NCBI GenBank assembly: GCA_026770705.1 | Contig: JANJGN010000152.1 | Location: 1,116,001 to 1,180,000 of the forward strand | Source of the DNA: Isurus oxyrinchus | Taxonomy: Eukaryota | Reading direction: 5' to 3' | DNA length: 64,000 bases | Shown here: one piece after another, positions 1-64,000 of the stretch | Position numbering within the stretch: the first letter of the stretch is position 1 | Layout: each line of letters opens with the position of its first letter | Position numbers and translations under genes: made by a program | The notes under the pieces: model-generated | Database searches by the model: none | Told to the model about the DNA's origin: nothing | What the model saw: only the letters and a program-made list of their open reading frames with translations

Positions 1-199
1 ATCTTTATTGTGGGCATTTTTTGAAATGTTCCCAATGACAATGAGGACAATTGTCCATCAAGCTGCTTCACACTTTGAATTACAATGTGTAATTGATGAG
101 GGAAATCAATGATATATGTCCAAGGCAGTGACAATAATTATGCCTTTAATATAATAAAATTTTCCAAGGCATTTCACAGAAATATGACAAAGTAACATT

Positions 200-900
200 T
201 GACACTGAGCCACATGAGCCATATTAGGGCAGGTGACCAAAAGCTTTGTCAAAGAGGTAGGTTTTAAGGAGTATTTTAAAGAATAAGAGTGAGGCGTAAA
301 GCTGTGGCCTAGGCAACTGAAAGAACAGTCACTGATGGAGCGATTAAAATCGGGAATGCTCAAGTGGCTGGAGTTAGATCAGTGTAGAGATTCTGGCGAG
401 GGGGTGGCGAGGGCTGTGGCTGGAGGAGAAAACAGAGATCGGGATCATCACAACCATGGAGGAAAACCTGAGAATTTTAATGTTTTGGTGCTTTTAAAAT
501 GAGACTTTGTTGGTCAGTGAGCACAGGGGTGATGTGTGAACAAGACTGAGTGTGAGTAAGCACACGGATAGCAGGGTTTTGGATGACCTCAAGATTCTGA
601 GGGTGGGAGGGTGGAGTTGAATGTTGGAGGCCGGTTGGATATGCATTAGGATAATTTACACCACAGGTAACAAATGAATGGATGACGCTTTCAACAGCAG
701 ATAAACTGAGACTAGGGCGGAGTCGGGTGATGTTACTGAGGTGGAAATAGGTGGTTTTCGTGTTGATGTGGATATGTGGCTGTAAGCTCATCTCGCAATT
801 GTGAACTGTGTGTTTCAGCCTCAGGCAGTTGCCAAGGAGAGGGAGAGAGTCAGTGGTTAGGGAGTGGAATTTGTAGTAGGCACTGAAGGCAATAATGTGA
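200..900 (-). mobile_element. L2-clade LINE ORF2 3' fragment (decayed)
   Basis: Minus ORF 477-791 (LQPHIHINTKTTYFHLSNITRLRPSLS...LEVIQNPAIRVLT...HITPVL) resembles the L2 RT C-terminal region; paralogous copies at ~6600-7150 and ~11150-12290. Confidence 0.75.
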
Positions 901-1697
901 GCATTGGTGGCTCGGCCAGCATTTATTGCCTATCCCTAATTGCCCTTGAGAAGATGGTGGTGAGCTGCCTTCTTGAACCACTGCAGTCCATATGGTGTAT
1001 GTACACCCACAGTGCTGTTAGGAAAGGAGTTCCAGGATTTTGACCCAGGAATATTTATGTGGAGGAGATTTCTGCTCATCCAGTGCTGGATGTCAGACAA
1101 ATCTGCACGGTGTGTGACTCAGATTTTTAAAAATTCATTTATGGAAGTTGCAGGCTGGGCCAGCATTTGTTGCCCATCCCTAATTGCCCTTGAGAAAGTG
1201 GGAGTGAGCCATCTCCTTGAACCGCTGCAGACCATGGAGGGAAGCTTGGAGGTGATGGTGTTCACATACACCTCTCCCCTCATTCTTTTATTTAGTGGAG
1301 GTTGAGGATTTTAGAGATTCTGTCAAAGTTCTAGTCGAGCTGTAGATATATAAAATCCCTCTCTTTCACTCTCTGCCTCCCCTTTGTTTCAGTGGCAGGT
1401 TTCCTTCCCTGAAGGACATTAGTGAACCAGTTGGGTTGTTATGACAATCCAGCAGCTTTTATGATCACTTTTGCTAGTGTCAGCTCCACAAATTACCAGA
1501 TTCATTTATCTCAATTTCACAACTTGTCTTTGTGTTTTTGTGGGTTCTCTCTCACTCCCTTTTTTCCTGTTTTAAATCAACTTCACAGAGTATTAGAGGG
1601 GGAGGATTTGCAGTTTGGAAACTCAAAGCAAATATCACATCAGGATCTGATGGAGCCACTCAATTTATCGTAACCTGAATGTCATCAGATTTTGAAC

Positions 1698-2370
1698 ATG
1701 GAAGGAAAAAGCCCCGTTTACAGTGGAGAGAAATAGTGGAAATGTGGGCAATGTGAGGAGAGGTTCAGTTATCTGTCTGAGCTGGAAGCTCATCGACGCA
1801 TTCACACTGGGGAGAGGCTGTTCACCTGCTCCGAATTTGGAAAGGGATTCACTCGGCGATCTGACCTGCTGACACACCAGCGGGTTCACACAGTGGGGGA
1901 GACCTTTCAAATGTCCAGATTGTGGGAAATATTACAGAAGTTCTGGGGACCTGATGTACCATCAGTGTTCATACTGATGAGAGACCATTCAGGTGCTCTC
2001 ACTGTGGTACTGCGTTCAGGGGATCATTTCAACTCACTGTACACCAGCAAATTCAGTGGTGAGAGACCGTTCACCTGCTATGTGTGTGGGAAGGGATTCA
2101 CTCCATTCTCTCATGTGCTGAGACATGAGAGAGTTCATACTGGGGAGAGACCTTTTAAATGTCCAGACTGAGAAGTCCTATAAAAGCTCTGGGGAACTGA
2201 TGTCCCATCAACGTGTTCACACTGATGAGAGACCATTCAGCTGCTCTCACTGCAGGACCGAGTTCATTCGATCGTCTGAACTAACCATACATCAGTGGAT
2301 TCACACTGGTGAGAGGCCATTCAGGTGCTCCTACTGTGGAACTGGGTTCAAGCACTCATCTCAACTCACT
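1698..2370 (+). pseudogene. C2H2 zinc-finger gene, pseudogene copy 1
   Basis: Starts ATGGAAGGAAAA like the intact paralog; HTGERP/HTDERP linkers; in-frame TAG at 1734-1736, frameshifts, and truncation by a CR1-like fragment at ~2370. Confidence 0.9.
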
Positions 2371-3399
2371 TTATCTACCTCATGTAAACCTGTCATAAAC
2401 TTGTACCTCTCTATAAATGTCCCCTCAATCTCATTTGCTCCAAGGAGAGCAATTCCAGTTTCTCCAACCTAACATTGCAACTTAAATTCCTCATCCCTGG
2501 AACCATCCTAGTAAACCTTCTCTGCCCCCTCCCAAGGACCCTCACATCCTTCATAATGTGTGGTGATCACTAGTTTGCACAGACCCAGATGTCCTGTGTT
2601 CGTGTCTGTGATGTCATCACGCACTGACAATTGCTCAGTGACATCACTCCGCTCCCCGGGTATTTCCTCAACTGGGAGATTTTTCTCTGACTCCAGTGCT
2701 TCTGATATAGTTCCAGCTGCAGGCTCCAGCAGGAGATTTTAATCTTGACAACCAAAATTGTTTCACTTGTCGGCTTAGTTAACCATTCATCTAGAATTTA
2801 GAGCTTTTAGTGCTACGCTGTGTTGTCTGTAAGGGGTTCCATGGCTCTTCCATCTAATCCATGTCCTTCCACTGCCCTGTTTCACCTCTGTCCTCCCTGA
2901 TCACCTCTTTGCTGTTGTCTAACTTCCTCTGTCTCTGGGTGTATTTAAGCTGTGTTTAGTATTTTACTGTTACTTCTGCAACTGTGTCTAAATGAGGTTT
3001 CCACCATTCTTCATCCCTTGACCTTGTGCTGCTGACTTACCAGTTTTATCTTCCTACAGCATCTTACAGTCAGGAATTGTTTTTTTGGTGCTATTGTAAA
3101 TTTCTCTCATGTTTCAGAACTTATATTAACCATCAAATTCTGCATCATTGTAATTCCGTGTAATTTATTTTGCACAGTCTGAATTGTTAATCTTGTTTCT
3201 CTCTTCATACATTTCAGCAGATATTACCAATCCCCAGTTACCTGTGGAGAAGATGATGTTTGACCTTCTTGAATCGCTGTAGTCCGTGTGGTGGAAGGTG
3301 CTCCCACAATGCTCTTAGGTAAGGAGTTACAGGTTATTCACCAGTGATGATGAAGGAACGGTGATATATGTCCAAGTCAATGACAAAAGTGTGATATAA

Positions 3400-4200
3400 A
3401 TACAAATTAATGTAATACTTGTTTTACTCTTTCAAACTTGATATAAGTTTGCCCATGCTGTTTTCTCATATTCCTAAATTTCTGCCTGTATGCCTCAGGA
3501 ACCAACTCATATGCACTCAAAATAGTCTTTTTTACCACATCATAATTCACCGACATTTTTGATAGCGAAGCACATACCTCATGTGTTCTACACACCAACC
3601 TGGATTGTAACAGCAATGTCCACTTCTCCTTGACCATTTCACCAGTTTAGCTATCTTCTCAAATGAAATAAAGAATGCTTCAATATATTTTTCCTCAAAC
3701 TTTGGAAGAACTTGTACAATTTAAACATCTCCCCACTGGGTTTTAGGTTACAGATTTTTTTCCTCATCAGAACTTTCCTCAGAATCTGAGGTCTCTTTTT
3801 AAACTTGCAGCCTTTTAAGCCAATGTTCTCTGTCTCTTTCCTTAGTTCACTCTTTCATTGCTAACTTTTCCGTCTGGAGATCAAGTTTTTGCATTTCTAT
3901 TTCTTTTTGAAATAATCTGTCTTTTTCCCTTTCTTTTTCTGCTGCCTCTAGTTCCAATTTTTTTTCAAGTTCAAGGTTCTTCAGTGCAAACTGAAGTTGC
4001 AACACCTCTCTCTGTGACTCACTAATGCCAGGTGTCACTTCCAACTTCAAATGCTGTGCTATCACTTCAACTATATCTGCTTTCCTAGCCCCCACCGGTA
4101 ACCCCAATTGCAAGTTATCTACCAACTCTGTTAACTTATTCTTGGATACTTTCTGTAACCCAGTCAGAGTTATATCTTCTACTTCCATAAAGATTTAGCC
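3400..4200 (-). mobile_element. Gmr1-like (Ty3/gypsy) gag remnant with SCAN-related capsid region
   Basis: Minus ORFs 3847-4188 (coiled-coil-like) and 3407-3637 (YDVVKKTILSAYELVPEAYRQKFRNMRK...TYIKF), motifs typical of Gmr1-like Gag; frameshifted, no pol recognised. Confidence 0.75.
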
Positions 4201-4337
4201 ATGGTTACAGACATTTTTGCAGTCTCATCATTTCCAAAATACCTCACACCCATTCCTGAATTCAAAGTGCTTCTCGTACTCGTAATCTAAAAATCACCAA
4301 TCAGAAAAATCAAGGATTTACAAATATATCCCTCAAA

Positions 4338-6594
4338 GAGCCCCCAATTATTATGACACAGCCAATGGTAAATGCTGAGTTGTTCAAATCCCAGAGGGAA
4401 ACTTGAAACAACTGCCATAACCCATTTATGCAATTTGTATGTTTCGAGATGCAGAATTTGAATTCAGTAGTGATAAGACCACAGAGTCTGAAGAGGTTTT
4501 TTATAAAACTAAATTAAACACTTATTAATACAAGAAAGATAGTAAGCACATACATATGTCTACAAAATTACTACTATAATAACTACAAAAATCTCATAAT
4601 TTATCATTGTCAGTTACACCCCAGTTAAGTCAACAGTAAAATACAGATTTAAACAGATCCCTGGCAAAGCACTCCCTGGACAGTCACATTCAATATGAAA
4701 CAAAAATAGAATTACCTGGAAAAACTCAGCAGGTCTGGCAGCATCGGCGGAGAAGAAAAGAGTTGACGTTTCGAGTCCTCATGACCCTTCGACAGAACTA
4801 GGTGAATCCCAGGGTGGGTTGAAATATAAGCTGGTTTAAGGTGGTGGTGGTGGGGGGTAGTTGGGTGGGGGGAGAGAAGTGGAGGGGGGTGGTGTGGTTG
4901 TAGGCAAAAGCAGTGGTAGAAGCAGATCATCAAAAGATGTCACAGATGGCAGAACAAAAGAACACATAGGTGTCGAAGTTGGTGATATTATCTGAACAAA
5001 TGTGCTAATTAAGAATGGATGGTAGGGCACTCAAGGTACAGCTCTAGTGGGGGTGGGGGGAGCATAAAAGATTTTAAAATATTTAAAAATAATGGAAATA
5101 GGAGAGAAAAAGAAAAATCTATATAATTTATTGGAAAAAATCAAAAGGAAGGGGGAAGAAACAGAAGGGGGTGGGGATGGAGGAGGGAGGTCAAGACCTA
5201 AAGTTGTTGAATTCAATATTCAGTCCGGAAGGCTAAGTGCCCTAGTTGGAAGATGAGGTATTATTCCTCCAGTTTGCGTTGGGCTTCACTGGAACAATGC
5301 AGCAAGCCAAGGACAGACATGTGGGGAAGAGAACAGGGTGGAGTGTTGAAATGGCAAGCGACAGGGAGGTTTGGGTCATTCTTGCGGACAGACTGCAGGT
5401 GTTCTGCAAAGCGGTTGCCCAGTTTACGTTTGGTCTCTACAATGTAGAGGAGACCACATTGGGAGCAATGAATGCAGTAGACTAAGTTGGGGGAAATGCA
5501 AGTGAAATGTTGCTTCACTTGAAAGGAGTGTTTGGGCCCTTGGACGGTGAGGAGAGAGGAAGTGAAGGGGCAGGTATTACATCTTTTGTGTGGGCATGGG
5601 GAATGCCATAGTTGGGGGTTGGGGAGTAGGGGGTGATGGAGGAGTGGACCAGGGTGTCCCAGAGGGAACGATCCCTACGGAATGGCGACAGTGGGGGTGA
5701 AGGGAAGATGTGTTTGGTAGTGGCATCATGCTGGAGTTGGCGGAAATGGCGGAGGATGATCCTTTGAATGCGGAGGCTGGTGGGGTGAGTCCTCCCCCCA
5801 CACACACACCTTAAGCCAGCTTATATTTCAACTCTTTCTTGGACTCAAACTCAAGTTCTGTTGAAGGGTCATGAGGACTCGAAAAGTCAACTCTTTTTTT
5901 CTCCGCCGCTGCTGCCAGACCTGCTGAGTTTTTCCAGGTAATTCTGTTTTTGTTTTTGTTTTGGATTTCCAGCATCCGCAGTTTTTTTGTTTTTATATTT
6001 CAACCCTCCCTGGGATTCACCTAGTTCTGTCGAAGGGTCATGAGGACTCTTTTCTTCTCCGCCGATGCTGCCAGACCTGCTGAGTTTTTCCAGGTAATTC
6101 TGTTTTTGTTTAGCACTGGTCCTTGCAGACAGGCTTAGAGGCTGGAGGCTTTGGATCTTAGAATCCCTCCTTTTTTACCAACAGCCTTCTCTTCCTTTAT
6201 ATATATATATATATTCCCCTTTGAGTGCAAATTTGCATTGTCACTCAGTTTTTTTAACTTTAAACCTACTAACAATGAAACCCTTTCATAATACTCACTT
6301 TACTAGTAAACTTTAAAAAAAATAAAGACATTGTTTCTGAGCTTCACCTGGTTAGATGTAATATTTCACCTCTTTTGAAATGTCTACTTAAAAACGCAAA
6401 TTAGCCCCTTTACCTCTCACCTTTTATGTTTATCTAATTACCATTTCAAACCAACTTATCTTCTATACATCAAAACCTCTAGATCAGCTGGCTTTAATCC
6501 AATTAAGACACACACATTTAGACACAGACACCACTAAACTCTATTTTTAAATAATTTCCAATAACGTTATAGGCATTATTATATCATCTTGACA
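4338..6594 (-). mobile_element. 5' LTR plus tRNA-Pro-type primer binding site of the gypsy remnant (LTR split by a Penelope-like insertion)
   Basis: On the minus strand the LTR starts TGTCAAGA at 6594 and ends ...TCATAATA at 4349, followed by TGGGGGCTC (4346-4338), complementary to the tRNA-Pro 3' end; lies just upstream of gag. Confidence 0.55.
4697..6110 (-). mobile_element. Truncated Penelope-like element (GIY-YIG end + pLTR) with inverted, tandem pLTR pieces
   Basis: ORF 5261-5518 NLVYCIHCSQCGLLYIVETKRKLGNRFAEHL; minus pLTR ~4697-5190; two plus-strand pLTR pieces 5790-6110; hammerhead motif at 4761-4799. Confidence 0.85.
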
Positions 6595-6599
6595 GTGGG

Positions 6600-7150
6600 T
6601 GGAGTTGACTACAGAGATAGGGATGATCGCAGCCAGGGAGGAAAACAAGGATGAGAATTTTTAAATTTTGCTGCTTCTTAACCGGGAACCTTTGTAAATC
6701 ATTGAGTAAAGGGGTGAACGGTGAACGAGACTTGATGCGAGTAAACACACGAGCAGCAGAGTTTTAGATGACCTCAAGATCACAGGGAGGTTGAATGTGG
6801 AAGGCCGAGGGGAGTGTGTTAGGATAGTTAAGTCTAGAGGTAACAAAGGAATGGATGACGGTTTCAGCAGAGGATGAACTGAGACGAGGGTGGAGTTGGA
6901 CGATATTACTGAGGTGGAAATCGGCGGTCTTGGTGATGATGTGGATGTGCTTGGAAGCTCATCTTTGGGTGAAATATTTTTCCATGGTTGTGAAAAGCCT
7001 GGTTCAGCCTCAGGCAGTTACCAGGAAGACGGATGGAGTCGGTGGCTGGTAGTGGAGTTTGTAGTGGGGACAGAAGAAAATGGCTTCAGGCTTCCCAATA
7101 CTTAAATGGAGAAAATTTCAGCTCATCCAGCACTGGATGTCGTACAAGTC
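6600..7150 (-). mobile_element. L2 LINE fragment, part of the duplicated ZNF unit
   Basis: Aligns by eye to 400-900 and 11400-12290. Confidence 0.7.
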
Positions 7151-7510
7151 AGGACAGTGTGTGACTTGGAGGGGAACTTGGAGGTGATGGTTTTCACATA
7201 CACCAGCTACCCTGGTCCTTCTAGGTGGTGGCGGTTGAAGGTTTTGGACATTCTCACACAGTTCGAGTCAAGCTGTATAGATATAAAATCGCTCTCCTTT
7301 ACCCTATGTTTTCTTTCTTTATTTCTCTCTCTCTTTTCATTCAGTTCTATTTCCCAACCTGCCTTTGTGTTTTTGTGGGTTCCCTCTCACTCCCTTTTCT
7401 GTTTTAAATCAGTTTCACAGGATATTAGAAGGGGAGGATTTGCAGTCAGAAAACAGCATTTAAAGGAGTTGCCCAATATATTGTAAACTGAATAGCACAG
7501 CATCTTGAAC

Positions 7511-8630
<1,120 letters not shown>

Positions 8631-9329
8631 GTAATTGGATTTTTCTGGTAATCGCATCCAGGACTGAACCATGTTCATTGGGGTCTGTTTCTACTGATGT
8701 TAGTAAACTCCAGGCCTGTTATAGGTGTTAATGTTCTGGATATAATAAAAATAAATCAGCTTGGTGTTAAACACACAGTGTGCCGAGTCTTCTTAATATC
8801 TATAACACAGGTTAAGTGCACTCCCTCTCCCGTCTCCTCTGTACTCACCTCCAACCCACCAAGGCTCCTTAGACAGCATCTTCCAAACCCACGACCACAA
8901 CCATCTAGAAGGACAAGGGCAGCACACACCAATGGCCACTCCATCCTCCTCCAATGCCTCTCCATTGGTGTCCAGCTGGGTGGGACTGCACGGTCCTGAT
9001 TCCTTTCTTATCGACTAGTAGCCAGAGAATCTCTTGCAGTAGCTGTAATTATTTGAGTTACACTGTTAAAAAGTCACTCGATAGGTGATCAGGTATCACT
9101 GCCCTTTGATATACAAATGTTCCATTATCACGCTCACAGCGACTATTTTACAGGCAAGTCCTTACCACATCAGCCTTCCTGGATAGATCAACAGAGAAAT
9201 GCGAAGACGTTATAGTCCACAGGCCAAAATCATAGTGGTAAAAACATTTGATAATTCCCATTAAAATATATAGCACAGCAGAATAACTGTGCATTGGTCT
9301 GTTACAAACTTATTGAAACAGATTCATTG

Positions 9330-10110
9330 CCACCTCCTCCCTTTCCACATTCCAGGTCCCCAAACACACTTTCCCGGTGACACAGTAATTTACTTGTACT
9401 ATTTACAATTTAGTATTCTGTATTCACTGCTCACGATGTGGTCTCCTCTACACTGTGGAGACTAAATCCAGATTAGGTGACTGCTTCATGTAAAATCACC
9501 ATTCACTTTGCAAGTGTGATCCTGAGCTTCTTCTCATTTACTATTTTAATTCTCAGCCTCACTTCAAAGTCTGACCTCTTAGCCCTCACTGTACTGTCGC
9601 TTGAAGCCCAACAGAAGCTCGAGGAACAGCAGCTCGTCTTTGATTAGTCACTTTACAACCTTCCAGACTCAGTGGTAATTTTAATAATTTCATATTATAA
9701 TCATCACTCCCATTTTTAGGACAGTAGATGCTGGTAATGATTCTGCTGTTACCATTTATCCCTCCTCTGAACCTGTCTTATTTGTTTACTTGTCACGTTA
9801 GTTTCTTTAATTGTCTGGTCACCCAATGTTGCCTTGCACCATTGTCCCCTTTATCATTTACTCTCTCCAGCCTTCCATCCTGTCACAAGACCGTTTGTTG
9901 TTTCCATCTGTCTGCCCATGTTTTCTCTGACTCTGGACTTGTTTATAAACTGTTAAATCTGGGAAATTTTCCAGTTTGGATAAAAGTTCAGCGACGTGAA
10001 ACATTCACTGTGAATGATGCTGTTTGACCTGCTGAGTGTTTCCAACATTTTCTGTTTTGAGGTCGGATTTGCGGCATCTGCAGTATCTTGTTTTTGGGTC
10101 ACTGTGGATC
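9330..10110 (+). mobile_element. Old, diverged Penelope-like 3' fragment (GIY-YIG end + pLTR)
   Basis: Similar to 18355-18740 (e.g. tgtggtctcctctacactgtggagactaaa, gaggaacagcagctcgtctt), followed by a decayed gacctgctgagtgtttccaacattttctg tail. Confidence 0.7.
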
Positions 10111-10248
10111 AGTTTTCCTCACTTATCGTTACCTGTTTAAAGGTGAAGAAGGAGCTTTTAAAGATTGAAACAACAGTAACTGTCACCCTGTTCAACATGA
10201 AACTAAACTCACTGTTAATTCCTCATCAGTAACAATGTTAAACACAAA

Positions 10249-10300
10249 GTTTCCAGCCGGGATTGAACCGGGGACTTTCTCGTGTAAAGTAAACGTGAGA
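10249..10300 (-). pseudogene. tRNA-Val 3' fragment (TAC-like)
   Basis: Reverse complement TCACGTTTACTTTACACGAGAAAGTCCCCGGTTCAATCCCGGCTGGAAAC matches the tRNA-Val anticodon/T/acceptor portion; 5' part missing. Confidence 0.65.
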
Positions 10301-10429
10301 ATCCCCCCCGGACAGAGGGGAACTGACCATCCATCTCCAGCTCTAATTCCCAAACAGAAAATGCTGCCAAGAATCAGCAAGTCAGACTGAGTCTGTGGCC
10401 GCTCTCAGCTTTAAAACCGTCACAATGCC

Positions 10430-10750
10430 CAGGTGATTGACGGCAGCTCCGGACCAATAGGAAGAGGGGGCGGGACTGGATGACCGAGTGTCCGGTCTGG
10501 TCCTCCATCCAATCGGAGTGAATACGGGGGCGGGACCGGGATGTGACTGAAGCATGCGCAGTGCGGGTAATGGCGATGGAGAGACGGGTCCACAATGGGT
10601 AAACGGGGGGATGGCGGGGCGGAGGGAGCGATGGATCCGGCGGGTGGACGGAGAGGCTCCGGAAACATGTTGTGTAAAACGCAAACCCCGGAAATAAATT
10701 GACCGGTCCCCCTCCCCCGTTTACACCGAGCGGGGCCGCAACTCCCAGAT
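10430..10750 (+). promoter_or_regulatory. CpG-rich promoter-like module, probably for the ZNF gene at 13423
   Basis: Two CCAAT + GGGGCGGG pairs (10454/10467 and 10509/10527), NRF1-like GCATGCGCA (10552), ETS-like CCGGAA cores, CpG-rich in a CpG-poor background. Confidence 0.6.
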
Positions 10751-11149
10751 CAATGAAGAGCCGGTTTGTATCAGGCTGGGCATTGGTTCCAGAGGTTGGT
10801 CCCTGGTCTCCAGTGTCCGTTCTTTATCATTGATTCATTGAATGTTTACAATACAGACGGAGGCCATTCAGCCCGTCCTGTCTGTGCAGGCTCTCTGCAA
10901 GCGCAAATCAGCTAGTCTCACTCCCCTGCCCAGGACCACAGGACCAACAGCAGATATTACCTATTCCCAGTTACCTGTGGAGAAGATAATGTTTGACCTT
11001 CTTGAACGGCTGCAGTCCATGTGGTGAAGGTGCTCCCACAATGATGTTAGGTAAGGAGTTACAGTGATGATGAAGGAACAGCGATATATGTCCAAATCAA
11101 CAACAATGTGTGTTCAAATAGCACATTTCATGTAATAGACCTTTCCAGG

Positions 11150-12290
11150 TTTAACAGATGTGCTAAAAAGCAACATTTGACACAGAATCATGTAAAGAGG
11201 TAAGAGGGCAGATGGCCAAAAGTTTGATCAAAGATGTTTTTAAGGAGAATCTTGAACGAGGAAAGAAAGAAAGAGAGCAGAGAGTTTTATGGTGGAAATT
11301 CCAGTGCTTATGGCCTTTGAGCTCAGATGTGGATACTAAGGATGAAGCGATTAAAATCAGGAATGCTCAGGAAGCCGGAATGAGCAGAGTGCAGAGACCT
11401 GGGTGGGTTGTGAGGCTGGAGGAGATTACAGAGATAGGGAGGGGTGAGACCATGGAGGGACCTGAAAACAAGGATGAGAAATTTAAAATGTTGGTGCTTC
11501 TTAAACAGGAACTTTCATAGGTCAGTGAGCACAGGGGTGATGGGTGAATAAGACTGGGTGCGAGTAATTATACGGGCAGCCGTGTTTTGGATGACCTAAA
11601 GATTATTGGGAGGTTGAATGTGGGAAACCGGCCAGAAGTGCATTAGGAAGGAACATAAGAAATAAGAGCAGCAACAGGCCATTCAGCCCTTGGAGCCCTT
11701 CTGCCATTCAATGAGATCACGGCTGATCTTCTACTTCAACACCATTTTCTGGCACTATCCCATAATTCCCAATGTTTTTTATATGTAGTAATCTATCGAT
11801 CTCAGTATTGAACATTCTCAACAACTGAGCCTCCACAGCCCTGTGGGGCAGAGAATTCCAAAGATGCACCATCCTCTGAGTGAAGAAATTCCTCCTCACC
11901 TCAGTTCCGTATAGCCTGCCCCTTATTCTGAGACTGTGTCCCCTGAATCTAGAACCTCCAGCCAGAGTTAAGCCTAGAAATAACAAAGGAATGGATGACA
12001 GTTTCAGATGAGTTGAGACTGGAGTGGAGTCGGGTGATGTTACTGAGGTGGAAACAGGCGGTCTTGATAATGATGTGGATATGTGGTTGGAAGCTCATCT
12101 TGGGGTGTTTCGCCACGGCTTTGAACAGTCTGTTTCGTCCTCAGAGAGTTGTCAGGGAGAGGGATGGAGCCATTGGCTAGGGAGTGAAGTTTGTATTGGG
12201 GACTGAAGACAATGACTTTCATCTTCCCAATATTTGAATGAAGGAACTTTCTGCTCATCCAGTCCTGGATATCAGACAAGTCAGAACAGT
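11150..12290 (-). mobile_element. L2 LINE fragment interrupted by a CR1 3' end (~11650-11965)
   Basis: ORF 12040-12279 (SDIQDWMSRKFLHSNIGKMKVIVF) is L2-like; ORF 11717-11986 (RGHSLRIRG...RRNFFTQRMVHLWNSLP) is the CR1 RT tail. Confidence 0.75.
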
Positions 12291-12744
12291 GTGTGAGTTG
12301 GAGGTGATGGTGTTCACATACACCTGCTATGCTGGTCCTTCTAGATGGTGGGGGTTGACGGTTTGGGAGATTCTATCAAATTGTGGTTCAGTTGTCAGTC
12401 TCTAAAATGCCCCGGTCTCTCTTCTGTCTCTCCTGTGTTCTTCTATTTCTCTCATTCTTTCTCTATCCTATTTCTCTCATTCTTTCTCTCTGTGTCTCTC
12501 CCACTTCTCTCTCTCTTTTTCTCTTGTCACATAGAATTCTCCATCCCGGAGGGCTCTGGATGCTCCATCTTTAAATATATTTAAGGCTGAGATGGAGAGA
12601 TTTTTGGTTTCTTAGGCATTCGAGGGAAATGGGGAGCATGTGGGAAAGTGGTGTTAAAGACCAAGATCAACCACAATCATGTTGAATGGCGGAGCAGGCT
12701 CATTGAGGCTTATGGTCTACTCCTGCTCCTATTTCTTTTTCTTT

Positions 12745-13080
12745 ATTCATTGGATGTGGGTGTCATTGGCTCGCCTAGCATTTATTGCCCATCCCTTGTT
12801 CAGAGGGCATTGAGGAGTCAACTGCATTGAGTGTGGAGTCACATATAGGCCAGACCAGGCAAGGAAAGCAGATTTCCTTCCCTAAAGGGCATTAGTGAAC
12901 CAGATGGGTTTTTACGACAAACAACAATGGTTTCATGGTCATTATTAGACTTTTAATTCCAGATTTTTATTCAATTCAAATTTCATCATCTGCTGTGGTA
13001 GCATTCAAACCCGGATCCTCAGAGCATTACCTGGGTCGCTGGATTACCAGTCCAGTGACAAAACCACTATGTCACCGCCT
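12745..13080 (-). mobile_element. tRNA-derived SINE with CR1-type 3' tail
   Basis: Minus strand has A/B-box-like head (ggcggtgacatagtggt...ccgggtttgaatgc), central ctggttcactaatgccctttagggaaggaaatctg and tail gatgggcaataaatgc; related copy at ~45300-45485 (+). Confidence 0.65.
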
Positions 13081-13422
13081 TCCCTTAGTGTTCTCATAGA
13101 GGCCAGAATCTTGTGGAGCCCAGACTGGAGGCAGGTTCCCATCCCTGAAGGACATTAATGAACCAGTTGGGTTTTTACAAAAAATCCAACAACTTTCATG
13201 GTAATTTTTTCCTAGTTCTGGCCCCAAAATTACCAGAATCATTAAGTTCAATTTCACAACCTGCCTTTGTGTTTCTGTGGGTTCTCTCTCACTCCCTTTT
13301 TTCTGTTTTAAATCAATTTCACAGGGAGAATTTTTCAGTCAGGAAACTCAAACCAAACATCACATCAGAATCTGAGAGAGTCGCCCAAGTTATTGAAACC
13401 TGAATATCATCGGATTTTGAAC

Positions 13423-14544
13423 ATGGAAGGAAAAAGCACCGTTCACATCGGAGAGAAACTGTGGAAATGTGGAGACTGTGAGGAGGGATTCAGATTTCCA
13501 TCTGACCTGGAAACTCATCGACGCAGTCACACTGGAGAAAGGCCATTCACCTGCTCCGTATGTGGGAAGGGATTCACCCAGTCATCCAGTCTGCTGAGAC
13601 ACCAGCGAGTTCATAGAGGTGAGAGACCATTCACCTGCTCTGACTGTGGGAAGGGATTTGCTCAGTCATCTAACCTGCTGAGACACCAGCGAGTTCACAC
13701 TGGGGAGAGACCATTTACTTGCTCCAAGTGTGGGAAAGGATTCGCTCGGTCATCTGACTTGCTGACACACCAGCAAGTTCACACTGACGAGAGACCTTTT
13801 AAATGCTCAGACTGTGGGAAGTGCTTTAAAAGTTCCCGGGACCTGATGCTCCATCAACGTGTTCACACGGACGAGAGACCATTCAGGTGCTTTCATTGTG
13901 GGTCTGGATTCAGACAGTCATCTCAACTCACTGAGCACCAGCGAGTTCACACCGGGGAGAGGCCATTCACTTGCTCTGACTGTGGGAAGGGATTCGCTCA
14001 GTCATCCAACTTGCTGACACACCAGCGAGTCCACACTAGAGAGAAACCTTTCACCTGCTCTGACTGTGGGAAGGGATTCACTCAGTTATCCACCCTGCTG
14101 AATCACCAGAGTGTTCACACTGATAAGAGACCTTTTAAATGCCCAGAATGCAGAAAGTGCTATAAAAATTGCAGGGAGCTGATGTCCCATCAACGTGTTC
14201 ACACTGATAAGAGACCTTTTAAATGCCTGGACTGCGGAAACTGTTTTAAAAGTTCTGGGGAACTGATGCGCCATCAACGTATTCACACTGACGAGAGACC
14301 ATTCAGGTGCTCTCACTGTGGGACTGGGTTCAAGACATCATCTGATCTCACTGTACACCAACGAGTTCACACCGGGGAGAAGCCGTTCACCTGTCCCAAC
14401 TGTGGGAAGGGATTCACTCAGTCATCCACCCTACTGACACATCAGCGAGTTCACACTGGGGAGAGACCATTCATCTGCCCCAAGTGTGGAAAGAGATTCA
14501 CACAGTCATCCAACCTGATGAGACACCAGCGAATTCATAAGTAA
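13423..14544 (+). CDS. Intact tandem C2H2 zinc-finger protein, 13 fingers, no KRAB/SCAN/BTB domain in this exon
   Basis: Open frame from ATG 13423 ([19 protein letters not shown]...) to TAA 14544; 13 CxxC..HxxxH repeats with TGERP-type linkers; acceptor tttcacag at 13324; AATAAA at 14655-14660. Confidence 0.93.
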
Positions 14545-16079
14545 CTAGAATGATTGGATTTTGCTGGGACTGAACCATGTTCATTGGGTCTGTTTCTACT
14601 GATGTTAATAATTTCCAACACAGTTACATGGGCTAATATTTTAGATAAAATTCAAATAAATCAGCTTTGTGTTGAATACATTGTGTTGAATCTTTCTAAT
14701 ATTTCTAACACAAGTTAATTACTTTTGAAGGCTTCTTCCACTCCCCGTCTCCCCCATCCTCACCTTCCAACAAGTATGAGGAGATCATGGAATTTCCTTG
14801 TCACTAAGATTGAAACAATCCAATCAGCTGCCTCTGCTGTTTCCCTCTCTTATACTAGTGCACGGGGCCAAACTATCTCCAAAGTTCCTCCTTACCCGAG
14901 CCCTGAACTCACACCTTTCTCCAGTTTCTCTCCCTTCTCTCATCATGCCCTGTAGTCTATTCTAGAGCTTCTCGGTACGACCACCAATGGTGCAGTGATT
15001 GAAATGGGGGATGCACAGGGGGCCAGAATTAGAGGAGAGGGTTGTGGAGACGGATGGTCTGTCTGTGAGTTAAGACATAGGGTGGCAGAATTTTGGATGA
15101 CCCAAGGTTACAGGGGGCAGAATGTGGGATACCAGCCAGAGTGTGTCAGAATAGTCGAGTTTGGAGGTAACAAAGGGGTGGATGAGATATTCAGCAGCAG
15201 ATGACCTGAGAGAGGGGAGGAGACGAGTGATGTTACAGAGGTATAAATGAAGGGTTAAGGTCGATGGAAGTTGGATACGTAATAGCAGGAGGTTGTTTAA
15301 GTGGAGATAAAGGTCGGTAACTCTTCAGGACAGGTACAGCACTGGCTAGATACAGAATAGCCTTCTCCAGTGTTGGGAATTTTTCTATGCTCTTTATCAC
15401 CATTTTGCCTTGCACCATCATCCCTTTCGCTGATTAATCTCTCCTGCCTTTCGCAGACCTGCCCTCTTTTGTTTTTTTACCTCACCTCTCTAATTTGTAG
15501 AGCTGAAAGGTTGACCCTGTTTCTCTCCCTGCAGACGCTGCCAGACCTGCTGAGCGTTTCTCACATTCTCAATTTTTATTTCAGCTTTTGCAACATCTGC
15601 AGGATTTTGCCTCCGGGCTGAGGCCGCTTCCTCTGCTGACGTCACCACGAGCGCCCAGCGGCGGACCTGCCGCCCACTCGGTCCTTCAGCCTTTGCCCGC
15701 GCTCTCACTATTGGTCGAGGCGCACGTCAGTCACCTGCCCAGACCCTGTTTCCACAGAGATAAAAACAAAAAAAACCGCGGATGCTGGAAATCCAAAACA
15801 AAAACAGAATTACCTGGAAAAACTCAGCAGGTCTGGCAGCATCGGCGGAGAAGAAAAGAGTTGATGTTTCGAGTCCTCATGACCCTTCGACAGAACTTGA
15901 GTTCGAGTCCAAGAAAAAGTTGAAATATAAGCTGGTTTAAGGTGTGTGTGTGGTGGGCGGAGAGATAGAGAGAGAGAGAGAGAGAGGTTGGGGGAGGAGG
16001 TTGGGGGGTGGGGGGTTGGGGGTGTGGTTGTATGGTTGTATCTGTTGCCTTGTTCACCTTCTTTGCTTTCCATTTCCCT

Positions 16080-18740
16080 CCTGGTGTTTGACAAGGTGTT
16101 TACTAAAACCCGCTTTCACAGCCATATCTCCTTTCTCAGTGACTGTCTCCGTCTCCGACTTACCCCACGTGGATTTCAACTGAAATTCCACCCCTCATCT
16201 TTCGAACCCACCCAGGATTACCGGTATCTCCGGGACATAAAACGTTTCTCAGACTGCTGTTCCCGTCACATTCTGAAATCCACACTCAGTGCCATGCGCC
16301 GCCATATGAACACACTCGACCTCTCCCTCCAGCAGCACCGCCGTACCCTTTTTCAAAGCTGCGCGTGCCCCCAGTTTCATTTTATCCTTCGGCTCATCCG
16401 ACGCCTCAACAAGAAACTTTTTCTCTTTCTCTCAACTGCTAAGGAACGCAAGCTCCAACAACTCATCGACACCAACACCCATCTAGGACCCTCCACCCCA
16501 GCCTGTCCCTCCGTCCCCACCCCATCTTCCAATCCCAGCCCCAGCCGTGTATTCACTATACCCCCTGACCTTCCCCTCTCCGATGCTGAACGTTCAGTGC
16601 TCAGCAAAGGACTTAGTTTCATACCCTTACGCCCTCACCTCAATGAATTTCGGGCTCGGCATGATACTGAACTTTTCTTTCGCCGTCTTCGTCTCCGGGC
16701 TCACTTCTTCGGGCAGGAGTCCTCTCCCAATTCAACGGATCCTTTTACCCATCTCCAATATTCTCCCTCCACCTGGACCCCTCCCTCTGGATTCTTACCT
16801 TCTCTTGATCTTTTCATTGAGAACTGTCAGCGCGACATTAGTCGTCTCAATTTCTCTGCTCCTCTCACCCATTCTAACCTGTCTCTCTTTGAACTTACTG
16901 CACTCCATTCTCTCAGGTCCAACCCTGACATTGTCATCAAACCCACTGACAAGGGTGGTGCTGTTGTTGTCTGGCGCACTGACCTCTACCTCGCGGAGGC
17001 TGAGCGTCAACTCGCAGACACTTCCTCCTACCTCTCCCTGGACCATGACCCCACCACTGAACATCAAGCCATTGTTTCCAGGACTGTCACTGACCTCATC
17101 TCCTCTGGGGATCTCCCTCCCACAGCTTCCAACCTGATAGTCGCCCAACCTCGGACGGCCCGCTTCTATCTCCTACCCAAAATCCACAAACAGAACTGCC
17201 CCGGTAGACCGATCGTCTCAGCTTGCTCCTGCCCCACAGAACTCATCTCTCGTTATCTTGACTCCCTTCTCTCTCCCCTTGTCCAGTCCCTTCCCACCTA
17301 CATCCGTGATTCCTCTGACACCTTACGTCACATCAACAATTTCCAGTTCCCTGGCTCCAACCGCTTCCTCTTCACCATGGACGTCCAATCCCTCTACACC
17401 TCCATCCCCCACCAGGATGGTCTGAGGGCCCTTAGCTTCTTCCTCGAACAGAGGCCCGAACAATCCCCATCCACCACTACTCTCCTCTGTCTGGCTGAAC
17501 TTGTTCTCACGTTGAACAATTTCTCCTTCAACTCCTCTCACTTTCTCCAAATAAAAGGTGTGGCTATGGGTACCCGCATGGGCCCCAGCTATGCCTGTCT
17601 CTTTATGGGGTATGTGGAACATTCCTTGTTGCAGTCCTACTCCGGCCCCCTTCCACAACTTTTTCTCCGGTACATCGATGATGACTTCGGTGCCGCTTCA
17701 TTCTCTCGTCGGGACTTGGAAAAATTTATTAATTTTGCTTCCAATCTCCACCCCTCCATCATTTTCACGTGGTCCATCTCTGACACTTCCCTTCCCTTCC
17801 TTGACCTCTCTGTCTCAATCTCTGGTGATAGACTGTCCACCAATATCCATTACAAACCCACCGACTCCCACAGCTACCTCGACTACAGCTCCTCACACCC
17901 CACTTCCTGTAAGGACTCAATCCCATTCTCCCAGTTCCTTTGCCTTCGTCGCATCTGTTCCGATGATGCTACCTTCAAAAACGGTTCCTCTGACATGTCC
18001 TCCTTCTTCCTTAACTGAGGTTTTCCACCCACGGTCGTTGACAGGGCCCTCAACCGTGTCCGGCCCATCTCCCGCGCATCCGCCCTCACGCCTTCTCCTC
18101 CCTCCCAGAAACATGATAGGGTCCCCCTTGTCCTCACTAATCACCCCACCAGCCTCCGCATTCAAAGGATCATCCTCCGCCATTTCCGCCAACTCCAGCA
18201 TGATGCCACCACCAAACACATCTTCCCTTCACCCCCCTTATCGGCATTCCGTAGGGATCGCTCCCTCCGGGACACCCTGGTCCACTCCTCCATCACCCCC
18301 TACTCCTCAACCCCCTCCTATGGCACCACCCCATGCCCACGCAAAAGATGTAACACCTGCCCCTTCACTTCCTCTCTCCTCACCGTCCAAGGGCCCAAAC
18401 ACTCCTTTCAAGTGAAGCAGCATTTCACTTGCATTCCCCCCAACTTAGTCTACTGCATTCGTTGCTCCCAATGTGGTCTCCTCTACATTGGAGAGACCAA
18501 ATGTAAACTGGCGACCGCTTTGCAGAACACCTGCGGTCTGTCCGCAAGAATGACCCAAACCTCCCTGTCGCTTGCCATTTTAACACTCCACCCTGCTCTC
18601 TTGCCCACACGTCTGTCCTTGGCTTGCTGCATTGTTCCAGTGAAGCCCAACGCAAACTGGAGGAACAACACCTCATCTTCCGACTAGGCACCTTACAGTC
18701 TTCTGGTCTGAATATTGAATTCAACAACTTTAGGTCGTGA
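16080..18740 (+). pseudogene. PLE RT + GIY-YIG endonuclease ORF, disabled
   Basis: CGA>TGA stop at 18016-18018 and a 1-bp deletion near 18510 (aaactggcgac vs aaactgggcgac at 28509-28520) relative to the other copy; start position approximate. Confidence 0.85.
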
Positions 18741-19127
18741 GCTCCCTCCCCCATCCCCACCCCCTTTCTGTTTCCCCCTTTTTCCTTTTTTTTCCCTATA
18801 AATTATATAGATATTTCTTTTCCCACCTATTTCCATTATTTTTAAATATTTTAAAATCTTTTATGCTCCCCCCACCCCCACTAGAGCTGTACCTTGAGTG
18901 CCTTACCATCCATTCTTAATTAGCACATTCGTTTAGATAATATCACCAACTTTAACTTTAACACCTATGTGTTCTTTTGTACCATTGTCGCTGACATCTT
19001 TTGATGATCTGCTTCTATCACTGCTTGTTTGTCTACACAACCACCTCTCTCTCTCTCTATCTCTCCGCCCCCGACACACACACCTTAAACCAGCTTATAT
19101 TTCAACTCTTTCTTGGACTCGAAATCA

Positions 19128-19166
19128 AGTTCTGTCGAAGGGTCATGAGGACTCGAAACGTCAACA
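19128..19166 (+). ncRNA. Minimal type I hammerhead ribozyme motif in the pLTR
   Basis: AGTT-CTGTCGA-A-GGGTC-atgag-GACTC-GAAAC-GTC-AAC: stem I, core, stem II, palindromic ACGT stem III; PLE pLTRs are known to carry minimal hammerheads. Confidence 0.7.
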
Positions 19167-19744
19167 CTTTTCTTCTCCGCCGATGCTGCCAGACCTGCTG
19201 AGTTTTTCCAGGTAATTCTGTTTTTGTTTTCAATAAAGAGAGGGGGCGAGGCTGGAGGACATGAGCTGATGCTGCTGGTCCTCCAACCAATCGGAGTGAA
19301 TGAGGGGCGGGGCTGAGCCCGGATCTCCCTCATTGGCTGAAACTCCGCATCATTTTGAAAGCTGATTTGTCTCAAACTCCGGGTGAAAACTGGACCTTTC
19401 TGTTTGTGGCTTTGAACACATGAAACCCTGTGGGTGTGGGGCAAACATTTCAACATTTGTTAGTGATATCTGGGAATATGATGAAACAATGGACACACAA
19501 TCTAAGGCCTGACTTAAAGGAATAATTGGGCATACAGGGAATGTTATTATTAGAATAAGGATTTCAATAAATGAGCAGGCAGAAGGGTTAGGACAGATTA
19601 GGGAGAAGGTTCATGCTGTCATCAGTCAGAACAACAGAAAGTGTAAAGGAAAAACTGACCTCAAAGACAATCTCCTGTAGTCTGTAATTATGTGCTGAAT
19701 CAGGTTGACAGAGGTCAAATATGTTTTCTCTATTGGACAATCAC

Positions 19745-20055
19745 TCTTTCAGAACCATTTCATCCAATTCATTGTTGCAGGAAGTAGGAGCCTATCCCAA
19801 CAGGCGCTAGGTAGGGTACCCCCAGGACAGGATGCCAGTCCATCACGGCACACACACAATAGGGGACAATTTACTGTCGCCAATCCACCTACCGAACACA
19901 TCTTTGGAAGGTGGTAGGAAAACAGAGCACCCAGCAGAAACATACAGAGATACAAGGAAAACATGCAAACTCCACACAGACAGACACTTAAGATCAGGGT
20001 CAAAACCAGGACTCTGGAGCTGCGAAGCAGCAGCACTAACCACTGCACCACCCAG
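19745..20055 (-). mobile_element. V-SINE (HE1/DANA-like) tRNA-derived SINE
   Basis: Minus strand gggtggtgcagtggttagtgctgctgcttcgcagctccag...tgtctgtgtggagtttgcatgtttt...ctgctgggtgctctgttttcct: V-domain signature. Confidence 0.75.
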
Positions 20056-20059
20056 ACAA

Positions 20060-20410
20060 TCATATTCAAAGCTTCAGAAATGAGACATGAAAGCCCTCAA
20101 CATTAATCATGATGAGTGGGAAACTCTAGCTGACAATTGATGCAAATACCAATGCCAGCTGTGAGCAGGAGTTCACCACCACCGCAACATGTGACTTCAC
20201 AATCTCCACAACAGACACCATCCCTGCAAACAGGGTGTCAACTGATATCAACCCACAACATGAGTAAGGAATATTTACTTTTGACAGAATTTGTCTTCCT
20301 AGAATCAGATTGTTCAGACATCAGATGAAAGGCAGCAGACCATCTCATCTGACCTCACCAAGCTCCTGAGGCTGCATTCCCATCATCTCTCATATATGAA
20401 AGGATGCCAA
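20060..20410 (+). mobile_element. Possible RTE-clade LINE 3' fragment
   Basis: Encodes a KALNINHDEWETLAD-like peptide and ends catcatctctcatatatgaaaggatgcc, resembling RTE 3' ends. Confidence 0.4.
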
Positions 20411-20509
20411 GCAGATGGGACAATCGCATTAAAATCAGGAACTCAGATGGGGCTCTGGATTAGTGTTAGTTGGGAAGATCTGGATCAGTGTCTTACTCCA
20501 GGAAGCCTT

Positions 20510-21480
20510 AAACCTCAGGGTAGTGTCCTCACCCCAACCATCTTCAGCTGCTTCATCAATGACCTTCCTTCCATCATAAGATCAGAAGTGGGGATGTTCG
20601 CTGATGATTGTACAATGTTGAGCACCATTTGCAATCTCTCAGATACTGAGGTAGTCCATGTCCAAATGCAGCAAGTCCTGGACAATATCCAGTCTTGAGC
20701 TGACAAGTGGCAAGTAACATTTGCCCCACACAAGTGCCAGACAATGACCATATGCAAAAAGAGAGAATCTAACCATCACCCCTAGATGTTCAATGGCATT
20801 AAATCATTGAATCTCCCACTATCAACATCCTGGGTGTTATCATTGACCAGAAACTGAACTGGACTAGCCATATACTGTGGATACAAGAACAGGTCAGAGG
20901 CTGGGAATCCTGTGGCAAATAACTCACCTCCTGACTCTCCAAAGCCTGTCCATCATCTACAAGGCACCAGTCACGAGTGTGATGAAAGACTCCCCCCTTG
21001 CCTGGATGAGTGCAGCTCCCACAACACTCAAGGAGCTTGACACCATCCAGGACAAAGCAGCCCACTTGATTGGCATCACATCCACAAACGTTCACTCCCT
21101 CTGTCACCGATGCACAGTAGCAGCAATGTGTCCCATCTACAAGATGCACATCAGGAATTCACCAAGGTTCCTTAGACAGCACCTTTAAAACCTATGACTA
21201 CTACCAACTAGAAGGACAAGCAGGTAGATGGGAACACCACCACCTCGAAGTTCCCCTCCAAGTCACTCACCATAGTTGGAAATATATCGCCATTCCTTCA
21301 CTGTTGCTGTGTCAAAATCCTGGAACTCCCTCCCTAACAGCACTTTGGGCGTACCTGCACCTCGTGGACAGCAACAGTTCCAGATGGCAGCTCACCACCA
21401 CCTTCTCAAGGGCAATTAGTGATGGGTAATAAATGCTGGCCCAGTCAGCGAAGCCCACATCCCGTGAAGGAATAAAAAAA
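20510..21480 (+). mobile_element. CR1-clade LINE 3' portion (RT remnant + 3' UTR)
   Basis: PQGSVLTPTIFSCFINDLPSIIRSEVGMFADDCT RT motif; ends gcccacatcccgtgaaggaataaaaaaa. Confidence 0.85.
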
Positions 21481-22429
21481 CATCAGAATGGAAGTATCTC
21501 AGAACTGAATCCTATGGTAGCAGCAATCCCATTGCTATCTGTTGGAAAGGTCAATGGAAGCATTTAAAATGGAGACCACAGGTGTGTTGGAGGATGTTGT
21601 ATACAAGGAACTTGTGAACTATCTGAAGATAATAGTGAAGCAAAATGAAGGGTTGTGGGAAAAAACTCTTCATGTTGCTATAAAGGAAGTGGGACCTAGT
21701 GGTTGCACAGGTTCCTGGTTTTACACACACACTGACACCAACACCGCCACATCACCACCATCCCCCCCACTCCCCCCCCCACCCCCACCACCCCCCCCCC
21801 CCACCCCCCCCCCCCCACCCCCCCCCCCCCCCATCCCCACCACCCAACACAGACACACACACATACATACAAAGCCAGCCACACATACACAAAACCACAC
21901 AGGTACACTTCCTCCCAATCAGGTGGACAAGGTTTTGCCTCACACCAGCCAACCTGACTGAGACTGGGGATAAAGTATCAGCATCTGTCAGGACCAAAAA
22001 GTTATTGAAATTCATGTAAACATTAAGCTCCAGGGACTGCAAGCAGTTTTGACCATCGGATGCCACCACTTTCTCTGAACCTTAAATTTATAATGAACAA
22101 CACCTTGGACAGAAGCAGCATCAAAAAGTTGTGGTCAATAGATATTGAGTGGTCTATGATCACCACGGGTGATAAACCCTGATGGGAGTTTTTACACAAT
22201 ACAGGACAATATCCTTGGCTCATTGCAGCCTCTACTTTCCTGCTGGCATTACAGATGATGCTAATTCCCTTTATATTGATGGTCTGGGTGAAGGTCATGC
22301 CACACAGCAAAATGGATGGAAAGATGGCTACAAACTCCCTGTAAATCTAACCCTCTGATTTTGGTGTTGTAGCCACCTTTCCATCCATTCTGCTGTCTGG
22401 CCCTTCCCTCCACACCACCTGATATTTTT

Positions 22430-22780
22430 CATTCACATGACGTGGGCTTCGCTGGCTTTGCCAGCATTTATTGCCCATCCCTCGTTGCCCTTGAGAAGCT
22501 GGTGGTGAGCTGCTTTCTTGAACTACTGCAGTCCCTGTGGTGTAGGTGCACCCACAGTGCTATTAGGGAGGGAGTTCCAGGATTTTGACCCAGTGACAGT
22601 GAAGGAACGGTGATATATTTCCAGGTCAGGTTCGTGAGTGACTTGGAGGGGAACTTCTAAGTGGTGGTGTTCCCACAAACTGCTGCCCTTGTCCTTCCAG
22701 AATGTAGTCGTCATGGGTTTGAAAGGTGTTGTTGAAGGAGCCTTGGTGAATTACTTGGTCACCTTGTAGATTGTACACAC
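22430..22780 (-). mobile_element. CR1-clade LINE 3' end
   Basis: Reverse complement of the 21140-21480 tail; more copies at ~25380-25570, ~29580-30050 and ~61180-61750. Confidence 0.75.
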
Positions 22781-24103
22781 TGTTATGGAAAGCAAGCAGG
22801 TGACAAAATAGAAAACAGAGAGAAGAGGTTAAGAGTTGCTACTCAGACTGGTAAAAGGTGAGAAGTGGTGTTCCACAGAGAGCAATGGTGGGATCCCTGT
22901 TATTCACAACTTACGTAAATGATTTGGACCCAGAAAATGAAACTCCAATTTTAAAATTTAGGAGCAGAATTACAGTAAATCACTGATAAGAATTCCCAAT
23001 CAACAAAACTTTGTACCACAGTTCATTAAATCTTTAATTCTGTTGCAGACTGAACAAGGACACAAGGACCTGATGCAGTTATACTGAGCAGACTGCAACA
23101 AAATCCTTGGAACCAAAATGCACACATGAATAAAACAGGGAATTTCTGGAAACATGCTGCAGGTTCTTCATTATCTGGAAATCAAATGTTTGTTGTATAA
23201 TTGTCCCAGCATTTAACAGGATCCTGTGAACTCCTCCATGTGTTATTTTAGTACACGATTTAAACTATATGCTTTAACTGCATTTTACTATGTAAAAGGT
23301 GCTATATCAATACAAGTTGTTGTTGATGTTGGCTTAAGGTGGTAGATTCAGAACTGTCACTAAAACATCTTTAAAACTTCACAGAATAATCACAGTCACT
23401 TTTAAACTGGGAACGTAATCCTGGTGTTTAAGTTTCAGTCAGGAACAGAGCACAGTTTTACATCAATCTCTGATTTAACAGCAAGTTTTACATCAATCTC
23501 TGATTTAACAGCACGTTTCCAGTCTGCCTGACTCAGGCAGAACAACCACAGTTGTGCTTAGGAGCTTTGAACCACGATGGTTACAAACCAGAAATCAGAG
23601 GGTTCGATTTGCAGCGAGTTTGTATTTTTCCATCCACTTTTCTATTTGGACTTGGACTCCTCGTGGCCTGACCTTGGTCATTTTTAGACTGTATGTACTG
23701 CACACAAGTGGCTGTGGCACATTTCTTACACACCTCAGGATTAATCCACATGTGGGTTTTGTTGTCAGTGAAGAAAGATGAGAAAGACCAAAGTGCCGTT
23801 TGTCCCCCTCAGTGTGACCCTGAAGGACTGTGTCCAGGCTGAAGTTCTGTTCCATCCGTAAGTTCCTCCCCCAGATTGTCCTTTCTGAGCCCCAGCCAGG
23901 TGCTGTTAAACACTCAGGAGGGACAGACAAAAATCTACAATAATGTGTTTAAAACAAAGCTTGACATTCTATTCGACATTTATCCAAAATATTAAACAGC
24001 AGTCCATTAAAATCTGCAGAAACAGACCCAAATGTCAGAATGAAAGAATTCAATCCTGAACATGATTAGCAGCAGCAAAAAATGCAGAATCTAAGCTCTA
24101 CAG

Positions 24104-25173
<1,070 letters not shown>

Positions 25174-26029
25174 CTATAAAAGGGGTTCACAAAAGTCAGT
25201 ACAGGATAGAAATTTAGAACAGATAATCCTAGTTTCTTAAATAATAAAAAACAAAAACAGAATTACCTGGAAAAACTCAGCAGGTCTGGCAGCATCAGCG
25301 GAGAAGAAAAGAGTCGACGTTTCGAGTCCTCATTTCCCTTCAACAGACCTGGAATCCTAGTTTCTTTCCTTTTTTTAATCTGTTCATTTGATGTTGGTGT
25401 CACTGACAAGACCAGTATTTGTTGCCCATCTGGAATTGCCTTCAGAATGTGGTGGTGAGCCACTTCCTTGAACTGCTGTAGTCCATGTGGTGTAGGCGCT
25501 GTTAGGAAGGGAGTCCCAGGATTTCAACCCAGTGACAGTGAAGGGACAGCAATATATTTCCAAGTCTGACCTATGATGGAAGAAAGGTTATTGATAAAGC
25601 AGCTGAAGATGATTGGGTCTAGGATACTGCCTTGAGGAACTCCAGCAGCGATGTCCTGGGATTGAGTTGACAAAGAATAATTTTTTTTAAATTAAAATTG
25701 ACAGAAGTTAAATTGTATTGCTGCTAAAAGAGTTACTCATTTAATGTTGTTTAAGAGATGACTGAATTCCCAGGGATTCACTCTGACTTCGTGACTGACT
25801 GACTCAGGGTCCAGTCCTCAATCCCCCGACTGATGACTGAACTCGCTGCTCCCTTTGCTCCTCCGGCCTCTGAGCTCCTCCTGCTGTTGTTTCCCAGGAC
25901 TGTCAATGCCCGCTGTCCAACATGACCCTGTCAGATGGAGTTCAGGGGCTCAGAGGAAGAAAAGAAAATGAGGCGGTGAATCTGAGATGGGAAAAACAAG
26001 GAGAGAAACAGGATTCAAGGGAGAAACTG

Positions 26030-26400
26030 AGCGGGGGGCGAGCGCAGCCTCAGGAGCAGCGAGTGCGGCTCTCAGAGGCCGAATGAGAGCGGCCGGGCCC
26101 AGCGGCCGTGCGGTGATTTCCCCGGAGCTTGGTAGCTGGGGGTCGGAGGTCGGGGCTGCCCATTAAAGCGATGCTGCAGCCCCTCCCCCATCCTCGCCGT
26201 CGCTTCCCGGTTTCTTCTCCCGTTTCCACCAAGTCCGACTCACAACAAAGGAGTCGCCCAGAATGCCCCACGGCTGGCCCTGGAGAGCATGCGCACTCTC
26301 AGCACCTGGGGGAAAGGAGCGAGTTGGATAGAGCAGTTTCTGAGGCGCGCGGATTTGTGAGAAGGATGGCCACCATTAATGAGCAGGTATCGATAAATGT
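26030..26400 (-). promoter_or_regulatory. CpG-rich probable promoter/first exon of the minus-strand ZNF gene
   Basis: CpG-dense segment with GCATGCGCA (26287-26295), the NRF1-like motif also seen at 10552, ~1 kb upstream of the ZNF exon. Confidence 0.5.
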
Positions 26401-26490
26401 TTTCCTGCATCCTGGCAAAAACCCAAGGGCATGAAATTCTTTTTCGGTTCTCCCTGCACACGTTCTGTTTAAACAACATAATATTTTAAA

Positions 26491-29236
26491 AACAAAACAA
26501 AACTGCGGATGCTGGAAATCCAAAACAAAAACAGAATTACCTGGAAAAACTCAGCAGGTCTGGCAGCATCGGCGGAGAAGAAAAGAGTTGACGTTTCGAG
26601 TCGTCATGACCCTTCAACAGAACTTGATTTCGAGTCCAAGAAAGAGTTGAAATATAAGCTGGTTTAAGGTGTGTGTGTGGGGCGGAGAGATAGGGAGAGA
26701 GAGAGGTGGTTGTGTAGACAAACAAGCAGTGATAGAAGCAGATCATCAAAAGATGTCAGCGACAATGGTACAAAAGAACACATAGGTGTTAAAGTTAAAG
26801 TTGGTGATATTATCTAAACGAATGTGCTAATTAAGAATGGATGGTAGGGCACTCAAGGTACAGCTCTAGTGGGGGTGGGGGGAGCATAAAAGATTTTAAA
26901 ATATTTAAAAATAATGGAAATAGGTGGGAAAAGAAAAATCTATATAATTTAGAGGGAAAAAAAGGGAAAAAGGGGGAAACAGAAAGGGGGTGGGGATGGG
27001 GGAGGGAGCTCACGACCTAAAGTTGTTGAACTCAATATTCAGACCGGAAGGCTGTAAGGTGCCTAGTCGGAAGATGAGGTGTTGTTCCTCCAGTTTGCGT
27101 TGGGCTTCACTGGAACAATGCAGCAAGCCAAGGACAGACATGTGGGCAAGAGAGCAGGGTGGAGTGTTAAAATGGCAAGTGACAGGGAGGTTTGGATTAT
27201 TCTTGCGGACAGACCACAGGTGTTCTGCAAAGCGGTCGCCCAGTTTACGTTTGGTCTCTCCAATGTAGAGGAGACCACATTGGGAGCAACGAATGCAGTA
27301 GACTAAGTTGGGGGAAATGCAAGTGAAATGCTGCTTCACTTGAAAGGAATGTTTGGGCCCTTGGACGGTGAGGAGAGAGGAAGTGAAGGGGCAGGTGTTA
27401 CATCTTTTGCGTGGGCATGGGGTGGTGCCATAGGAGGGGGTTGAGGAGTAGGGGGTGATGGAGGAGTGGACCAGGGTGTCCCGGAGGGAGCGATCCCTAC
27501 GGAATGCCGATAAGGGGGGTGAAGGGAAGATGTGTTTGGTGGTGGCATCATGCTGGAGTTGGCGGAAATGGCGGAGGATGATCCTTTGAATGCGGAGGCT
27601 GGTGGGGTGATAAGTGAGGACAAGGGGGACCCTATCATGTTTCTGGGAGGGAGGAGAAGGCGTGAGGGCGGATGCGCGGGAGATGGGCCGGACACGGTTG
27701 AGGGCCCTGTCAACGACCGTGGGTGGAAAACCTCGGTTAAGGAAGAAGGAGGACATGTCAGAGGAACCGTTTTTGAAGGTAGCATCATCGGAACAGATGC
27801 GACGAAGGCGAAGGAACTGGGAGAATGGGATGGAGTCCTTACAGGAAGCGGGGTGTGAGGAGCTGTAGTCGAGGTAGCTGTGGGAGTCGGTGGGTTTGTA
27901 ATGGATATTGGTGGACAGTCTATCACCAGAGATTGAGACAGAGAGGTCAAGGAAGGGAAGGGAAGTGTCAGAGATGGACCACGTGAAAATGATGGAGGGG
28001 TGGAGATTGGAAGCAAAATTAATAAATTTTTCCAAGTCCCGACGAGAGCATGAAGCGGCACCGAAGTAATCATCGATGTACCGGAGAAAAAGTTGTGGAA
28101 GGGGGCCGGAGTAGGACTGCAACAAGGAATGTTCCACATACCCCATAAAGAGACAGGCATAGCTGGGGCCCATGCGGGTACCCATAGCCACACCTTTTAT
28201 TTGGAGAAAGTGAGAGGAGTTGAAGGAGAAATTGTTCAACGTGAGAACAAGTTCAGCCAGACGGAGGAGAGTAGTGGTGGATGGGGATTGTTCGGGCCTC
28301 TGTTCAAGGAAGAAGCTAAGGGCCCTCAGACCATCCTGGTGGGGGATGGAGGTGTAAACACCTGCCCCTTCACTTCCTCTCTCCTCACCGTCCAAGGGCC
28401 CAAACATTCCTTTCAAGTGAAGCAGCATTTCACTTGCATTTCCCCCAACTTAGTCTACTGCATTCGTTGCTCCCAATGTGGTCTCCTCTACATTGGAGAG
28501 ACCAAATGTAAACTGGGCGACCGCTTTGCAGAACACCTGCGGTCTGTCTGCAAGAATGATCCAAACCTCCCTGTCGCTTGCCATTTTAACACTCCACCTT
28601 GCTCTCTTGCCCACATGTCTGTCCTTGGCTTGCTGCATTGTTCCAGTGAAGCCCAACGCAAACTGGAGGAACAACACCTCATCTTCCGACTAGGCACCTT
28701 ACAGCCTTCCGGTCTGAATATTGAGTTCAACAACTTTAGGTCGTGAGCTCCCTCCCCCATCCCCACCCCCTTTCTGTTTCCCCCTTTTTCCCTTTTTTTC
28801 CCTCTAAATTATATAGATTTTTCTTTTCCCACCTATTTCCATTATTTTTAAATATTTTAAAATCTTTTATGCTCCCCCCACCCCCACTAGGGCTGTACTT
28901 TGAGTGCCCTACCATCCATTCTTAATTAGCACATTCGTTTAGATAATATCACCAACTTTAACTTTAACACCTATGTGTTCTTTTGTACCATTGTCGCTGA
29001 CATCTTTTGATGATCTGCTTCTATCACTGCTTGTTTGTCTACACAACCACCTCTCTCTCTCCCTATCTCTCCGCCCCACACACACACCTTAAACCAGCTT
29101 ATATTTCAACTCTTTCTTGGACTCGAAATCAAGTTCTGTCGAAGGGTCATGAGGACTCGAAACGTCAACTCTTTTCTTCTCCGCCGATGCTGCCAGACCT
29201 GCTGAGTTTTTCCAGGTAATTCTGTTTTTGTTTTGT
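26491..29236 (-). mobile_element. Young Penelope-like insertion forming a long inverted repeat, with 13-bp TSD
   Basis: Minus arm 26491-28355 (uninterrupted RT C-half + GIY-YIG + pLTR); plus arm 28356-29236 (GIY-YIG + pLTR); flanking direct repeat ATAATATTTTAAA at 26478-26490 and 29237-29249. Confidence 0.93.
29132..29170 (+). ncRNA. Minimal hammerhead ribozyme motif in the pLTR
   Basis: AGTT CTGTCGA A GGGTC ATGAG GACTC GAAAC GTC AACT; mirror copy on the minus strand at 26586-26624. Confidence 0.72.
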
Positions 29237-31510
29237 ATAATATTTTAAATATTTGCCTCAGGATTGGACTTAGATGCCCTTGCCTATCCCTGGCCTCCTG
29301 AGTGGATCTTTATTGTTATATTAGTTTGAAAAGGAATGAGGATGGGGGAGAATATTCTGTGTAGTTTTCAGCTCAGTTAAGGCCCAAAATACCCAATGTG
29401 TCGGACTGCCAGGGGAGGTAAATTTCTCTGGGACGTTCGGTTGCTAAACAGACACAACCCCTACAAAGTAAACAAGCATTCTCTTCATAGCAATAATTTC
29501 AGTAAAGGCTTTTAATTCATTTCCATTTAGGTTTTCAAATTAATTCTTGGGATGTGGGCTTTTGTGAGCAAGGCCAGCAAATATGGTGGATGAGTGCAGC
29601 TCCAACTACACTCTGGAAGCTTGGCAACATCCAGGACAAAGCAGCCTGCATGATTGACACTCCACCAACCAGCTTAAATATCCACTCTCTCCACCACAGA
29701 TGCAGAGTACTAACAATGTGTACCATCTATGAGATGAAGCAACTCACTAAGTTTTGTTCGACTGCACCTTTCAAACACACGGCTTTTATCACCTAGAAGG
29801 ACAAGGCCAGCGGACTCATGGAACACTGCCACCTGCAATTTCTCCTCCAAGCCACTCATCATCTTGACGTGGAATTATATCACCGTTCCTTCACTATCAG
29901 CTGATCAAAATCCTGGAACTCCCTTCCTAGCATCAGTGTGGTGTACCTACACTACATAGACTATAGCAGCTCAAGAAGCACCGCCTTCTCAAGGGCAATT
30001 AGTGATGGGCAATAAATGCTGGCCTCGCCAGCAACACCCACATCCCGTGAAATCCAACCTGCTCCACATGAAGCTGATTGTGGGCCTTCTTGATTCATAG
30101 CAGTCCTTGTGCTAAAGGCACTTTGACAATGCTGTTGAAGAGTCATACTGAGTCGAAACTTTAACTCTATTCCTCTCCGCAGATGCTGCCAGACCTGCTG
30201 AGTTTTTCCAGGTATTTTTATTTCTGTTTTGGATTACCAGCACCCGCAGTTTTTTGCTTTCATCTGCAGCAAAATCAACACGTCTTTCGATGCAGCTTAA
30301 CACAGTTACTCTCACCATTTCAAAGGTATCTCATTGTAATGTGTACTCACAAAGACAGAGATAGAGTGATCAGATCTAATTAACGCATCATTCTCAAGCC
30401 TATTCCCAGTAAAATTCTTGGATTTTGTTTAAAAGCTAACTGTGCTCAATTTCAAATGAGCACCATATGATTTGCATTACCTATTGACTGACATTCTTTC
30501 ATCTATCAGTCATGTTTGCAATTCGTGGCTGGTGTATATTTCAGAGAGTTTAAATTCAGACGTAGGCATCAATAACAGATAAAGTATGAATACTAAATAT
30601 AGCATAATGGAACAAATACTGAGTTTGTTTAATTTTGTCTGCCAAGGATAACACGGATGTTCCTTATAATTGAGCAGAAAGCATTGCACCCGGAGACATT
30701 TGCTGGATGGACACGTCTACATTGTGAAATTCAAAACAAGCTGAGGCACCAGGGTGAAACCAACAGTTGCTTCCCTGCAACAAGTGACTTGGACCCTTAG
30801 TCCAACCATTGGAAACCTTCAGACACCCTGGTAGCTCAGCACTGCCCTGTTTGTTACACAAATATTTATCCTCTGTTTAGAATCCATTCCAGGAACAAAA
30901 TTATTTCAAACCAAATGAACTAAACGAACAATTGAAGCACGCGATCTTGGCAGGGACCTGTTAAACTCCAGAACAAACATTTTCCTCTGTAATATCGCAC
31001 CCTCAGTTGAAGGGGTATGGAGCAAAAGCAATAAGATTGTCAACATAGTAAGGTTGAAAAAATAACACTTTTGCAAATTCGATATGAGATCAATTGCATA
31101 ATTACACCATGTTCATCTGGCAAAGTATGTTAGGAACCCAAGTCCAAATCGTCATGTCAATCTTGTGAATTAAGGCAACCCGGGCATGGATTCTGCAGAA
31201 ATGACAGTTTCAAAGGAGAGTTGAGTAATTTAATGAAATGGAGAAGAAATAGATCATTAAGTGAGAGAAGCAAATTGCGATGAATTAGTTTTCTCGTTTA
31301 AAAAGGGGCCTGACATCGAATGTTGGAAGGGCCTCTTTTGCCATTGTTTAGATACATGGTGCTAGGTCATTTTATGATTACATTGTTACATCAGTCTCGC
31401 TGCAGCGTTCCTGAGAACAGCAGCTGTATTCCATTTCTCCGCAAGAGACCAAGATTGCTGCTGAGTTACAGCACAGTTTAGCATTCCAGACAGCAATCCA
31501 TAATATGTCA

Positions 31511-31583
31511 GTTTCTGTAGTGTAGTGGTTATCACATTTGCCTAACGTGCGAAAGGTCCTTGGTTCGCAACAGAGTAGAAATG
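31511..31583 (+). tRNA. tRNA-Val(AAC), probably pseudogene
   Basis: GTTTCTGTAGTGTAGTGGTTATCACATTTGCCTAACGTGCGAAAGGTCCTTGGTTCGCAACAGAGTAGAAATG; T-arm mismatches. Confidence 0.8.
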
Positions 31584-31709
31584 TTATGAAAACTTAATCA
31601 TTAAATATTGATGATAGTTTGCATCTTTGAAGCTTACCTGAATCTCCAATGTTGCATGCAAATTGCATTTGTTTTCACCAAGGTCGTAAAATGCGTGCAG
31701 CAAAATCAG

Positions 31710-31965
31710 AATACCTGCAAAAACTCAGCAGGTCTGGCAGCATCTGCGGAGAGGAACACAGTTAATAAATAGATAAGAGGTAAAAGGTATATAAGATTTT
31801 ATATTTCTCCTCTTTTCTATTTTTAATTAGTTCTGTTGAAGAGTCATACGGACTCAAAACATTAACTGTCTTCCTCTCTGCAGGTGCTACCAGACCTGCT
31901 GAGTTTTTCTAGGTATTTTTATTTTTGTTTTGGATTTCCAGCACCCGCAGTTTTTTGCTTTTATC
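31710..31965. mobile_element. Non-autonomous pLTR-derived hairpin insertion with 14-bp TSD
   Basis: TGCAGCAAAATCAG at 31696-31709 and 31966-31979; inverted arms; hammerhead remnant 31829-31867; paralogs at ~33380-33635 and ~38205-38450. Confidence 0.8.
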
Positions 31966-33181
31966 TGCAGCAAAATCAGCATGTCTTTCGATGCAGCTTA
32001 AGACAGTTACTCACCATCTCAAATGTATCTCATTGTAACATGTAATCACAAAGATAGACAAAGAGAGATCAGATCTAATTAACCCATAATTCTCAAGCCT
32101 GATCCCAGTAAAATTCTTGCATTTTGTTTAAAAGCTAACTGCGCTCAATTTCAAATGAGAACCATATGACTTTCGTCTTTTGTCTATCAGTCATGTTTGC
32201 AATTCGGGGCTGGTATATAGTTCAGAGAGTTTAAATTCAGATGAAGGCATCAATAACAGAAAAAACATGAAGATTAAATATAGAATAACAGAACAAACAC
32301 CGCATTTCTTTAATTTCGTCTTGCAAGGATGAGAAGGATGTTCCTGATTGAGCAGAAAGCATTGCACCCGGAGACATTTCCTGGATGGACACGCCTACAT
32401 TTTGAAATTCAAATAAGCTGAGGCACCAGGCTGAAACGAACAGCTGTCTTCCTGCAACAAGTGACCCTCAGTCCAACCATTGGAAACCTCCAAACATTCT
32501 GGTAGCTCAGCATTGCCTGGTTTGTTCCACAAATATTTGTCCTCTGTTAGATTCTGCTACAGGATCAAAATTATTTCAAACCAAATGAAGTAAATGAAGA
32601 ATTGAAGCATGCAATCTTGGCAGGGCCCTGCTAAACTCCGGAACAAACATTTTCCTCTGTAATATAGCACCCTCGATTGAATGACTGTGGAGCAAAATAA
32701 TAAGATTGTAAAAATAGTAAGGTTGAAAAATCACACTTTCGCAAGTTCGATATGAGCTCAATTGCATAATGAAATCATGTTCATCTGGCGATGTATATGA
32801 GGAACCCAAGTCCAAATCGTCATGTGAACCTTGGAGTTAAGGTAACCCAGGCATGGATTCTGCAGAAATGACTTTTTCAAAAGGGAATTCAGCAATTTAT
32901 TGAAAGGGAGGAAAAAACGGGCTCATTAAGAGAGAGAAGCAATTTGCGATTAGTTAGTGTGCTCGTTTAAAAAGGGGCCTCGGATCGGATGATAGAAGGG
33001 CCTCTTATGCCTTTGATTGGATGCACGGTGCTAGGCCATTTTATGATTACATTGTTACATGAGTCTTGCTGCAGCGTTCCTGAGAATAGCAGCTGTATTT
33101 CATTGCTCTGCAACAGGGACTCAGATTGCTGTAGTGTTATAGCGCAGTTTAGCATTCCAGACAGGGCTACATGATATATCT

Positions 33182-33254
33182 GTTTCTGTAGTGTAGTTGT
33201 TATCACATTCGCTTAACACGCAAAAAGTCCCCAGTCCAAAACCGGGCAGAAACA
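33182..33254 (+). tRNA. tRNA-Val(AAC), probably pseudogene
   Basis: Val body; anticodon loop TT AAC AC; B-box altered (CAGTCCAAAAC). Confidence 0.8.
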
Positions 33255-33500
33255 TTGTGAAAACTTAATCATTAAATATTGAGGATAATTTGCATCTTTG
33301 AAGCTTACCTGAATCTCCAATGTTGCATGCAAATTGCATTTGCTCTCACCGAGGTCATAAAAAGCATGCAGCCAAATCAGAATACCTGCAAAAACTCAGC
33401 AGGTCTGGCAGCATCTGCGGAGAGGAACACAGTTAATAAATAGAAAAGAAGTAAAAGGTATATGAGATTTTTATATTTCTCCTCTTTTCCAATTTTACTC

Positions 33501-33539
33501 AGTTCTGTTGAAGAGTCACATGGACTCGAAACGTTAACT
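33501..33539 (+). ncRNA. Minimal hammerhead ribozyme motif within a tRNA repeat unit
   Basis: AGTT CTGTTGA A GAGTC ACATG GACTC GAAAC GTT AACT: perfect stems I and II, palindromic AACGTT; similar copy at 38326-38363. Confidence 0.65.
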
Positions 33540-34837
33540 GTGTTCCTCTCCGCAGATGCTGCCAGACCTGCTGAGTTTTCCAGGTATTTTTCCTTTTGTT
33601 TTGGATTTCCACCACCCACAGTTTTTTGCTTTTATCTGCAGCAAAATCAGCACGTCTTTCGATACAGCTTAAAACAGTTACTCACCATGTCAAAGGTATC
33701 TCATAGTAACGTGTGCTCATAAAGACAGACAAAGAGTGATCAGAACTAATTAACGCATCATTCTCAAGCCTATTCCCAGTAAAATTCTGGCATTTTTTTT
33801 AAAAGCTAACTGTGCTCAATTTCAAATGAGCACATATGATTTGCATTACCTGTTGACTGACATTCTTTCGTCTATCAGTCATGTTTGCAATTCGGGGCTG
33901 GTGTATATTTCAGTAAGTTTAAATTCAGACGAAGGCATAAATAACAGATAAAATATGAATATTAAATATAGAATAAGGGAACAAATACTGAGTTCCTTTA
34001 ATTTCGTCTTCCAAGGATGAGAAGGATGTTCCTGATGATTGAGCAGAAAGCATTGCACTCGGAGACATTTGCTTGACGGACACGTCTACATTTTGAAATT
34101 CAAAACAAGCTGAGGCACCAGGGTGAAACCAACAGTGACATGGACCCTCAGTCCAACCATTGGAAACCTTCAAATACCCTCAGCACTGCCCAGTTTGTTC
34201 CACAAATATTTATCCTCTGTTAGATTCCAGTCCAGGAACAAAATTATTTCAAACCAAATGAAGTAAAGGAACAATTGAAGCACGTGATCTTGGCCGGAGC
34301 CTGTTAAACTTCGGAACAAACATTTTGCTCTCGGTTGAAGGGGAATGGAGCAAAAGTAATAAGATTGTAAAAATAGTAAGGTTGAAAAAATAACACTTTC
34401 GCAAATTCGATGTGAGATCAATTGCATAATTACATCATGTACATCTGGTAAAGTATATTAGGAACCCAAGTCCAAATCGTCATATGAACCTTGTCAATTA
34501 AGGCAGCGCAAGCATGGATTCTGCAGAAATGACTTTTTCAAAAGAGAATTGAGTAATTTAATGAAAGGGAGAAGAAATAGATCATTAAGAGGGAGAAGCA
34601 AATTGTGATGAATTCGTTTAAAAAGGGGCCTGAGATCGGATGTTGGAAGGGCCGCTTTTGTCACTGTTTGGATACGTGGGTGCTAGGCCATTTTATGATT
34701 ACATTGTTACATCGGTCTCGCTGCAGCGTTCCTGAGAACAGCAGCTGTGTTCCATTTCTCCGCGATAGAGACCCAGATTGCTGCAGCGTTACAGCACAGT
34801 TTAGCATTCCGGACAGGATTAGTGACAATGTGCGGCA

Positions 34838-34910
34838 GTTTCTGTAGTGTAGTGGTTATCACGTTCGCTTCACATGCGAAATGTCCTCGGTTCAAAACCA
34901 AGCAGAAACA
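34838..34910 (+). tRNA. tRNA-Val(CAC), probably pseudogene
   Basis: GTTTCTGTAGTGTAGTGGTTATCACGTTCGCTTCACATGCGAAATGTCCTCGGTTCAAAACCAAGCAGAAACA. Confidence 0.82.
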
Positions 34911-36391
34911 TTATGAAAACTTACTCATTAAATAGTGAGGATAATTTTCGTCGTTGAAGCCTACCTGAATCTCCTATGTTGCAGGCAATATTGCATTTGT
35001 TTTCACCGAGGTCACAAAATGAATGCAGCAAAATCAGCACCTGCTTAGATTCCATGACACATTTGAGTGGATAGATGTTCATATTTCACTGCACTTACAT
35101 ATTAGCAGCTCGTTTAGTCAACACGATAAATCAATGGGCTTTTCGATGCAGCTTAAGAAAGTTACTCACTGTGTCAAAGGTGTCTCAGTGTAATGTGTGC
35201 TCATAAAGACAAAGAGGGATCAGATCTAATTAACGCATCATTCCCAAGCCTATTTTCTGTAAAATTCTTTGATTTTGTTGAAATGCTGACTGTTGTGCTA
35301 CATCTCACATCAGACCCATAGCAAATGCCTTACCTGATGACTTACATTCTTTTGTTTACCAGTCAAGTTTGCAGTTGGATGTTGTCGATTTCAGAGAGCA
35401 TCAAGTCAACCAAGGGCATCAATATTAAATATAATAATAGTGAATGGTGAATAAGGTAAAAAAAATTGCTGGGAAAAGTTTGTTGAATTTCTTCTGCCGA
35501 GGAGAAGTGTGTTCATAATGATTTAGCAGGAAGCATTGCTGCCTAAGACACTAGCTGAACCGAGAATTCTGCATTTTGAAATTCAAACAAACAGAGGCAC
35601 CAGGTGGAAACCTAGAGTTGTTTTTCTGTAACAAGTGACATGACATCCCAGTCTTACCATTGGAATCCTCCAAACATTCTGGTAGATCAGCACTATCCTG
35701 TTTCCTAAAGAAATATATATTCTGTGAAATTACATTCCCAGAACAAAATTATATTTAAACAACTGAACGAAACGACCTATTACAGCATGTGATCCTGGCA
35801 GGGCTCCGTTTAACTGTAGCAATCATTTTCCTCTGTGATATAACACCCTTGATTAATGAGTCATGAAGCAAATGTAATCAGATTGTGTAAATAACTCAGA
35901 AATAATGAGATGTTTGATTAGAAAAGTAAGCATTTTCGTCAATTCGATATGAAAACAAGAGATAAGTAAATAATGTTCATATGCATAGTTATGTAAGGAA
36001 CACAAGTCTAAACCTTCATGGCACTGGGTGAGGGAAACGTTGTTAATTCAGGCAAACTAGGCATGGAATCTGCAGAAACTCCTTTTTCAAAAGGGAATGA
36101 TGCAATTAATTGATATGCAGAAAAATAACAACTTCACTAATAGAGAGAAGGAAACTGGGATTAATTGGTTGGCTCTTTTAAAAAACTGACAGGGAAAAGA
36201 TGATCGAAGGGCCATTGCATGGATACATGGTGTTAATCCATTTTATGATGACATTGTTATTGAGTCTGTCTGCAGCATTCCCAATTATAGCAGCTGAATT
36301 CCATTTCTCCCATCCAAAGAGCCAAAGCGCTGCTGCATGACATCACAGTTTACCATTCCAGATAGATTCACTGCAGTCATGTCTGGCCAAT

Positions 36392-36464
36392 GTTTCTGTA
36401 GTGTAGTAGTTGTCACGTTTGCCTCACACGTGAAAAATCATCGGTTTGAAACCAGGCAGAAACC
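36392..36464 (+). tRNA. tRNA-Val(CAC), probably pseudogene
   Basis: Val body with CT CAC AC loop; D-loop and T-arm substitutions. Confidence 0.78.
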
Positions 36465-38005
36465 TTATCCAAGCTTGCCAATTTTGAGAGAGGAAAATTT
36501 GTGTATGTCAGGTTTGTTGTTGAATGTTACCTGAATCTCACATGCTTCAGAAATGGTGTTTTTGCTCTTACCTGGGCCTTGAAATGAATGCAGCAAAATG
36601 AGAAATACTGAAATTTCATGACACACTGTGTAGAAATAGATGTTCGTTTTTTGACTCAGCACACATTTTAGCAGTTCGTCTGGCCAGCAACAGAATTTAG
36701 TGGGTTCTCGATGCAGATTCACATCGTTAAGCACCATCTGAAAGATGTCTCATGCTAAAGTGTGCACATAAGGACAGGTGCAAGTGATGCTTCAATTGAA
36801 CCAGAGGAAATGACAGACCTGTTACAGAATGACTCCTTTAAATATTCGGTCTTCAGCATAGAGTATCAGAAAAAATGACCGAGGGAGTCATGGAAACCGA
36901 GGCACAGTGCAGATCTGCTGGCTTCCCCCCTGTCTTCTACATGGTTGCGATTAAGGCACCAGAAGGCTTCTCACCTGGAGCAAAGAGGGATCAAATATAA
37001 TGAACGCATAATTCTCAAAACTGCTCCCAGTAAAATTCCTGCATTTTGTTTAAAAGCTAATTGTACTTAATTTCAAAAGAGCACCACATGGTTTGCATTA
37101 CCTGTTGATTGGCATTCTTTTGTCCATCAGTCATGTTTGCAATTCGAGTTTCGGTGTATCTTTCAGAGAGTCTCAATTCAAATGAAGGCAGCAATAACAG
37201 ATACAATATTAATATTAAATATAGAATAACGGAACAAATGCAGAATGAAGTTTGTTTAATTTTGTCTGCCAAGGATAAGACAGATATTCCTAATAATTGA
37301 GCAGAAAGCATTCCACCCGGAGACGTTTGCTGGATGGACATGCCTACATTTGAAATTCAAATAAGCTGAGGCACCAGGCTGAAACGAGTCTTCCTGCAAC
37401 AAGTGACCCTTAGCCCAACCATTGGAAACCTCCAAACATTCTGGTAGCTCAGCATTGCCTGGTTTGTTCCACAAATATTTATCCTCTGTTAGATTCTGGT
37501 ACAGGATCAAAAGTATTTCAAACCAAATGAAGTAAATGAAGAATTGAAGCATGCAATCTTGGCAGGGCCCTGCTAAACTCCGGAACAAACATTTTCCTCT
37601 GTAATATAGCACCCTCGATTGAATGACTGTGGAGCAAAATAATAAGATTGTAAAAATAGTAAGGTTGAAAAATCACACTTTCGCAAGTTCGATATGAGCT
37701 CAATTGCATAATGAAATCATGTTCATCTGGCGATGTATATGAGGAACCCAAGTCCAAATCGTCATGTGAACCTTGTGAGTTAAGGTAAGCCAGGCATGGA
37801 TTCTGCAGAAACGACTTTTTCAAAAGGGAATTCAGCAATTTAATGATAGGGAGGCAACAACTGGTTCATTAAGAGAGAGAAGCCATTTGCGATTAGTTAG
37901 TGTGCTCGTTTAAAAAGGAGCCTCGGATTGGATGATAGAAGGGCTCAGATTGCTGTAGCGTTATAGCGCAGTTTAGCATTCCAGACAGGGCTACATGATA
38001 TATCA

Positions 38006-38079
38006 GTTTCTGTAGTGTAGTGGTTATCACATTCGCCCTCACACACACCAAGGCCGCGGTTTGAAACAGGGCAGGAACA
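38006..38079 (+). tRNA. tRNA-Val(CAC-like), pseudogene
   Basis: 5' half intact; anticodon arm disrupted (ccctcacacacacc); B-box GGTTTGAAAC. Confidence 0.75.
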
Positions 38080-39687
38080 TTATGAAAACTTAATCATTAA
38101 ATATTGAGGATAATTTGTATCTTTGAAGCTTACCTGAATCTCCAATGTTGCATGCAAATTACATTTTCTCTCATCGAGGTCATAAAACACGTGCAGCAAA
38201 ATCAGAATTCCTGCAAAAACTCAGCAGGTCTGGCAGCATCTGCGGAGAGGAACACAGTTAATAAGTAGAAAAGAGGTAAAAGGTATATAAGATTTTATAT
38301 TTCTCCTCTTTTCTCTTTTTACTTTGTTCTGTTGAAGAGTCATACGGACTCGAAACGTTAACTGTCTTGCTCTCCGCAGATGCTGCCAGTCCTTCTGAGG
38401 TATTTTTATTTTTGTTTTGGATTTCCAGCACCCACAGTTTTTTGCTTTTATCTGCAGCAAAATCAGCACGTCTTTCAATGCAGCTTAAAACAGTTACTCA
38501 CCATATCAAAGGTATCTCATTGTAACGTGTACTCACAAAGACAGTAAAAGTGTGATCAGATCTAATTAACGCATCATTCTCAAGCCTATTCCCAATAACA
38601 TTCTTGGATTTTGTTTAAAAGCTAACTTCGCTCAATTTCAAATGAGCATCATATAATTTGCATTTCCTATTGACTGACATTCTTTCATCTATCAGTCATG
38701 TTTGCATTTCGTGGCTGGTGTATATTTCAGAGAGTTTCAATTCAGACGAAGGCATCAATAACAGATAAAATATGAATATTTAATATAGAATAAGGGAACA
38801 AATACTGATTTTCTTTAATTTCGTCTTCCAAGGATGAGTAGGAAGTTCCTGATGATTGAGCAGAAAGCATTGCACCTGGAGACATTTGCTGGACGGACAC
38901 GTCCACATTTTAAAATTCAAAACAAGCTGAAGCACCAACAGTTGCTTCCCTGCAACAAGTGACATGGACCCTCAGTCCAACCACTGGAAACCTTCAAACA
39001 CCCTGGTAGCTCAGCACTGCCCAGTTTGTTCCACAAATGTTTATCCTCTATTCGATTCCGGTCCAGGAACAAAATTATTTCAAACCAAATGAAGTAAAGG
39101 AACAATTGAAGCACGTGATTTTGGCAGGGCCTTGTTAAACTCCGGAACAAACATCTTCCTCTGTAATATCGCACCCTCGATTGAAGGGCTGTGGAGCAAA
39201 TGTAATAAGATTGTAAAAATGGTAGGGTTGATAAAATAACACTTTCGCAAATTCGATATGAGATCAATTGCATAATTCAATCATGTTCATCTGGCGAAGT
39301 ATATTAGGAACCCAAGTCCAAATCGTCATGTGAATCTCGTGAATTAAGGTAACCCAGGCATGGATTCTGCAGAAATGACTTTTTCAAAAGAGAATTGAGT
39401 AATTTAATGAAAGGGAGAAGAAATTGATCATCAAGAGAGAGAAACAAATTGTGATGAATTAGTTCTCTCCTTTAAAAAGGGGCCTAAGATCGGATGTTGG
39501 AAGGTTCTCTTTTGCCATTGTTTGGATACATGGTGCTAGGTCATTTTATGATTGCATTGTTACATCAGTCTCACTGCAGCGTTCCTGAGAACAGCAGCTG
39601 TATTCCATTTCTCGGCAATAGAGACCCAGATTGCTGCTGAGTTACAGCGTAGTTTAATGTTCCGGACAGGATTAATGACACCCGGCA

Positions 39688-39760
39688 GTTTCTGTAGTGT
39701 AGCGGTTATCATATTCGCCTTACACGCGAAAGGTCCCTGGTTCGAAACCGGGCAGTAACA
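39688..39760 (+). tRNA. tRNA-Val(TAC), best-preserved copy of the array
   Basis: GTTTCTGTAGTGTAGCGGTTATCATATTCGCCTTACACGCGAAAGGTCCCTGGTTCGAAACCGGGCAGTAACA; intact B-box and anticodon stem, one T-T mismatch in the acceptor stem. Confidence 0.85.
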
Positions 39761-41584
39761 TTATGAAAATTTACTCATTAAATAGTGAGTACAATTTTCT
39801 TCGTTGAGGCTTACCTGAATCACCAATGTTGCAGGCAATATTGTATTTGCTCTCGCCGAGGTCACAAAATGAATGCAGCAAAATCAGCTCCTGCTGAGAT
39901 TCCATGACACACTTGGTGGACAGATGTTCCTCGTTCACTGCGTTTACATATTAGCAGCTCGTTTAGTCAACAAGAAAAATCAATGGGCCTTTCGATGCAG
40001 CTCAAGAAAGTTACTCGCCAAGTCTCAGTGTAATGTGTGCTCACAAAGACAGACAAAGATTGATCAGATCTAATTAGCGCATCATTCTCAAGCCTGTTTC
40101 CTGTATCATTCTTTGATTTTGTTGAAATGCTGACTGTTGTGCTACACCTCAAATCAGACTCATCGCAAATGCATTACCTGGTGACTTACATTCTTTTGTT
40201 TGCCAGTCAAGTTTGCAATTCGATGTTGTCTATTTCAGAGAGCCTCAAGTCAACGAAGGGCATCAATATCAAATACATTAATACTGAACGGTGAATAAGG
40301 GAAAAAAATTGCTGAGAAAAGGTTGTTGATTTTCGTCTGCTGAGGAGGAGAATTGTGTTCATAATGATTGAGCAGAAAGCATTGCTGCCTAAGACATTTG
40401 CTGAACCGAGAATTCTGCATTTTGAAATTCAAGCAAACAGAGGCACCAGATGGAAACCAAGAGTTGTCTTTCTGTCACAAGTGACTTGACGTCTCAGTGT
40501 AACCATTGGAATCCTCCAAACATTCTGGTAGATCAACACTTTTTCCTAAAGAAATATGTATTCTGTAAGATTACCTTCCCAGAACAATGCATTTTAAACC
40601 AAATGAACGAAACAAATATGCCAGCCTTTGATCTTTTAAGGCTCTGTTGAACTGTAACAATGATTTCCCACTGTGATATAACACCCTTGATTAGCGGTTT
40701 GTGGAGCAAATTTAATTAGATTGTGTAAATCAACTCAGAAATAATGAGATGTTTGTTCAAAAAAATAAACACTTTTGTCAATTCGATATGAATTCAATAG
40801 AAAAAGTAAATACTGTTCATATTCATAGCTATGTAAGAAGCACTGGTCTAATTCTTCAAGGTATTGGGTGAGGGAAACACTGTTAATTAAGGTAAACTAG
40901 GCATGGAATCTGCAGAATCTCCTTTTTCAAAAGGGAATTGTGCAATTAATTGACATTCAGAATAATAACGGGTTTACTAAAAGAGGGAAGGAAACTGAGA
41001 TTAATTGATTTGCTCTTAAAAAGCTGATGGAGACAGGATTATAGATGGGCCCCTTATGCCATTGAATAGATACATGGTGCTCTGCCGTTTTATGATTACA
41101 TTGTTATATGAGCATGTCTGCAGCATTCCTGATAATACCAGTTGAATTCCATTTCACCGAAACAGAGACCCAGAGCGCTGCTGCATGACAGCATGGCTTA
41201 ACATTCCGGAGAGGCCCTGGTCAGTCAGACAGCTCACCCTTCATTCTCCCCTGATTCCGTTTCCTAAAGAGTTTGTAAATATTCACAGAACTGGGTTTCC
41301 TGTTTTGGTTCCTCCTCCATTTTTCCACCTGCCAACTAACAGCATTTTCCAAAATCTCGTCACAATGTTCCGCCTTGCACCATGTTCAGGGGTGAACACA
41401 TTCAGTTTTGTTTTCTTTAGAGCAAAGCAGGTTAAACTGAGTTTTCGTGGTGTTGTTTAAAATTATTGGGCTGAGGAAGGGATCGGCGGCGGGCGGTTTG
41501 ATAGAGCAGTTAGGGAGAAACTGTTCCCACTCTCGAGGGTCAGTCACCAGAGGACTGGGGTTTATGATAATTAAATAACGATAG

Positions 41585-41850
41585 CCTTGCATTTATATAG
41601 CACCTTTCCCGACCAGCGGACGTTTCAAATCGCTTTCCAGTCAATGAAGGACATTGTGAAGTGTCATCATTATTGTAATGTCGGAAACACGGCAGCCAAT
41701 CATCGTTCAGCAAACTCCCACAAATAGCAACGTCATAATGAGCGGATAATGTGTCTTTGTGACATTGATTGAGGGATTAACATTGACCAGGAAGGGAGGA
41801 GAACTCCCCTGCTCTTCTTTCAAATAGGCGCATGGCATCTTTTACATTCT
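41585..41850 (-). mobile_element. DeuSINE (SacSINE1-like) 3' part
   Basis: Minus strand aaagatgccatg...aagagcaggggagttctc...ttgctatttgtgggagtttgctg...ttggctgccgtgtttcc...ggtgctatataaatgcaa. Confidence 0.7.
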
Positions 41851-42310
41851 GGTGCCTAAATCCCGTTCATGTCTCTTTCCAGACAGAATAAGAAAGGAAG
41901 GATTTCACCATGCATGCACTGAGCCTCGGTTTCCTCGGACATTTTATCGCACCCCGGCAGTTTTTCCTCTTCATCTGCTGAAGACCAATACAAAGTGATG
42001 ATGTAGCGTGTCTGCTATTTCCTCTGTTTCAATTACAGTATCGCTTTCATCTGTCTTTAGGAGCACACATTACTGTTATTCATCTTTGAGACGACGAGCT
42101 AACCTACAGCAATTCAATTATTATGCTAACTGAACGAACTATTAATATGTCTGTCGAGTGATAGTGGAAAGTGTTTTACAACCTTTACTGCATCGGGTGC
42201 GATAAAATGTCACTTTTGTTTTATTGTGGGATGTTCTTTAGTATTTCGAGAAGACCAATTGTCACGTAGCCCTAATACGCAAGTGCAGATAAACGAGTGG
42301 ATTTCGGTAA

Positions 42311-42372
42311 CATTTTCCCGGGTTTCGAACCGGGAGACTATTTACGTATTAGGGTCACGACGCTAGAGAAAC
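42311..42372 (-). pseudogene. Inverted tRNA-Val remnant with internal deletion
   Basis: Reverse complement GTTTCTCTAGCGT...CCCGGTTCGAAACCCGGGAAAATG; its upstream flank (to ~42530) is the reverse complement of the array's pre-tRNA flank. Confidence 0.7.
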
Positions 42373-43508
42373 CCTGCACTGCCGAATCTTCAATGGGCTT
42401 GACTGAAACGGTAACCTGCGCGGCCATGCAGCAGCACATTGGGATTTTGTTTTGAAGAAATGGAATTCGGCTGCTATCATTAGGAATGCTGGAGACAGAC
42501 TGATTTAACAATGTCGCCATAAAATGGTACAGCACGTGAGGAGACAATTCGGCCCATCGTGTCTATGGCAGCTTTTTGCAAAGCGCATTCCAATCAGTCC
42601 CAATTACTCTTCTTCATACGGACTCGAAACGTTAACTCTGTTTCTTTCTCCACAGCTGCTGACAAATCGGCTGCGTTTTTCCAGCATTTTCTGTTTTTGT
42701 TTCAGATTTGCAACGTCCGCAATATTTTGATTTATTTTGATCCTGGAGTCTCTTTACTCCGGGATCTACAAACCCGTCACTTCTCTTCTTTTGTTCTCAC
42801 GCTTCCATATCCAGTTGGAGTCGGTTTCCCTTTCGGGCTCTTAAACAAATCCATTTGGACGGACAAGTGGCATCTGAAATTTAATGTAAGGAAGTGTGAA
42901 GTGATTCATTTTGGTCAGAGAAGAGAGGCAACAGGAAACAAAGTGTACAGATTTATGTTGCGACTGGTTAGAATCCGGAATGCGGCTCAGTTCCACAAGC
43001 AGGTGAACGAATTTTTACCATCGCATTCACTTCACGCTTTACAACTACATTCACTTTAGTTTTGCAGCGTCATATTAAAAAGGTTCAGAGAGAAAAAGCA
43101 GATTGGAAAGATTCCTTTTGTATCCTTTCGAACTGGAAATGTCTGCGATGGAGAATACGAGTTAAAAATGTGACGTGAAAGTGAATAATTTGATGTCTGT
43201 CAGTTGCTTTTAGTGATGAATATCTGCCTTGCGCTGGCTTGTCAGTTTCACAGCAGCCGCGGTGCTTAGGTTGGTGGGTTTTGGAAATTGAATTTTGCAA
43301 TTCACAGCTTAGGGTCTATTTCACCACACTGTCGATTTCATGTTCCACGCAATAGCAACATTGGTTATCATTGGCTGAAGAAATAATTTCGGTCCTATCT
43401 CAACATGGCATTTTGTCGGAGAAACTTCATCCTCGTGAAAATGGTCCAGAATGAATAAAATGGCAAAAGCTGCGTCGATATCCCGAGATGCAAGCGCAGC
43501 AAGCAGAT

Positions 43509-43580
43509 TCCTTGGTAATCCAGTGGTTAGGATTCAGCGATCTCACCGCTGCGGCCTGGGTTTGCATCCCGATCAGAAGC
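43509..43580 (+). tRNA. tRNA-Glu(CTC), probably pseudogene
   Basis: TCCTTGGTAATCCAGTGGTTAGGATTCAGCGATCTCACCGCTGCGGCCTGGGTTTGCATCCCGATCAGAAGC, colinear with vertebrate tRNA-Glu-CTC; B-box damaged. Confidence 0.8.
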
Positions 43581-44294
43581 TAGCCGCTTAATTCTCTTGT
43601 TAAAACGACTTGATTAAGTTACTGATTGAAAACAGGAAATGCGTTACAGCTCTGCCCGAATCAGTGGAGTTGAAACTGAAGTTTCGCATCAGAAATGAAA
43701 ATGTCACATGTGCAACAGGTCAATAACAAATGTAGATGTCGGGCTGGAAAGTAAAAGAATAAAAGAAAAAGGCTGTGATCGGTTGCAAAGCAGTGGCTAC
43801 AACGATGTTGATACAAGGCAGAATATGGATGGGAATGGGGCTGCTTTTACTAGTGCACTGTGTATAGTTCAGAGAATGACACCTGATAAAGGATCAGTAT
43901 TGATCCTGGAAACAGGGCAGCGCTAATCCACCAGGATGTGAGTTCTGGAATGTGAATGGACATTCTACCCTTTGTAAACGTGAGGTCATTCAAAACTCTG
44001 CTGCCCGTGTCTGAACTTGCAGCAAGTGCCATTCCACTATCAACCCCTGTGCTTTCTGACCTACACTGACTCCTGGTCAAGAACTATCTTTAGCTTAAAA
44101 TTCTGCTTGTTTCCAAATCCCTCCATGTCCTTGCCCCTCTCTTTCGCTTTAGTCTCCCAGAACCCCAAAACCTTCTGAGATGTCCATGCCCCTTGAGATG
44201 TGGCAGATGAACGGATATAGGAAAACACTGGAGAGTTAATTTTCTACAATTTACCAATGCTTTATTCCAGTTAAAATCAGGGATAATGAGGAAA

Positions 44295-44376
44295 CACAGT
44301 CGGCAGGATTCAAAACTACATGGAAAGATCCCAATGGATTTCGAATCCATCGCCTTAACCACTCGGCTACAACTAC
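44295..44376 (-). tRNA. tRNA-Ser(CGA), probably pseudogene
   Basis: Reverse complement GTAGTTGTAGCCGAGTGGTTAAGGCGATGGATTCGAAATCCATTGGGATCTTTCCATGTAGTTTTGAATCCTGCCGACTGTG; 82 nt with long variable arm. Confidence 0.82.
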
Positions 44377-44625
44377 GCTGCCTTTATTCATATAAAATAA
44401 TAGGTGGCTACTGCAGAGCAGGTGGGCATTCACCCCGTCGTATTCATGCCATCTCTCTGGAAAAGTGAATCAACTGATTCCACACAGGCTCCGTTTCCCC
44501 CACAGAAATTCATATTTGTATTGTCTCTCCTTGTTCTTCCCATCAAAATAAAACACCGCACACTCCACTTCAACTGAAGCTTCACCGTCTAAACATTTTG
44601 TGACATGACGCAAATACCAGCTCAT

Positions 44626-44706
44626 TGGAACAGTAGGATTCGAGCCAAGGTCCGCATCAAAATGGAGGTTTTGACGCAGCATGTTAGATCGCTCGGCCAC
44701 AATAAC
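44626..44706 (-). pseudogene. tRNA-Leu-like remnant
   Basis: Reverse complement contains GTGGCCGAGCGATCTAA...GCTGCGT...GGCTCGAATCCTAC; anticodon arm degraded. Confidence 0.6.
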
Positions 44707-44759
44707 ATAGTGGGTGCCTTTTACCTTACCTGGTATTTCCATTGAAATATAGACAGTAA

Positions 44760-45120
44760 AGAAAAGAGCAGGAAGCGGCCTTCAGGCGCCTTGAACATGC
44801 TCCGCCATTTGTTTAGATCATAGCGGATCCCCAGCCTCCAAACCAATTTTCTACACCAGCCTGATATCCCTTTATTTCCTTAGAATCCAAAAATCTATCC
44901 ATCTTAACCTTCAATTTGCTCATCGACTGAGGATCTGTAGATATCTGGGCTACAGTACTCCAAAGATTCACAACCCTTTGAGTGAAGAAATGTCTCCTCA
45001 TCTCAGTCCTAAACGGCTGACACGTTATCCGCAGAAGGTGAGCCCAGTTATAGGCGCTCCAGCCAGGGGGAAAACAGCCTCTCACCATGAACACTCTTAA
45101 ACTGTCTCAGAATTTCACAC
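44760..45120 (-). mobile_element. CR1 LINE 3' end
   Basis: ORF 44813-45094 ...PFRTEMRRHFFTQRVVNLWS...KVKMDRFLDSKEIKGY. Confidence 0.75.
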
Positions 45121-46358
45121 TTTGCAAAGAGGTAAAGGAGACCAAGACAGAGACAGAGAAACTGTGATGGCGAATGCAGTTATACGGAGACAAAGAGAGA
45201 CAGATAGGGACAGAGAGTTGGTTGGACACCGAAAGCTGTACTCGGAAATGGTAACTCTGGCGACTATCATCGATTGTCATTTAAGATCCATCCACACCAC
45301 TAATTTCCTTAGGGAAGAAAATCTGCCACCTTTACCCGGCTTGGCCTATATGTTACTCCGGACTCACAGTAATGTGGTTGATTCTTAATTGCCTTCTGAA
45401 ATGGCCGAGAAAGCCAAACAGTTCAAGGGCAATTAGTATGAGAAACAAATGCTGGCCTTGCAAGTGACACCCCATCCCATGAAAGAATAACGAGAGAAAA
45501 AAGCTTTACTCTGTATCGAACACCTGCTGCACTGACTCTGGGGGAGTTTGATGAGACAGTATAACGGAAACTTTCTTCCTCCATATACTGTCCTGCATTG
45601 GCCTCCGAAGAAGCAGATCCCTTCTGTTTACAATTACCTGACATGTGACCGTGACAGGCCAGAGTTTGTGTGAAACCACGAGGTTCTCCTCGCTGTGTAA
45701 TCATTATGCCTCTGGAGTTTGCCATAAAAAAGCTGAGATAAAGATCTCTTTACACGGGTGGGCCGCTGGGTGGCGCAGTGACTCTTTCACCGAAGGACCT
45801 TGGGTTCAAACACATCCCAGACAGGACTGGTGAAAAATTCCTGTCTGGGAGCATCTGTCAGTGTGGGAGAAAGGAGTTCAGCAAAGTCATAGCTCGTTTC
45901 ACATTCAAGGTTCATTGATAATTTCAGAGAACATTTTACAGACAAAGTTTATTTTAAAGTGAACTGAAGTGAATGTAACGACTGTGAGCCACTTTGAGAA
46001 CGGAACACATTCGCTCTGAGCTGCCATCTGTATGTACAACTGTAACAGGCACCAGGAAGAGAAACCAGGAGCTCAACATAAAGGGAAGGGAATAATTGTG
46101 AATGAGCAATGGCGGAAGTTACAGATAATTGAAACTACAGGGAAATTATAAGCAACTGTTACAGTACAGTCATAATTATCTCGCGCATTTCAAACAGTAA
46201 ATCAGAAATACCCTCATGATTGCCTTAGTCACAGATTCGGAATCAAAAGTTGAAGGTATTTTACATAGAGAGTCACCGAGAGGACATATTTTAAATTCGT
46301 AATGCAGAGATCTCAATAAAGAGCTGACGAAAATCTACAGTGTCCAAAATTCAACCGA

Positions 46359-46367
46359 TCATTCGAT
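46359..46367 (-). CDS. IGHM: Probable IgM TM2 exon coding part (I-E-stop)
   Basis: Acceptor tctccttttacag then ATC GAA TGA, 138 nt downstream of the TM1 donor; minus-strand AATAAA at 45953-45948. Confidence 0.5.
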   Translation of the reverse strand: ME

Positions 46368-46505
46368 CTGTAAAAGGAGATAAAATAATGAAGCAGATGT
46401 TTAGGATCTGGGCCATTTATGTTAGGGTTTTAATCATTGTAACATTGAGAGACTTTTCAAACCGTTTCTGTCAGTTTGAAGTGTGAGCAAATTGAATCTT
46501 CTCAC

Positions 46506-46633
46506 CTTCACCAGAGTGACGGCAGTGCTGTAGCACATGCTCAGGAAGAACAAGATGATGAATGTGGAAGCGGTTGTCCAGATGTTGCCGTTATCATCGT
46601 CAGAGCCTTCAATCCAGATGCGATCTGTGTAAT
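46506..46633 (-). CDS. IGHM: IgM heavy chain TM1 exon
   Basis: ag|..|gtgaga; translates (D)YTDRIWIEGSDDDNGNIWTTASTFIILFFLSMCYSTAVTLVK: acidic spacer plus the conserved antigen-receptor TM motif. Confidence 0.92.
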
Positions 46634-47149
46634 CTACGTGGGTATAGCGCCCGAAATAAATTAGATTGTTTACTAATCCAGGATTTCTTACTGCTGTTTT
46701 GTATTCACTTTTCTTTCTTAAGCTATTAATGTAATCCCTAATTTAATTTTTAATGTATGTCTGTTGTTAAGTTCGTGACATTCAGCAACCTATCTCTGTA
46801 ACTATTACCACAGCTGTCCTTCCTTGACATTCCTCGAGCAGCCCATGTTGGAAGGTATGGGAAATTTTCTTTAGTGTCAATTCATTTTCGAACAATTTTG
46901 TACGATCTATTATGGTGGATTTCGATAGAGGTTCATAGCTACTTATTTGGCAACTGTGAATGTTAAGTTTAAAAGCTCGGATGTGAGTTCCCATCTTGTT
47001 TGTTTATTTGTTCTGGGAATGTTTGGCACGTCTGTAACTTAAATTACTTTCTCAGTAAGAATATTGCTTCAGTGTGTTTGTCGGGTCATCATGTGATAGT
47101 GACAACTGTCGGTGGATATGTCCTTTAAAAAGTGCGTTTGAACAATGAT

Positions 47150-48600
47150 TTCATCAATAGACTGGCGTTTGTGTTGTGCCTTGGCGTTTATGTCTGTGTG
47201 GATGAATTATCTCGTGTGTTACATCACTCTTTGTTTGTATATTTCCATACGTGTGTATGAGTGTTAATGTGTGTGTTCATGCGCCAATCAGTGTTGCTTT
47301 GTGCAGATGTGTGCCTGAGTCTGTGTGTATACTTTGTGTTTCTATCAATGTATATAATGAGTATTATTGTGTGTTTATGTGTTGAAGTCTATATTTATTT
47401 ATGATTATCTGTGTTAGTTCGTATTTACGTGTTCATGACTGCTAATATGTGTGTTCATGTGTCTATTTGTATTCTACGTGTGATTCAGTATCTTAACGTT
47501 TGTGTCTCCATGAGTTTCTGTGCGTGTGTGTATGTTTGTGTGTGTGTGTGAAAATGTGTATTTATGTGCTGGTTGATTTTTGTAACTGTATTGATGTACT
47601 TTTGTGCCTCCATGTGTTCCCATGTGTATGAGTATGTTAATATTTGTGTCGTCATGTCGGTTCATCTCTGTGCTTGTGTGCCAGTGTGTAGTCTGTCAAT
47701 GTGCGTGTATGAGTGTCGGTCTATTTGTGTTAATGTGTGTCTTTACGAATAAGTTTCTGCCATCGTGAATGTGTGCTTATGCATATGTTAATGGTTACAG
47801 TTGTGCTCTGTATACTCCTGTGAGTCTGATTGTCTGATGTTATGTGTTTGCCTTTGTGACTGTTTATTTATCTGTGCGCTTGTGTATTTTTGTCTGTATG
47901 CTTGTGTCTGCGTGCACTTGTGTGGATATGTGTACTTGTCTGTTTGTCTGTGTGTGTGTGTGTGCGTGTGTGTATGTATATGTGTGTATTTCTCTGTGTG
48001 TGTATTTGGATGTGTGTGTTTGCCTGTGCATGTGTGTGTGTGTGCATTTGTGCCTATGTGTGTGTGTTTTTGTGTGTGTACGTGTCGATATATTTGTGCA
48101 TTTGTGTGTGCATTTGTGTGTCTGTGCGTGCCTGTATGTGCATTTGTGTGCCCGTGTGTATACGCGTATTTGTGTGTGTATGTGTTTGTGTATGTGTGTG
48201 TGTTTCTGTATGTGTGTGTGTGTGTATGTGTACCAGTTTGTGTGTTTGTGTACGTGTATGTGTGTGTATCTGTGTAAGTATACTAGTGTGTGTATTTGTG
48301 TACGTGTATTCGAGTGTGTGTGCATGTCTCTATGTGTATGTGTGTGTACATTCGTACGTCTGTGTGTGTATTTGTTTGTGTGCATGTGTGTTTGTGTGCC
48401 TGTGCATGTGTACATCCATTTGTATGTGTGTCTGTGTGTGTATGCGTGTATTTCTGTGTGTATGTCTGTATGTGCGTGTGTGTTTGTATGAGAGAGAGAG
48501 TGTGTCTATGTATTTGTGTGTACACGTGTGTATCTGTAAGTGTGTGTCTGTATATATGTGTGTCTGTGTGTGTGTCTGCGTGTGAGTGTAGTTTTATCAG
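47150..48600. repeat. Degenerate (TG)n-rich simple repeat in the CH4-TM intron
   Basis: ~1.4 kb of TG/TATG/TCTG variants; overlapping ORFs are artefacts. Confidence 0.9.
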
Positions 48601-49799
48601 TTGTATGTATTTTTAGCATTGCTCCAAGCTCCAGCGTGTACCAATAACCCAGTCTGACCTTGACGGTGAGAATTATGGTTAAAATTTTCGATCTTATTTC
48701 TATAGATGTGATTGTTGTGAGATGCTAAGTGAAATCAGGTGAACAAATGCAAAAAATCAACTATGCACATCATAAAACTCAGTGAGAGAACGTTGAAAAC
48801 CCAGGGAGGATTCAAATACCAGTTTAGATTTGGATTATGTAAAATCAATGTTAGCATAGGGTCAACATGAACAATGGTGAGTTCAAAATCTATGGCCAGA
48901 AAATTGACTTATACTGTTGAAACTGAGTCCTTATAGCAGAGATCCGATCCCTTCCAGATTCAATGCTGGGGGAGTGGCAGTATAGTGAGTTAATGGTTTC
49001 CCCTCTCTCAGGACGGCTAAGCAATTTACATTCGGTTCTCTCTGCTAAAGAGTTTGAGTTAGACTGAGTTAACTAATCACCTTTTCCTCTTTCTTCTTGC
49101 TGGAGCATTGGAGCGACAGTGGATAACTAAAGCCGCCACCTCACCACCCCCACCACCCCCCACCCCCCCGCCCCCCCGCCACCCACCCCAGCCTTTGCTA
49201 GGGAAGTAGAGGGGCAGTGGGTTTACAATTGTCCTTCCCCCTGTCTCTGTTGCGGAAGTGGGGGTACAGTTGGTTTACTAATGCCCTTCCCCTGTCTCTT
49301 TTGGGGAAGTGGGGGTACAGTGGGTTAACAATTTCCCTTTCACCTCTTTCTGATGAGAGATTGTTGATAGATGTTCCTGTGTGACCCTCACTTCAGCTCC
49401 CAGTAGGTATGGTGCAGCAGCTTAAAGCTGATATCATTTTAAAGGGATGGACAATAAGACAATCAGAAACACTGACATCTAAATGCACTGTGTTTATTTG
49501 TCGGGAATTGGAAATTATCAGATTTCTCCTCTGTGGGAGGAGAGTTAGTGAAGCTATTTTGCAGAATCCTGTAATGAATAAGCTTTACTCTGTCTCTGAC
49601 CCAGGGTGTATCTGAGCTGGGAGCACTGGGCGTATGCGACTTGGGTCTGAGACCTTTGAATGTCCGATTTTAAATGAACAGGGATAACATTAGCAAAAGT
49701 GGAAAACAACATTAGTTAAGCGATTGTGTAATTAAATCACGATTGGTGGAAAATGCCTTCATTATTTTTATTAATGTTCGATATGAAACCAATAGAGTC

Positions 49800-50187
49800 T
49801 CATTGACATGAATTAATGGTGTCCATCAGTGCAAGGGAAATGTTCACAAAACTCGGTTTACCGCTGGATTTATTAACCGTTCTGTTGATGATCTTCAAGG
49901 GGATCGCTTCATGTCCCACCACACAGGAGTAAGAAGCTCCGCTGGCCCACTCCTCCGCTGCAATGGATAACAGGCTGTACATGAATAAGGAGCGATTACT
50001 GTTCACCATCACCTCGGTGTTCTTGTAGCTCCTGGGATTCACCGGCTTGTCTTGATGGTCCACTTGACGAAGATCTCTCGGGGGTAGAAACCTCTCACTA
50101 AGCAGCTGAGGGAGACAAATCTCTCAGTGGAGACATCTTCTGCCGAGGGCAGGAGGACAGACATGGATGGTTCCCGGAGATTTTTCG
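49800..50187 (-). pseudogene. IGHM: IgM CH4 + secretory tailpiece exon (1-bp deletion)
   Basis: [44 protein letters not shown]/-DKPVNP...[43 protein letters not shown]; internal G|GTAAAC donor at 49862; AATAAA 49772-49767; frameshift ~50052. Confidence 0.93.
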
Positions 50188-51431
50188 CTGCAGAAAACGT
50201 GCAATAAATGTCAATAAACTGGACAGATTCAGAGCCAGAAAGAAAAACGTTACTTAGATGTGAGAGAAATGGGGTTTGTGTTGACTCTTAAAGGTTTCTA
50301 TTTTCTATGTTGGGATCTGTCTGGTTTTCCAGCTCGAAGTAGAGTTGGATGTCTAAGAAATGGGGTAATCAAAAGCTGCTATTTTCTGCATAATAACGAA
50401 CTTTTATAGGATTTGCTAAATAGCATGGTTTGTCTCTCTGTAAAGAGGATTTCTAAACACTTTGACCTCTAAATAGTCTTAGCTCAGGCTGCCATGTTGA
50501 CATTCCTGAGTTGGTAGGCTGGAGTCTTGTGCACCCCTCCCCCACACCCCCCCCCCCCCCCACCCCATCTGTGCAATTGTTTAGAAAAGGACCAGGATGT
50601 CAGCATCAGCATGATGTAAACTTAAAATCTGAACCCGAGCAGGGGATGTGGTAACCACCCTGACTGTTTGGGCACATGTCCTGACCATTGGCCAGAAAAG
50701 TTTGCATTGGCAATTGACACTGGGTTAGTTACCAGGCCCCAGATAAAGATTATATTAATAAGTGCTCAGGCACAGATCCTAGGTCCTGGTGGGGCCATAT
50801 GCTGGTGAGGTGCCGTGGTGAGGCTGCAGTGGCCGTCGGCAGCTGCTTTCCTCAAAATGGCCAAGGAGGAGGAGGAAGATGAGGTCAATGCACTTTATGA
50901 CAAACATTTGTCCGTCGTCTGGGACCAGTAAAACGCTCTCAACTCTCACTGGCCGTATACCTATTAAGTCTAATGAGTTCCCGTATGATACCTAAACTGT
51001 TATTTCTTAATAAACTTTAAAACAATCTTAAAATCCCTGAGACTAGCCGACTGTCCTTTTAGGCATCTCTGGCCCCCGAATCCAAACTCTTACAGATACT
51101 GTCCTTTGCTCTGAGAACTTAACGGGTTGGAAGGGAAAATTCCTCAAAGTTTACAGCCCAGCAAAAGACCATTCAGCCCACCTGGACCATGCTGGTGCTT
51201 AAGCTCCACAACAGGCTTCTCCCACCTTACTTCATATAAACCCAATAACACAGCCTCCAATTCATTGCTCAGTCATCTACTTATCAATTTCCCCCTGAAT
51301 GTCTATAGGCCCAGAGCGCTTAGTGGAACTACCAATCAGGGTAGACCATGAATACACTGAATAGTAAATATTCACCCTTACACTGGAAATAGACACAATG
51401 ACTCACTTATTGCTTCAATTTCACCGCTCAC

Positions 51432-51740
51432 CTGGTTCCTTGTGGATGGACTGTTTTAAAGGAATCCGCAGATCCTGATGGCTCAACACGCAGTAGAACT
51501 CAGCCCCACTCAGCCAGGCTTGTGTTGAGATGTTTAGGTTGCTGACGACGCTGTTGTGATCCTCTCCCGGTTGGACAGCAACCTCTGATTTCAAAGGCTT
51601 CGATTCTTGGATCCAGGAGACGAGGGTTCCATAAGGGGCATTAGAAACGATGCAGGTTAAGGTCACCGTCGCCTCCAGTAAGACCTGTTCTATTGGCGGT
51701 GACAGTAGAGTAATTGTGGGATCGCTGCGCTGGGAATGAT
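51432..51740 (-). CDS. IGHM: IgM CH3 exon (open, 309 nt)
   Basis: [36 protein letters not shown]...[21 protein letters not shown]; canonical ag/gt boundaries. Confidence 0.92.

Positions 51741-64000: not shown

What the first reader, a model, noticed from the sequence alone, without database searches (positions are those of the whole stretch)
31696..38470. Ribozyme-bearing hairpin cassette downstream of array tRNAs, with filled and empty sites side by side
Seen: a ~256-bp pLTR-derived insert with TSD TGCAGCAAAATCAG lies ~125 bp 3' of tRNAs 1, 2 and 5 (partial copy at ~30130-30270). The single-copy empty site is present at 35024-35037 and ~39874. The insert is a fold-back whose ~55-bp left arm is the reverse complement of the sequence starting at the hammerhead cleavage triplet (ttaactg...), with the ribozyme core in the loop, on the same strand as the tRNA. 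Inference: the arm end may record a self-cleaved RNA 5' end used as template. A Pol III promoter plus a sense-strand hammerhead, repeated in tandem, also recalls retrozyme/satellite transcription units. Caveat: T4+ runs between tRNA and ribozyme could end Pol III transcripts first.
Basis: partly seen in the sequence, partly recalled or inferred. Interest (0 to 1): 0.7.

Follow-up and report, generated by a model that had tools for sequence, protein, structure and literature searches.

The report
Penelope fold-back passenger in tRNA array
The hairpin is real, but it is the standard back-to-back footprint of a very common jumping gene (Penelope) that likely landed once behind a valine tRNA gene and was multiplied with the tRNA array; related insertions across the genome almost never end at the ribozyme's predicted cut site but about 35 bases upstream, at a predicted transcription start, so it is likely a fossil and not a tRNA-driven ribozyme RNA.

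Summary
Observation largely confirmed: a 256-bp fold-back with a 14-bp target duplication behind three tRNA-Val genes. It is a head-to-head pair of Penelope-like pLTRs. One shared junction marks all copies, so it is one insertion amplified with the array (about 47 units of a 4,985-bp three-tRNA repeat, plus a 17-hit 2-kb array). 'Empty' sites are other unit types. The left arm does not stop at the cut site: it runs on and lacks 38 nt of hammerhead. At most about 1% of 92,572 young copies start at the cut. The hammerhead has a non-canonical U6 core, is sequestered by the fold-back, and lies beyond three T4 terminators. By-products: 49 of 50 fold-backs pair one tailed with one tail-less arm; the element's RNA likely starts at hammerhead stem I and integrates uncut. 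Transcription is untested. The scan noted a similar Penelope palindrome in a tandem repeat of another genome (e1-9137382).

The parts
31511..31583 (+). tRNA-Val(AAC), decayed copy, filled unit
   Evidence: 37.5 bits; T4 already at +89
31696..31979 (+). Cassette 1 with TSDs 31696-31709 and 31966-31979; core G12 lost, triplet AUU
33182..33254 (+). tRNA-Val(AAC), filled unit
   Evidence: 47.4 bits; first T-run of 4 or more at +214
33367..33380 (+). 5' target-site duplication of cassette 2 (one mismatch)
33381..33468 (-). Left arm: inverted, tail-less pLTR (about +55 to -64) lacking 38 nt of the hammerhead; junction at 33435-33438
33469..33636 (+). Right arm: pLTR from about -65 to +100, with tail
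33500..33540 (+). Minimal type I hammerhead motif, core CUGUUGA (U at position 6), predicted cut 33535/33536; A33501 matches the family's predicted transcription start
   Evidence: sequence; anatomy per PMC4209133
33637..33650 (+). 3' target-site duplication of cassette 2
34838..34910 (+). tRNA-Val(CAC), unit type without insert
35024..35037 (+). Empty target site in a paralogous unit
36392..36464 (+). Degenerate tRNA-Val(CAC), third unit type
   Evidence: not called
36589..36602 (+). Diverged empty site of the third unit type
38006..38079 (+). Broken tRNA-Val copy, filled unit
   Evidence: T4 at +86
38192..38466 (+). Cassette 3 with TSDs 38192-38205 and 38453-38466; 9-nt deletion in right arm, stem I shortened
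39688..39760 (+). tRNA-Val(TAC), unit without insert
39874..39887 (+). Empty target site
30132..30278 (+). Right half of a further cassette at the edge of the cluster; stem II broken

Best explanation
The cassette is a head-to-head pair of Penelope-like pseudo-LTRs inside a 14-bp target duplication, likely from one old insertion behind a tRNA-Val(AAC) gene and likely carried passively as the tRNA array expanded. Inferred mechanism: the element's GIY-YIG endonuclease cut both strands about 14-15 bp apart; one DNA end primed reverse transcription at the distal site (tailed arm, +100) and the other at the proximal site (tail-less arm, about +55 to +70); the two cDNAs, copied from uncut RNA, were joined head to head near -65. 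The left arm lost 38 nt spanning the hammerhead, during copying or soon after by slippage in the palindrome, before any duplication. Unequal exchange then spread the unit. Pol III from the tRNA would stop at or before +213, inside the cassette but before the hammerhead, so no self-cleaving unit RNA is expected. Shown: anatomy, copy numbers, shared junction, end statistics. Inferred: priming order, cause of the deletion, Pol III end points, ribozyme inactivity.
For: Parent family: 8,817 exact 22-mer hits; upstream ORF pieces give weak RVT_1 (E 0.0013) and GIY-YIG (E 0.0044) hits, below curated cut-offs. 64 head-to-head events in 230 dispersed loci; 50 have TSDs of 12-18 bp (mode 15, one mismatch allowed) and 49 of 50 pair a tailed with a tail-less arm, as the cassette does. 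The junction 30-mer has 65 exact hits, all on C26 and clustered at four places where tRNA-Val units were found, and it is shared by 11 of 11 units aligned. Inner ends: 4 of 100 within 3 nt of the cut, 38 of 100 at -44..-31. Copy 5' ends: young family 1 of 100 at the cut, 38 of 100 at -31..-44; parent 2 of 99 at 0..-3. First T4 at +213/214 in 20 of 24 main-array filled units, earlier in 4, core at about +249. The hammerhead is no more conserved than the rest of the insert. Inverted pLTR, TSD and one-sided tail are described in PMC3846280 and PMC8557442; uncleaved RNA is the dominant substrate in vitro in PMC11167929.
Against: No RNA data: the best RNA runs hold only 0.04-0.07 of the words and no reads were laid. 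The whole insert is somewhat less diverged among units (0.04-0.06) than the spacers (0.07-0.09) (units are not independent). The junction has a possible 3-nt TTA microhomology spanning the cut, so a cleaved template fits this one event. The young family's loss at the cut step is twice the control (0.50 vs 0.25%), which may be base-specific mutation or a small real class; one clean copy starts exactly at the cut (L281). The parent family's own pile-up at -31..-44 is not significant alone (9 of 32 ends within 77 nt, p 0.11). One ORF piece gave no Pfam hit.
Confidence: 0.85

Rival explanations
1. The left arm was copied from a self-cleaved RNA: reverse transcriptase ran off at the cut and jumped to the 5' cleavage product upstream of stem I.
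For: The downstream breakpoint lies within 4 nt of the cut, and a parse with TTA microhomology spans it. 4 of 100 inner ends lie within 3 nt of the cut; L281 starts exactly there; the young family shows a 0.25-point excess loss at the cut step.
Against: One event only. The simplest alignment keeps the whole triplet (A for G, the common CpG-decay form seen). 4 of 87 ends in the -80..+70 range falling in a 7-nt window is what an even spread gives. L151 is explained by AACT microhomology. It needs a rare cleavage plus a template jump. In the older family with a canonical CUGAAGA core, 0 of 44 unselected copies were scored at 0..-3 and at most 2 lie within 4 nt by eye.
Confidence: 0.1
2. The array uses tRNA promoters to make a long 3' trailer whose last ~95 nt are antisense to the 5' end of Penelope RNA, and this RNA helps silence the element.
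For: Main-array tRNA-Val(AAC) genes look intact (63.8 bits). In 20 of 24 the first T4 is at +213/214, after the antisense arm. About 47 units exist. Long read-through trailers occur in human tDNAs (PMC3141230).
Against: Insert-free CAC genes have an equally distant first T4 (+229), so the long trailer predates the insert. Two partial terminators (TAT3 at about +23, TCT3 at about +41; sequence; classes per PMC3141230) precede the arm. The arm matches the older parent subfamily, not the 92,572-copy young one. No RNA evidence.
Confidence: 0.07
3. tRNA promoter plus hammerhead in tandem forms a retrozyme- or satellite-like unit that yields self-cleaved monomers or circles.
For: Hammerhead on the tRNA strand, repeated about 47 times at 4,985 bp and 17 times at about 1,978 bp.
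Against: Period far above the 51-972 bp of vertebrate non-LTR retrozymes (bioRxiv 10.64898/2026.07.22.740005). Three T4 runs precede the core and many follow. U6 core; A6C costs more than 10,000-fold in Mg2+ relative to Mn2+ in another hammerhead (PMC7151607; A6U not tested there). Minimal HHRs need dimers (PMC4209133). Stem I is sequestered. No dispersed copies of the junction.
Confidence: 0.03

Closest known systems
Endonuclease-bearing Penelope-like elements with inverted 5' pLTR, TSD and one-sided tail (Pen2a_Av of Adineta vaga, PMC3846280; general scheme in PMC8557442)
   Same: Head-to-head inverted pLTRs, target duplication, 30-40-bp tail on one end only, hammerhead motif within the pLTR, GIY-YIG and RT remnants upstream in the family.
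   Different: No ORF in this copy; TSD 14 bp against 8-10 bp in the rotifer cases; left arm lacks the hammerhead; amplified inside a tRNA gene array; family-wide U6 core.
Poseidon element of Anolis carolinensis (PAc), in vitro study PMC11167929
   Same: Two reverse-transcription start sites bounding the tail, both strands cut and extended, hammerhead cleavage not needed, no RNA ends at the cut site. The genomic ends here fit all of this.
   Different: The clade of this family was not tested. The 49-of-50 one-tail pairing and the 5'-end pile-up at stem I are genomic counts not seen in the parts of that paper read.
Metazoan non-LTR retrozymes (PMC7229834; bioRxiv 10.64898/2026.07.22.740005)
   Same: pLTR-derived type I hammerhead present in tandem repeats.
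   Different: Repeat period 1.7-5 kb built on tRNA genes, one hammerhead per three-tRNA unit, variant core, terminators before the ribozyme, no dispersed monomers.
tRNA genes with distant terminators and long 3' trailers (PMC3141230)
   Same: No T4 within 200 nt in most main-array AAC and CAC genes; partial terminators upstream.
   Different: Here the predicted trailer would end in transposon antisense sequence; untested.

Membership tests
EN+ Penelope-like element insertion | pLTR belongs to a family with RT and C-terminal GIY-YIG endonuclease | tested here: met
   Weak RVT_1 (E 0.0013) and GIY-YIG (E 0.0044) Pfam hits on ORF pieces upstream of a parent pLTR in L190, below cut-offs; the L091 piece gave none though it shows the same YIG motif.
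EN+ Penelope-like element insertion | Inverted 5'-truncated pLTR adjacent to a direct pLTR, flanked by a TSD | tested here: met
   50 independent cases with TSD.
EN+ Penelope-like element insertion | 30-40-bp tail on one end | tested here: met
   Right arm to +100, left arm to about +55; 49 of 50 elsewhere.
EN+ Penelope-like element insertion | Clade (Penelope/Poseidon, Neptune or Nematis) by RT phylogeny | not tested
   No tree built.
Minimal type I hammerhead of PLEs | Stem I, stem II, GAAA, NUH in order | tested here: met
   Sequence 33500-33540; the right arm alone folds close to this shape.
Minimal type I hammerhead of PLEs | Conserved core C3U4G5A6NG8A9 | tested here: not met
   CUGUUGA in 11 of 11 units; position 6 is not A in 54 of 59 scorable parent and 81 of 81 scorable young copies; it is A in 24 of 27 scorable copies of the older family.
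Minimal type I hammerhead of PLEs | Self-cleavage | not testable with these tools
   Needs an in vitro assay.
Non-LTR retrozyme | Short tandem unit (up to about 1 kb) with a complete hammerhead in consecutive units | tested here: not met
   Periods 4,985 and about 1,978 bp; 1,671 bp between window copies 1 and 2.
Non-LTR retrozyme | Transcript spanning two hammerheads, giving linear or circular monomers | tested here: inconclusive
   Only a run search was done (small shares); T4 runs argue against a Pol III route.
Non-LTR retrozyme | Mobility as a unit (dispersed monomers) | tested here: not met
   65 of 65 exact junction hits lie in four clusters on C26; exact matching misses diverged copies such as the window's own.

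The most novel reading that the evidence does not exclude
About 47 intact tRNA-Val genes read through weak terminators into the inverted arm and release, after tRNA 3' processing, a roughly 210-nt Pol III trailer antisense to the start of Penelope RNA: a tRNA array co-opted as a source of anti-transposon RNA, with occasional read-through giving a long double-stranded hairpin.
Probability: 0.07. Interest if true: 0.65.

Novelty: new member of a known kind. Interest (0 to 1): 0.3.

Why it matters
The cassette itself is ordinary. The test it prompted has some value for an open question, what Penelope hammerheads do. In this genome the fossil ends say the integrated RNA was nearly always uncut (at most about 1% of young copies start at the cut). 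Ends pile up at the first base of stem I, 30-31 nt downstream of a TATAAA box in the older family, so the transcript likely starts with the ribozyme. Two successful subfamilies (8,817 and 92,572 exact-match copies) carry a non-canonical position 6. The 49-of-50 pairing of a tailed with a tail-less arm is genomic support for two-site priming in one integration event. These fit PMC11167929 and sharpen it; four searches listed no paper whose title or abstract opening reports the 5'-end map, but subscription papers are not covered.

Tried and rejected
Rfam hammerhead models: no hit. A wide-gap pattern search for fold-backs was not possible, so fold-backs were collected from loci of short patterns. 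Sequencing runs: RNA runs hold 0.04-0.07 of the words, which is no evidence either way; no reads were laid, so transcription stays open. Splicing as the cause of the -35 ends: 20 copies scored as non-inverted (one, L243, is in fact inverted) share no upstream exon and do not match the L190 element, so a transcription start is preferred; no extra G opposite a cap was seen (2 of 20). Collinear hammerhead deletions like the cassette's: none in 154 dispersed loci. ARAGORN at a lowered threshold gave noise and was replaced by a motif scan. Automatic end calls in the older family are noisy (for example L333 scored -35, by eye -3). A hammerhead census in the random 200 kb was too strict to be informative (1 hit). 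A paper search for shark Penelope/Poseidon returned 0, and one for tRNA arrays gave mitogenome papers. Earlier findings: none nearby; the sequence look-up was unrelated.
Full report
Coordinates written as +n or -n count from the predicted hammerhead cut (0 = first base after it; 33536 in window copy 2), except Pol III positions, which count from the tRNA 3' end.

1. Observation. Three inserts of 256, 256 and 247 bp lie between copies of TGCAGCAAAATCAG at 31696/31966, 33367/33637 and 38192/38453, about 126 bp after tRNA-Val genes; a right half lies at 30132-30278; single sites lie at 35024, 39874 and, diverged, 36589. The fold is -132.5 kcal/mol, z -14.5. ARAGORN and Rfam call four of six tRNA-Val copies; a motif scan finds all six. 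Rfam has no hammerhead hit.

2. Anatomy. Against a consensus of 16 long parent copies, the right arm is pLTR from about -65 to +100, tail included. The left arm is the inverted pLTR from about +55 to -64 with 38 nt missing (about -41 to -4). So the arm does not end at the cut; the hammerhead is a bulge on one side of a longer stem. The junction can be read as a 38-nt loss keeping the triplet (with G to A, a common form), or as a 39-nt loss at TTA microhomology plus one base. The second reading spans the cut, so this junction alone cannot decide.

3. One event, amplified. The window is G000:C152:1,116,001-1,180,000 of a 4.98-Gb genome; the repeats look shark-like, which is a recalled resemblance and was not tested. 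The junction 30-mer has 65 exact hits, all on C26: 46 in an array at 30.40-30.63 Mb (period about 4,985 bp, about 47 units), 17 at 22.14-22.17 Mb (period about 1,978 bp) and two single hits. The main unit has three tRNA-Val genes: AAC with the insert (63.8 bits), CAC without (67 bits), and a degenerate CAC (36.8 bits). Window copies are decayed outliers (37.5 and 47.4 bits). Empty sites belong to the other unit types, about 68% identical in the spacer; AAC genes without the insert also exist (L101, L104). All 11 units aligned share the junction.

4. Parent family. A 22-mer starting at the cut has 8,817 exact hits, a younger subfamily 92,572, an older one 10,312. ORF pieces upstream give weak RVT_1 and GIY-YIG hits below cut-off (another piece none). 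In 230 dispersed loci there are 64 head-to-head pairs; 50 have a TSD of at least 10 bp (12-18, mode 15, one mismatch allowed), and 49 of these 50 pair one tailed with one tail-less arm (p 9e-14 against even odds). The 14 pairs without such a TSD were left out of these counts; with them 5 of 128 inner ends lie within 3 nt of the cut and 41 at -44..-31. The cassette is a typical member.

5. Inner ends of the 50 pairs: 4 of 100 within 3 nt of the cut, 38 of 100 at -44..-31. Loci were picked by patterns, so one arm always holds cut-proximal sequence, and stem II as well for L071-L120. For copies picked only by sequence 3' of the cut (first 100 on C1): parent, 2 of 99 ends at 0..-3 and 9 at -31..-44 (not significant alone, p 0.11); young, 1 of 100 at 0 and 38 at -31..-44 after removing one mis-call (p about 1e-16 before removal); older family, 0 of 44 unselected scored at 0..-3 (at most 2 within 4 nt by eye) and 12 at -31..-44, with noisy calls. 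Whole-genome counts: 8,407 of 8,817 parent copies keep the triplet; 92,110 of 92,572 young copies keep a pyrimidine at -1 (loss 0.50%) against 93,187 of 93,425 at a control step (0.25%). Doubling for chance matches, at most about 1% start at the cut. The excess may reflect C versus A mutability (general knowledge) or a small real class. In the older family 8,961 of 10,312 keep the triplet; of the 11 misses among the first 100, none is cut off at 0 and most keep GAAA-like sequence upstream.

6. What the -35 ends are. They fall at the first base of stem I. In the older family TATAAA starts at -66, 30-31 nt before that A in 5 of 7 long copies scored; the parent has TATATTT at -64 and TTAGTT at the site. 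No shared upstream exon was found. Inference: reverse transcriptase ran off the transcript's start, so the RNA begins with the hammerhead and was copied uncut. This agrees with PMC11167929 (parts 1-2 of 4 read): cleavage is not needed in vitro and no reads end at the cut.

7. Ribozyme competence. The core is CUGUUGA in 11 of 11 units. Position 6 is not A in 54 of 59 scorable parent and 81 of 81 scorable young copies (40 and 19 unscorable), and is A in 24 of 27 scorable older copies (24 unscorable). A6 belongs to the consensus core, and A6C is deleterious in Mg2+ (PMC7151607, passages; A6U not mentioned). Minimal PLE hammerheads are inactive as monomers and weak as dimers (PMC4209133, parts 1-2 of 4). 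Forcing the hammerhead fold costs 9.5 kcal/mol in the whole cassette against 2.4 in the right arm alone. Pairwise divergence of the hammerhead (0.047-0.063) equals that of the rest of the insert (0.041-0.062); spacers are higher (0.073-0.092), a mild point against pure neutrality. Arm changes in the main array are not mirrored in the other arm.

8. Pol III. In 20 of 24 main-array filled units the first T4 is at +213/214, then about +229 and +237; the core starts at about +249; 4 units stop earlier. Two of three window copies have T4 at +86/+89. Partial terminators of the classes in PMC3141230 (abstract, section 13 and part 1 of section 14 read) lie at about +23 and +41. A read-through trailer would hold the antisense arm but not the hammerhead. 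Insert-free CAC genes also lack T4 until +229, so this is not an adaptation to the insert. RNA evidence is lacking.

9. Comparison. Inverted pLTR, TSD and one-sided tail are described in PMC3846280 and PMC8557442 (passages). Retrozymes are short repeats: 150-450 bp in PMC7229834 (passages), 51-972 bp in bioRxiv 10.64898/2026.07.22.740005 (part 1 and passages). PMC2377424 (passages) describes a TATA-less internal promoter for Drosophila Penelope, which differs from the TATA-like site inferred here. An earlier scan note on another genome (e1-9137382) reached a similar verdict; it is unchecked and not counted as support.

10. Verdict. Real feature, known kind: a Penelope fold-back riding in a tRNA-Val array (0.85). 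Cleaved-template origin of this junction 0.10; functional antisense trailer 0.07; retrozyme-like unit 0.03. Interest 0.3, mostly for the family-wide end map.

Noticed in passing
G000:C26:30.40-30.63 Mb (L032-L044): Tandem array of about 47 units of about 4,985 bp, each with three tRNA-Val genes (AAC, CAC, degenerate CAC), so about 140 genes; most AAC and intact CAC genes have no T4 within 200 nt.
   Followed up: partly
G000:C26:22.14-22.17 Mb (L102, L103): Second array (period about 1,978 bp, 17 junction hits). In the unit read, the right arm switches into an inverted copy of the left flank and tRNA and then back into the pLTR, an inverted duplication apparently seeded by the fold-back; its tRNA has lost the 3' end.
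   Followed up: partly
dispersed Penelope copies on C1 (L121-L336): 5' ends pile up at the first base of hammerhead stem I, about 31 nt after a TATA-like box, in three subfamilies; predicted transcription start.
   Followed up: yes
dispersed fold-backs: 49 of 50 head-to-head insertions have exactly one tailed arm; TSD mode 15 bp.
   Followed up: yes
two younger Penelope subfamilies, e.g. window 26487-26624, 29132-29238, 4698-4799: Hammerhead core shifted from CUGAAGA to CUGUUGA and CUGUCGA in families with about 9,000 and 93,000 exact-match copies.
   Followed up: partly
young subfamily, e.g. window 29100-29140: A partial repeat GGACTCGAAATCAAGTT just upstream of the hammerhead resembles a second GAAA-UC cleavage-like site next to the -35 ends.
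   Followed up: no
window 7615-8313, 13527-14537, 24146-24914: 84-bp tandem repeats of C2H2 zinc-finger-like coding sequence, three clusters.
   Followed up: no
window 44295-44376 (-): Lone tRNA-Ser(CGA), 46.3 bits, with mismatched stems.
   Followed up: no
window 5821-6111: Two pLTR copies in direct tandem; the second lacks 13 nt across the cleavage site at an ACTC microhomology.
   Followed up: no
L045:8463 (-): A tRNA-Val gene interrupted by a separate young Penelope insertion near the end of the main array.
   Followed up: no
window 60112-60247: Run of 136 N.
   Followed up: no
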